Shown here: positions 1 through 50,970 of the stretch, in pieces
How positions within the stretch are numbered: the first letter of the stretch is position 1
Layout of the letters: every line of letters begins with the position of its first letter
Virus record (IMG/VR): IMGVR_UViG_3300045996_001085
Span: 1 to 50,970 of that record
Reading direction: 5' to 3' (one strand)
Source of the DNA: a virus
Taxonomy: Duplodnaviria > Caudoviricetes
DNA: 50,970 bases
Position numbers and translations under genes: made by a program
The notes under the pieces: model-generated
Databases searched by the model: none
What the model saw: only the letters and a program-made list of their open reading frames with translations
What the model was told of the DNA's origin: nothing

Positions 1-192
1 GCCGGGTATCGCATCCATTACGGGACGTTGCCGGAGGAGCCGGTCCATGTGATTCAAATTGAGAACGCCGGCCTCAGTAGCTATGTCGTTCGAGATTTGG
101 CGCCAGGGACCTACTACTTCGGTGTCCGTGCGTACGCGAGCAGCGGCGCAGAGAGCAACCTATCGAACGTGGTGCCGAAGGTCGTGCAGTAA
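1..192 (+). CDS. C-terminal fragment of fibronectin type III domain protein
   Basis: Frame 1 reads AGYRIHYG...YVVRDLAPGTYYFGVRAYASSGAESNLSN, a typical FN3 pattern; TAA at 190-192. Confidence 0.8.
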   Translation, partial: AGYRIHYGTLPEEPVHVIQIENAGLSSYVVRDLAPGTYYFGVRAYASSGAESNLSNVVPKVVQ

Positions 193-193
193 A

Positions 194-209
194 CGTTTCA
201 CATGAAACA
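194..209. promoter_or_regulatory. parS-like palindrome CGTTTCACATGAAACA
   Basis: 14/16 match to the bacterial parS consensus TGTTTCACGTGAAACA; intergenic. Confidence 0.55.
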
Positions 210-232
210 GTTGTTTTGCTGAGTCATCGCTG

Positions 233-577
233 ATGACGCTCAAAGATCACCTGAGAAGTGCCGAGCGTATGTATTGGCGCACTCAGCTTGATTCGGGGCA
301 GTCTATGCGTGAGATCGCCCGTGCCTCGGGGTTGAGCTACCGACAGATTTATTGCCGCATGCGCAAGGTTGGCGTGCGCACCGAACGAAAAGGCAACAAC
401 GTGAAACCTCGGGGCCGGCTTCTCAGTGCGGAGGACAGTGCCAGTTTCTTGCTCTTGTCACCTAACGAAAGAGCAACTGTCATCGGCGTGATCGTAGACG
501 AGCTGCGTGCTAAGGAATCCAAGGCGATCGGCCGCATGCGTGGCTTGCATAGACCAAAGCCGACGGCGCACGTGTGA
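233..577 (+). CDS. Fis-like helix-turn-helix protein
   Basis: SMREIARASGLSYRQIYCRMRKVG HTH pattern. Confidence 0.6.
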   Translation: MTLKDHLRSAERMYWRTQLDSGQSMREIARASGLSYRQIYCRMRKVGVRTERKGNNVKPRGRLLSAEDSASFLLLSPNERATVIGVIVDELRAKESKAIGRMRGLHRPKPTAHV

Positions 578-1522
578 ATGGGTATTCTGATCTTGCGCTC
601 GTCTGCCGGGGTCGCGCCCGGTGGCGACTGGGCTGATGTTTTCACCACGGCAGCTAACGCCTATACCCAGCTTGGCACCGACGGTCGAATCGTAGGGATC
701 CGAGGATCATCGACGAGTGATTACGCCGCGAGCGTAACGCCAGATAATGGCGGTTCGGTTACGCGGCTTGCGAATAGCTCGTTCGATTCTGCTGAGGACG
801 CGCTGCATGTTGTGCCTCCGGATGCTGAGCCCGGTGGCGGAGCGCAGTACTGCGGGATTCTTGTTGGCGTACAACTCACGCCGTCAGGCGTCAATACTAT
901 TCGCCAATTGAACTGGCGCTGGCTCGCGTATCACGGGTCCACGTACTGGAGTCACTCGAGCAACAGCAAAGTGACCGGCGTGTTGATGTCGGCCGTCAAC
1001 TCGTCGCCGGGCGCGAGCGTCAAGCGGGCCGCTATCTTCGACCAGCAGTGGGCTCCACCGACGGAAGAGCAGAAAGTTTTCGGTGTCACCTACGGTACGA
1101 CGCAGAGCTACCACGAGCCCGATTCGGGCATCGATGCGGGTGACGAAGAGGACAAGCTCTTCTACCTACGCAGCTCAGCGAATCATTCTAACGATCCGCC
1201 GATATTGGGTGCTGAGTGGGTGTGCTTTGAGCAGGTAGTCACGACGCCTGGCTATAACGGCCAAACGGATGGCCGGAATAAGCTCTACGTCTGGACTCGC
1301 GACGGCCTGGTGAGCGCGGCATCGCTTGATATTCCGTTTAGCTACGCCGGAGACTATGACCCGACGAAGATCTACATCACGGACACGGAATATCTCGGCG
1401 GCTACTTCAACGACGCTGGCCTCGCGGATCCAGACAATTTCATGCGCTACTCACACTGCGCATTCGCGTCGAACATGGGCGCAAGCGATGTGATCGGCCC
1501 GCCGCCGGGGTTTTTGCTCTAG
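578..1522 (+). CDS. Hypothetical beta-rich protein, possibly carbohydrate-binding or virion-associated
   Basis: 314 aa, aromatic/Gly/Asp rich, tightly coupled to neighbours. Confidence 0.45.
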   Translation: MGILILRSSAGVAPGGDWADVFTTAANAYTQLGTDGRIVGIRGSSTSDYAASVTPDNGGSVTRLANSSFDSAEDALHVVPPDAEPGGGAQYCGILVGVQLTPSGVNTIRQLNWRWLAYHGSTYWSHSSNSKVTGVLMSAVNSSPGASVKRAAIFDQQWAPPTEEQKVFGVTYGTTQSYHEPDSGIDAGDEEDKLFYLRSSANHSNDPPILGAEWVCFEQVVTTPGYNGQTDGRNKLYVWTRDGLVSAASLDIPFSYAGDYDPTKIYITDTEYLGGYFNDAGLADPDNFMRYSHCAFASNMGASDVIGPPPGFLL

Positions 1523-2088
1523 TGCATTACGTTGTCACCGGCTTTCCGCGCAGTGGCACGAGCATGATGATGCGGTGCCTGCAGTTTGCCGGCATCAAGC
1601 CAGTCGTGAGTGCAGCTCGTGACGCCGCCATGGTGAAACGAAACCAGGGCGATTACCCGGCGAACCCGTACGGATTTTTTGAAGTCGACGAGCGCGATTA
1701 CATGCGCATCGGCTATCTCGATGCCATTGAAGATGGGATGGCCATCAAGCTGCTGCCGCCGGCTCTGCCGTTCATTCCGACCAGGCCAACGGTTGTAATT
1801 TGGATGCATCGTGACGCGCAGGAAGTAAAAGCGAGTTACGAACGAGTCTTCTCGCCACAGGAGTTTGAGAAGAAGTTTTCTGGGTGGCCGCGAACGATCG
1901 ATCAGCAAGTCAAGCACATCCGGCCGATCCTGCAGGATCGCCGGAGCATCCATCTGTTTGATTTCGATTATCGCGATGTCGTTGCCGATCCGCTGAAAGC
2001 CTTGAGTGTCTTGCCCATCGACTACCAGCGAGCTGTTGCCGCCGTTGATCCTGCCCTCTATCGCAATGTGAATCATGGCCACGTTTAA
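1522..2088 (+). CDS. Sulfotransferase family protein
   Basis: 5'-PSB motif VTGFPRSGTS and 3'-PB-like MHRDAQEVKASY; later YRDVVADP. Confidence 0.75.
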   Translation: MHYVVTGFPRSGTSMMMRCLQFAGIKPVVSAARDAAMVKRNQGDYPANPYGFFEVDERDYMRIGYLDAIEDGMAIKLLPPALPFIPTRPTVVIWMHRDAQEVKASYERVFSPQEFEKKFSGWPRTIDQQVKHIRPILQDRRSIHLFDFDYRDVVADPLKALSVLPIDYQRAVAAVDPALYRNVNHGHV

Positions 2089-2710
2089 TCTTGCCATCAC
2101 GTCGGACGCTGACGACGGGCACGAAGCGGATGGCGCTGATTGGTTCGATAGAGAGGCTGAGGGCTATTCGCAGGGTGAGTATTTCAGTGTCCTGCAGACC
2201 AACAACGCGGCGACGGATCGTCTAGCAGCTTTACGGTTTGCGTCTACCGGCATTCCCCAGGGCGCCACGATCACAAGCGCGATTCTGACGCTGACGATCA
2301 CTGCCGTCTCGAGCGTTGATCCCACTAACTCTGTGTTGCTGGTCACAGGCGATGATGTGGACGACTCGCCTGCGCTGAGCGGCACTCATCGGCCGAGCTC
2401 GGGCTGGACGAACACCACGGCGACCGCCACGGCCAACAACATGGCCGTCGGTCCGCTTGAGGTTAACGTCACGACGATTGTCCAGGAGATCGTCAATCGG
2501 CCCGGATTCTCTGGTGGTGCAATTGCATTCAAGCTGGGCTTCAGCGGCTCAGACACGTATTGGGACGTCAATTTCGCGGACTATGACGCCGACACGCTGG
2601 CGACGGTTGCTCAGCTGGATGTGATTACGGCGGAGGGTGGCGGTACAGGCAGAGGACGGCTAATCGGCGGGAAACTCGTTGGCGGTAATTTGTTGGTGCG
2701 AAGGCTATGA
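2075..2710 (+). CDS. DNRLRE/CBM96-like beta-sandwich surface protein
   Basis: LRF..IPQGATITSAILTL and IVQEIVNRPGF motifs; Gly/Arg-rich C-terminal tail. Confidence 0.55.
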   Translation: MATFNLAITSDADDGHEADGADWFDREAEGYSQGEYFSVLQTNNAATDRLAALRFASTGIPQGATITSAILTLTITAVSSVDPTNSVLLVTGDDVDDSPALSGTHRPSSGWTNTTATATANNMAVGPLEVNVTTIVQEIVNRPGFSGGAIAFKLGFSGSDTYWDVNFADYDADTLATVAQLDVITAEGGGTGRGRLIGGKLVGGNLLVRRL

Positions 2711-3648
2711 GAGACATCACCATCGGCGAAACGATCGATATCAAGTTCTGTACTACAGAACCTGATACCGGTGCGCCTGCAACGCTCTCCGGTACGCCCG
2801 TTGTCTCTGCCTACGTTGGCAACTCGACGACACAGATCACTGCGGGCATCACGCTCTCTGTGGATTTCGATGGCGTGACTGGGCTGAACAACGTTCGCGT
2901 TGTGGCGACCACGGGTAATGGGTATGCCGATGGGACTGATGTCTCGCTGGTGATCACGACGGGGACGGTGGATGGCAATAGCGCTGTCGGGTACGTGATC
3001 GAGAATTTCACGATCGGACGCAGCGCGGGTAACACCGCGGTCAAGCCGGTTGCTCGCGCCACGTACCTCGTCGACACGACCATCGCCTCGCTCTCCAGTC
3101 AGACGAGTTTCACGCTCACCGCTGGCTCAGCAGATAACGATGCATACAACGGCATGGCGTTCATTTTCACCGATGCAAGCACTGCGGTTCAAAAGGGCGT
3201 TGCATTTTGTTCGGACTACGTCGGCAGCACGCGCACAGTGACGCTGGAAGCTGCACCAGGCTTCACCATTGCGACCAGCGATCTGGTTACGGTGGTGCCG
3301 GCTGGCAGTTCGACTAGTGCGCCATTGGCTGCGAACGTGACGCAGGTGGCCGGAGCCGCGGTTAACACTTCGAGTGCTCAGCTGGGCGTCAACGTGGTGA
3401 ATGCGGCCGGAACTGCCTGGGGATCCGGCGCGATCACGGCGGGGGCAATCGCATCGAACGCTCTTACATCCGCCAAGTTTGCGTCTGACGCCATCACGGC
3501 GGCGAAGGTTGCGGCGGACGTGGGTACCGAGATTGCTGCTGCGGTGCTGACGGCTGCAGCCGCAGACCCCATCGACGCGAACGTTGAGCAGATCAACACC
3601 GTGGCCATCACGGGCGATGGCCAGACTGGAACTGAGTTCTCGGTGTAG
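2707..3648 (+). CDS. Fibre-like virion structural protein
   Basis: Ala/Thr/Gly rich; repeats NVTQVAG/NVVNAAG/NVEQINT and 10-aa AIT(A/S)AK-type repeats. Confidence 0.55.
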   Translation: MRDITIGETIDIKFCTTEPDTGAPATLSGTPVVSAYVGNSTTQITAGITLSVDFDGVTGLNNVRVVATTGNGYADGTDVSLVITTGTVDGNSAVGYVIENFTIGRSAGNTAVKPVARATYLVDTTIASLSSQTSFTLTAGSADNDAYNGMAFIFTDASTAVQKGVAFCSDYVGSTRTVTLEAAPGFTIATSDLVTVVPAGSSTSAPLAANVTQVAGAAVNTSSAQLGVNVVNAAGTAWGSGAITAGAIASNALTSAKFASDAITAAKVAADVGTEIAAAVLTAAAADPIDANVEQINTVAITGDGQTGTEFSV

Positions 3649-3651
3649 CCC

Positions 3652-4077
3652 ATGGCCATTGGTGCCATCTGGGGCGATATCTGGAACGAGGCCATATGGA
3701 ACACGGCTATCTGGGCGCAAGAAGCAGGCGAAGACGACCCGGTTCCGGTGTTCGACGGCCCGAGCGTTGGGACGCTGGTCCTGCTGGTCGATGAGGCGAT
3801 GTCCTCAATCGACTTCTCGGCCCGGTTCTCTCACAGCACTGATTCGCTGACGTACGAGATCACTGGGACCCTGCCGGCAGGGCTGGCATTCACGACCGAT
3901 ACACTGGCCGGGACGCCGACAGAGACGGGCACCTTCGGCGGGCTGGTCGTGACAGCGACGGACGAGAACACTGACACGGCGGTGAGCGACACGTTCACGA
4001 TTCGGGTCGTCGCAGAGTTCGCAAACATTCGTCCCTATCGCGGGCTGCGCGGCAAAGGCATTCGCAACTACTGGTGA
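3652..4077 (+). CDS. Putative Ig (He_PIG-like) domain protein
   Basis: GTLPAGLAF..TLAGTPTETGTF..VVTATD motif; N-terminal IW repeats. Confidence 0.7.
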   Translation: MAIGAIWGDIWNEAIWNTAIWAQEAGEDDPVPVFDGPSVGTLVLLVDEAMSSIDFSARFSHSTDSLTYEITGTLPAGLAFTTDTLAGTPTETGTFGGLVVTATDENTDTAVSDTFTIRVVAEFANIRPYRGLRGKGIRNYW

Positions 4078-4090
4078 TCTATGGTGATCT

Positions 4091-4432
4091 ATGGCAACAC
4101 CTGACCACATGGGCAACTGCCTGCGCTACGTCGATGGCGAGGGCACCAACGACAATGACGTTGTCATCCAGACCGGTGACGTGTCCTCGTACAACGAATT
4201 CACATTGCAGGCGACGGATGGAGCCGTGGATGTGTTCATCTCTTTGGATGGGACCAACTACTCGACCGCCCCGCTGTCGCTCATCGACCTGGGTGCCACA
4301 ACCAGTGACCCGGTGGTGGTGACCGCCGCCGATCGCACCTATGCATTCTTTGGCCGGTTCGCCCTGATCCGCATCTTGCAGAACGGCGGTACTGCGGTTG
4401 CCGGCTGCACGCTGGTGTGCGCCAAGGCGTAA
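4091..4432 (+). CDS. Small beta-sandwich hypothetical protein, likely virion
   Basis: 113 aa, VFISLDGTNY motif, in operon. Confidence 0.45.
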   Translation: MATPDHMGNCLRYVDGEGTNDNDVVIQTGDVSSYNEFTLQATDGAVDVFISLDGTNYSTAPLSLIDLGATTSDPVVVTAADRTYAFFGRFALIRILQNGGTAVAGCTLVCAKA

Positions 4433-4435
4433 ACC

Positions 4436-4840
4436 ATGCGAAGCATCGTTTGGGATGGCGACAACGCCGCTGAGGTTGAGCAACTGCTCGGCCAGCATCT
4501 TGCTCGCGCCGACAAAGCCGGTGACAAGCTGACGCTGATTGGCATCGGGCTGAGTGTCGAGCTCGCATTGGGCGACACGGTCCTGCTGGACGGCGAACGC
4601 CTTGGCATCGTTCGCGCTGGCGTCGGCATTCCTGAAGACTTCATCACCTGGAATGGCAGCAACCTGCCAGCCTTCGAAGCGTTCCTGAAACCCTACGGCG
4701 TAAACCTTCTCGTTGAAGGCGAGCGACTGAGCATCTACGGCGGGTTCCAGCACATCGCGACCCTGAACCGCGGCGATCGGGTCGAGCGCAAGAACGGCCA
4801 GATGGTTGTCAGCCGCGCCGGCAAAGATCACAGGCATTGA
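4436..4840 (+). CDS. Hypothetical protein with internal tandem duplication
   Basis: WDGDNAAEVEQLL...LALGDTV versus WNGSNLPAFEAFL...LNRGDRV. Confidence 0.5.
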   Translation: MRSIVWDGDNAAEVEQLLGQHLARADKAGDKLTLIGIGLSVELALGDTVLLDGERLGIVRAGVGIPEDFITWNGSNLPAFEAFLKPYGVNLLVEGERLSIYGGFQHIATLNRGDRVERKNGQMVVSRAGKDHRH

Positions 4841-4850
4841 GGAAACTATC

Positions 4851-5378
4851 GTGAGTGACGAGGCCCAGGAGACTCGGCCTATTGGGCGACCAAGCGGCTA
4901 CACGCAAGAGATTGCAAGCCGCATCTGTGAAGAACTGGCCAAGGGCCGGTCACTTCGGTCGGTGTGTAAAGCAGACGATATGCCCTGCATGTCTACGGTG
5001 TTCAACTGGCTGCACTCATTCCCCGAGTTCTTGGAGCAATACACGCGCGCGAAGGAAGAGTCGGCCGATGCCCTGGTCGACGAGATGCTGGACATCGCCG
5101 ACGATGCAGCGAACGACTGGATGGAAGTCCACGACAAGGACAATCCTGGCTATCGTCTGAACGGCGAGGCGATCAATCGCTCCCGGCTCAGGGTGGATAC
5201 GCGTAAGTGGATTGCCGCGAAGCTCAAGCCGAAGAAGTACGGGGAACGGGTGCAGACTGAACTGACCGGCAAGGACGGCGGCCCAATCGAAACCGCTGAC
5301 GTATCCGAAACCGAGATTGCCCGCCGGCTGGCGTTCGCGCTTCAGAAGGGCGCGCAGGCTCAGGACAAGACGCACTGA
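4851..5378 (+). CDS. terS: Terminase small subunit (Sf6 gp1-like)
   Basis: GRPSGYTQEIASRICEELAKGRSLRSVC..MP..STVFNWL and RLRVDTRKWIAAKLKPKKYG; GTG start after GAGGA. Confidence 0.85.
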   Translation: MSDEAQETRPIGRPSGYTQEIASRICEELAKGRSLRSVCKADDMPCMSTVFNWLHSFPEFLEQYTRAKEESADALVDEMLDIADDAANDWMEVHDKDNPGYRLNGEAINRSRLRVDTRKWIAAKLKPKKYGERVQTELTGKDGGPIETADVSETEIARRLAFALQKGAQAQDKTH

Positions 5379-5470
5379 TGGCGACCGACTACGACGACCA
5401 CGTGCTCCGGCGTAAGAAGCCGCAGCCGAATCCCAGGCCACGGTAAACCCCTCAACACTGGAGACAGGCG

Positions 5471-6103
5471 ATGCAGACAGTTATCTCGGTGGAGCAGGCA
5501 AGAAAGATTACTGGTGGTCGGACACCGCTGGTTCCTGTCGAATACGAATCCGCGGTTACTGCGTTGCAGGCGTGCATCACAATTGACGAGACAAAGTATT
5601 GGAGTGACAAGGCTGATGCGCTGGCCGCGTGGGCGAAGATATACAGAAACGACGATATTGGTCGCAAGGCTAGACAGCTGAAGCTGCATGCATTCCGGCG
5701 CATGGGTGCCCTGGCCGGCGAACTCAGTCCAACGAAGAACAATGTCGACGGAAAGGGCGGCCGATCTGGGCCAGTCGCCTACCTCAAGAAACAGGGCATG
5801 TCACAGACGAATGCCAGAGCAGCGAGGCAGCTTTCCCTCACGGAGCAATCTAGATTCGACAGTCTCGTTGCTCGGCCACGACCGCCAAGTCCGACTACAG
5901 CTCTGTCTTTCATTGCAGATGTGACTGAAAGCTGGCAGGCGATTCGTCATCCTCTTGCGCAGATGAGATCAATTGTCAAAGCGGAGCGCTCCGCACGCGA
6001 AGTTGCGCGAGCGCTTAGCAAGGATGAGGCGGCAAAGGCGCGTGAAGTGACACGCGAGATTATCGAATGGCTCGACGAGTTCGAGCAGCACCTGCCGAAG
6101 TAA
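5471..6103 (+). CDS. Hypothetical helical, probably DNA-binding, protein
   Basis: YESAVTALQAC..IDETKYWSDKADALAAWAK..AFRRMG resembles a phage domain often fused to methylases; GGAG RBS. Confidence 0.45.
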   Translation: MQTVISVEQARKITGGRTPLVPVEYESAVTALQACITIDETKYWSDKADALAAWAKIYRNDDIGRKARQLKLHAFRRMGALAGELSPTKNNVDGKGGRSGPVAYLKKQGMSQTNARAARQLSLTEQSRFDSLVARPRPPSPTTALSFIADVTESWQAIRHPLAQMRSIVKAERSAREVARALSKDEAAKAREVTREIIEWLDEFEQHLPK

Positions 6104-6201
6104 TGCCACGACGCGGCCGATAGCGTCGACAGCAGCCAGCACGGACCTGGCGCAAGCAGAGTTTCTGACTCACAAGCAGTTTCACTACTGAGGACCCAGT
6201 C

Positions 6202-6600
6202 ATGCCCCGAGGATTTGATGACCTGCAGGTTTCCCTGCATGGCCGACGCACCGGCCTGGACAAAGACGACTTTCTGGCTGCGCGCGGCTACCGCTACGAA
6301 CTGGAGGCAGGCTCGACGGGCACCACGATTCCCAATGGCGGCCTCACGTCGCTGTCGTCCTCGTCGGGCACGTATTCGCTGCAGGCCCCCAAGTCCGGCA
6401 TCGAGAAGATCCTGACCACGCTCACGACTTCGACGCTCGTTCGTCAGGTCACGCTGGCGTCGGGCAACTTCCAGTCCACTGCGGGATCGAGCTTCATCAC
6501 GGCGAGCTTCGACGGCCAGGGCGAGACGCTGACGTTGATCGGCCTCTCAACCGCACTGTTCGGCGTCGTCGGCAACATCGGCGTTTCGCTCAGCACCTAA
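6202..6600 (+). CDS. Ser/Thr-rich putative virion protein
   Basis: About one quarter Ser+Thr, beta-strand pattern, GAGGA RBS. Confidence 0.5.
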   Translation: MPRGFDDLQVSLHGRRTGLDKDDFLAARGYRYELEAGSTGTTIPNGGLTSLSSSSGTYSLQAPKSGIEKILTTLTTSTLVRQVTLASGNFQSTAGSSFITASFDGQGETLTLIGLSTALFGVVGNIGVSLST

Positions 6601-6652
6601 CCCACGCTGGCGCCAACGAGAGTTCGGCGTCGGTTCATCAGGAAGCACAGCT

Positions 6653-7327
6653 ATGAGAATAGCTTTGGTTGGCAGCGCCCCGTCATCGGTGGCGCTAGCC
6701 CCGTTCAATGACGAGTCGTGGCGCATCTGGGGCTGCTCACCGGGTGCATATGGGCATGCGACTCGGGTGAGTGCGTGGTTCGAGCTGCACCGCTGGGAGC
6801 CTGAGAAGCCCTGGTTCAGCCCGGGCTATCGCGAGTGGATGGCTCAGCTCAAGGTGCCGGTGTACATGCTCGAGCAGCGGCCTGAGATTCCGAGCTCGGT
6901 CGCGTATCCGAAGGACAGGATCCTGGAAACGTTCGGGCCGTACTTCTTCACGTCGTCACTAGCGTGGATGTTCGCTCTTGCGCTGTGCCAGGACGGCATT
7001 GAGGAAATCGGGCTGTGGGGTGTCGACATGGCGGCCCACGAGGAATACGGCTATCAGCGCGCCGGCTGTCAGCACTTCATCTGGCTGGCGAAAGAGCGCG
7101 GGATCAAGGTCACGGTTCCGCCGGAGTCGGATCTGTTGCGCCCGCCGCCGTTGTATGCGCTGTCTGAATGCTCGCCGATGCATATTAAGCTGCTGGCGAG
7201 AAAACGCGAGCTGGATGCGCGTCTGTCTGCAAGCAATGCGGCCCATGAGTCGAACGTGCGCGAGAATATGTTTCTGAAGGGCGCTCTCGAAAACCTAGAT
7301 TACATCCTGAAAACATGGACCGAGTGA
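6653..7327 (+). CDS. Maf/MptE-like (GT29/CstII-fold) putative glycosyltransferase
   Basis: N-terminal IALVGSAPS, central TSSLAWMFALA and EIGLWGVDM motifs. Confidence 0.55.
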   Translation: MRIALVGSAPSSVALAPFNDESWRIWGCSPGAYGHATRVSAWFELHRWEPEKPWFSPGYREWMAQLKVPVYMLEQRPEIPSSVAYPKDRILETFGPYFFTSSLAWMFALALCQDGIEEIGLWGVDMAAHEEYGYQRAGCQHFIWLAKERGIKVTVPPESDLLRPPPLYALSECSPMHIKLLARKRELDARLSASNAAHESNVRENMFLKGALENLDYILKTWTE

Positions 7328-7512
7328 TGGGCGGTCTTCTGGAAGCTTACCGACGAGGGAAGTCCAGACTGCACCGCCTTTCGCTCCTGATGGATCGATT
7401 CGCCGAATGGTATTGGCGCGACCCGATCCAGAGAGAACGTCACCGGGTTGAGGTCGACGCGCGCCGATTGGGCGGCACAGTGACATGGCCTGATGACTCA
7501 GCTGCTCGATGA
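7327..7512 (+). CDS. Small hypothetical protein
   Basis: TGATG coupling to upstream gene. Confidence 0.4.
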   Translation: MGGLLEAYRRGKSRLHRLSLLMDRFAEWYWRDPIQRERHRVEVDARRLGGTVTWPDDSAAR

Positions 7513-9085
7513 CATCATCAGCCGGCTGAATGCTCTGCCGGCAAAGGAGAAGGCGCAGGTGGTCAAGGACGTGACTGCCGCGACGGGGCACATGAAGTTC
7601 GTGCCGCTGCCAGGAAGGCAGACAGATGCCTATCTGTCCCGAGCGGACATCACGTTGTTCGGCGGCAAGGCAGGGGTCGGAAAGAGCGGCTTGCTTGTCG
7701 GTCTCGCGCAAGAGCATGACAACACGATCATCTTCCGTCGCGAAGCTGCCCAGACCGACGGTCTTGAACGCTTTGGCAAAGAAATCTACGGAACGGATTC
7801 CTTCAACGGCTCGGATCTCGAATGGAACTGGCCCGGCGGCCGTAGTCTCAAGCTTGCCGGTCTGAAAGAGCCGGATGCATGGCTTAAGCATGCCGGTCGC
7901 GCCCGGGATCTTATGGGCTTCGATGAGGCCGGCGAGTTTCTGGTTCAGCAAGTTGTTTCACTGCTTGCATGGCTTCGCGCAGCTGCGGGCAAGCGCTGCC
8001 GAATGGTGTTTGCGAGCAATCCGCCGCGCACAGCTGAAGGCGCATGGATCATCGAATGGTTCGCCCCCTGGCTGATCGGAAACAACCCAGCAAAGGCTGG
8101 CGAACTGCGTTGGGCGTTCATGGACCCGGATCGAATGATGCCGATCTGGGTAGAGGGTCCACACGTTCGCCAAGAAGGCAATGCGCCGCTTTCGTTCACG
8201 TTTATTCCGGCGGCGCTGGAAGACAATCCATACAACGATACGCCGGAATATCGGGCACGGCTTAATGCGCTGCCTGAGCCGCTGCGTAGTCAGTTGCGCG
8301 ACGGCATCTTCGCTCTCGGCGGTGAGGACGACGAATGGCAGATGATTCCAACGGCGTGGATCAAGGCCGCGCAGGATCGATGGAAGCCGCGGCCACCGGA
8401 CAACGTGCCCATGTGTGCAATCGGCGCTGACGTAGCGCAGGGCGGCGGCGATGACACTGCACTCGCTCCACGTTACGACGGCTATTACGAGCAGATCACG
8501 AAGGTTCCCGGCGCTCATACACCCGGAGGCGCGGAGGTCGCGGGCCTCGTTGTTTCGAAGCGCAAGCATGGCGCCACGATCATTCTAGATGTCGGCGGCG
8601 GTTGGGGCGCAGATGCATACGGCATCTTGCGTGGTGACAACCGCATGGATTCGAAGGAATGCGTCGCGTACATGGGCGTCAAGCCATCAGGCGCACGCTC
8701 GCGCGACAACCTGTTCAAGTTCACGAACGTGCGCAGCCAGCTCTACTGGCAGTTCCGCGAAGCGTTGGATCCGGACCAAGCTGGTGGCTCACCGATCGAT
8801 CTTCCGCCTGACAACGAACTTCTCGCCGATCTCACCGCTGTTCACTACGAGGTCGTCAACCGCGGTCACGAGGGTCAGTTCATCAAGGCGGAGGTGAAGG
8901 AGAAGGTCTGCAAGACGCTGGGGCGCTCGACGAACAAAGGTGATGCCGTGGTGATGTCCTGGTACGCCGGCGCACGCGCGATTGCTCGAGCCCGGCCGCC
9001 ATCGCTTGAGCACGGTGGAATTCGGCATTCCGGGCCGCAAGTGAACTACGGCCCACGCCGGCCTAACGGTATGAGGAGACATTGA
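7493..9085 (+). CDS. terL: Terminase large subunit
   Basis: Walker A GGKAGVGKS, Walker B GFDEA, ASNPP, nuclease IGADVAQGGGDDT. Confidence 0.93.
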   Translation: MTQLLDDIISRLNALPAKEKAQVVKDVTAATGHMKFVPLPGRQTDAYLSRADITLFGGKAGVGKSGLLVGLAQEHDNTIIFRREAAQTDGLERFGKEIYGTDSFNGSDLEWNWPGGRSLKLAGLKEPDAWLKHAGRARDLMGFDEAGEFLVQQVVSLLAWLRAAAGKRCRMVFASNPPRTAEGAWIIEWFAPWLIGNNPAKAGELRWAFMDPDRMMPIWVEGPHVRQEGNAPLSFTFIPAALEDNPYNDTPEYRARLNALPEPLRSQLRDGIFALGGEDDEWQMIPTAWIKAAQDRWKPRPPDNVPMCAIGADVAQGGGDDTALAPRYDGYYEQITKVPGAHTPGGAEVAGLVVSKRKHGATIILDVGGGWGADAYGILRGDNRMDSKECVAYMGVKPSGARSRDNLFKFTNVRSQLYWQFREALDPDQAGGSPIDLPPDNELLADLTAVHYEVVNRGHEGQFIKAEVKEKVCKTLGRSTNKGDAVVMSWYAGARAIARARPPSLEHGGIRHSGPQVNYGPRRPNGMRRH

Positions 9086-9363
9086 TGACTGGACTTCACA
9101 AGACTGCCAACAAGGTTATCCCGAAAGAGAACTGGCTGCTGCGCGCTAACCCTGCGGCCAAGAAGATCAACGAAGAAAACATGAGAACCCACGAGAGCCT
9201 CAACGCACGCATGAATCCGGAGCGTCCTCCGGAAGAGGCTCCGATACCGATGCCGGACGAGGAAGAGATCAAGCGCGCCAAGCGTCGCGGGCAGACGGCT
9301 CGCGGGGGAGGTCGCGCATCGACCATTCTCACGGGCGGCGACCAGGAGCGTCTCGGCGGATGA
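9085..9363 (+). CDS. Small pre-portal virion protein
   Basis: PMPDEE..RGGGRASTILTG..LGG typical of the gene preceding T7/BPP-1-like portals. Confidence 0.6.
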   Translation: MTGLHKTANKVIPKENWLLRANPAAKKINEENMRTHESLNARMNPERPPEEAPIPMPDEEEIKRAKRRGQTARGGGRASTILTGGDQERLGG

Positions 9364-10988
9364 TCGATATTAAGAAGCTGATTGCGCTAGGCGATCAGCT
9401 TTTCGGCAGTCGCGGCACGTGGATCATGCTGCTCCAGGAGATCGCAGAGAACTTCTACTGTGAAAGGGCGGATTTCACTGTAAAGCGCGAACTTGGTGAC
9501 GACTACGCTGGCAACCTGACGACGAGCTATCCGCTGATGGTTCGTCGCGAACTGGGCGACTCGATCTCGTCAATGCTCCGTCCGCGTGGGCAGGAATGGT
9601 TTTCGATCTCGATCGATGATGAGACGGGCCTCGACAATTCCGGCCGGCAGTGGCTGGAGTGGGCGACTGGCGTACAGAAGCGCGCCATGTATGACCGCAT
9701 GTCGCAGTTCGTGCGTGCGACTAAGGAAGGCGACCACGATTTCGCCGCATTCGGACAATGCGTCGTTTCGGTCGAGATTGATTGGTCGACGACGACGTTG
9801 CTCTATCGAAATTGGCATCTGCGCGACGTTGCGTGGTGCGAGCGTTACAACGGGAGCATCGGTGACATTCATCGCAACTGGTGCCCGGATGTTCGCACGC
9901 TGATGACGATCTTCGGCAAGGACAAGCTGCATCAGAACGTAGTCAACCTGCTGGAGAAGGAACCGTATCGGAAGATCAGGTGCCGTCATGTCGTGATTCC
10001 GGCCGATCAGTACGATGGTGATCAGCGTTACCGCACGCCGTACGTCTCGATCTATATCGACATCGAGAACGGGCACCTCATCAGTGAGGTTGCGTCGTGG
10101 TCGCAGATCTACTGCATCCCGCGCTGGCAGACGGTCTCCGGTTCGCAGTATGCGTACTCGCCGGCCGCTGTCGCAGGATTGCCGGATGCTCGTCTATTGC
10201 AGGCGATGACGCTAACGCTTCTCGAGGCCGGTGAGCTGGCGGTGCGCCCGCCGATGATTGCTACCAAAGAAGCGATCCGCGGTGACGTTGCGCTGTACGC
10301 CGGGGGCATCACGTGGGCTGACGCGCAGTATGACGAGCGGCTCGGCGAGGTGCTGCGTCCGTTGACACAAGACAAGTCCGGCCTACCGTTTGGTCTCGAC
10401 GTGTCTGAGGAAAAGAAGCAAATGCTGGCGCAGGCGTTTTACCTCAATAAGCTGAGTCTGCCGCCGGCAGGCGAAGGCGAGATGACGGCGTACGAGACCA
10501 GCCAGCGAATTCAAGAGTACATTCGCAACGCGCTCCCGCTCTTTGAGCCGATGGAAGTTGAGTACAACGGCGCGCTATGCGAAATGACGTTCGACGCGCT
10601 GATGCGTGTCGGTGCGTTCGGTCCGGTAGACGATTTTCCGGAGTCGCTGCAAGGCGAAGATGTTCGCTTCAAGTTCGAATCGCCACTGCACCAGGCGATC
10701 GAGCGCCAGAAGGGCCAGAAGTTCCTTGAGGCGAAAGGCTTGTTGCGTGAGGCCGCTGAGCTGGATCCATCATCAAACGCTGTGGTCGACGCTCGGATTG
10801 CTCTACGCGAGGCACTGTCCGGTATCGGCGTGCCGGCGAAATGGATGCGTTCCGAAGCGGATGTCGAAGCGCACGCTCAGCAGCAAGCTCAGCAGCAGCA
10901 GGCCCAAGAAGCACTAGCGATCGCTCAGCAGGGCGCTGATGTGGCGAAGACTGCCGGCGAAGCTGCAGTAGTGGGTGAGGCAGCTTGA
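9360..10988 (+). CDS. Portal (head-to-tail connector, T7 gp8/Bbp21-like)
   Basis: 542 aa; PRWQTVSGSQYAYSP, MTAYE, FESPL motifs; Gln-rich tail. Confidence 0.9.
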   Translation: MIDIKKLIALGDQLFGSRGTWIMLLQEIAENFYCERADFTVKRELGDDYAGNLTTSYPLMVRRELGDSISSMLRPRGQEWFSISIDDETGLDNSGRQWLEWATGVQKRAMYDRMSQFVRATKEGDHDFAAFGQCVVSVEIDWSTTTLLYRNWHLRDVAWCERYNGSIGDIHRNWCPDVRTLMTIFGKDKLHQNVVNLLEKEPYRKIRCRHVVIPADQYDGDQRYRTPYVSIYIDIENGHLISEVASWSQIYCIPRWQTVSGSQYAYSPAAVAGLPDARLLQAMTLTLLEAGELAVRPPMIATKEAIRGDVALYAGGITWADAQYDERLGEVLRPLTQDKSGLPFGLDVSEEKKQMLAQAFYLNKLSLPPAGEGEMTAYETSQRIQEYIRNALPLFEPMEVEYNGALCEMTFDALMRVGAFGPVDDFPESLQGEDVRFKFESPLHQAIERQKGQKFLEAKGLLREAAELDPSSNAVVDARIALREALSGIGVPAKWMRSEADVEAHAQQQAQQQQAQEALAIAQQGADVAKTAGEAAVVGEAA

Positions 10989-11290
10989 ACAAGCCGAAGC
11001 TTCCGATCGCCGAGCCTTGGAAGCCAACCGATTGGGATCTGGCCGACGCTGCGGCGATCCAGGCGCTCGTCCGTGGTGACGCTTCTCACGAGCAGCAGCG
11101 GCGTGCAATCGACTTCATCATCAATGGCGTCGCGTGCACCTACGACCTTTCCTACCGCCCCGGCAGTGATCGCGACACTGCGTTCGCCGAGGGCAAACGT
11201 TTTGTCGGCCTTCAGCTCGTGAAGGCCATCAACCTCAACCTCGCCGCAATCCGGCAAGCAAAAGACAATACGCCACGAGAGCAGGCGTAA
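10985..11290 (+). CDS. Bbp19-like protein
   Basis: TAFAEGKRFVGLQL motif; directly follows portal. Confidence 0.7.
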   Translation: MNKPKLPIAEPWKPTDWDLADAAAIQALVRGDASHEQQRRAIDFIINGVACTYDLSYRPGSDRDTAFAEGKRFVGLQLVKAINLNLAAIRQAKDNTPREQA

Positions 11291-11314
11291 TCCCGTCAAC
11301 ACAGGAGACTGGCA

Positions 11315-12289
11315 GTGCCCGACCCGAATCAAAACTCTGGCGATCCGAACGCGAATCAAAACCCAAGCGGCGGCGACTGGCGCACGACATTTGGTGCCGA
11401 CGCCACGCAAGCCCTGTCCGGCTTCAAGGAGCCGGGCGACTTCTTCAAGCAATTCCAAACGGTGTCAACCGAGTTGGATGGACTGAAGAAGAGCCCGCCG
11501 ACGTTCGACTGGCGTAAGGAGATGGCGGGTGACGACGCCGACTTCGCCAAGCAGCTGGAACGCTTCTCGACTGGTAAGGACTTCAGCAAGGCATTCCGCG
11601 AGGCGCAGACAAAGATTCGTTCCGGCGAGCTCGGAAAACCATTACCGAAAGACGCGACCCCTGAGCAGATCGCCGAGTGGCGCGAAGGCAATGGCGTTCC
11701 TGAGAAGCCCGACGGCTACTTCTCGAGCATGCCGAATGGTCTGGTGATCGGCGCGGATGATAAGCCGATGTTCGACGCCGTCGCGGCTAAGTTCCATGAG
11801 CACAATGTGCGACCCGAGGTGATGCACGCCGTGGCGCAGTGGTACTACGGCATGCAGGATGAGCAGGTAGAGGCGCAAAAGGTCGCTGACGTCGAAGGTA
11901 AGAACAAGCTTGCCGGCGCGCTGCGGACCGCTTGGGGCAATGACTTCACTTCGAATAGTAACGTCTACGCGAGTTACATCGACTCAGCGCCGAAGGAAGT
12001 GAAGGAACTGCTGACGCAGGCTCGTGGACCGGATGGCAACTTCGTGTTGTACAACCCGGCCATCGTCTCGTGGCTCACGGCTCAGGCACGCGAGATCAAT
12101 CCGGCTGGTCATCTCGTGCCGAATACTGGCGCAGGTGACATGCAGTCGCTTCAAACTGAAATCGACAGTATCGAGAAGCTCATGCGTACCGATCGCCAGG
12201 CGTACAACAAGGACACGGCGAAGCAGGACCGCCTGCGTCAGCTGTACACCGCGCGCACCAAGCTGCAGGAGCGTGGCAGGGCCGCATGA
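11315..12289 (+). CDS. Capsid assembly scaffolding protein
   Basis: N-terminal Pro/Asn-rich segment, DWR, GVPEKPDGY, LRTAWGNDF; lies before capsid. Confidence 0.75.
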   Translation: MPDPNQNSGDPNANQNPSGGDWRTTFGADATQALSGFKEPGDFFKQFQTVSTELDGLKKSPPTFDWRKEMAGDDADFAKQLERFSTGKDFSKAFREAQTKIRSGELGKPLPKDATPEQIAEWREGNGVPEKPDGYFSSMPNGLVIGADDKPMFDAVAAKFHEHNVRPEVMHAVAQWYYGMQDEQVEAQKVADVEGKNKLAGALRTAWGNDFTSNSNVYASYIDSAPKEVKELLTQARGPDGNFVLYNPAIVSWLTAQAREINPAGHLVPNTGAGDMQSLQTEIDSIEKLMRTDRQAYNKDTAKQDRLRQLYTARTKLQERGRAA

Positions 12290-12492
12290 CGCGGATCAAG
12301 ATCAGGGCACTGCGAGCAGAGCTAGCAAACATCCTTGCGACTGTCCGCGATCGGCCGGTGACCATCACCAAACATGGCAACGACGTTGCGGTGATGGTCT
12401 CGCCTGAGGTCTATTCCGAGTACCTGCGGTTGCGAAGTGTGTACACAACCATACCGACGCGACGCCGACCTGAATTAGTTTCCTGCGTGTGA
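12286..12492 (+). CDS. Phd/YefM family antitoxin-like protein
   Basis: LRAELANILATVRDRPVTITKHGNDVAVMVSPEVY. Confidence 0.75.
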   Translation: MTRIKIRALRAELANILATVRDRPVTITKHGNDVAVMVSPEVYSEYLRLRSVYTTIPTRRRPELVSCV

Positions 12493-12612
12493 TCGGCTAA
12501 CCCGTAAGGCCCCGATCGAGAATGTTTCTTTTGCTGTAGCAAGGCCCCGCCTTGTCGAATGCAGGCCCGGCGCAACGCCGCTAACCCTGCGGAGACTGTC
12601 AGCGGCCAACCC
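12491..12612 (+). ncRNA. Putative structured 5' leader of the capsid gene
   Basis: Three helices each interrupted by a CC/CYAAC internal loop. Confidence 0.5.
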
Positions 12613-12652
12613 AAGCGAAGGCTTCACCCCCTTTTCTTTGGAGTTGGCAACC

Positions 12653-13507
12653 ATGGCTGAGACAGCCTTCCAGATTCAATACCGGCAGGAGTTCATTGCC
12701 GGTTTCGAGCAAACACAGTCGCTGCTTCGTGACGCGGTCACGACCGAGGCGGTCATCAAGGGCAATCAGGCGACGTTTCTAGTCGCTGATTCTGGCGATG
12801 CCGAAGCGAACACGCGCGGCGTCAATGGCTTGATCCCGGCGCGCGCAGACAACCTTGCTCAGAACACTGCGACGCTGGTCGAGTGGCATGACCTTGTGCG
12901 GAAGACGGACTTCAACGTTTTTGCCTCGCAGGGCAATCAGCGCGAGATCATGCAAAAGACCTCGATGGGGGTCATCAATCGCAAGGTCGACAGCGACATC
13001 ATCACCAAGCTCAACACCGGCACGGTGAACACCGGTGCTGCGGTAACCGCTTCGATCGCCGTTGTGACGAAGGCGCAGACAATCCTGCAAAACAACGATG
13101 TTCCTTGGGATTCGAACATCACTGCTCTCGTTACGCCGGCCTTTATGGGCTACATGCGCCAGACGAAGGAGTTCTCAAGCGCCGAGTATGTTGGCGGGAA
13201 GAAGCCGTGGGAAACGGGTGACCCGAACTGGCGCGACAAACCGATTGCCTACTTCTGGTTGGGCATGGTGTGGATTGTTCATCCGAACTTGCCGGGCAAG
13301 GCGACTTCGGCTGAGAAGTGCTTCGTTTTCCACAAGTCCGCGATCGGTCACGCGATCAACAAGGCCGGCATTCAGACGCCGGTCGGCTATAACGAAGAGC
13401 AGGCATATTCCTGGGCTCGCTGCTCGGCGGATATGGGCAGTGTCGTTCTTCAAAACGCGGGCATTGTCGTGGTGAATCATGACGGTTCCGCTCTGGTCGC
13501 GGCGTAG
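12653..13507 (+). CDS. Major capsid protein
   Basis: AFQIQYRQEFIAGFEQTQSLLR..; FHKSAIGHA; GGAG RBS; ATG at 12653. Confidence 0.88.
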   Translation: MAETAFQIQYRQEFIAGFEQTQSLLRDAVTTEAVIKGNQATFLVADSGDAEANTRGVNGLIPARADNLAQNTATLVEWHDLVRKTDFNVFASQGNQREIMQKTSMGVINRKVDSDIITKLNTGTVNTGAAVTASIAVVTKAQTILQNNDVPWDSNITALVTPAFMGYMRQTKEFSSAEYVGGKKPWETGDPNWRDKPIAYFWLGMVWIVHPNLPGKATSAEKCFVFHKSAIGHAINKAGIQTPVGYNEEQAYSWARCSADMGSVVLQNAGIVVVNHDGSALVAA

Positions 13508-13519
13508 GAGTAACTGAAC

Positions 13520-13789
13520 ATGTCGTATTCAACTTCTAGTCCTCCGTCTCTCGAAACCCAGGCAATCGCCGGGCCGAAGTCATTCATCTATCACTCGTCA
13601 GATGGCTCGACCTCGGTTTCTGCGTCCGGCTACATCAGCAACGGCCAGGATCTGGGCATGAAGCTCGGCGACCGTCTGACTCTGGTTGAGACCGATAACA
13701 GCTACGCGCGCTCCATCGGCGCGGTGACGGCTGTGTCGACCAGCGATGACTCGGTGACTGTTTCGTTCGGCTCGCTCACCTCGACCTGA
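13520..13789 (+). CDS. Ser/Thr-rich capsid decoration/cement protein
   Basis: Follows capsid; GYISNGQDLGMKLGD motif; about one third Ser+Thr. Confidence 0.6.
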   Translation: MSYSTSSPPSLETQAIAGPKSFIYHSSDGSTSVSASGYISNGQDLGMKLGDRLTLVETDNSYARSIGAVTAVSTSDDSVTVSFGSLTST

Positions 13790-13812
13790 CCGTCAAGGCA
13801 ATGGGCACTCAC

Positions 13813-13844
13813 GAAAGGCTCGCTTCGGCGGGCCTTTCTCTTTT
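13813..13844 (+). terminator. Rho-independent terminator
   Basis: GAAAGGCTCGC-TTCG-GCGGGCCTTTC followed by TCTTTT. Confidence 0.8.
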
Positions 13845-13866
13845 GTAACTCAGGAGACTGGCGATC

Positions 13867-14295
13867 ATGACTCAGCTTGCACCCAACGGTTTGAAGCCTT
13901 CGGAGAGCATTCGTAATCAATGGCATGCGGAACCCGAGCACGGGACGCCGCCTGAGGCGCTGCTGGATCCGGCGTACTGGGCGCATGTATCCGTGAAGAT
14001 GCGGCGTAAGGACATTGTCTGCGCGCTGGCGGTCGACAACAGCTACTTTTCAGAGCTGCTTGTGATCGATGTGGGCAAGAACTACGCGAAGGTTGTGCAG
14101 CTGAGATGCGTTCAGATCACACAGGCGCAGATTGTGAGGAACCCGATTCCCGATGGATTCGAGATCAAATTCCGCGGCAAGGAAACGAAGTGGTCTGTGC
14201 TTCGTGGCAAGGATGTTCTGAAGGACAAGCTGGAGACGCCTGACGCCGCGGAGCAATGGTTGGCGGATCATGTGAAGACGCTGAAGGCAGCCTAA
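13867..14295 (+). CDS. Hypothetical phage protein
   Basis: AGGAG RBS; LLDPAYWAHV motif. Confidence 0.6.
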   Translation: MTQLAPNGLKPSESIRNQWHAEPEHGTPPEALLDPAYWAHVSVKMRRKDIVCALAVDNSYFSELLVIDVGKNYAKVVQLRCVQITQAQIVRNPIPDGFEIKFRGKETKWSVLRGKDVLKDKLETPDAAEQWLADHVKTLKAA

Positions 14296-14296
14296 C

Positions 14297-14938
14297 GTGG
14301 CCAACAAGCTGAGCTTATACAACGGTGCGCTTCGAGAGGTTGGTGAGCGAAAGCTTGCGAGCCTCTCGGAGAATCGCGAGCCACGTAGGGTACTGGACTC
14401 CGCGTGGGATGCGGAAGCTGTCGCGACTTGCTTGGCGGCTGGACTTTGGAACTTCGCGACCAATTCGATTGAGCTGACGCATTCGCCTTCGGTCGATCCG
14501 GCGTTCGGCTACCAATACGCATTCGACAAGCCAGAGAACTGGGTACGCACGGTCGCTCTCTGCGAGGACGAGCGATTCAAGATGCCGCTCCTGCAATACC
14601 AAGACGAGGGGCGTTACTGGTATGCGGACGTGGAAACAATCTACGTGCGCTACATCGACATGGGCACGTCCTTCGGCCTCGACTACGGCAAGTGGCCGGT
14701 CAATTTCACACGCTACGCCGAGAGCTTTCTTGCGGCGCGCGTGTGCATGTCGCTCACGCAGAATCAGACGAAGCGTGACAACCTCGAGCGTGACGCTGAA
14801 GTGTGGCTAACCAAGGCGAAATCGACTGACGCCATGGACGAGCCAACGAAGTTTCCGCCGCCCGGCACGTGGTCGACAGCGCGTCATGGCCGAAGCGTGC
14901 GCCATGATCGCGGTAGCCGGAGTAGGTTGATCGGATAA
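14297..14938 (+). CDS. Tail tubular protein A (T7 gp11-like adaptor)
   Basis: LYNGALREVGE, WNFAT, FGYQYAFDKP. Confidence 0.8.
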   Translation: MANKLSLYNGALREVGERKLASLSENREPRRVLDSAWDAEAVATCLAAGLWNFATNSIELTHSPSVDPAFGYQYAFDKPENWVRTVALCEDERFKMPLLQYQDEGRYWYADVETIYVRYIDMGTSFGLDYGKWPVNFTRYAESFLAARVCMSLTQNQTKRDNLERDAEVWLTKAKSTDAMDEPTKFPPPGTWSTARHGRSVRHDRGSRSRLIG

Positions 14939-17628
14939 TGCCGAAGCAGAACGGCCAGTTGCTGGCCTTCAACCGAGGAATTCAGTCGCGTCTCGGCCTG
15001 GCCCGTATCGATTTGGAACGGACAGCGCTTGCCGCAGAGGTGCAAACGAACTGGATGCCGAGAACCCTCGGCTCCATGATGTTGAGACCTGGTTGGGAAT
15101 ATATCGATGGAACTCGCTCAGGCGCAGTGGCGAAGCTATTCCCGTTTGTGTTTGCGACGGATGACTTCGCACAGTTGGAAGTGACGTCCGGCACGCTGAG
15201 GGTGCGAGTCGATGACGAACTGATAAGTCGGCCAAGCGTAACGGCGGCCGTCACCAATGGAACGTTTACGTCCGATCTGACGGGTTGGACGGATAGCGAT
15301 GAGTCGGGCGGTGTGTCCCAGTGGCAAGTCGGTGGTTACATGGCGCTCATGGGAACGGGCACCAATGCCGCGATTCGAGACCAGCAAGTGACGGTGTCGG
15401 AGGCGGGCACAGAGCACGCGTTACGAATCATTGTTGCGCGCGGCCCGGTGATTTTGCGCGTCGGGTCTACGTCAGGCGGCGACGATCACATTACTGAGAC
15501 TACGCTGGGCACAGGAACGCACTCACTAGCGTTCACGCCAACTGGAAACTTCCACATTCGGTTGTTCAGCCGCCGAGCATTCACGTCGCTGGTCGATTCC
15601 GTTGCCGTGGAAGGCGCAGGAACCATGGAGCTAACCGTCCCGTGGCAGGAGGCCGACAGGCGCATCATCCGAATGACACAGTCTGGCGATGTGCTATTCG
15701 TTGCGTGCGATGGATACCAGCAACGCAAGATCGAGCGACGCGCAACACGATCATGGTCCGTTGTTCTCTACGAGTCAGAAACCGGACCTTTTCGAAACGT
15801 CAATACGACTCCCATCACGATTACCCCTAGCGGGCTGACTGGCGATATCACGCTCACCGCATCATCCGCGCTGTTTCGATCGGCGAATGTCGGATCTTTG
15901 TACCGGATTCAGTCCACCGGCCAAACGGTGACTGCATCGATCAACGCGCAGGATACGTTCACGAACCCGATTCGGGTCGCCGGCGTGGAGGGGCAGCGTT
16001 CATTCGGTATCAGCATCGCGGGCACGTTTACCGCTACGGTGACCCTGCAATACTCGGTCGGTGAACCAGGTAGCTGGGTCGATGTGCAGTCATACACAGC
16101 GGCAGAGTCAACGAGCTACAACGACGACCTTGACAACCAAATCATCTACTACCGCATCGGCGTGAAATCAGGCGATTTCTCGTCCGGCCCGGTGGCCGTG
16201 ACATTAAGTTACACCTCCGGCAGCATCACAGGAATCGCCAGAGTTACCGCATACTCAGGGCCGACGATTTTGAGCGCGATCGTGCTACAGGATTTTGGCG
16301 CTACGACTGCGAGTTCAGACTGGTGGGAGTCGATCTGGTCAGACCGACGCGGTTGGCCATCGGCCACGGCCCTGTACGAAGGGCGTCTGTGGTGGTTTGG
16401 TAAGGACAAGTCGATCGGATCCATTTCGGACGCGTTCGAGGATTTCGACGACAACTTCGAGGGCGACGCCGGCCCGATCAGTAGGAGCATTGGTGAAGGT
16501 CCAGTTGACGCGATTTGCTGGGCGCTTCCTATGCAACGCTTGCTTATTGGAACCGGTGGCGCTGAGTTCTCGGCGCGTTCAAGTTCGTTCGATGAGCCGT
16601 TGACGCCGAGCAATTTTAATATCAAGCCAGCGTCGACTCTCGGATCTGCATTAATCAATGCAGCTCGCATCGACTCCACCGGCGTGTTTGTGGACAAGTC
16701 GCTGCAGCGACTGTATCAGCTGAGCTACAACATAGACCAAAATGACTATCGTCCACAGGATCTGACATTGCTCGTGCCGGATCTGCATGAAGCCGGTATC
16801 GTCGACATCGCGATACAACGGCAACCTGACACACGCATTCACTGCCTTCGAGCCGATGGCACAGTTGGTGTGGTTGTTCGTGATTCCGCGGAAAACGTTA
16901 TTTGCTGGATTGAGCTTGAAACGGATGGCGAAGTCGAAGACGCATGCGTTCTTCCCGGCGCGAATGAGGATCGCGTCTATTACATCGTGAATCGCTCGAC
17001 TGGACGGTTCGTTGAGAAGTGGGCTCTTGAGTCGGAATGTCGAGGGCGACCGACTGGAAAGCTGGCCGATTCATTTGTCTACTACAGCGGCTCGGCTACC
17101 ACGGCTATCGGTGGGTTAGGGCATCTTGAAGGTCAAGAGGTCGTGTGCTGGGGGTGGAACACGGTCACACCGTTCACCGACGATGATGGCAATGCGGTTG
17201 GGAAGGACTTCGGCACGTTCACTGTCGTCGGCGCTCAAATCACCGGACTGAGCGACGCCGTCACTGATGCCTGCGTCGGACTTTCCTATGAGGCGCGCTT
17301 CAAGAGCGCCAAGCAAGCGTTCGGTGCTGCACTTGGCACGCCGCTGAACCAGCGCAAGCGCATCGACCACGTCGGAATGATACTGATGAACACCCACAAG
17401 GGCGGCGTTCAGTTCGGTCCGGACTTCGAGACAATGGATGACATGCCGGCCTATGAGAACGAACTCGAGGTCGGTGAGGATCATGTGTGGGAAGACTACG
17501 ACAAGGACATGATCAGCTTTCCAGGCGAATGGTCCACTGACAGCCGACTATGTCTGAAAGCAGCTGCACCGCGGCCTTGCACTGTGCTCGCAGTGACGAC
17601 GGCCATGGTCACACACGACAAGACCTGA
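14938..17628 (+). CDS. Tail tubular protein B (T7 gp12-like nozzle)
   Basis: 896 aa; AFNRG, LRPG, MTQSGDVLFV, GWPSATALYEGRLW, VGLSY motifs. Confidence 0.85.
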   Translation: MPKQNGQLLAFNRGIQSRLGLARIDLERTALAAEVQTNWMPRTLGSMMLRPGWEYIDGTRSGAVAKLFPFVFATDDFAQLEVTSGTLRVRVDDELISRPSVTAAVTNGTFTSDLTGWTDSDESGGVSQWQVGGYMALMGTGTNAAIRDQQVTVSEAGTEHALRIIVARGPVILRVGSTSGGDDHITETTLGTGTHSLAFTPTGNFHIRLFSRRAFTSLVDSVAVEGAGTMELTVPWQEADRRIIRMTQSGDVLFVACDGYQQRKIERRATRSWSVVLYESETGPFRNVNTTPITITPSGLTGDITLTASSALFRSANVGSLYRIQSTGQTVTASINAQDTFTNPIRVAGVEGQRSFGISIAGTFTATVTLQYSVGEPGSWVDVQSYTAAESTSYNDDLDNQIIYYRIGVKSGDFSSGPVAVTLSYTSGSITGIARVTAYSGPTILSAIVLQDFGATTASSDWWESIWSDRRGWPSATALYEGRLWWFGKDKSIGSISDAFEDFDDNFEGDAGPISRSIGEGPVDAICWALPMQRLLIGTGGAEFSARSSSFDEPLTPSNFNIKPASTLGSALINAARIDSTGVFVDKSLQRLYQLSYNIDQNDYRPQDLTLLVPDLHEAGIVDIAIQRQPDTRIHCLRADGTVGVVVRDSAENVICWIELETDGEVEDACVLPGANEDRVYYIVNRSTGRFVEKWALESECRGRPTGKLADSFVYYSGSATTAIGGLGHLEGQEVVCWGWNTVTPFTDDDGNAVGKDFGTFTVVGAQITGLSDAVTDACVGLSYEARFKSAKQAFGAALGTPLNQRKRIDHVGMILMNTHKGGVQFGPDFETMDDMPAYENELEVGEDHVWEDYDKDMISFPGEWSTDSRLCLKAAAPRPCTVLAVTTAMVTHDKT

Positions 17629-17978
17629 TCTATCGATTTGCGACCGCTGATGACCTACAGCGGTTCTATAGTGAGTTGCCACGGCAAACGATTCGCGCAG
17701 TAGTCATCCTGTTAGATGACGAGCCGATTGGAATCATCGGCATTGCCAGAGATTCTGGATGCTGGAAATTCTTCTCTGAATCAAAGCCGTCGCTAGATCT
17801 GCGCAGATTCCAGGTGTTGCGCGCGATCAGGTTAGCTATGTCTCTCGTTGAGTCATCAAGATGTGATGTATATGCGGTGCGAGAAGAGGGCACCGATGCA
17901 CTCGTAAGGCTTGGATTCGAACACGTGGAAGGCGATATCTACAAATGGCCGTACTCTCAGCAGCGCTACCGTACATAA
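17550..17978 (+). CDS. T7 gp13-like (GNAT-fold) protein; start uncertain, possibly CTG at 17625
   Basis: Position after tail tube B; PIGIIGI and LVRLGF motifs. Confidence 0.55.
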   Translation: MSESSCTAALHCARSDDGHGHTRQDLIYRFATADDLQRFYSELPRQTIRAVVILLDDEPIGIIGIARDSGCWKFFSESKPSLDLRRFQVLRAIRLAMSLVESSRCDVYAVREEGTDALVRLGFEHVEGDIYKWPYSQQRYRT

Positions 17979-18427
17979 CTGCGGCTTCGACGGTGCTGAC
18001 AACTGGCGCTGCAATTCAGCAGGCCAACGCTAGGAAGACATCGCTTGAAGCCGAAGCCCGTGCGCGCGAAGAAGATGCCAATGCCGAACAAGCCGAGTCT
18101 CAGCGCGCCTCTGTCATCGAACGCCGTAAAGCGCGCAATTTGATGTCGCGGGCGCGGGCAGTGGCCGCAGCTTCCGGCGGCGGCGCGAGTGATCCTACGG
18201 TCGTTAACCAGCTGACGAATATCGAAACACAGGGTGAGCTGAACGCGTTGAACACAATGTACTCCGGCAACACCGCAGCTCGTGGCTTTCGTCAAGGCGC
18301 TGCCATCGCCAGAAATGAGGCGACAGCCGAACAAACTTCCGGCTATCTGCGGGGAGCGTCGACTGCGCTGGGTGGCGCGAGTAGCTGGTATGACAAGTAT
18401 GGCGGCAAGAAGAAGTACGGCTCCTAA
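17945..18427 (+). CDS. Internal virion (ejection) protein, gp14-like
   Basis: Ala-rich, RAVAAASGG motif, position. Confidence 0.7.
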   Translation: MAVLSAALPYITAASTVLTTGAAIQQANARKTSLEAEARAREEDANAEQAESQRASVIERRKARNLMSRARAVAAASGGGASDPTVVNQLTNIETQGELNALNTMYSGNTAARGFRQGAAIARNEATAEQTSGYLRGASTALGGASSWYDKYGGKKKYGS

Positions 18428-18429
18428 CC

Positions 18430-21147
18430 ATGGCACGCATTCCTGACTCATCTCAGCTCGGGTACAGCGTTCCGCGCACCCCACGTACGCCGCGCTTTCA
18501 GGATCGCTCAGGAGAAATCGTTGCCGATGCGGTGGGGCGATTCGCGCAGACCGCGGGTCAAGCGGCGTATCAGATCCAAGAGAAAGATGATCAGTTCGGC
18601 TTTGCGCGCGCCAAGACGGCGCTACTGCAAGCAGATGTTGATGCGCGCAACGCGCTTGAGAATGACGGCGACTGGCAGACCTACGAGAAACGCTATTCGG
18701 AGAAAATGACCCAAGCGCGCGAAAAAGCCGCCGGAATGATCCGCGGCAACCGCGATCGCGCGTTGTTCGACATGGACGCCAAGCTCGACTTCGACCGCGG
18801 CGTTGGCGAGGTTCGCAACATTGCCAAGCGAAAGGAGGTCGACTGGGGGCGCGCGTCCCTTGATGAGATGCTCGAAAGTAGCCGCACGGCGGCCTTGAGC
18901 GCCAAGGATGAGCAGACGCGTGCGGCGCTTATCGCAGCGACCCAAGACGCTATTGAAGGCGCGCGGCTTAAAGGCTACCTGACTGAGCAGGAGGCAACAA
19001 ATCAACGGCAGCTATGGACCGCCAGCTATGCCGAAGGCTTCGTTGGCATGCAGCCGGCGGAGAAGAGGATTGAGCTTCTTTCTCAGCGGTCTCGATCCGC
19101 GGAAGGGCCGCTCGCTGAAGTGTATGCAGATTACCCCGGGCTTGCTCAATACGGCTTTCAGTTCAGGGATTCGCCGGGTCTGGGTCGCGGACGAAAGCTT
19201 GAGTTTTATCCGCCGGGCGAGTCGCACAGTCCGTTCGAAGACAAAACTCGCCCTGGTATTGAGCGCTTTGATCCGGCGATGGGCAAGACAGATTTCTTTG
19301 GTGAAATGCTTCACCACGTTCCGCGTGTGGATAAACGCGTTGGAGAGATGCGTGATGCATTTCAGGATTCGATCACTGCGGAGCAGGAAGAGCAGTGGTT
19401 GAGAGGAGACTATCAGTCCCAACTCAAAAAGGGGATTTTCGGCGAAAGAGTTCCAACCTTTGATCAGTGGTTGAAGAAGCAGGGCGGCGACGCGTTCTTC
19501 CGCGGGTTTCTCACCGGGCAATATCCTTCTGAGGCATATACGCCCGGGCAGAAAGAAATGTTCATGCAGCTAGATGCTCAATTACGCGAGGGGCAATCCC
19601 AGAGAGCTGGATCGGTTGCAGATCTAATCGCTCCGGATCGACGGGCGGAGTTGCTCAAGATTGCACAAAATGAGAAGCGCATCGCCGATGAGCGCGCAGA
19701 AGCTGAGGCTCGTAAGGCGACCGTCAACAGCACATCGGCCAGAATCATTTCCGAATATACGAAGCATGGCCCGGAGGCTGGAGCGGCAGCGCTGCAAAAG
19801 CTGAACCTCAAACCAGAGGTGATGCGCGAAGTCTGGAACTCGGTCAATTCCGATCTGTCTCGCCTGCGCGAAGTCCGTCAGCAAGAGAATGCGTCAGCAA
19901 TTGCTGATCTCAATAGTCGGATCCAGAGCGAAACAGCCGGGTCTGACGCCTTAGTCGAAGCCGATCTATTGTGGAACAAGGGAGCATTCACGCCAGCGGA
20001 GTATGCGTCGGCTGTTGGCCGGATTGAGGCGAGCCAGCTACGCGGCGCGACGAATGCAGCAACGGCTACCGAGATTCGCCGCGCGCTAGAGACTGGCGTG
20101 CCGCTGGACCCAGCCAACGAAACCATTCGCAAAGCGCTTAGCACGACTTTCAAACAAGACGTCCAAGACGTCCCAATTGGATCGCCAGCGTGGCAGGCGG
20201 CTGCCGGCGCTTACGCGACGCGGACTCGAATGCTGCCGGAGCCAGCGATTGCATGGACCCGCGCGTCAATGCGTTCGCCAGACCCGAGCATTGTGGCCGC
20301 CGCCGCCGAATTCATCGGCGGCATCGATACGACGGCAGGTGATGCCCTGAGTGGCCTGGACGCCAACACGAAGGCCATGGCCGGCATGATCAATTCGATG
20401 ATCTCCGCGGGCACCGATCCGAAGAAAGCGGCAGAGATGGCGCGCAGTCAAATCCTGGATGCAAACCCGGCCATCGTGAAATCGCGGGAAGATCAATACG
20501 CGAAGGGTGGGCAGGACTCCCTCGCAGCCTCGTCCACCGGAACGTTGCGCGGCTTAGTCGATCGCGATTTTGACTCGTGGGCATCGGCCGAGCCTGCGGT
20601 TACCCAGGCGCTGGATGTGGATTTTCGGGACCAGGTTGGACGGTACTTCGTCCGTACCGGAGACATTGAGCTGTCGAACGAACTCGCTTGGGCAGATTTG
20701 AAGCGGGTCTATGGACCGACCTATGTCAACGGCGGGCGCCAGATGATGGCTTTCCCGCCGGAAAGGTTTGGCGTGACTCGCGAGAACCTTCTGAAGGATC
20801 TCTCCTCATTCTTGGAGAGCAGCCCGCAGGCGGATGGGTCCACAGCGGATAATCTGATTCTTGTGCCAGACGCTTTGACAATGCGACAGGTCCGCGGTGC
20901 GCTGGATGGCAAGCCAGTGATGCCGTCATATCGACTCATGACGAAAAGCGGAGACCTCGCGCTAAACGCAAAGGGAGAGCCTCAGCGGTACAGCTTGCCC
21001 GGCAGTGAAGACATGGTCGAACAGTTGAAGCTATCAGAACAAGCCGCGGCTGCCGCCGCGGCAGCGCAGATTGAAGAAGCGCGTCGAGCTCGTGCTGAGA
21101 GAGCAAAGCGCGATCACGGCTATAGCGGGCCTGGAATTCTACGCTGA
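18430..21147 (+). CDS. Internal virion (ejection) protein, gp15-like
   Basis: 905 aa helical protein starting MARIP, position. Confidence 0.7.
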   Translation: MARIPDSSQLGYSVPRTPRTPRFQDRSGEIVADAVGRFAQTAGQAAYQIQEKDDQFGFARAKTALLQADVDARNALENDGDWQTYEKRYSEKMTQAREKAAGMIRGNRDRALFDMDAKLDFDRGVGEVRNIAKRKEVDWGRASLDEMLESSRTAALSAKDEQTRAALIAATQDAIEGARLKGYLTEQEATNQRQLWTASYAEGFVGMQPAEKRIELLSQRSRSAEGPLAEVYADYPGLAQYGFQFRDSPGLGRGRKLEFYPPGESHSPFEDKTRPGIERFDPAMGKTDFFGEMLHHVPRVDKRVGEMRDAFQDSITAEQEEQWLRGDYQSQLKKGIFGERVPTFDQWLKKQGGDAFFRGFLTGQYPSEAYTPGQKEMFMQLDAQLREGQSQRAGSVADLIAPDRRAELLKIAQNEKRIADERAEAEARKATVNSTSARIISEYTKHGPEAGAAALQKLNLKPEVMREVWNSVNSDLSRLREVRQQENASAIADLNSRIQSETAGSDALVEADLLWNKGAFTPAEYASAVGRIEASQLRGATNAATATEIRRALETGVPLDPANETIRKALSTTFKQDVQDVPIGSPAWQAAAGAYATRTRMLPEPAIAWTRASMRSPDPSIVAAAAEFIGGIDTTAGDALSGLDANTKAMAGMINSMISAGTDPKKAAEMARSQILDANPAIVKSREDQYAKGGQDSLAASSTGTLRGLVDRDFDSWASAEPAVTQALDVDFRDQVGRYFVRTGDIELSNELAWADLKRVYGPTYVNGGRQMMAFPPERFGVTRENLLKDLSSFLESSPQADGSTADNLILVPDALTMRQVRGALDGKPVMPSYRLMTKSGDLALNAKGEPQRYSLPGSEDMVEQLKLSEQAAAAAAAAQIEEARRARAERAKRDHGYSGPGILR

Positions 21148-24100
21148 TGCCCGTGACCTCCGATCCTCGTTACTCGCAATCGGCCATCGCGGGGCCGGTA
21201 AACTCTGGTCTGTTCGCTCGACCGACTGAGGAGATCGAGCCATCAACGCTGGAAGTGTTCTCAGCAGCCGCACGGCAATCAAACATTGCCGGCGCTGCGT
21301 ACGAGCGATTCTCGAATCCTGATCCGGACTTGCCGGATGCTCCTGCCGGATGGGACCCGCTCGACCATATTGCGGGTTACGAAGAGTTTGCCCACAACCT
21401 AAGCGATGCTCGAACGCCATCGCAGCTCGCTGGCATGATCAATCGCATCGAATCGTACAAGGCAGACAAAGAATCCTTGCGTCGCGCGGGCCTCGGTGGC
21501 TTCGGCGCTGAAGTCACGATGAACATTCTGGATCCTACGTTCTTGGCATCCATCGCCGTTCCCGAGGCCGCGTTGGCACGCTCTACTCGACTCTATCGCG
21601 CTGGACAGGCAGCAGCGCGTGGAGCTGCGGAGGCTGGTGCGTATGAGATAGGAATGCACGCTCTGCAGGAAAATCGAACTGCCCAGGAATCGATTTTCAG
21701 CGTCGGCGCGGGGGCGCTGCTTGGTGGCGTTCTGGGGTCCATTCTGAAGAGGGCTGAGCGCACGGAAATGCAGCCGATCATGGATGTGGTGGATCAGGAG
21801 ATGCGATCCATGAGGTCCACCGGTGGCGCGGCGGCGTCGATGCGTGAATCGACGCTTGCGCGTGAATCTCTCGCCGCGGGTGGTAAGCAGATGTCCGGTG
21901 CGATGGAAAAAATCCCGCTGCTTGGTACGGACCTGGACAAGGTCATGGCTTCGGATTCTGTGGTCGCGAAGCAGGTGCTTCAGGAAACCGCAGACGTGCC
22001 GGCTATCCTCGGGAAAAACCTCGAAGGCGAGGCTACGCCCGCATCGGTTGAGTCATTCGCATCACGTCATGATGCGAGGCTCGCCGACTTCGCAGATGAC
22101 TCGCGCCGGCAGTGGGTTGCTTATAAGAAGCGAGTACCGAGCGGCGAGCGCATGTCCGAAGGGGACTTCTATACCGCCATCGCCTCGGCCTCACGTCGCA
22201 GTGATTCGGTCGGGATTCCAGAGGTTGACGCATCTGCAAAGCTCCTCCGCGATCGAGTGTTTGATCCATTGAAGCGGGATGCGATCGACCTCGGATTGCT
22301 TGAGGATCCAGTGCAGGCCGCGCAACGTGCGGCAGAGAAGAGGGCCGTCGACAAGTACGTCGCAGCGGAGACTCGTCAGATCTATGACAACTATCGGGCG
22401 CGCGTCAATCAAGCAATTGCAGAAACAGATTCCGTGGATGCGGTACGCGGAACGACCGGGCTAGCCGGAGATGCCCTGCCAGCCGGGGAACGATCAGCAG
22501 CGATTCGCGCTGAACTCGAACGCGCTACCGATGTTGAGCGAGCTGCGTCACAGCGAGCATTGGATGATATAGATGAGCGTGTTGCTCAGGCTGAGCGGAA
22601 GCTTGATGAGACGCTCGCCACGCTGAAAACACAGAGGGATTCGGACCTAGCTGCGCTGCGAGCACAGAATGAGGCGAATGCCGCTGCGGCCAATACATCG
22701 ACCAAGTCCACGCGCGAGTCGCTTGCAGATGAGCTGACCAGGGCGTTGGCCACGGAAAGGCAGGTTCGGACTGATTCAGTCAACATTGCTGAGGAGGCGC
22801 TGGAAAACGCGCAGCGCGATTACGCGCGCGAACGCTCTAGAATCAGCCGAGATGTCGAACCGAAAAAAAGGCGCCAGGAACTGCTACGCGCGAAACTTGC
22901 GCTGCAGGAGGCCAAGAAAAAGCGCGCGGTGGCCGTTGAGCAGGCGAAGACTCATTTCTCTCAAGCCACCAGTAAATTGCGTGAGCGCTTCGGAAAGGAC
23001 TCGCTGAAGGCGGCCTCGAAAGCGGTTAGGGAAGAACCCAGTTTGCGCGCTGCTTATGAGCACGGTCGTGATGTTGAGAGCGCCAGAGCGCAACTCCAGC
23101 GCCAACGTATGATTGCGAGCAGAGATAGGGCAGCTGAGAAGACCCGAGCACGTGATTCGATAGGGGCATTGAATAAGAAAGCCTCGACAGATCTTGAGAG
23201 GTTGCGCCCGGAGAGTCGCAAGAGATTTGTCGCCCGCGCGAAGCGGGTTGCACGCGGCGTGGCAGACGATAGCCCTGAGGTCAACGAGCTTGCAAAGCTT
23301 TTGAGGGAGCAGGGCTCAGGAACGCTTGGCAAGCGCGTCACCGTGCCAAAGGTAGACGAGCGCTACGTAAAGCGCGTCACAGGAGCCGACTCCTACTTCC
23401 GTCGAATGTATGACCGCGAATCCATTCGCGCAAACCTGCCCGAGTGGAAGCGCGTGCTTCGAAATTGGTTTATGCGCTCTGGCAATGCAGATGCATCTGA
23501 GGTGGATGCTGCGATCGAGGACGTGACGAAGAAAATTCTCGGTGCTGACGTGGGCCAGGCGAATTTCGCTACGAAGATTACGGTGCCTAAGGCGGGGCCA
23601 CTTCAGGAACGAACGCTCGACATTCCCGATCAGCTGATCGAGAAATTCCTCGTAAACGATCCGCTCAAAGTGGCTCGCGCCTATGTTCGCGAGCTCGGGC
23701 CTCAGGTTGAAATGAAGCGTCGATTCGGCGATGTGGACATGAGTCAACAGCTGCAGTCTGTGTCCGACGATTACGCGATCATGAGAAAGCGCATCGAAGA
23801 CTCAAGGATGCCAGAAAAACAGAAGACGAAGGAACTGAATCGGCTCATTGAGCAAGAGAAAAATATGAAGGAAGCGCTGATCCGAATCAGAGATCGCATC
23901 CTTGGGCGAGCCGGCAGGCTAGGGCCGGACGTGTCTGAAGGCGGGCGGCGGGCAGTCATGGCAGCACGAGGTTGGCGAAACTGGGTAGCCTCCGCGCGTT
24001 TGGGCGCCACAGCTCTGACGGGCGGAACAATGGATACGGCTCGCATCGCCGCTCAATACGGATTCCTTCCGACCTTTCGAAAGCTGGCGCAGCTCGTCGG

Positions 24101-25229
24101 TTCGAAAAGCTTTCGTAAACTGTCGAAAGAACACGCTCGCCGTGCGGCATCTGCCGTTGAAGTGGCGTTGTCTCGGCGCGTCCAGGCGGCCTATGACGGT
24201 GCGTTGACCGAAGGTTGGACCGAGAAACTCGCGAACGGCCTGTACAAGTACACCGGCTTGAATCACATCATGGATTTCAACCGGACGCTGGCAGCTTCGT
24301 TGTTTGAAGACGCGGTGATATCGTCTGCAAAGGCGGTGGCCAGTGGTAAGTCAGTGCCGCGCGGCGCTCGAGCGCGGCTGGCGTCCATCGGCATTGGGAC
24401 TGACGAGCTTCAGCGTATCGCCGCGGAAATCGAGAAGCACGGCGGTGAACTTGATGGAATCGGTGTATCTGGCTCTGCCGATTGGGATGACAAGGCACTC
24501 GCCGATCTGTACGACGCAGCCGTATTGCGAGAGTCGAAGATTGTTGTCCAGCAGCCCGGGGCTGCGGATCGTGTGTGGTGGATGGATTCCGAGACCGGCA
24601 AGCTGATCGGGCAACTTAAGTCGTTTTCGCTCTCGGCCCCGGCACGCTTGTTGATGCCTCCGGTTCAAGCATTGGGCCGAGGTGAGTATGCAACTGCCGC
24701 TCGATTCATTGGCTATATGTTGATCGGTGGTTATCTCACTCACTCACTGCGTCAAACGCTCGCCGGCAAGGAGCCGACAACAGATCCAAAGACCGCGGCC
24801 GTGGAGGCGATCACCGAATCGGGTGTCATGGGGATCTTTCCGGACCTGCTGTCACCGGTGGGTAGGCGCCTCGGCCTCGCGGAATCGGCTCGTCTATCTG
24901 ATCGCAACGTGCTTTCGGCTTACGGTGGTCCTGCGCTGGGTCTTGCTGGCGACGTGTACGACTTCGCCATGAACAGAACTGAGGACGGGATATCCGCCCG
25001 GGATCTGCACATGCTTCGCCGCATGTTGCCATTCAACAATGCGTGGATGCTCCGAAGACAGATCAATGCATTAGAGGGAGAGGCCGCGGAAGCGCTCGAT
25101 CTGCGTGGCGCGGACAGTGATGACTTTCTCGGAAGGATTGTGCGGACCGACGCCGTGCTTCCGTCAGGGCAGCGTGGCGGAACTGGGACTGGTAAGCAGG
25201 AAGGCCAGATTCTATTGTCTGGCACCTGA
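21147..25229 (+). CDS. Large internal virion (ejection) protein, gp16-like
   Basis: 1360 aa; GKLIGQLKSF, LRRMLPFNNAW C-terminal motifs; long coiled-coil insert. Confidence 0.75.
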   Translation: MPVTSDPRYSQSAIAGPVNSGLFARPTEEIEPSTLEVFSAAARQSNIAGAAYERFSNPDPDLPDAPAGWDPLDHIAGYEEFAHNLSDARTPSQLAGMINRIESYKADKESLRRAGLGGFGAEVTMNILDPTFLASIAVPEAALARSTRLYRAGQAAARGAAEAGAYEIGMHALQENRTAQESIFSVGAGALLGGVLGSILKRAERTEMQPIMDVVDQEMRSMRSTGGAAASMRESTLARESLAAGGKQMSGAMEKIPLLGTDLDKVMASDSVVAKQVLQETADVPAILGKNLEGEATPASVESFASRHDARLADFADDSRRQWVAYKKRVPSGERMSEGDFYTAIASASRRSDSVGIPEVDASAKLLRDRVFDPLKRDAIDLGLLEDPVQAAQRAAEKRAVDKYVAAETRQIYDNYRARVNQAIAETDSVDAVRGTTGLAGDALPAGERSAAIRAELERATDVERAASQRALDDIDERVAQAERKLDETLATLKTQRDSDLAALRAQNEANAAAANTSTKSTRESLADELTRALATERQVRTDSVNIAEEALENAQRDYARERSRISRDVEPKKRRQELLRAKLALQEAKKKRAVAVEQAKTHFSQATSKLRERFGKDSLKAASKAVREEPSLRAAYEHGRDVESARAQLQRQRMIASRDRAAEKTRARDSIGALNKKASTDLERLRPESRKRFVARAKRVARGVADDSPEVNELAKLLREQGSGTLGKRVTVPKVDERYVKRVTGADSYFRRMYDRESIRANLPEWKRVLRNWFMRSGNADASEVDAAIEDVTKKILGADVGQANFATKITVPKAGPLQERTLDIPDQLIEKFLVNDPLKVARAYVRELGPQVEMKRRFGDVDMSQQLQSVSDDYAIMRKRIEDSRMPEKQKTKELNRLIEQEKNMKEALIRIRDRILGRAGRLGPDVSEGGRRAVMAARGWRNWVASARLGATALTGGTMDTARIAAQYGFLPTFRKLAQLVGSKSFRKLSKEHARRAASAVEVALSRRVQAAYDGALTEGWTEKLANGLYKYTGLNHIMDFNRTLAASLFEDAVISSAKAVASGKSVPRGARARLASIGIGTDELQRIAAEIEKHGGELDGIGVSGSADWDDKALADLYDAAVLRESKIVVQQPGAADRVWWMDSETGKLIGQLKSFSLSAPARLLMPPVQALGRGEYATAARFIGYMLIGGYLTHSLRQTLAGKEPTTDPKTAAVEAITESGVMGIFPDLLSPVGRRLGLAESARLSDRNVLSAYGGPALGLAGDVYDFAMNRTEDGISARDLHMLRRMLPFNNAWMLRRQINALEGEAAEALDLRGADSDDFLGRIVRTDAVLPSGQRGGTGTGKQEGQILLSGT

Positions 25230-25622
25230 TTTATAAGTGGAAATGAACTCGGCCGCCCTGATGGCGACATCCTCAAGCATGTTGCCATCCTGGCCCCATT
25301 GAACGGTGCCTTTCCAGTTTCCGCCTTCCTGCTCAATTAGGGTTTCGGTGACGTTGTCGCCATCGATGATGCGGATCCGAAGCTTGATGTGCGAGTCGCC
25401 GGCGAATGGGCCAAGAAATATTCGCTTGCCCTTTCCTGAAATATCGATGCTTTCAATGATCGGCTCGACTTTCACGCCTTCAGGCAGCGCCTGAACTGCC
25501 GGCAGCGTGTATTCGTCCAATCGTTCCTGAACCGCTTCGGCTTCGTCACCCGTGACGGGTAGCAGTTCGCCTGCCGAGACTGGCTGAGCAATAAGCAGCG
25601 CGAAGCAACATAGAAGCTTCAT
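25212..25622 (-). CDS. Exported protein (moron) in reverse orientation
   Basis: Signal peptide MKLLCCFALLIAQPVSA; GGAGGG RBS. Confidence 0.65.
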   Translation of the reverse strand: MKLLCCFALLIAQPVSAGELLPVTGDEAEAVQERLDEYTLPAVQALPEGVKVEPIIESIDISGKGKRIFLGPFAGDSHIKLRIRIIDGDNVTETLIEQEGGNWKGTVQWGQDGNMLEDVAIRAAEFISTYKSGARQ

Positions 25623-25692
25623 AGACCCTCCTGTGTCCCACGGACTCTACGGGAGCGGCGTGATTTTGCAAATTGATCCGTTGGAGATGTGA

Positions 25693-27393
25693 ATGCCATC
25701 AACCGCAACGTCGATTCTCGACGGGCTTTCGACCAGTGTGGCAGTGAAGGCCCCGTGTCGAACTGTCGCCATATCGAACATCACGCTCGCTGGCCTGCAG
25801 ACGATCAGCGGGTATACAACCGTCGAAGACGATCGTGTGCTGGTCAAGGGACAGACTGACCCTGTAGAAAACGGCATCTACATGGCGAGTACTGGCCAGT
25901 GGAGGCGTTCAAAGGATGCTGACGGCAATAGAGATTTGGTTCAGGGAACGCGGGTAATCGTCCGAAGCTCCACCGTAGATGGCGCTGAGTACGAGCTCAC
26001 GACCGCCAACCCGATCGTCATCGGCACAACCGCGCTCACGTTCGAGCTGCGGTACGGCGCGAACGCGACTTGGGATCAAACGGAAGACGAAATCGCGGCC
26101 GGCGTGACGCCGATCAACACCGGCATTGAGCCCGGGTATGTCTACCGCTATGGGTCAAATGCGGTTCCAGGCACGACGAATATGACTTCCGCCATTCAGG
26201 CGGCGCTTGATGCAAATGATGTCGTGTACCTACCAAACGACGACATGGCATTCACTAATGTCACGATCCCGGCGAATCGAACGGTTATTGGTCAAGGTCC
26301 ACGCAACAGCCGCCTGATTCAAACCGCTGGAACGACTGGATACGCGATTGAGTTCGAGGACTTGTCTTCGTCAGACATCTCTGAAGGCGCCACTTGGTTC
26401 AAAGGATTCGCCGTTCATGTGGCCACGACTTCGCATGGTATTCACATGGATGGAGTCAACGCCTCCATGTTTCTGACTGACAACTTCCGGCTCTACTCGA
26501 GGCATGCTGAGTCTCTTGGGAGTCCACCGTACTCGACAACGGCAAATCAGCGCGGTATTTACATTCAAAACGGCAGTGCCGGATCAATCTTCTTCGCGCA
26601 CCACCGCAACCTAGAAATTCGGTCGTTCGACATCGCGATCGATGCGGACGACATAATCAACGAATGGTGCATCCACGGCTGGATACTCGATTGCAGAATT
26701 GCTGTCAGGCTCACCGACTGCAGCACCTGGGATCTTAGCGGACTTACGGTCGAGACCGGAGTCGAGAACGCGCGTGCTCTGCAAACATTTGGCGCTGTCT
26801 CCAATATCAAATGGATTGGCGGGCGCTGGGAACTCACGCAGGCAGGTTGCTACGGATTAGAAGGGGATGGAAGCACGACCGGCGGCAATTGGAGGCTCGC
26901 TGCTATCAACGTATTGATCACCGGGGATGGCTCAGCGATCCCGGGGCAGAAGTGGACCGGAACGCTCCCAAATGATGTCGTCTTCGAAGGAACGGATACC
27001 GTTGGACCGTTCATGGTTATTCCCAACGCAAACCAGACACACCGCATGCCTCAGCGGATTGCTATTGGTGGATCAGGGCTCGGTAACGGCCGCATCACAA
27101 TTGGACGCGATTCAGGTGCCGCTGACGGCACGTTCGAGCACGATGGTACGCATCACGTCATCACTGCCGGCAACTCGCTCAAGCTCCGCGGTGATGGTAC
27201 GTCGAACGATCGACTGGAGGTGAATGGCACGCGAGTAATTGTCACGGGAGCGGATGGCGCAACCGGGTACACCGCTGCTCTGCGCTTCGGCACAAACTCA
27301 TACCTATGGGTCGACTCCACCGGTGATCTTCGTATCAAGCAAGGCACGCCGACCAGCGACACAGATGGCAGTGTTGTTGGTACACAGTCCTAG
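25693..27393 (+). CDS. Tailspike/tail fibre with pectate-lyase-like beta-helix
   Basis: N-terminal DRVLVKGQTDPVENGIY domain, TSAIQAALDA..VYLP, C-terminal LWVDSTGDLRIK..PTSDTDG. Confidence 0.8.
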   Translation: MPSTATSILDGLSTSVAVKAPCRTVAISNITLAGLQTISGYTTVEDDRVLVKGQTDPVENGIYMASTGQWRRSKDADGNRDLVQGTRVIVRSSTVDGAEYELTTANPIVIGTTALTFELRYGANATWDQTEDEIAAGVTPINTGIEPGYVYRYGSNAVPGTTNMTSAIQAALDANDVVYLPNDDMAFTNVTIPANRTVIGQGPRNSRLIQTAGTTGYAIEFEDLSSSDISEGATWFKGFAVHVATTSHGIHMDGVNASMFLTDNFRLYSRHAESLGSPPYSTTANQRGIYIQNGSAGSIFFAHHRNLEIRSFDIAIDADDIINEWCIHGWILDCRIAVRLTDCSTWDLSGLTVETGVENARALQTFGAVSNIKWIGGRWELTQAGCYGLEGDGSTTGGNWRLAAINVLITGDGSAIPGQKWTGTLPNDVVFEGTDTVGPFMVIPNANQTHRMPQRIAIGGSGLGNGRITIGRDSGAADGTFEHDGTHHVITAGNSLKLRGDGTSNDRLEVNGTRVIVTGADGATGYTAALRFGTNSYLWVDSTGDLRIKQGTPTSDTDGSVVGTQS

Positions 27394-27396
27394 AGC

Positions 27397-27882
27397 ATGG
27401 ACACGCAGCTTCCAGATGATTTCGATCCGACGAAGCTAGTTGACGATCCCGATCAAATGCAGCAACCACCCGAAAGCGGCAATGAAAAGAATCAGAGCAA
27501 CGGTTCGAAGCGCAATCGCCCCGATAAGGTAGAGGAATCTATGCATCCTTGGGACCTCCTCCGTAAGCACATCTTTGCCGGCAGCTGTTGTACCGGTGTC
27601 GCTGTTCTTTACGCTCTATCGAGCTGGGATCACGGGTGGATCCCGGGCCTGCAAAGTCCGTTCGCTTCGTCGAGTGAGTTTCAGAAGTCGAGAGATGAAA
27701 TGACGTCGCTGAAGAGTGATGTGAACGAGATAGTTATTTTGAGCATCGCCAGGGCCATCCGTGATCTGCAAGACGAAATGTGTGAGGGCTGGACGCGTTC
27801 TAAAGCCGATCGGCTGGACGAGCTGCAGTACAAGTATCAGGCGCGAACTGGCAACCGATATCCTGATCGGCAGCGTTGCTGA
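27397..27882 (+). CDS. Membrane protein in lysis region (start may be 27541)
   Basis: One hydrophobic segment followed by a helical domain with two Cys. Confidence 0.45.
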   Translation: MDTQLPDDFDPTKLVDDPDQMQQPPESGNEKNQSNGSKRNRPDKVEESMHPWDLLRKHIFAGSCCTGVAVLYALSSWDHGWIPGLQSPFASSSEFQKSRDEMTSLKSDVNEIVILSIARAIRDLQDEMCEGWTRSKADRLDELQYKYQARTGNRYPDRQRC

Positions 27883-27971
27883 TGTCACGTAGGCGAAAGT
27901 GCTAATGGCGCAGATCACTTGGTTTGCGTGCTGGTTCGTGATGGCTTGCGTTGTTGGATGGACAAATCGAA

Positions 27972-28406
27972 ATGATTGCAATCGAGCGGATTATTGACCG
28001 CCTAGTGGACGATGAAGGCGAAGTGCTTCACGCCTACGAAGATCATCGTGGCTTCATCACTATCGGCGTCGGGCGCTTGATTGATCGTAAGCGCGGAGGC
28101 GGGATTACTCGCGATGAATCGCGCTACCTGCTTGCGAACGACATCCGAAAGTGGATCGCGATTGCTGGCCAGTGGGGCTGGTTCGAAGCGCTGAGCTGGC
28201 CGAGGCAGGGCGTCATTATATGCATGCTCCACCAGCTCGGTGCCCGTGGCGTTGCTAATTTCGGAAAGATGATCGCCGCACTCGCCAGAAGTGACTTTGA
28301 GACCGCGGCCGACGAGATGCTTGACAGCGCTTGGCATCGAGATCCAAAGACCCAGAAACGATGTGAGCTTATGGCGCAGATCATGCGCTCTGGAGAGTGG
28401 CAATGA
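27972..28406 (+). CDS. Endolysin, GH24/T4 lysozyme-like
   Basis: Catalytic E-x8-D-x5-T in DEGEVLHAYEDHRGFITIG; AADEMLDSAW. Confidence 0.88.
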   Translation: MIAIERIIDRLVDDEGEVLHAYEDHRGFITIGVGRLIDRKRGGGITRDESRYLLANDIRKWIAIAGQWGWFEALSWPRQGVIICMLHQLGARGVANFGKMIAALARSDFETAADEMLDSAWHRDPKTQKRCELMAQIMRSGEWQ

Positions 28407-28606
28407 AGATGTTAGTAGTTTTTTGGGTCGAGCACGGGACTAAGATCATCGGCACGCTCGCAACGTTTGTTGCAACGGGCCTGCTGATCGAGGGACTCAT
28501 CCCTGCCGACCATATGAAGTATTGGCTCTTCGCGAATGCGCTGCTAGGTGGCGCCACCGTGAAGCGTGGATTCACCAACGGTTCGAAAGGGGCACCCAGT
28601 GCGTAA
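28403..28606 (+). CDS. Holin
   Basis: Small, two hydrophobic segments, Met-Lys-Met start, follows endolysin. Confidence 0.6.
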   Translation: MKMLVVFWVEHGTKIIGTLATFVATGLLIEGLIPADHMKYWLFANALLGGATVKRGFTNGSKGAPSA

Positions 28607-28928
28607 ATTGCTTGTCCTTCCATTTCTTCTACTGCTGACGGCATGTGCCGCGCTCGGCGTGCCAAAGGCTGACACGTTTAATAAGCAAGTCGTCGTAGCC
28701 AATGGCATCGTGGAATCGGTCGCTACGACTGCAGCGTCATTGCATGCGGCCGGCAAAATTTCGGACGTTGAACGAACCAGCGTTTACAACCAGGGGACCG
28801 AGGCACGAGCCGGTATCGAAGTCGTGCGCCAGTTGCACGCGACCGATCCGCTAAGCGCGGAGAACCGACTCAACACCATCATCGTTGCGCTCACTGCGCT
28901 GCAGACACGACTGGAGGCTAAGCAATGA
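28599..28928 (+). CDS. Lipoprotein (spanin-like)
   Basis: GTG start, MRKLLVLPFLLLLTAC lipobox. Confidence 0.65.
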   Translation: MRKLLVLPFLLLLTACAALGVPKADTFNKQVVVANGIVESVATTAASLHAAGKISDVERTSVYNQGTEARAGIEVVRQLHATDPLSAENRLNTIIVALTALQTRLEAKQ

Positions 28929-29095
28929 ACAACGCTCTCATCCTGGCGCAACTGCTACTGCAGTACGCGACCAAGGCTCAGGAAATCGCACAGCTGTTTG
29001 CGGCAGCGAATGCCGAAGGGCGGGACGTCACGGACGAAGAAGTCGATGCGTCAGGTCTTAAGGCCGACGTGGCGCTGGCTAAGCTGAAAGGTTAG
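28925..29095 (+). CDS. 56-aa amphipathic protein (not in ORF track)
   Basis: ATGA coupled; MNNALILAQLLLQYATKAQEIAQLFAAANAEGRDVTDEE...; GGAGG RBS. Confidence 0.6.
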   Translation: MNNALILAQLLLQYATKAQEIAQLFAAANAEGRDVTDEEVDASGLKADVALAKLKG

Positions 29096-29096
29096 C

Positions 29097-29306
29097 TCAC
29101 CACTGTCGTTCGGCCCAGGCGCAATCGGAGCAGCGATTAGAACTCCATCGGGTCTTGTGCCTGCAGTCCACACAGAAGCGCTCGTCAGTTGGATCGCACC
29201 AATGAAAAATGATCGCGCCGACTAGTCCGCTGATAGAAGCGGCTATTGCCAAGTATGCGATCCATTCCATTGTTTGTTGTATTTGAGCGCCCTGATGATG
29301 AGTCAA
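29097..29306 (-). CDS. Small membrane protein with Zn-ribbon
   Basis: TM helix then CVDC..CSDC. Confidence 0.45.
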   Translation of the reverse strand: MTHHQGAQIQQTMEWIAYLAIAASISGLVGAIIFHWCDPTDERFCVDCRHKTRWSSNRCSDCAWAERQW

Positions 29307-29380
29307 TCTATAGCGTCGGCGACTTCATTACAAATGTTTTGTTTGGCGTTTCCGCGGTGTTTGTTTCCAATGTCGGCACA

Positions 29381-29833
29381 TCATACAGATGTTTCCTGAA
29401 GGTTAATCACTAGAGACAGGTCAACGTGCATCTTTGCAAGTAGGCGACAGACCGTTTTTAGCGGTAGTTTAGTGCGCGTGGCGATCTGTCTAGAGCTGAC
29501 GCCGGCTGTGCGATGAATGAATATGGATCTGTGAGGTTCGCGCAGCGTGCTGAGATATTGCATCACCGCATCGCGCTTGCGGTTTTCAGTGAGAACGGAG
29601 GCCGCTTTCGCAGCGCCAAACAACAGCGATAGGTCGACGGGCTGATCGCCCTGTACATCAACCGCCGCGCGGATCTTGGCGGTAACTAGATCCGAGACCG
29701 CCTTCAGGCGAGTATCGCTCATCCCCTCTACAGCAGCCGGCGTTGGTATCGCATTCGACACGATTTCGGTGACCTCCTTGAGACTCGCGTCACTCGTTGA
29801 GTTCGGCTGACTCGCTATGATGCGTTGCATCAT
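29381..29833 (-). CDS. Sigma-70 region 4-like HTH protein
   Basis: LSTLREPHRSIFIHRTAGVSSRQIATRTKLPLKTVCRLL. Confidence 0.55.
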   Translation of the reverse strand: MMQRIIASQPNSTSDASLKEVTEIVSNAIPTPAAVEGMSDTRLKAVSDLVTAKIRAAVDVQGDQPVDLSLLFGAAKAASVLTENRKRDAVMQYLSTLREPHRSIFIHRTAGVSSRQIATRTKLPLKTVCRLLAKMHVDLSLVINLQETSV

Positions 29834-29948
29834 GACTGCTCCCCCGTCCAGTAGGTTTTCGGCAGATTGTGCCATTGTGCGCCGATTCCCAGATTTCGGG
29901 AATCACCTAATGTGAGGTTATTAGCGGCGGTCTTTTGGGACCGTCTAC

Positions 29949-30176
29949 TTGAAATCACTGTACACCCAGCGTCAGGAGCGCCTGCGCGCGATCTTCAAAG
30001 AGGAGCGGCTGAAGGCAGGGATGACCCAAGCTCAGCTGTGCCGGCGGCTAGAGCGCCATCACAATTTCGTCTCGTACGTTGAAAATGGGACGACGATGCT
30101 CGACGCGATCGAATTCATCGAATACGCCGAGGCGCTCGGGTTGGATCCCAAGAAGGTGCTCGGTAAAGTGATCTGA
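29949..30176 (+). CDS. XRE-family HTH regulator
   Basis: RLKAGMTQAQLCRRLERHHNFVSYVENG..LDAIEF. Confidence 0.8.
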   Translation: MKSLYTQRQERLRAIFKEERLKAGMTQAQLCRRLERHHNFVSYVENGTTMLDAIEFIEYAEALGLDPKKVLGKVI

Positions 30177-30460
30177 TGAGCTACTCCCCAGGAACCGCAG
30201 AGGCGCTGACTCTTACCGAGTCGGCGTCCCAGATCGCCTATTGCTATTACTGCCAGGCGTGCCCGTTCAAGGAGCGCATCAACCTCACGCGAATCGCTGC
30301 TGACTACCCTATAGAGACGCTGGTCGGGGACTTATTGGGACTGCTGCCGTGTGGAAAATGTGGCAGCACCAAGAAGATCGTGATGACGCTGTGGCTCAAT
30401 GCGACAACGACCGATCGGATGTTGGAGGAGCGGGGCTTCCCTATCTGGGATGACGACTGA
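30176..30460 (+). CDS. Small Zn-binding protein
   Basis: CQAC...CGKCGS; TGATG coupling. Confidence 0.6.
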   Translation: MSYSPGTAEALTLTESASQIAYCYYCQACPFKERINLTRIAADYPIETLVGDLLGLLPCGKCGSTKKIVMTLWLNATTTDRMLEERGFPIWDDD

Positions 30461-30477
30461 CCCATTCGAGAGGAGCA

Positions 30478-30786
30478 TTACCGCCGTACTTTTGATGCAT
30501 GCGGTACCAGCGTTTCGTCTCCACCATCGCCTTCAGGATCTCGCGCCGGCTCTTGCCGGGCTCCAGCGCCCGCCTCGCTGCCTGGCAGGCGAGGACATGA
30601 TACTTCCACTGCTTCTGGATGCACGGGTGTGTCATTAATCGAGCATAGCTCGCGGAAACCGGGCGGCATATCCTCCGCCGGATTACAGCGGCATGGGATA
30701 TAGGGCCCACCGCAGACACAGGGGTGCGCCGTGAGCTCGTGTTCTTCGCAGAGCCAGCGCTCACCGCGGCAGACAGGGCAGGTCAC
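30478..30786 (-). CDS. Cys-rich small protein
   Basis: GTG start after GGAGG; CPVCRGERWLCEEH..C.CGG..PC.CN. Confidence 0.5.
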   Translation of the reverse strand: MTCPVCRGERWLCEEHELTAHPCVCGGPYIPCRCNPAEDMPPGFRELCSINDTPVHPEAVEVSCPRLPGSEAGAGARQEPARDPEGDGGDETLVPHASKVRR

Positions 30787-30813
30787 ACTCCCTCCTGAGG
30801 AGTTGGATAGCTT

Positions 30814-30839
30814 CTGGCCACTGGCAAGCAACTGGCAAG
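30814..30839. repeat. Integrase arm-type site cluster, left of core
   Basis: CTGGCCACTGGCAAGCAACTGGCAAG, 23/26 identical to 31021-31046. Confidence 0.7.
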
Positions 30840-30875
30840 TGACATCCGGTAAGTATCTGATATCATGCGTCCCCT

Positions 30876-32051
30876 CTAGTCATCGTTAGCCACCCTAAGT
30901 CCCTGAATTAGCTCGCAAACCTCTGCCTTGACATGGTGGGGGTCACAGGTTCGATCCCTGTTGCGCGCACCAAAACTTCCATTCGCAACAATGAGTTGCG
31001 GTTTCCGCTGTTCGGACTCGCTGGCCAGTGGCAAGTAAGTGGCAAGCCAGGGCGGCGAAATCTTGCGTAGCAAACGCTCTACGGACGCCGCCGCGGCGCG
31101 CATGTACTCGGGGCGGTAGTGCGCGTAGCGCTCCGTCTCGCCCCCTATAGCGTGTCCCAGCATGCCCTTCACGTCCCACTCGGGGACACCTTCCTTGCGC
31201 AGCCAGATCGACACCGCCTTGCGGATGCCATAGGCGGTCCCTTTGACCTTTGCTCGAGCGCTGATCCGGCGGAACGTCATCTTGAATCCCTTCAACTGCC
31301 GGCCGCGCCATTGGATGATCGGCCCCACGGAACGCTGATCGTTCAGATAGGCAAGGGCTGGAGCGCACAAGGGAGCCTTCGCGCGGCGCTTCTTCGTGAC
31401 CTTTCGACCAGGCACGACGTAGTCGACGACGCCGGTCTCAGCATCCAGGCGATCCCATGTAAGGTCCAGCGTGGCGCCCGGCCGGCAAGCCGTTGCCAAG
31501 GCCAGCAGAAAAAATCGGCGCTCGTGCTCATGGACGCACGCGTTCGCCAGCGCGGCGAGCTCGGCGACTTCAAACGGCTTCACGCCTTCCCCATCTGCCG
31601 CCTGCATCTTGAACATGGGCGGCATAGAGGGGATCTCGCCAGCGTCGAACGTCCACTTCACCGCGGCGCGCACCACGCCCCATCGACGGCGCTGCGTGTT
31701 CGGTTTCTTCGCCAACTTCTCGACGAACTCTTTCTGCCGCGGGATCGACCAGTGGAATAGACGCGTCTCGGGCTCGTGCTCGCAGATCAGCCCCATCACC
31801 TGTCGTACGGTCTCGGCCGAGAAGACGTGCTGACCGTGGTGCTGGTAGTAGCGAAGCATGATCTTGACCAGCGTCGCATCGTTCATCACCTGCCGCTGAG
31901 GCAGCTTCAGGATGTGCTCGGCGAGCTTCCTTTCGGCGACTTCGCGATCCGTCGTGCGAGTACTAAAGCGCTCGCATTGTCCAGTTCGCTCGTCGTACTC
32001 GTATATGTACCAGTTGGGGCTGCCTTCTCTTGGGCCGAGGTAGCAGTGCAT
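30876..32051 (-). CDS. int: Tyrosine recombinase/integrase
   Basis: TACRPGATLDLTW, YGIRK, LGH, TERY catalytic motifs; overlaps attP. Confidence 0.92.
   Translation of the reverse strand: MHCYLGPREGSPNWYIYEYDERTGQCERFSTRTTDREVAERKLAEHILKLPQRQVMNDATLVKIMLRYYQHHGQHVFSAETVRQVMGLICEHEPETRLFHWSIPRQKEFVEKLAKKPNTQRRRWGVVRAAVKWTFDAGEIPSMPPMFKMQAADGEGVKPFEVAELAALANACVHEHERRFFLLALATACRPGATLDLTWDRLDAETGVVDYVVPGRKVTKKRRAKAPLCAPALAYLNDQRSVGPIIQWRGRQLKGFKMTFRRISARAKVKGTAYGIRKAVSIWLRKEGVPEWDVKGMLGHAIGGETERYAHYRPEYMRAAAASVERLLRKISPPWLATYLPLASESEQRKPQLIVANGSFGARNRDRTCDPHHVKAEVCELIQGLRVANDD
30926..30972 (+). other. attP core = 3' half of tRNA-Val(GAC)
   Basis: CC-TTGACAT-GGTGG anticodon arm, ACAGG-TTCGATC-CCTGT T arm, CCA end; 5' half absent. 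Confidence 0.9.
31021..31046. repeat. Integrase arm-type site cluster, right of core
   Basis: CTGGCCAGTGGCAAGTAAGTGGCAAG. Confidence 0.7.
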
Positions 32052-32227
32052 TCTTGGCTCCGCAGGTACTCTTTGATGTGTTTGTCGGTCGTGTAGACCT
32101 TTTTGCCGACGCGAGTAAACCCCAGCAGTCGCCTCCGGCGCAACCGCCCGACCGTGGCCGGCGAGCACCGCAGTGGGATTGCGGCCTCATCGTCGTTGTA
32201 CAGTTTGGGCAGTTCAGTGACGTCCAT
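31907..32227 (-). CDS. xis: Excisionase-like HTH protein
   Basis: EAAIPLRCSPATVGRLRRRRLLGFTRVGKKVYTT; directly upstream of and overlapping int. Confidence 0.75.
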   Translation of the reverse strand: MDVTELPKLYNDDEAAIPLRCSPATVGRLRRRRLLGFTRVGKKVYTTDKHIKEYLRSQECTATSAQEKAAPTGTYTSTTSELDNASALVLARRIAKSPKGSSPSTS

Positions 32228-32239
32228 GGGCTCAGCCGG

Positions 32240-32686
32240 CTAGGTCGGAGTGCTACTTTTGAACCAGCCGAGTTCCAGCGGCGTGGAGAACAGCCACAGA
32301 TGCCGCATGTTCGCGACGTTCACCACATCGACATCGCGCGGATAGATTTCCACGCCATACCAGTGGCCATACCCGATCTCGCGTTTGATGGCTTGCAACT
32401 CATCCCACGATAAACCTGCTTCCCAGCGGCCATCATCGCCAAGCGTCGTTCTGCACACGCTGATGCGCCTCGTATCGACGCCGAGAAATGGCTCCTCGGT
32501 GAACATCTGGACGAGATACTTCCGGCTTTGCCACACGCGGGTAGGCGGGTGCTTGGCGTCCGGGTACGTTTCCATGATGCGCTCGCGCGATATCTCCGAG
32601 AGTTGCGCCGGGCGCTTCGCGGCTTCCTCGCGTGCGAACTTCGCCATTACGCGTCGGTCGGATCGATTTAGGTGTTCGTATGCCAT
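32240..32686 (-). CDS. Conserved phage hypothetical protein
   Basis: SWDELQAIKREIG..EIYP..VVNVANMRHLW motif. Confidence 0.65.
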   Translation of the reverse strand: MAYEHLNRSDRRVMAKFAREEAAKRPAQLSEISRERIMETYPDAKHPPTRVWQSRKYLVQMFTEEPFLGVDTRRISVCRTTLGDDGRWEAGLSWDELQAIKREIGYGHWYGVEIYPRDVDVVNVANMRHLWLFSTPLELGWFKSSTPT

Positions 32687-32718
32687 GAATACTGCTCAGC
32701 CTCGCAATTCAGAGTGAG

Positions 32719-33541
32719 CTATCGGCGCGGCCAGATCGGCAACGCACGCACCCATGGTTCGATTCCTTGGCGTTCCCAAATGCTGAGCCAAGACCCGGTA
32801 TAGAACCGAACGCCAGAGCGATATGAATGCCACGCATTGGCTAGTGATCGAACCTTGCGAATCTCAGTCGCCGGAACGTTCTCTTCCCACGGATCGGTAA
32901 GCGTCATTTGCGGCTGACCAGCCCAGTTGCTCACGCGTCGCTTACGTCCCTTGTGCCAGACTTCATCGCCGAGATTGATCTGACTGATCCATTGCAGCGC
33001 TAACCATCGGATCAGCAGCCGATAGTAAATCGATCGAATCATCTTTTTCATGGTCAACTCCGTCACTCGACTGTGAGTAGGGCTTTGCAGCCCAGATGTC
33101 GGCCGCGCGAATCAACCCGCGGCGTGATCCCGCCCTTGGATGTTTCAAGGTACTGACACCCGGTGAAGGCATCAGTCCGCGGGCGCACGCCACTTCGGTT
33201 CGGCCACTCGCCGTCAGTGGTGTCCCGGCTAAGCGGGAGCATCCATACGAAAAACATGATTCCGATACCGAGCAACCAATAGCCGGCCAGCCAAGCGGTG
33301 AACTTCTTTGCTTCGTCGAGAGTCACTGCCCATCCCCCTTGCCCAGAGCAGCTATCGCATCCTCGATCGTCAAGCAGATGAAGAAATCATCGTCTGACCA
33401 GTCGACAGGGATTGTCATGCGCGGCCCGCGCCGCTCGGCGCACATCTTCGCAATCCGTTGGCGGCTTTGCTCCAGCCGCTCGGAAAGGCTGCCGCTGCTA
33501 CGGACTGCGTCTTTGAGAATTTGTTCTCTGTCCATCGTCAT
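32719..33541 (-). other. Three small coupled hypothetical ORFs (32719-33066, 33063-33326 with TM helix, 33323-33541)
   Basis: Overlapping start/stop codons on the minus strand. Confidence 0.55.
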
Positions 33542-33701
33542 CGCTCCAGTGAGCGCTTGGCCCACAGATATGTTTCAACGATCTGCCTGTAATGCACCAG
33601 CCCGCGAGCCGTACCCCACCTGCGCTTGCAGTTTAGAATGTGCTGGCGGTAGCTGCGCATGACGTGGCGTTTGTCTGGGTGAGGGTGCATCAGGGAATCA
33701 A

Positions 33702-34277
33702 CTATGCGATAAGCCTGATGTCACTCGGAACTTCGTCACCCCACGAATCCCAGCCAATGCGCTTCTGGCGGGCAAACAATTCGAGGTACGGGCCTGGTGA
33801 TACCTGTTCCACCATTTCGAAGAACCCGGCTGGCTTGGCTGAGTGCTTCGGCTTGCCGCGCTCGTCATAGGGACGTTTCCAGTCGAAGTGATTGCGACCG
33901 ATCCGGCGCAGTGCAGGCAACTTGCCGCGACGACCGAAGAGCACGTACTCGGTCGCCAGCCCGTAACATCCGCCCAGGCCACCGCCCATCGGCCGCTTCG
34001 CCCAGACCAACGTCGTCGAATACTTGAAGCCCCAGCAACGCATCACGAGAAAGGCATCCTCGAGAAACTTGTTTGTGGTCCACAGATAAACATGTGCGTC
34101 CCGGTCGATCTGATCGCGGATGGGCAGATTCGCGATCTCCTCGACACTCATCAGTCGATATGGCATCGGCTTGCTTGGGCCGCACAGCGCATCTCCGAAG
34201 CCTGCTCGGCCACGCAGTGGCCCGGCTCCCTTCTGAGGCCACGGCGGATCGGCGACAATTGTTCTGTATCTGGTCAT
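33702..34277 (-). CDS. MT-A70 family adenine methyltransferase
   Basis: IVADPPW, LWTT, WGF, HSAKP, LELFAR motifs. Confidence 0.9.
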   Translation of the reverse strand: MTRYRTIVADPPWPQKGAGPLRGRAGFGDALCGPSKPMPYRLMSVEEIANLPIRDQIDRDAHVYLWTTNKFLEDAFLVMRCWGFKYSTTLVWAKRPMGGGLGGCYGLATEYVLFGRRGKLPALRRIGRNHFDWKRPYDERGKPKHSAKPAGFFEMVEQVSPGPYLELFARQKRIGWDSWGDEVPSDIRLIA

Positions 34278-34741
34278 CGACGCTGGGCTGTTACTTTGTC
34301 TCGGGCCTGGCGCATGGCGCGTCTGGCTCGAATGTCTGCAGACCGTTGGGCCTTCGATCTTTGATCGGGTATCTTCGTGTGCCCCCGCACGTGCCTAAAC
34401 TCCACCGCGAGTGCGTGTGCGCTCTTGAGGCGTTTGAACACGCTCACCGCCGGTTCCAGGTCAGCGCGCTTCCGTTTGATGGACTCCTGCAGATAGCTGA
34501 TCGCGTTCACGCAGTCAGTTTGGATCAGCACCTGATCGCCGTTGCAAACGATCCCAAGGCTAATCGAGCAGTGCAGGGCGTTCACGATCGCCATCGTTTC
34601 AGCCGCTGTGGAGTCCTTCAGCGTGCTCTTGAAGACGCCGTCGCCCGCATGGTGGCCGCGCGACGACACAGCCCAAAACGCATAGCCGCCAATGCAGTGC
34701 TGGTGGCAGTGAGACGCGTCGGAAATGATCGTTACGCGCAT
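34274..34741 (-). CDS. RNase H (type I-like)
   Basis: ISDAS, AETMA, IQTDC, HVRGH, SAD acidic/His motifs. Confidence 0.8.
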   Translation of the reverse strand: MRVTIISDASHCHQHCIGGYAFWAVSSRGHHAGDGVFKSTLKDSTAAETMAIVNALHCSISLGIVCNGDQVLIQTDCVNAISYLQESIKRKRADLEPAVSVFKRLKSAHALAVEFRHVRGHTKIPDQRSKAQRSADIRARRAMRQARDKVTAQRR

Positions 34742-34748
34742 AGTCAGG

Positions 34749-34931
34749 TCAGGTTCTCGCGGCTGAGCATTCGTCACAGTAGTCCTTACCGTCTTTGTGG
34801 ACCCAACTGCAATCGCGTAGCTCGTATTCGATGTCACAAGCATGGAATCCGCCCTCAGCCTTGTCTGACTTCAGGTCGAGAGTCATTTCCACGCCACATT
34901 GGCCGTCGCACCTCACGACAACTTGTCTCAT
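34749..34931 (-). CDS. Small Zn-finger protein
   Basis: CDGQC...YCDEC. Confidence 0.5.
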   Translation of the reverse strand: MRQVVVRCDGQCGVEMTLDLKSDKAEGGFHACDIEYELRDCSWVHKDGKDYCDECSAART

Positions 34932-35365
34932 TGCTCAGGACTCCGGTTCGCAGTGGGACACGTCGACGCCTCGTCGGTGTGCAGGTGCTTGTCGTAGTGC
35001 TCGCCGCAGTTACGGCATGTATGCCGATTCGACTCGGGCGCGCCACGCCAGAATTGGCCCTTTGGCGGGCGCATCTGTGCCTGCCGTTCCAACAGGAAAC
35101 AGGCGCTGCAGTAGGCGTCGTTCGACGGCACGCTGGCCCCGCAGCCGCCGAGGCACGAGAACGTTTCCATCTCAGCTCTCTCCGCGCGCAGGTTGTCCTG
35201 ATTGCGCAGGAAATCTGGGATCTGGAGCGTCTGGTCTTCAGTGTCTTCGCGCCCCTCAACGCAATCTTGGAATGCCTGCGCAAGTGCCTCAAGGAAGGCT
35301 ATGGACTGCCTGGGGTAGAAGTACCGCGCAAGGTCCAGGCACTTTTCGTCATAGCTGTACTTCAT
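34928..35365 (-). CDS. Mosaic hypothetical protein with FtsZ-tail-like motif and Cys clusters
   Basis: LQIPDFLRNQDN; CLGGC, CSAC, CRNC. Confidence 0.55.
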   Translation of the reverse strand: MKYSYDEKCLDLARYFYPRQSIAFLEALAQAFQDCVEGREDTEDQTLQIPDFLRNQDNLRAERAEMETFSCLGGCGASVPSNDAYCSACFLLERQAQMRPPKGQFWRGAPESNRHTCRNCGEHYDKHLHTDEASTCPTANRSPEQ

Positions 35366-35866
35366 CGACTTGGCTCCTTTTCGGAGGTCTTCACCAGTTG
35401 CAATCTGGGCTTCGAGCTACGTACTAGCGTTGCTTCCGACCAGCCACCTTCGAGCCGCTTGAACTCGGCAGTACATCCATAATGTCGCGCGATGCGTGTG
35501 AACACTTCCTCGTTGGCGGTGTGCATCGTCAGGCTGTAAGCCATCTCGCCGCTGCCGGACTTGAGAACTTCCCAAAGCTGACCCGCCTCGAAGCCGAGCA
35601 CGAAGGTTGCAGACTGATCGGGGAATGAAACAAGCAGCCCGTACTCGTCACTCATCTCGCTCTCCCTGCGAAGCTCGATCGTTCAAGCGCCATACCTGAT
35701 GGCACAGCCGATTCCATAGATACTCATCGTCAGGGCCTTCCTCCTTGATGCATACACCGTGCTTGACCATCGCGACGAACAGGCGGCGTTCGCCGTTGAT
35801 GTGGTAGTGGTTCATGCCGACGATGGCCCATTCACTCAGGGGGCCTTGTTGCCAGGGTGCCTTCAT
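35362..35866 (-). other. Two small hypothetical ORFs (35362-35655, 35648-35866)
   Basis: Coupled start/stop codons. Confidence 0.55.
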
Positions 35867-36744
35867 CGCACTTCCTTCGTTAGAGTGGACCGGTCTCGGA
35901 AGTGATACGGGTCGATGCCTGCTCGGTGCGCATCAATCGCCTCGCGCGCAGTCAAGCCGGGCAGATGGCAATCGGCAAGTGCCACTCGGTTGTGATTGAT
36001 GTCGAGACGCCATCCGTAGCTTGAATTCGCCCGCTCATTCGCCTTGCGGTTCAGCTCGTCCAGGTAATCGAGACGTGCGCTATCCTCGTTCACTGATGGC
36101 GGTTGGCATGAGCAACCCATCGGTACAAGAGCATGGTCACTCGGCCACGGATGACTATCTAACGAGTGAGTGCACTTGCAGGCTTTCGGATTTATCAGCG
36201 ACTGACATCCGCCGCAGATTGCTCTAGGCCGAGCCGTGCTCGGTTCGCTTGCTGGCGGTTGCGATGGTGCAGGCTCGAACTCACCCGTGCGAATGACGAA
36301 TGATTGATCAGTGATGCCTTCGTGTGCGACAGCCAGCGCGCGGAGTTCCCGCACCTCGACCACTTCACCCTTTCTCGCGATGTATCCCGGCGGGTGATGG
36401 TCCTGACCATCGTCGTAAATGTCTTTCAGCAACCGGACACGAGAAGGAACAGCCGGCGGTTCGAGAGTTGCTACGAAAGCTGCCTCATGATCTCGGTCTA
36501 AGTGTTCGCAGTGCACGTGGGACTGCAGGATGCTGTCGATGTAATCCTTCCGCCAAGGGAAGTCTTCATCGGGCCGGCATCGCTGTTGGCCGAATGCTTC
36601 GTCCTTCGTGAAAACGTGCGCGGCTTGAATGTCGGACGTGTAGCCACATCTCCCCTTGCGCCACCACAGAACGGAGTTTCCGCAGTAGCCGCGAACCTGG
36701 AGGTAATAGAGCTGATCCTTCGATGGGACTTGCTCAGATGGCAT
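35863..36744 (-). CDS. Multi-domain mosaic early protein
   Basis: GNSVLWWRKGRCGYTSDI..AHVF domain plus further modules separated by (E/Q)PP linkers; GGAG RBS. Confidence 0.6.
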   Translation of the reverse strand: MPSEQVPSKDQLYYLQVRGYCGNSVLWWRKGRCGYTSDIQAAHVFTKDEAFGQQRCRPDEDFPWRKDYIDSILQSHVHCEHLDRDHEAAFVATLEPPAVPSRVRLLKDIYDDGQDHHPPGYIARKGEVVEVRELRALAVAHEGITDQSFVIRTGEFEPAPSQPPASEPSTARPRAICGGCQSLINPKACKCTHSLDSHPWPSDHALVPMGCSCQPPSVNEDSARLDYLDELNRKANERANSSYGWRLDINHNRVALADCHLPGLTAREAIDAHRAGIDPYHFRDRSTLTKEVR

Positions 36745-38855
36745 GGGCGACTCCGTGTTCATGGCATTTCGGGTTGTCACCCTGATGGCCGTAGCAGCTA
36801 CAAACAGGCTCTGCGGATGTTCCGCGGAATACCTGATCCCAATCGATTCGATGCGAAAGCGCTTCCTCGATTGTCTCGATTCTGGAGCGCAGCGCGTCCG
36901 TGTCGTCATCGTCATCTGCATACCGCAGATCGAGGACCAAGCCCGGATACAGGACCAGCAGCGCTTGTCTCAAGCGTTCGTAGTCCTGCCAACGCACATA
37001 CATTCCTTCGGCGTTCACTCTCACCTGACCATCGTGGCCACCGTGCGCGTGACAGCAGTAGGGACGGAACCGTTGTACGACCTGCTCCTTTGTCATGATT
37101 GCTTCCCCATCGCGGCGTCGATCGCGGCGTCGAGCGTTTCGCCGTTGTCAGCAATGAAGTTCTCGAACTTGAACGCGATGCCGGGGACCGGTGGAGATGT
37201 CGCATACCAGCGCCGCTGATGGCGCAGCCACCGATACCGGTCAGCATCCTTCACGGCTATCAGGCGCGCGTTCTCCTCGCGGCGCAGGGAGGCGCGCAAC
37301 TCGGTAGCCTCGGCGACAGCACCGCGAGACAGCGTGGTCATTGCCGCGAGCTCGCGCTCAAGCGTTCGGGCGAAGTCGGCAAACACGGCTTCCCGATGCG
37401 CGCGCCCGTTCGTGATGTTGAATGCAACCGCATCCGTCCGCGGCGCGTCGCTCGTCTCTGCGGGGACTTGAGCGTCGGTCATGACCGTAATTTCTCCCGG
37501 ATCAGTGCCATGCCTTCGTGATATTCGTCAGGGCCGCCGGCTCGATCCAGCAAGCCTTCGCGCCACTCGAACGCCGAGCGCCATGCATCTGCACGGCATG
37601 CCTCTATGTCCCAGCCCATGGAGCAGTTTCCTGCGAAGGCTGCTTTCGCCTTCTGATATTCGGCGATAGCGCTCCGCAGCTGCGCCAGCGTCACCGGATC
37701 TTTGGAGAGCGAAGTATCAGCGGCCATTCCTTTTCTCCTTTCTCTTTAGGTGGCGACCAAGCGGGCAGTCATCCTTGTGCTTGATGCCTTTGTTGAGCAC
37801 CCCCGCGCCGGACTCCCCGTAACAAATCTTGCAGCAGAAAAAGTCGCTTCCATGGACGCCGTAGCTGTCGCGGTACGTGAGTTCGTCCACGTAGAGCGTG
37901 ATCCGCTCGCGTGCGAACTTCTTCTCCGAGGTGGGCAGCTCGCTCATTGCTGCTCAACTTTTTTTAGCAGCGACCACCGCCCATTGCGGAAATCGCCGCG
38001 CGGATCGCATTGCCCCTCAGTACCGAAGCCATCGTTGCTGTGGATATCATCCAGCATCTGTTCCAGGCTTTCGGCGAACATCTCGGCGTCGTCGACGCTC
38101 TGTTCGGCGATCGATGTCATGCGCTTTAATACGGTTACAACGTTCTTTTGTACTTTGCTCATCGCCGTGGTCCTGTAGGTTTTGTCTCATCCATCAGTCG
38201 CTTTAGAGCCTTGAGCTTGTCGTCAAGGCGTATGCATTCCTTGAGGATCTCGATGTCCGAGGACGCAATCCGCCTGAGCTCGCTCCGCGAGCCTGGCGAC
38301 CAGCCTGATGTTCGATCGATCTCCATCCAGCTGCCGGGCTGGAAGCGATCATCAGAAGTGGGATGCTCGCTCATGTCGGCTCTCGCAAAGACTTCACATT
38401 CCCAAGTGCCGATTGCATGCGATGTAGCTCGTTCTTCTGCCACTGTATCGACTGTTCCAGTTGCGCGATCTTGGCGGCCCGCGCTTCCTCGAAGGAGTGG
38501 AAATAGTCAGCGCGCGATACGCGATCGAGCCTTGTCGAAGTCGGCACGTACTTCTTGTAGATGAACTGAGCGGTCACCTTGTAAACGGTTTCTGGCTCGA
38601 TCTTCGTGCCGTACTTGGAGATCTTCCACCAGGTTTGAGGGAAGTTCTCTTCGGGTGTGCGTTGCTCGGTCATTTGCGTCTCAAAATCATTAGCGGTGAT
38701 CTCGTTTCAAACTTGTCGAGCCTGGCGACTCGAAATGACTTCCCACTTTCCGCGCCGTACGCGTGGACATTCTTTCGATGGGTCTTCGGCGCATTCCAGA
38801 CCACATAGAAGCCGCCGATTTGTAGCGTGTAGAAAGGCCATTTCCGCTCGCTCAG
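36734..38855 (-). other. Run of small early ORFs (36734-37096, 37093-37482, 37479-37727, 37717-37947, 37944-38162, 38159-38374, 38371-38673, 38670-38855)
   Basis: Consecutive overlapping start/stop codons; 37093-37482 has KDADRYRWLR..LDAAIDAAM (Ead/Ea22-like). Confidence 0.6.
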
Positions 38856-39166
38856 GCTGCTTTCGCCATGTTGATAATCAAGTGCGGGGCATGCTTCAGG
38901 ATGTATGTCTGGGTCCGAATCATTCCTTCCAGGTGCCACGTCCGGACCAGTTCTTTGGCTAGGTGCGTGTATCGAGCGCGATCGACGCAGGCGTGACAGT
39001 TGAAACATCCGAACGCGATGAACCAGTCAGCCATCTTGAATGCTGTGCCGTGGTAATCCGCGAGCGGTACATGACAGGCAACGGTCTGTTCGTCGATAAA
39101 GCTGCAGATTTCAGGCGCACGGATCAGGCAGGGCTTCCCCTTGGCGTAGTCGGTGAGGGCGCTCAT
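38852..39166 (-). CDS. YbcO/DUF1364-like nuclease
   Basis: AKGKPCLIRAPEIC...TVACH...AFGCFNCH. Confidence 0.75.
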   Translation of the reverse strand: MSALTDYAKGKPCLIRAPEICSFIDEQTVACHVPLADYHGTAFKMADWFIAFGCFNCHACVDRARYTHLAKELVRTWHLEGMIRTQTYILKHAPHLIINMAKAA

Positions 39167-39654
39167 GCGGCCGCCTCTACTTGCCAGCGCTCGAGAGATT
39201 GCAGCATCCCGTCGCGTGCGTCGTGATCGTCGAACTCTGGGGCTGCTTTTTCTACCAGTACGTCTATGACCTTAGGCCAATACGCCGCCCATTCTTCTGG
39301 CGTCATACGTTCAAAGTCTGTCGATTTAGGTACTCGGATTGCGTAGTCGGTGCCACCAACAGGCAAGGTGTCATAAAGTCCGGTGCAGAGTTTCATCGCC
39401 GTATGCGCGTCCTCTTTGCAATGGATCCTCATGTACACGGGTTGTTTTCCTAGTCGATCAATCTCAATGCGCCGGCAGTGTTTGCCAACAAGCGTCATCG
39501 TCACCCAGTAGCGCCGGTGTTCGATTGGGTCTCGCACACCGATTGGTTTGAACGCCCTGCATTCGCCGTCACCCAGCCTCTCGATTATCTTTTGAGAGTC
39601 GTCATCAGTGGCGATGAGCGAGCCGCCGTTGCGAGCAAACCAGACGTTGTTCAT
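39163..39654 (-). CDS. DUF1367/NinB-like protein
   Basis: RDPIEHRRYW and PKSTDFERM motifs. Confidence 0.6.
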   Translation of the reverse strand: MNNVWFARNGGSLIATDDDSQKIIERLGDGECRAFKPIGVRDPIEHRRYWVTMTLVGKHCRRIEIDRLGKQPVYMRIHCKEDAHTAMKLCTGLYDTLPVGGTDYAIRVPKSTDFERMTPEEWAAYWPKVIDVLVEKAAPEFDDHDARDGMLQSLERWQVEAAA

Positions 39655-39821
39655 GGCGATGGATGCTTGTAGAAGAAATTGCGGCGACGAAGTTTTGCCG
39701 CATAACTTGGCGATAGCCCCAAGCTACGGGCCAAATGAGAGAACGGCATCCACGCTTGGATAGCTTTGAGTTTTTCCTCGGTGACTTTGCGAGGACCGCC
39801 GGCTAATCGCTTCGGGTTCAT
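39651..39821 (-). CDS. 56-aa HTH protein (not in ORF track)
   Basis: MNPKRLAGGPRKVTEEKL..FSHLARSLGLSPSYAAKLR; ATGA coupled at both ends. Confidence 0.55.
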   Translation of the reverse strand: MNPKRLAGGPRKVTEEKLKAIQAWMPFSHLARSLGLSPSYAAKLRRRNFFYKHPSP

Positions 39822-40315
39822 GTCCGGATCTCCAGTCGAGTGCCTTGGTCCAGGCGGCAGCCCTCAATCTCCCGCCCAGCTTTCAGCGCATTCTTGATTG
39901 CAGCCTTATCCGGATAGGGCGCTGGAGTTGGCGGTGTCACCATGAACTCGTCCGGAACCTTTGCGTCAGGCGCTATCACCACGGCCGGCGGGTTCTTCTT
40001 GATGGCCAAGGTGAACTCAGGCGCTTCGATCTTGGTGATCTCTGCGGCCTCCAGCATCGTCTGCACGTAGTGGCGCACCTGATCGGCACGGCGCTGCACT
40101 CGGAGCGCTCGATCCTTCATGCGCTTCGCCGCAAGGTCGATGTTCTGCGCGAACGTGTCGAGGTTTTGGCACAGCATGGCAACATTCGTGGCCTTTTCAG
40201 TCAGTTCGCCGCCGAGCGCTTCTAACGTGTCCCGGAGCACTTCCTCCGGGATCTCCTCAGCGTCGATCTGCTGCAGCTCGCGATACTGAGCGACAAGTTG
40301 ATAGAGAGCGGTCAT
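39818..40315 (-). CDS. Siphovirus Gp157 family protein
   Basis: LYQL..DTLEAL..IKKNPPAV..DKAAIKNALKAG.EIEG. Confidence 0.85.
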   Translation of the reverse strand: MTALYQLVAQYRELQQIDAEEIPEEVLRDTLEALGGELTEKATNVAMLCQNLDTFAQNIDLAAKRMKDRALRVQRRADQVRHYVQTMLEAAEITKIEAPEFTLAIKKNPPAVVIAPDAKVPDEFMVTPPTPAPYPDKAAIKNALKAGREIEGCRLDQGTRLEIRT

Positions 40316-40329
40316 GGCGCAACCTCATC

Positions 40330-40980
40330 TCAGAACGGAATATCGTCATCGAACGGCGGTGCTTCCTGTCCAGGCTGGTTCGGATGAGACTGCCGCGGCG
40401 ATGCTCCAGCGTTACGCTTGCGCGTATCCCGAACAGGATTGGCCATGATCATCCGGACAATGTTTTCAAGCTTTTCCGGCTTGGTCTTCTGGTCCAGAAT
40501 TTCGCTGGCCGTCAGTCCGGTGGAAGCTTCGAAAACCGCCACGATGTTTAATCGGTCAGTGTCTTCGCCGGTGTTCTGGTTGGTGCCAAGTTCACGCTGT
40601 AACACCAATCCAATCCGTTTGCCCATCAGTGCCGGGTAGCCGTCAGCAGTTGCTGCTACCATGCGGCGCTCATCGCTATCCCATTTCTCAAACGTGATCC
40701 TGCCGTCTTCGGCATTCTTGGTCCGAGTGCAGCACAGGATCGCCTGTACGATGCTGTAGCCGCGAAGCCTGTCGCCGTCTGGCTTGACCGTGTACAGGTC
40801 CAGGTAGTTTGCTGAGGCGTTGTCGTCAGTCTTGAACGAGAATCCGACCCCTTCGACTTTGTTCTTGCTCAGCAGTTTTTCGGCTCGTGTGATCGTTCCA
40901 ACGTACTTGCCAGTTTCGCGAATCACGGACGCGAAATTATCAGCCTTGCGGGCGTCGTTCGAATTGAGAGATAAGCTCAT
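40330..40980 (-). CDS. Single-stranded DNA-binding protein (DUF669-like)
   Basis: GKYVGTITRA; acidic tail PPFDDDIPF; follows Sak4. Confidence 0.7.
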   Translation of the reverse strand: MSLSLNSNDARKADNFASVIRETGKYVGTITRAEKLLSKNKVEGVGFSFKTDDNASANYLDLYTVKPDGDRLRGYSIVQAILCCTRTKNAEDGRITFEKWDSDERRMVAATADGYPALMGKRIGLVLQRELGTNQNTGEDTDRLNIVAVFEASTGLTASEILDQKTKPEKLENIVRMIMANPVRDTRKRNAGASPRQSHPNQPGQEAPPFDDDIPF

Positions 40981-40993
40981 AAGTTCCTCTGGT

Positions 40994-41635
40994 TTAAGCA
41001 GCTTGTGAAAGCTCGTAGTAAGAAGCGATGGCCTGGTCGACAGCCATCAAGTCGTTTGGAATGTGCTCATCCTCAAAGAGGCCGAGCGGAGTCTTTACCG
41101 TGTCCGCGCCGTTGTTCCTGGTGCTGAACACGTACTGGCCGTTGATGACGTGGGTGCGCAGAACGATCGTTACCAATCCTTCCACGGTGATCTTCTCGTC
41201 TAGAAGTTTCCCAATCGTCTTGGCCTTTGTTTGGCCGGTGTCGCTGGTGTCGGTGTGGGACAACAGATAGACGCGCTTATCCGCCGGCAACGTCATCGCT
41301 GTCGTGAGCACGTCGTAGTAGTGGCGCGCCATCTCGGTGAATTTCTCGTACCCCTTCTCGTGCGCGCGATCCATGAATTCGGTGGCGAGCAGGTACTGGA
41401 AGTCATCGACGAGGATGATTGGGCGCTGCGTCTTTCGCATGGCCGCGCAGATCTCTTGCGAGTTAGCAGACACGATGATGTTTCCGCCGTCCTTCACCGG
41501 CTTCCACGCCTTCGACTTGAAGGGCAGGGGCTTGCTGACGACTTGGATCAACAGCGTCTTGCTCGGGTCCATGTTCCGAAAACTGGTTGATTTTCCCGTA
41601 CCGCTCTGTCCAAGAACCAATGTGGCGATGCTCAT
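40994..41635 (-). CDS. Sak4-like AAA_24 ATPase (recombinase)
   Basis: Walker A GQSGTGKS, Walker B LVDDFQY, KTIGKLLDEK, KTPLGLF. Confidence 0.85.
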   Translation of the reverse strand: MSIATLVLGQSGTGKSTSFRNMDPSKTLLIQVVSKPLPFKSKAWKPVKDGGNIIVSANSQEICAAMRKTQRPIILVDDFQYLLATEFMDRAHEKGYEKFTEMARHYYDVLTTAMTLPADKRVYLLSHTDTSDTGQTKAKTIGKLLDEKITVEGLVTIVLRTHVINGQYVFSTRNNGADTVKTPLGLFEDEHIPNDLMAVDQAIASYYELSQAA

Positions 41636-41772
41636 AGCTCGTTAACTCCGATTGCTCTCGAAAATTCAGCTCTGCAAGTTGTCTGTCGTCGCTCATAGCG
41701 GTTACCCGCGGCGGGCAATGCCCGTGTTTGTTCCAATACGCCAGGTCGCGCTCCATCTTCTGGAGCAGCCGT

Positions 41773-42854
41773 TCAAGCCAATCGTCGTCTGGCGATGTCT
41801 CGTCGCGCACGGTCCATCCTCCACTTCGCCATGTTCACAACTGGATGGCCCGGGTTCTCGGCATGGAACCTTGCAATCGATGCCTCGGCGCGCTTGCCTT
41901 TCGAGCTCATAGCGATGCGGGCTCGCCACTGCCCATCAAATAAGCGGCACCAGTCAAAAAAGTGGTGGTTATTGAGAAAGCTCATAGCGGCAACCTCGCT
42001 GCAAGACAGGCTGCGATCTGGAATCCCAGCCAGAGGCAGAATGAAACGATGATCAGAGCCAGTCCGATCTTCCCGGCTGTGCTCATGACAATTTCTCGCG
42101 TATCAGTGCCATGCCTTCCTCTTCCTCGCGATCGATCGCGATCCAGTCGGTGAGGTGGGCGCCAACCTCTTCCGAAAGAGCGGCATGCCGTTTGATCAAA
42201 CTGACGTGCCACTCGAACGCCGTGCGCCATGCGTTCCGCTCAGCAACGGTCGCCCAGAGGTTTGTTTGGATGCTTTCACCCTCGGTATAGCGCTTGCGGG
42301 CGGCAGTAACCGAGCTGATCGCCTGCTTCAGATCTTCCAGCGTGGTCATGAGGCGAGCCTCCGAAACAGTGCGGCGTTCATCTCGAACACCTTGCGCAAG
42401 GCCGGTTGATCTGGAGCGCACAACGACGCGTTCTCCTCATTCATCGTCGCCATGAGTAGCGCCTCCATACGATCCTTCGCAGTGATCGTTTTCGGCTCCT
42501 CGCGGAACGTGTCATCGTTGGCTGCCATCACGGCGACACTCGCGTCAGGTGCTCGAACTCGTGCCGATCGATCTCACGCACGACCTGAGTTGATGTAGCT
42601 CCGTCATGGCGACGGAACACGACTAGGCCAGCTTTCCACGCGTCACACGCTTCGACATGGTCGTAATACGCTCGCCCGCCTCGCTCGTACTTCACCGTCC
42701 AGTAGCGGACGATAGGAGTGCCAGCCTCGACAGACCCGAGGCCGGCGTGGGGAACGTCCTTCTGGCCCTGCGATGTCATGCACGACTTACGGGCGGTGTC
42801 TGTGGACGTGGGGGAACGGTCAACGATGCTGAGCGTGTGGAGTAGGGTGTTCAT
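41773..42854 (-). other. Small early ORFs (41773-41985, 41982-42086, 42083-42349, 42346-42531, 42528-42854)
   Basis: Coupled start/stop codons. Confidence 0.5.
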
Positions 42855-43009
42855 TACGCTGCCTGCCTGCGAAGTAGAGCCGGTGTGTACGGGTCCATCA
42901 CCTCAGCCGGTGGCGGATCGGTTTGGATCGGCGTGCGATCGCCATCAGTTTCCCAGGCGAGCAGCTCGCGGAAATATTCGTTCGCTTCGCTATTGCTGTT
43001 GGCGACCAC
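42854..43009 (-). CDS. 51-aa protein ending PALLRRQAA (not in ORF track)
   Basis: GGAGA RBS, GTG start, TAATG coupling to next gene. Confidence 0.6.
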   Translation of the reverse strand: MVANSNSEANEYFRELLAWETDGDRTPIQTDPPPAEVMDPYTPALLRRQAA

Positions 43010-43024
43010 AATCTTTCTCCAGAG

Positions 43025-43582
43025 TTAGGCAGCTTTCTTCCAGCGTCGACGCGCTGTCGGTGCGTTCTGAGGGATAGCCGGCGTGTTCAGCGCCTCTTCC
43101 TCAGTCCAGCCGGCCTTCAAACGAAATCGGATTCGGCGACACAACTTGCAGGATCGACGCCAGCGGCCCTTGCCGGCATCGGTCATCAATGTGGTCTCGG
43201 GCGTGTACTCGTGACCACGGCGGCAATGCGTCTTGGAGCCGTTGGTGTGGCGCCCCTTAGCTGCACAGTCGCGGAGGTTGTCTTGCCAAGTACCAAGCCA
43301 ATGATGAGATTGCTCCAGGCAAAGTCGCTCATCACAGCGATGACAGACGGCGATGTCCTTCGCCAATTTCACGCCGTGCGTGATCTGCCAGAGCATGCGA
43401 TGACAGCGGACAGTCTTCGCGCGATAGTTCGTCTGCGGATAGCCATCGCTGTTTAGGTTCCCGCTCCAGATCAGGCAGCCGTTTTCGTTGCGCGTACATC
43501 GAGAAAGGACCTTCTCTATCCAACGCTGGTTGTACTCAGCGTCGCTCAGTCGGTGCCATCTAGTTTCGAGATACTTTTGCAT
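43025..43582 (-). CDS. HNH endonuclease
   Basis: GCLIWSG, VCHRCDERLCLEQSHHWLGTWQDN, KTHCRRGH. Confidence 0.85.
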   Translation of the reverse strand: MQKYLETRWHRLSDAEYNQRWIEKVLSRCTRNENGCLIWSGNLNSDGYPQTNYRAKTVRCHRMLWQITHGVKLAKDIAVCHRCDERLCLEQSHHWLGTWQDNLRDCAAKGRHTNGSKTHCRRGHEYTPETTLMTDAGKGRWRRSCKLCRRIRFRLKAGWTEEEALNTPAIPQNAPTARRRWKKAA

Positions 43583-43608
43583 GGAGCTTCGCAGTTCGTG
43601 TGGGCTGA

Positions 43609-43935
43609 TCAGCCAGCGCCGGACGTTCGCTGTTCAAGCCAGTTCTTGTCGAAGTCGGCCATTGCTTTAGCGGGCGTTTCGCCAAAGCCGGCGACGCCAT
43701 CGACGAGATTGGAGCCGTACAGTGCACACCACTGGCTTCCGTCCATCTCGATCGATGGGCGATAAAGGACCGAAGGGCGCTGCATCTCGGCGGCAGCGAT
43801 GCTGAAGTCCTGCCGGATCGCCTCGATGGCATACGAGGCGTCAAGGTGCGCGGCCTCGCGAATGATCGCTCCAACATCGCAGGAGCTAATGCGGCTGCGG
43901 ACGGCGTCGTAAACTGCTTGGTATGTGTCGCTCAT
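43609..43935 (-). CDS. Conserved phage hypothetical protein
   Basis: DGSQWCALYG..GVAGFGETPAKAMADF. Confidence 0.6.
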   Translation of the reverse strand: MSDTYQAVYDAVRSRISSCDVGAIIREAAHLDASYAIEAIRQDFSIAAAEMQRPSVLYRPSIEMDGSQWCALYGSNLVDGVAGFGETPAKAMADFDKNWLEQRTSGAG

Positions 43936-44320
43936 GTTCGTTCGCTCTCTGAGGGTGCGATGACCTACCAGCACCGGGCGGGGGAGCACCCCACGCCCGG
44001 AGTGGCGGCGGTATTTGGGGAAAGGCACTGCGAGCGGGTCGGGTGATCAGCACGTCTGCTGAGTCCGCAACTGTGCATAGCCTCTCGCAGAAGGCGTTTG
44101 CTCCATGGCTCTGCCCCGTGCTTCGTGTCCATACACATCACGGTTATTCCCCCTTTAGTGCGTCCGGTTGGGCCACGGGGTCTCTCACCCGTCACCCGAT
44201 AGTCGCGGTTACCCTTTCGACCTTCCCCGACAGCGGGTTCGCTGGGGCTGCACGCAAACCGAGGACGACGTGCAATCTCTATTGAACCTCGGTGAATTCT
44301 GTTCATGGTCAGTGCTCGCT

Positions 44321-45262
44321 CTAGGAGATGGTCTCGAACTCGCGCGCCTTCTCGAAGCTGACGCGGAACCCAGATGCGTTACGGTGTCCGCCGCCGCCGT
44401 ACTGCTTGGCGATCTCGGACACGTCCATTCCGTCGTCACGTGATCGAAGCGAGAACACGCGGCCGTCCGGCGTGTCCCAATAGCAACCAGCGAACGGCTC
44501 ATGCTCGGCGAGCTTGTGGCCCGCATCGCTGGTCAGCGTGTAGGGCAGGTTGGCAACCGGTACGTTGTGGCCGCCGATGTTCATGCGGCGAGTGACGACG
44601 CCTAACAGTTCCGCAATGTCCTTGTGATGCTTGCGCTCGATTGCGCGGCCTTCGGTGCGAAGGTCGTTGATTGGCCAGCGCATGAGGTTGTCCCAGATAT
44701 CGAAGTAGTAGGGATATGAGAAGACCGCCGCCTGGATCTCACGGGTGCCAGGCAGGGCAAAGCGCCAAAGGTCGCGATCTTCGACGTGATCGATCAACGC
44801 CGGGCGTTGCTCATCCCGGAAGAAGAAATCCCAGGTCAGGCCCGCACCGGACTTGTTCATATCGAACACGGTATAGATTCGCGGGCCGCCTTCGATGGAA
44901 TCGAGCGCTACGTTCTCCTGGAAGCGCCGCCAGTCGACGACGCCTGTGTAGGCACCCATGTCGATGACGTAACAGCCGTCCGCTTTCAGATCCTCCACCG
45001 CGCTCTTATGATGGTCTAGCACCAGCACCGCCGACGGCTGATGCAGTTCCATCCAGCGCAGCATCACGTCGCGCTTATAGGAGAAGTCGACGAAGATGAC
45101 GGCGCGGCCTTGAATCGTGACGCCCCCGTTCTCGATGGTCGGCGGTTCCTTCTGATACACGCCAGCATGGAAATCGACTTCGCCAGCGAAGAAGCGATTG
45201 ACGGCCCACGCCGCACCGAAGCCGTCTGCACAGTTACCGTGATAGATGCAAAGAGGTTTCAT
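44321..45262 (-). CDS. DHH/DHHA1 phosphoesterase
   Basis: YHGNCADG, VDF, LDHH, DRDLW, SLRS, GGGGH..ASG. Confidence 0.9.
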   Translation of the reverse strand: MKPLCIYHGNCADGFGAAWAVNRFFAGEVDFHAGVYQKEPPTIENGGVTIQGRAVIFVDFSYKRDVMLRWMELHQPSAVLVLDHHKSAVEDLKADGCYVIDMGAYTGVVDWRRFQENVALDSIEGGPRIYTVFDMNKSGAGLTWDFFFRDEQRPALIDHVEDRDLWRFALPGTREIQAAVFSYPYYFDIWDNLMRWPINDLRTEGRAIERKHHKDIAELLGVVTRRMNIGGHNVPVANLPYTLTSDAGHKLAEHEPFAGCYWDTPDGRVFSLRSRDDGMDVSEIAKQYGGGGHRNASGFRVSFEKAREFETIS

Positions 45263-45288
45263 AGACTTTCTCTTGATTTGTGAGAGGA

Positions 45289-45907
45289 CTACAGACTTCC
45301 GGTGTGCTGAGCGAGGCGCTTGATAGCGGCGCGCGCAGCGGCGGTGGCCTTCCGCTCAGTCGCAAAGGCTCCGTTATGTGACGCGTCCTTAACCACGCCC
45401 CACAAAGTCACGCGGTAGTCGAATCGCTCGACCCGGCCGGAATCACAGAGTGTGAATTCGCTTCGGGTCTCGATTTTGAAAGGAACAGTTGCTTTTACGA
45501 TTTGAGTGGCCATGTGCGTCATCCCACGATCTGTGTCTGTTACTTCTGCAACTTGAGCTCGGCATCGTCAGCTGCGAGGGCCAGCCGATTCGCGATGTCG
45601 CGTGCCTGCGCAATCGACAATCCAATGGCGATCTGGCCGTGGCCGATCAGCACGGCGCTGGTGTCGTCACCGTCGCGCGGTGGGAACGGCGAGGCGTTGA
45701 TGCGGAATTCTGATTTGGGGGTCATGGCTGCTTCTCGATGCGTTCGCGATAGGCCGGCATGGCTTTGTCAGCAAAGTCGGCCGACAGCTCCAGCAGGTAA
45801 TCCAGATTGGCTTTCCGCTTCGCAGGCCAGTTGAAAGAGCGCACAAAGGCGGCTCGCATGTCGGACCAGTGCTTGCGTTCGGCTGGGTTGAGGTACTTGC
45901 TCGGCAT
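45289..45907 (-). other. First small ORFs of the leftward operon (45289-45522, 45540-45725, 45722-45907)
   Basis: ORFs directly downstream of predicted PL. Confidence 0.5.
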
Positions 45908-45956
45908 GGGTCGTACACTACGGCCGGCCGTAACTCATGTCAACGGGGCGACGTAA
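45908..45956 (-). promoter_or_regulatory. PL promoter with operators
   Basis: TTGACA(45943-45938)-17 nt-TAGTGT; operator CTACGG-N4-CCGTAA at 45918-45933, degenerate copy at 45941-45956. Confidence 0.75.
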
Positions 45957-45973
45957 TTATTTTTAACGGGCAC

Positions 45974-45998
45974 AAAAAACCCGGCTCAAGGGCCGGGT
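45974..45998 (-). terminator. Terminator downstream of cI
   Basis: ACCCGGC-CCTTGA-GCCGGGT followed by a T-run on the minus strand. Confidence 0.75.
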
Positions 45999-46029
45999 GT
46001 TTCGGGATCGCCTATGTGCTGGTTGGGCG

Positions 46030-46437
46030 CTAGCCGGCCTTCTTGGCCTTTCGGCGCTCAGCCTCGATTTCGGCAAGGGCTTCGAGCAGCTTCGTCTCGG
46101 CGTAGCTGCGCTCTATGTTGTTGAGCTTTGACAGTTTGGATTGGGCGACGGCAGGGAAGGGCCAGTCCTGGGGCTCCGTGGGTGGCTCCTGGGCGAATTC
46201 GGCCTCGGGTTCGCCCTTGTCGGTCTCGAGGTAATACGGATTCAGCCGGAGCTTTGCCGCGATCAGGTGCAGCTTCTTGCTCTCTTGAGAGCGATCATTC
46301 TCAAGGTCCGCGAGACCGGAGTAGCTCATCCCGATGAGCTTCGCGAACTCCAGTCGCTTGAACTTTCGGTGCTCCCGCCACCAACGAATTCGGGGGCCAA
46401 GGGAGTCAAATTTCGGCAGTCCTGGTGGTCTCGGCAT
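46030..46437 (-). CDS. cI: CI-like repressor (HTH only)
   Basis: LGPRIRWWRE..LEFAKLIGMSYSGLADLEND; divergent from cro. Confidence 0.8.
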   Translation of the reverse strand: MPRPPGLPKFDSLGPRIRWWREHRKFKRLEFAKLIGMSYSGLADLENDRSQESKKLHLIAAKLRLNPYYLETDKGEPEAEFAQEPPTEPQDWPFPAVAQSKLSKLNNIERSYAETKLLEALAEIEAERRKAKKAG

Positions 46438-46447
46438 AACCACATTT

Positions 46448-46506
46448 TCACGGACTTCCGTAACGAGGGGCCGTTGTGTTGACTCTACGGGCGGCCGTAG
46501 TACACT
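46448..46506 (+). promoter_or_regulatory. PR promoter with operators
   Basis: TTGACT(46479)-16 nt-TACACT; CTACGG-N4-CCGTAG at 46485-46500; related sites at 46448-46463 and 46461-46476. Confidence 0.75.
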
Positions 46507-46513
46507 CGGGCCT

Positions 46514-46735
46514 ATGACTACATGGGCATCTCGTATTAAGGCCCTCCGGGCTGCAGGGCTGACGCTTGCTGGAATTGGTGAGCGCATCGGGTTAACCGCG
46601 GCCTCGGTGAGCGACATTGAGAAGGGTCGCACCGTGGAGCCTAAGGGCGGGGCGGCGCTCAAACTTGTTTCTTTGCATGAGTCTGTTTGTTCCAAAGCTT
46701 CTTCTCGACTCACTACGAGCCGCAAGGCCGGATAG
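46514..46735 (+). CDS. cro: Cro-like repressor
   Basis: IKALRAAGLTLAGIGERIGLTAASVSDIEKGRTVEP. Confidence 0.8.
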   Translation: MTTWASRIKALRAAGLTLAGIGERIGLTAASVSDIEKGRTVEPKGGAALKLVSLHESVCSKASSRLTTSRKAG

Positions 46736-46801
46736 TTCCGTTTCGATATTGTCATCTTCTCACCTCTCACTCTGTCCTGTCCCGTAAAGAACCGGAAACA
46801 C

Positions 46802-47185
46802 ATGGTTACCGCAGTTTCCAAGCTCCAGTTGAAAATGGATTTCGAGCCCGGCATCACCGAGCAGTTTCGTACGCTCAAACAATGTGTTGCTGCTTCTGTG
46901 TACGGATATCGCGGCGGCCTCGGGAATGTCGCTGCAGCTTGCGACGTATCTCCGTCCGCCTTGTCACGGATGTTGAACGAGAACGAAGACGACCCGCGCC
47001 ATCTGCCCATCGACTTCCTGACCAAGATCATCGAGACCACTGGTGACATTCGTCCTTTGCAGTGGCTTGCCGCGAAGTTTATCCCCGATGAGGACACGCG
47101 GCGTGACATGGCACTCACTCGGATTGAGCAGATGTTGCCCGGGTTGGCCGCTGATCTGGAGTTGATACGAGGGAAACGCCGATGA
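46802..47185 (+). CDS. CII-like regulator
   Basis: VAAACDVSPSALSRMLNENEDDPRHL HTH; follows cro. Confidence 0.6.
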   Translation: MVTAVSKLQLKMDFEPGITEQFRTLKQCVAASVYGYRGGLGNVAAACDVSPSALSRMLNENEDDPRHLPIDFLTKIIETTGDIRPLQWLAAKFIPDEDTRRDMALTRIEQMLPGLAADLELIRGKRR

Positions 47186-47545
47186 CGCAGCAACAGATGA
47201 ACGGCAGCGTGCGGCCTATGAACAGTTTCCGTCCCGGTGTTCAGCCAGGACAGGGGCCATCTGAACGGGATGGCGCTAGAACTGAATGCGCAGGAGTCCA
47301 CAAGCATGCCTTCCGTCTGCTGCCTGAAAGTTCTGTGAGGCGCGGCCTTAGTCTCTTCGCTGAATACTTGTCGACCGCGGTAAAAAAACCTACTCCCCCT
47401 GTAATAAATGCGCAATGTAGGTCATTCCACAGGGTTAGCCCTCGTGGTTCCTCTAGTTGCTACGTCAACTTTCCCGACTCGGCAAATCTCTCAAATTCGG
47501 CCGTTTTGTCGTTGTTCGATGCGATTCCTTGTGATCCCCCGCTTA

Positions 47546-47573
47546 GCCGCGTCTTCGGGCGCGGCATTTTTTT
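47546..47573 (+). terminator. Rho-independent terminator
   Basis: GCCGCGTC-TTCG-GGCGCGGC then ATTTTTTT. Confidence 0.75.
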
Positions 47574-47584
47574 GAGGTGAATCC

Positions 47585-47797
47585 GTGACTCAGAAAGATC
47601 AGGTACTCGATTACATGCGCACACGCGGCTCGATCACAACGTTCATCGCGTTCGATGAGTTCGATATCTGTCGACTCAGCGAAAGAATTCGGGAGATTGA
47701 GCGCGATGGACACTTGATCCATCGAACGGATGTCAACCGAAACGGGAAATCGTATGTCGCGTATTCGCTCGTCGAAGGCGAGCAGAAGGCCGCGTGA
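47585..47797 (+). CDS. Small winged-HTH protein
   Basis: TQKDQVLDYM..GSIT..A..CRLSERIREI; GAGGTG RBS. Confidence 0.7.
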   Translation: MTQKDQVLDYMRTRGSITTFIAFDEFDICRLSERIREIERDGHLIHRTDVNRNGKSYVAYSLVEGEQKAA

Positions 47798-47982
47798 TCA
47801 ATCCGGAAGCAAAAGACTTCGACACCGAGCTGGAGCGTCAGATCGACTTCCAGCAGGGGCTGCTGGTGACTGCGATTACGCCAGCCGAGCATACCGCGGC
47901 GTGGGAAGAGATGAAGCGACTCATTGCTCAGCGCTCGCCTGAACAGGTTGAACAGATGGAACGCGAAAGGGGGCTGCGTTGA
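47794..47982 (+). CDS. Small hypothetical protein
   Basis: Coupled to neighbours; RSPEQVEQMERERGL. Confidence 0.6.
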   Translation: MINPEAKDFDTELERQIDFQQGLLVTAITPAEHTAAWEEMKRLIAQRSPEQVEQMERERGLR

Positions 47983-48707
47983 GCGGTTACACGCCAGCAT
48001 TCGAGTCCATCTACACCGGCTCGCTGCATGGCCAGTGGCCAACAGCTGCGGTGTGGGCGAGCCTACTGCCCCTGATCGATGCTCGCGGCCGTATCGACAT
48101 GAGCTTCCAGGCGATCGCCACTATGACAGGTTGGCCGATTGATCTGCTGCGCCAGGGTATCGCGAAGCTTGAAGAACCTGATGCGGATAGCAGATCACCA
48201 GCAGAGGAGGGACGCCGACTGGTGAAACTCGATCCAAACCGCTCTTGGGGTTGGCGCGTCGTGAACCACGGGCTCTACAAGGAACGTGCTCGCGAGAAGC
48301 AACGATCAGCGGATGGCAGGAACGCCGAGAAAGTACGTGAGTGGCGTAACCGTCAGAACAAAGATGTAACCCGATGTAACCCGAACGAACCCGATGTAAC
48401 GTCTCGAACCCTCTCAGACTCAGACTCAGACACAAACCACAAAGAAGCGGCTGCGCCGCCTGCTGGTTTGGACATGAAAGCCTGGAAACGCTGGGAGACA
48501 TACCGCAGCAGCATTCGCAAACCGATCAAGCCAGCTTCCATGCTGGCCGCCCAGCGCAAGTTGGCCGGATTCGGCAATCAGCAATCAGCTGTCGTCGAGA
48601 ACTCCATCGCTGAGGGCTACACCGGGCTGTTCCCTGCGAAGACATCTGGTGGGGCACGGATTTCAGATCAACCGGCACGGCGCTCAAGGGAGTTTCCAGT
48701 CGTATGA
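47979..48707 (+). CDS. Replication initiator (O-like)
   Basis: Lies before dnaB; internal iterons; C-terminal WETYRSSIRKP..SIAEGYTGLF. Confidence 0.75.
   Translation: MSGYTPAFESIYTGSLHGQWPTAAVWASLLPLIDARGRIDMSFQAIATMTGWPIDLLRQGIAKLEEPDADSRSPAEEGRRLVKLDPNRSWGWRVVNHGLYKERAREKQRSADGRNAEKVREWRNRQNKDVTRCNPNEPDVTSRTLSDSDSDTNHKEAAAPPAGLDMKAWKRWETYRSSIRKPIKPASMLAAQRKLAGFGNQQSAVVENSIAEGYTGLFPAKTSGGARISDQPARRSREFPVV
48361..48431. repeat. Putative origin iterons
   Basis: Four 10-bp units (CCGATGTAAC consensus) followed by TCAGAC x3. Confidence 0.7.
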
Positions 48708-50005
48708 CCGACACGGCCATCCACTGCGAGCGTGTGGTGCTCGGTGCCATCCTTGCGGACAACTCCCAGCTCCAGCACGTCAAGCTTCAGCGGGGGGATT
48801 TCAGCGTCAGCGCTCACGGGCAAATCTTCGATCTCGCTCGTCGGTTGATAGGCGCGGGAAAGGTCACGGATGCTCTGACAATTGCCGAGGCGCTTGAGCT
48901 GGAAACAGGGCGGAAGGACTGGCTCGGGATCACAGCTCGGATCCAGCAGGATTGTCTTGCTCCGTCGAATGCTCCGACGTATGCGGCCGTTATTCGCAAG
49001 GCGTCGCTCGCGCGCCAAGCGGCGCTGATCGGTCAGCGCTTGGTTGACGGCGGTGATGACGTGATCTCTGGCGCCATTCGCGATCTGATCGAGCTGAGCT
49101 CAACCACGCGTGAGCACGCTTGTCACATCAGCGATGCGATCAACCAAGCGATGGATGAACTTTCGGCCATCGTCGATGGCAAACCCCCTGGCGTGCGGAC
49201 TGGAATGCACGATCTTGACGAAGCGTTGGGAGGAATGCACGACGAGGATCTGATCGTCGTTGGTGCGCGGCCCGCGATGGGCAAGACCGCCTTCATGCTC
49301 AACGTCGCTCTGGCAGCGAACGTCGGCGTGGGTGTGATCTCCGGAGAGCAGGGGAGGGCGCAGATAGGCATGCGTACCTTCGCTATGCAGGGACCGGTTA
49401 GCTTGCATCACATGCGCATCGGCAAGCTGGACGACCTCGAGTGGTCGCGAGTGGCACACGCGATCGGAACTCTGAAGGCGCGTCCGTTTTGGATCAACGA
49501 CAAGCCGGGGCCGACGATTGATGAAGTTGTCGCGCAAGCTCGCGCGTGGAAATTCCACAACAATATCGGCCTGCTCATGATCGATTACCTGCAGAAGATC
49601 CGAGGCGGCCAGGGGCAGGACTTCCGATTGCAGGTCGGTGACATTGCCGTACAACTGAAGAACCTTGCTCGCGAGTTGAAGATTCCGGTTGTCGCATTGG
49701 CGCAAGTCAATCGCTCGGTTGAGGCTCGGCCGCTCGGACAAGACGGACTTGGTCGTATGCCGTATATGAGCGACCTCGCTGAAGCGGGAATCATCGAGCA
49801 GGAAGCAGATCAGGTGATCACCCTGTATCGCCCCGAAGTCTATGACGATAGCGAGTTCTACCGCGGCATCGCATACACAAACATTTGCAAGAACCGTCAT
49901 GGTCCGGTCGGCCACAAGGCCGTTTCATGGCGTGGCGAATTTCTCAAGTTCGGCGACTTGGCGCGGCAAGAGATGCCGTACCAAGACCGGTGGAGTGCCG
50001 CATGA
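48704..50005 (+). CDS. dnaB: DnaB-like replicative helicase
   Basis: GARPAMGKT, IDYLQ, LAQVNR, IEQEAD, KNRHG. Confidence 0.95.
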   Translation: MTDTAIHCERVVLGAILADNSQLQHVKLQRGDFSVSAHGQIFDLARRLIGAGKVTDALTIAEALELETGRKDWLGITARIQQDCLAPSNAPTYAAVIRKASLARQAALIGQRLVDGGDDVISGAIRDLIELSSTTREHACHISDAINQAMDELSAIVDGKPPGVRTGMHDLDEALGGMHDEDLIVVGARPAMGKTAFMLNVALAANVGVGVISGEQGRAQIGMRTFAMQGPVSLHHMRIGKLDDLEWSRVAHAIGTLKARPFWINDKPGPTIDEVVAQARAWKFHNNIGLLMIDYLQKIRGGQGQDFRLQVGDIAVQLKNLARELKIPVVALAQVNRSVEARPLGQDGLGRMPYMSDLAEAGIIEQEADQVITLYRPEVYDDSEFYRGIAYTNICKNRHGPVGHKAVSWRGEFLKFGDLARQEMPYQDRWSAA

Positions 50006-50970
50006 CCTGGACTGCCGATCCCAAGAAGCATGAGGCCGTCAACGAGCACGGCTACAAAATCACCTGGGCTCACAACAAGCACGGCACTTGGTTCAACGCG
50101 TGGACTTCGACCGGCGCTCACATCGATGCTAGTTACGACAAAGACAAGATGATGGCCGCGTGCGATGGCCATCGAGAACTGTTGAAAAAGCAGCGAGCAA
50201 TGCGAGCCGCGAAGAAGGCTGCGAGGGAAGTTGCATGAAACATCCGCTTTTCCATCCTGGCGAAACCTGCTGGGCGCGAGTGCCGACGAGTCAAGGCGAT
50301 CAATGGATGCAATGTGACATCACCGGGCCGCTGGTCCGGCGAATGATCAGGGATCTAGACCTCAAGCCGATCGGCTACGCGCTTGCATACATGGTGCTGC
50401 TTGAAGACGCGACGTTGGAAGTGCCTTTCCCAGAGCGTGATCTATACAAGAAATGGCAGCGCTCTGATTGGAATTCGCTGAAGTGTGACTGGTATGGCGT
50501 AACGACTCAGATCTGGCAGCCGAAGCGGGAGGCGCGATGAAACCCGAACACATCGCCTACGGGGTGCTCGCGATCATCTGGATCGTGGTGCCGGTGATTT
50601 TGTGGCTGCGTGAGGTTCGCCGCGACAAGGTGGGGTTATGAGCGAGCAAGCGCCGACAAAGAAGGTGACTGTTCTGACGATCGTCGGAGATGTTCTCGAC
50701 CACGGGATTGCATTTCTCGTCACTGCGTTCGCCGCGGGATCGACAGACGCCGAGCCGATGGAAGTGTTGACCTTCTATGGCGTCGTATTGCTTGTCGTGA
50801 GGTCATTCAAAAATGGATGACTCAGTCCCGTCGAAGGATCAGTTCACCGACCAAGCGCTATTGGCCCACGCTAACGCCTATGACCAGGGGCCAGGCGGAA
50901 CGTTTGAATTCGACACGCCGACTCTGCTGGCCATGTTGAGAGGTCTCGCGGCGACGGTCGAGGGGATGAT
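50002..50970 (+). other. Nin-like small ORFs (50002-50238, 50235-50540, 50537-50641, 50638-50820, partial 50813-end)
   Basis: Overlapping start/stop codons; two encode TM peptides. Confidence 0.55.

Follow-up and report, generated by a model that had tools for sequence, protein, structure and literature searches.

The window, by which we mean the whole stretch of DNA that was analysed, is an IMG/VR virus record of 50,970 bp with an estimated completeness of 96%. The genes of interest here are the following:

9360-10988, + strand: T7-type portal (PF12236)
11315-12289, + strand: scaffold-like gene (phrog_3742)
12286-12492, + strand: ORF of 68 aa, Phd/YefM-like orphan antitoxin (Pfam PF02604, E 2.6e-10)
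12653-13507, + strand: major capsid protein gene, 284 aa, ATG at 12653 (PF19821, E 1.9e-25; phrog_3437, E 1.2e-65)
30876-32168: integrase

On the + strand, the capsid gene is followed by two small genes and then by tail tubular proteins A and B; past the capsid gene and one of the small genes, at 13813-13838, comes a terminator-like hairpin with a T run. Small late proteins are encoded at 10985-11290 and 13520-13789. No phage RNA polymerase was found among the ORFs scanned in the window. The 160-nt gap between the stop codon of the Phd-like ORF and the capsid start is filled by the RNA element described below, and this stop codon overlaps the first bases of helix P1; an upstream stop codon that abuts the element is seen in several relatives as well as in the window. 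The Phd-like gene is present in the window alone: every relative examined lacks it at the matching place and has the scaffold gene, other small ORFs or a promoter there instead. The Phd-like ORF is a neighbour that lies outside the conserved element.

A scan of 11000-14500 found no sigma-70-like promoter, the best match upstream of the element reaching 6/12, and no intrinsic terminator was found within the window's leader. The lack of a sigma-70-like promoter 5′ of the element indicates that in the window this RNA is an internal part of a longer transcript.

Three copies of an asymmetric loop in the capsid leader

In the first-pass annotation of this sequence, two hairpins and an enclosing helix had been described within 12491-12612, each carrying the same asymmetric internal loop. 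Every string was found as it had been given, and the loop indeed recurs three times, in both orientations and on different stems, in the window's sequence as well as in its relatives. We refer to the two hairpins as modules 1 and 2 and to the enclosing helix as module 3; together with two local hairpins they are arranged as follows:

12491-12517, + strand: module 1 (hairpin 1), read from the sequence and part of the MFE structure
12491-12496 with 12512-12517, + strand: P1 helix of module 1
12497-12501, + strand: 5-nt loop CUAAC of module 1, opposite the 2-nt loop CC at 12510-12511
12502-12503 with 12508-12509, + strand: inner CC:GG pairs of module 1, with a GUAA tetraloop at 12504-12507
12531-12542, + strand: clade-specific small hairpin UUGC-UGUA-GCAA, directly 5′ of the GG of module 3, read from the sequence
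12539-12555, + strand: alternative local hairpin GCAAGGC-CCC-GCCUUGU, which buries the 5′ strand of module 3, from the MFE structure
12543-12550, + strand: 5′ strand of module 3, with GG at 12543-12544, the 2-nt loop CC at 12545-12546 and CCGC at 12547-12550
12560-12591, + strand: module 2 (hairpin 2), from the sequence and the MFE structure, also found de novo by RNAalifold
12561-12565 with 12586-12590, + strand: outer helix of module 2; the inner helix is 12568-12572 with 12576-12580
12566-12567, 12573-12575 and 12581-12585, + strand: loops of module 2, namely CC, the terminal CAA and the 5-nt CUAAC
12602-12612, + strand: 3′ strand of module 3, with GCGG at 12602-12605, the 5-nt loop CCAAC at 12606-12610 and CC at 12611-12612

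A YUGC-UGUA-GCAR hairpin like the one at 12531-12542 also occurs in relatives L002, L023, L024 and L027.

The MFE of 12480-12660 is −62.4 kcal/mol, compared with −57.8 ± 4.5 kcal/mol in shuffles (z = −1.02), and 32 of 200 shuffles fold as well; by thermodynamics alone, the region would go unflagged. Hairpins 1 and 2 are retained in the MFE structure, and the enclosing helix gives way to a local hairpin, CAAGGC-CCC-GCCTTG. Of 60 relatives, 40 could form a local hairpin of 4 bp or more at the 5′ strand of module 3. This hairpin displays little covariation and was rejected as a generally conserved helix, since cognate arms form 3.98 bp and swapped arms 3.64 bp.

We also scanned both strands of the whole window for modules with a 5-nt NNAMC loop opposite CY, G/CC flanks and helices of at least 2+4 bp. 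Four were found, three of them inside 12491-12612; the number expected by chance is a mean of 2.24 per whole window (100 Markov simulations). The motif CYAACCC occurs at 12 sites in the window, with 5.6 expected, and the sites at 9146, within a small ORF, and at 6597, where a gene ends, form no module.

A conserved RNA family upstream of capsid genes

A search of IMG/VR with the capsid protein returned 254 relatives, of which the best 80, with 62-86% identity, were taken. Another 24 loci were found in contigs of bacterial genomes, chiefly MAGs titled as Proteobacteria; some of these loci lie in contigs of 0.2-3.5 Mb, which makes them prophages. Among 50,697 phage records, no cultured relative was detected by blastn, and tblastn yielded just two capsid matches, with 25-27% identity.

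In most relatives, the 230 nt upstream of the capsid gene share a common architecture. It begins with a hairpin that has [NNAMC] on its 5′ side and [CC] on its 3′ side, continues with a GG-[CC]-CCNN strand, a second hairpin with the reversed loop order and an NNGG-[NNAMC]-CC strand, and ends with ∼38 nt that comprise a small hairpin, a U-rich run, the Shine-Dalgarno (SD) sequence and the start codon. Many of the relatives' hairpins are capped by stable GNRA or UUCG tetraloops.

From 24 leaders having the three-module structure we built a covariance model, R1, and searched 91 sources (586 kb) on both strands. This gave 65 matches, 53 of them at E ≤ 0.01 and 60 of them distinct, with one match per locus, always on the + strand and just upstream of a capsid homologue; the 26 sources without a match include a clade with a different leader. 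R1 has a single match in the window, at 12489-12617 (E 8e-9), the next best having an E value of 0.44. The element with its three modules is ∼110-130 nt long, and its end as defined by R1 lies 30-47 nt from the capsid start codon in 58 of the 60 distinct leaders, even at 44-60% capsid identity. The spacing in L031, one of the two exceptions, is only apparently deviant: the true capsid start lies 30 nt after the element and the gene is then interrupted. A sigma-70-like promoter (at least 9/12 matches) ends 6-20 nt 5′ of the first helix in 26 of the 60 leaders.

A sequence-pattern scan of IMG/VR that was blind to the capsid gene uncovered 46 new loci. Strong R1 matches were obtained for 26 of these, every one of which adjoins a capsid homologue, and the remaining loci have no R1 match and, all but two, no capsid homologue. 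The scan never revealed the element away from capsid genes. Allowing a gap of 18-32 nt in the pattern picked up 18 stretches without a capsid gene (best R1 E value 0.18), which we discarded as chance matches. The element is a conserved RNA and not a product of chance. At gathering thresholds, Rfam 15 gave no match in the whole window, and at E ≤ 10 the stretch 12350-12750 matched just RF01109 (E 0.27) and RF00489 (E 1.4), both at chance level and outside or beside the element, in agreement with the earlier remark that this is not a named family.

Covariation was counted in the 60 distinct homologous leaders over the 24 modelled pairs, in an alignment that was fitted to R1. Of the cells in these 60 rows, 90.2% are paired; shuffles reach 69.9 ± 0.7% and slid controls 20-48%. 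The covariation score is 0.495 vs 0.147. Changes on both sides were observed in 22 of the 24 pairs. The first-pass annotation had proposed a structured RNA in the capsid leader and had named covariation and loop conservation in homologues as the check, and the element came through it on both counts. In module 1, model helices 1 and 2 are paired in 97.9% and 94.2%, and in module 2, model helices 6 and 7 in 88.6% and 97.5%; in each of these two modules all 8 pairs changed on both sides. An anchor-based listing that predates any model gives the same pairs as the R1 alignment, including complementary pairs for the 5′ strand of module 3, which in the window pairs with 12602-12612. RNAalifold recovered modules 1 and 2 de novo and missed the long-range helix of module 3.

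For module 3, covariation is found in model helices 3-5. The enclosing helix that had been read from the window alone is borne out by columns such as 119/202 (UA in 29, GC in 18 and AU in 2 rows) and 124/201 (GC in 26, UA in 8, CG in 4 and AU in 2 rows). Its inner pairs take many forms across the relatives, among them CCTG/CAGG, CCGC/GCGG, CCTT/AAGG, CTGAC/GTCAG, CCGTT/AACGG and CCGGC/GCCGG. The outer GG:CC pairs of module 3 are nearly invariant, and covariation cannot prove them since they scarcely vary; in most relatives, it is they that actually compete with the SD. Taken as a whole, each of the three modules is backed by covariation.

Across the family, the repeated internal loop reads 5′-GG[NNAMC]CC-3′ opposite 5′-GG[CY]CC-3′. 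In the 60 distinct rows, most of the 5-nt strands read CUAAC, CCAAC, ACAAC or ACACC, and each module has CC as its 2-nt strand in 39-41 rows. Loop position 4 is in the same state in loops 2 and 3 of every leader compared (37 A/A, 21 C/C and 0 discordant, n = 58), and loop 1 is discordant in 3 of 52. Beside the A and C types, a clade with 2 × 2 CC/CC loops forms a leader type of its own. On the capsid tree this state changes at least 11 times, a count in which leader recombination could reduce the number of true events; loops 2 and 3 switch together in all of the 7 independent contrasts that lie on well-supported branches. Positions 1 and 2 vary freely within one leader while mixed position-4 states are absent, which favours a common reader or mutual contacts of the loops. 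Loci with alphaproteobacterial MAG titles were all of the A type (6/6), and those with other titles comprised 9 of the C type and 2 of the A type; loop type appears to follow host class, which is a lead only, as the titles are few and binning of phage contigs is unreliable. When six sister pairs differing in loop type were compared with six that do not, none of the neighbour proteins tracked loop type, and the capsid was far more conserved than its neighbours.

The 5 × 2 loop may be a new RNA structural motif. Kink-turns consist of tandem sheared G·A pairs beside a 3-nt bulge, and the 11-nt tetraloop receptor has the consensus CCUAAG/UAUGG. Judged against these consensus descriptions, the loops are neither, being NNAMC opposite CC/CY and having no G·A pair.

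Competing pairing with the Shine-Dalgarno region

The 3′ strand of module 3 has a second possible partner in the ribosome-binding site (RBS) of the capsid gene:

12640-12643, + strand: Shine-Dalgarno GGAG, 9 nt 5′ of the capsid ATG, read from the sequence
12605-12648, + strand: predicted sequestering helix (OFF), from the MFE of the full leader and tail, duplex energies and counts with model R2
12605-12610 with 12643-12648 and 12611-12615 with 12637-12641, + strand: pairs of the sequestering helix, A12642 being bulged

The sequestering helix encloses a small hairpin (12617-12621 with 12630-12634), and the whole GGAG lies inside it. As 12602-12612 is common to both alternative structures, which would use the same bases, the two are mutually exclusive. 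Folds restricted to the tail, which begins with the 3′ strand of module 3 and runs up to the start codon, look alike in nearly all relatives: the CC(C) after the third loop and the next bases pair with the first GG of the SD and the preceding bases, again enclosing a small hairpin. Pairing of the loop, and of the stem bases before it, with the SD-to-ATG spacer is a further feature of several lineages, and in the largest clade this spacer can also pair with the first codons.

Partner-swap tests, which like the shuffle tests do not correct for relatedness, gave the following energies for cognate and swapped partners:

Whole 3′ strand vs SD region: cognate −12.78, swapped −8.98 kcal/mol; 0/500 partner swaps as good
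10 nt after the loop vs 8 nt plus the GG of the SD: cognate −4.79, swapped −2.90 kcal/mol; 0/500
Stem plus loop vs last 12 nt before the ATG: cognate −5.40, swapped −4.15 kcal/mol; 0/500

Strong pairing of stem plus loop with the SD-to-ATG spacer (E ≤ −6) is found in just 22 of 58 leaders, compared with 14% of shuffles. Compensatory changes include CCAAC/GTTGG in the window and L024 vs CCATC/GATGG in L027, CAGACAC/GTGTCTG in L082, GACGGAC/GTCCGTC in L090, CCGATTT/AAATTGG, CCGAAAA/TTTTTGG, and CCGTCGCTG/CAGTGATGG in L091 and L095. A second model, R2, based on 13 tails, was aligned to 35 distinct rows, which come mainly from one clade and include three stray low-scoring matches; here 79.7% of the cells are paired, vs 71.9% when shuffled and 33-46% when slid, and 7 of 11 pairs changed on both sides. 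The pairing with the SD includes many G-U pairs (27 rows at one position), indicating that the folded strand is the RNA of the + strand. By these comparisons, the pairing between the 3′ strand of module 3 and the SD region co-varies across relatives.

In line with a masked start site, opening the capsid RBS is predicted to cost 16.0 kcal/mol, more than at any other of the 22 gene starts compared in the window; the others average 8.3 ± 2.1 kcal/mol with a maximum of 13.0. With module 3 enforced, the predicted cost in the window falls from 16.0 to 5.1 kcal/mol, and over the leaders the mean falls from 13.5 to 8.7 kcal/mol, with a lower value in 54 of 58. The fraction of unpaired SD bases does not rise accordingly (0.35 in the ON-constrained MFE vs 0.31 in the free ensemble); the difference is confined to the opening energy. 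Nearest-neighbour energies make module 3 unfavourable by 9.2 kcal/mol on average and by 14.4 kcal/mol in the window, and any module 3 pair appears in the MFE of just 13 of 58 leaders. Something outside this energy model would therefore have to stabilise module 3.

Proposed control of capsid translation and alternative readings

The reading that we favour, with some reserve, is that the leader would act as a cis-acting RNA switch for capsid translation, with the three-loop domain as a sensor that is read by a multivalent partner. In the OFF state, the SD and its flanks would be paired with the 3′ strand of module 3, so that the RBS is masked; the 5′ strand would in many relatives be held in a small hairpin of its own. 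In the ON state, the 3′ strand would instead pair with the upstream GG-CC-CCGC strand, completing the third loop, so that three identical loops are displayed and the RBS is released; one multivalent partner would read the three loops and pay for this state. That the two states interconvert in vivo is our inference, as are the choice of the one that allows translation and the effector, both its existence and its kind. The first-pass annotation had envisaged a multivalent protein-binding element for capsid assembly or scaffold/capsid stoichiometry. A single hypothetical binder of that kind would agree with the way in which the three loops share their A or C state. The pairing with the SD, which had been overlooked, points to translational control in place of a role in assembly.

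Translational ON riboswitches such as the add adenine riboswitch are leader switches of the SD-sequestering kind. As in these, the closing helix of the putative sensor competes with an SD-masking helix, and stems co-vary around conserved loops. Two features of such switches were found computationally, a co-varying sensor domain and a strand with two exclusive partners that include the RBS. Unlike in the riboswitches, three copies of a 5 × 2 loop lie on separate helices instead of a single junction pocket, any ligand is hypothetical, the gene that would be controlled is a structural gene of a phage, and there is no Rfam match. As a family this RNA is new, whereas the kind of regulation proposed for it is an established one.

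A metabolite- or ion-sensing riboswitch, in which the loops or a packed domain bind a ligand, Mg2+ or protons and thereby free the SD, would be expected to have the same anatomy: stems that co-vary, loops with conserved nucleotides and an expression platform that sequesters the SD. The loops consist almost entirely of A and C opposite CC, with A+·C and C+·C pairs being possible, and purine riboswitches provide a precedent for a one-base change that alters specificity. However, pockets of 5 × 2 nt would be very small, an A/C state that apparently goes by host class (in a small sample) suits a macromolecule better than a universal metabolite, and no Rfam riboswitch matches, which makes this explanation improbable in our eyes. 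We likewise regard it as unlikely that the element is a static structured 5′ leader, serving as mRNA protection, translation enhancer or standby site, with a weak SD helix and no switching. A promoter 6-20 nt 5′ of P1 in 26 of 60 leaders would place the element at the very 5′ end of the transcript, many hairpins carry stable GNRA or UUCG tetraloops, and the effector of a switch is hypothetical. Yet stabiliser hairpins need stems and not three concerted copies of a loop sequence, both of the exclusive pairings co-vary, the other relatives and the window have no promoter at that place, and a mean RBS opening cost of 13.5 kcal/mol, with the window's value the highest of 22, would be odd for the most needed protein if it were never relieved.

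A promoter immediately precedes the element in 26 of 60 relatives, which, like the terminator-like hairpin with its T run at 13813-13838, would also suit a processive antitermination RNA that lets transcription from a capsid promoter read through into ∼17 kb of tail genes. The put RNA of phage HK022 (putL/putR) measures ∼70 nt and folds into two stem-loops with a short triplex; it binds the elongation complex of RNA polymerase and suppresses downstream termination (PMC9378689). Like put, our element would be a cis-acting, promoter-proximal phage RNA with several bulged stems that needs no processed product. However, put needs no link to a start codon. The capsid leaders have three modules in ∼110-130 nt, and an antiterminator would require neither a fixed spacing to the start codon nor a co-varying pairing with the SD. 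The promoter is absent in many relatives and in the window, and R1, run with filters off over the whole HK022 genome, gave a best E value of 2 and no match at the early promoters. Antitermination thus seems a very unlikely function. That the repeats arose by chance, or act at the DNA level as a protein-binding palindrome or cruciform, would agree with the MFE z-score of just −1.02 in the window, but we find it scarcely credible in view of the strong covariation despite changing stem sequences, the G-U pairs, which are A-C mismatches on the other strand, and the fact that the + strand alone scores in 586 kb searched on both strands.

Searches of the literature on structured RNAs upstream of phage capsid genes and on put RNA yielded no description of the element. 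A catalogue of 8,495 candidate structured RNAs from IMG/VR intergenic regions includes five that are typically located upstream of the major capsid protein domain PHA00201, and its text gives no structure, name or mechanism for these five (PMC10690425). One of them could overlap our element, part of which may thus stand in that catalogue already, nameless and with no assigned function.

The carriers represent a large uncultivated lineage of temperate podovirus-like phages, with a T7-type portal and tail tube, an integrase and MAG titles that are mostly from Proteobacteria. Little has been charted of how tailed phages control their structural genes post-transcriptionally, and the leader, with the clear two-state design proposed here, offers an entry point for how capsid output is timed or matched to scaffold supply. 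Its strong covariation and compact repeated motif also make this orphan regulatory RNA an entry point to a new RNA-binding factor or ligand. A bolder possibility, which we put forward tentatively and rather doubtfully, is that the three-loop domain may be a new multivalent RNA sensor gating capsid synthesis, with the A/C state of position 4 as a specificity switch matched to the partner. If this were so, the partner to which the dimorphism is fitted would vary with host class or phage lineage, and translation of the capsid protein, the most abundant one in the virion, would be licensed by a host- or stage-specific factor, a kind of RNA mechanism so far unreported in tailed phages.

As for the partner of the proposed switch, the sites are small, repeated, independent of orientation and change in concert, which favours a multivalent protein, most likely one of the phage late programme or of the host. 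A small ligand, ions or protons, or mutual tertiary packing of the loops are less likely. Scaffold, capsid and the Phd-like protein had been named as possible binders in the first-pass annotation; the first two would be candidates. The Phd-like protein is an unlikely partner, because no relative examined has its gene at that place. One protein reading repeated sites is known from the MS2 coat operator and from RAT/LicT, with its two similar internal loops. The capsid leaders resemble these operators in their short, helix-embedded, fixed loops on variable stems, as expected for protein recognition; they differ in loop sequence and geometry and in having three sites and not one or two, and binding is hypothetical here.

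In phage Mu, the start region of the late gene mom is locked in a stem and is opened when the factor Com binds RNA just upstream. The parallel lies in a phage late gene whose stem-locked start region would be opened via upstream RNA structure; in contrast to mom, the upstream domain is much larger and repeated, and the protein partner is hypothetical. Com is the product of a small zinc-finger gene encoded with mom; the six ORFs adjoining the element (9085-14295) contain no CxxC pair of the kind expected of such a gene. Small ORFs with at least two CxxC motifs are found elsewhere in the window, for example at 30176-30460, and represent distant candidates.

Leaders beyond the reach of the covariance model

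One clade of capsid-gene relatives (L012, L017, L018, L021, L022, L030, L035 and L047) carries a different structured leader. None of the eight leaders was matched by R1, the covariance model of the leader element built from 24 leaders of relatives.

Around 200 nt before the capsid start (3001) in these eight relatives: leader with 2 x 2 internal loops

The internal loops of this leader are symmetric, with CC facing either CC or UC, as in GACCG-CC-CCGC…GCGG-CC-CGGTC of L018. In L017, the only one of these leaders checked in this respect, the partner of the Shine-Dalgarno (SD) sequence is a different upstream strand (TCCAT/ATGGA). These leaders may represent a sister family of the leader element.

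More distant alphaproteobacterial prophages (L097-L101, L103 and L104; capsid identity 52-56%) show two GG/AG-ACAAC-C motifs upstream of 3001, only ~8 nt before GGAGG. The capsid start codon of these loci is likely to lie earlier than 3001, and this arrangement may represent a short form of the leader element that R1 cannot reach.

Loop type was compared with host only for the rows with organism titles (L082-L105). All six alphaproteobacterial MAG loci have the A type of loop (…AAC), and nine of the 11 other titled loci, with Burkholderiales and Steroidobacteraceae among them, have the C type (…ACC). Loop type seems to track host class, in a small sample with unreliable binning.

Start and interruption of the capsid coding region

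Codons 2-5 of the capsid gene contain a hairpin, GGCUG-AGA-CAGCC (window 12656-12668), and many relatives have it in the form GGCUG-AAA-CAGCC. AUGGCU is, in the largest clade, a possible pairing partner of the spacer between SD and ATG (AGCC), and the regulatory fold may include the beginning of the capsid coding region.

L031, 2045-3816: interrupted capsid gene with insert

In this relative, 30 nt separate the leader element from the capsid gene start, and the capsid frame is broken after ~12 codons (…IQYRQ) by an insert of ~950 nt, to be picked up again at ~2998. The insert encodes a 270-aa LAGLIDADG homing-endonuclease ORF (PF00961, E 5.9e-9) and has no match among the Rfam intron models at E <= 0.1. 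It has the appearance of an intron that sits within the major capsid gene and carries a homing endonuclease.

Neighbors of the capsid gene

Window 12286-12492: orphan Phd/YefM-like antitoxin ORF
Window 13813-13838: terminator-like hairpin, 11 pairs then TCTTTTG, with a single small gene between it and the capsid gene

The Phd/YefM-like ORF is translationally coupled to the scaffold-like gene by an ATGA overlap (12286-12289), and at its other end the stop codon shares bases with the first helix of the leader RNA. The ORF is not followed by a toxin gene. Where it lies in the window, relatives carry a promoter or different small ORFs, so the junction between scaffold and capsid genes appears to be a hot spot for insertions.

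Among L001-L080, capsid proteins of sister pairs are 79-98% identical, far above the scaffold and small neighboring proteins of the same pairs (only ~30-80% identical or unmatched), which suggests either a mosaic module structure or a much stronger constraint on the capsid. T7-like phages have a terminator after gene 10, which the terminator-like hairpin of the window resembles.
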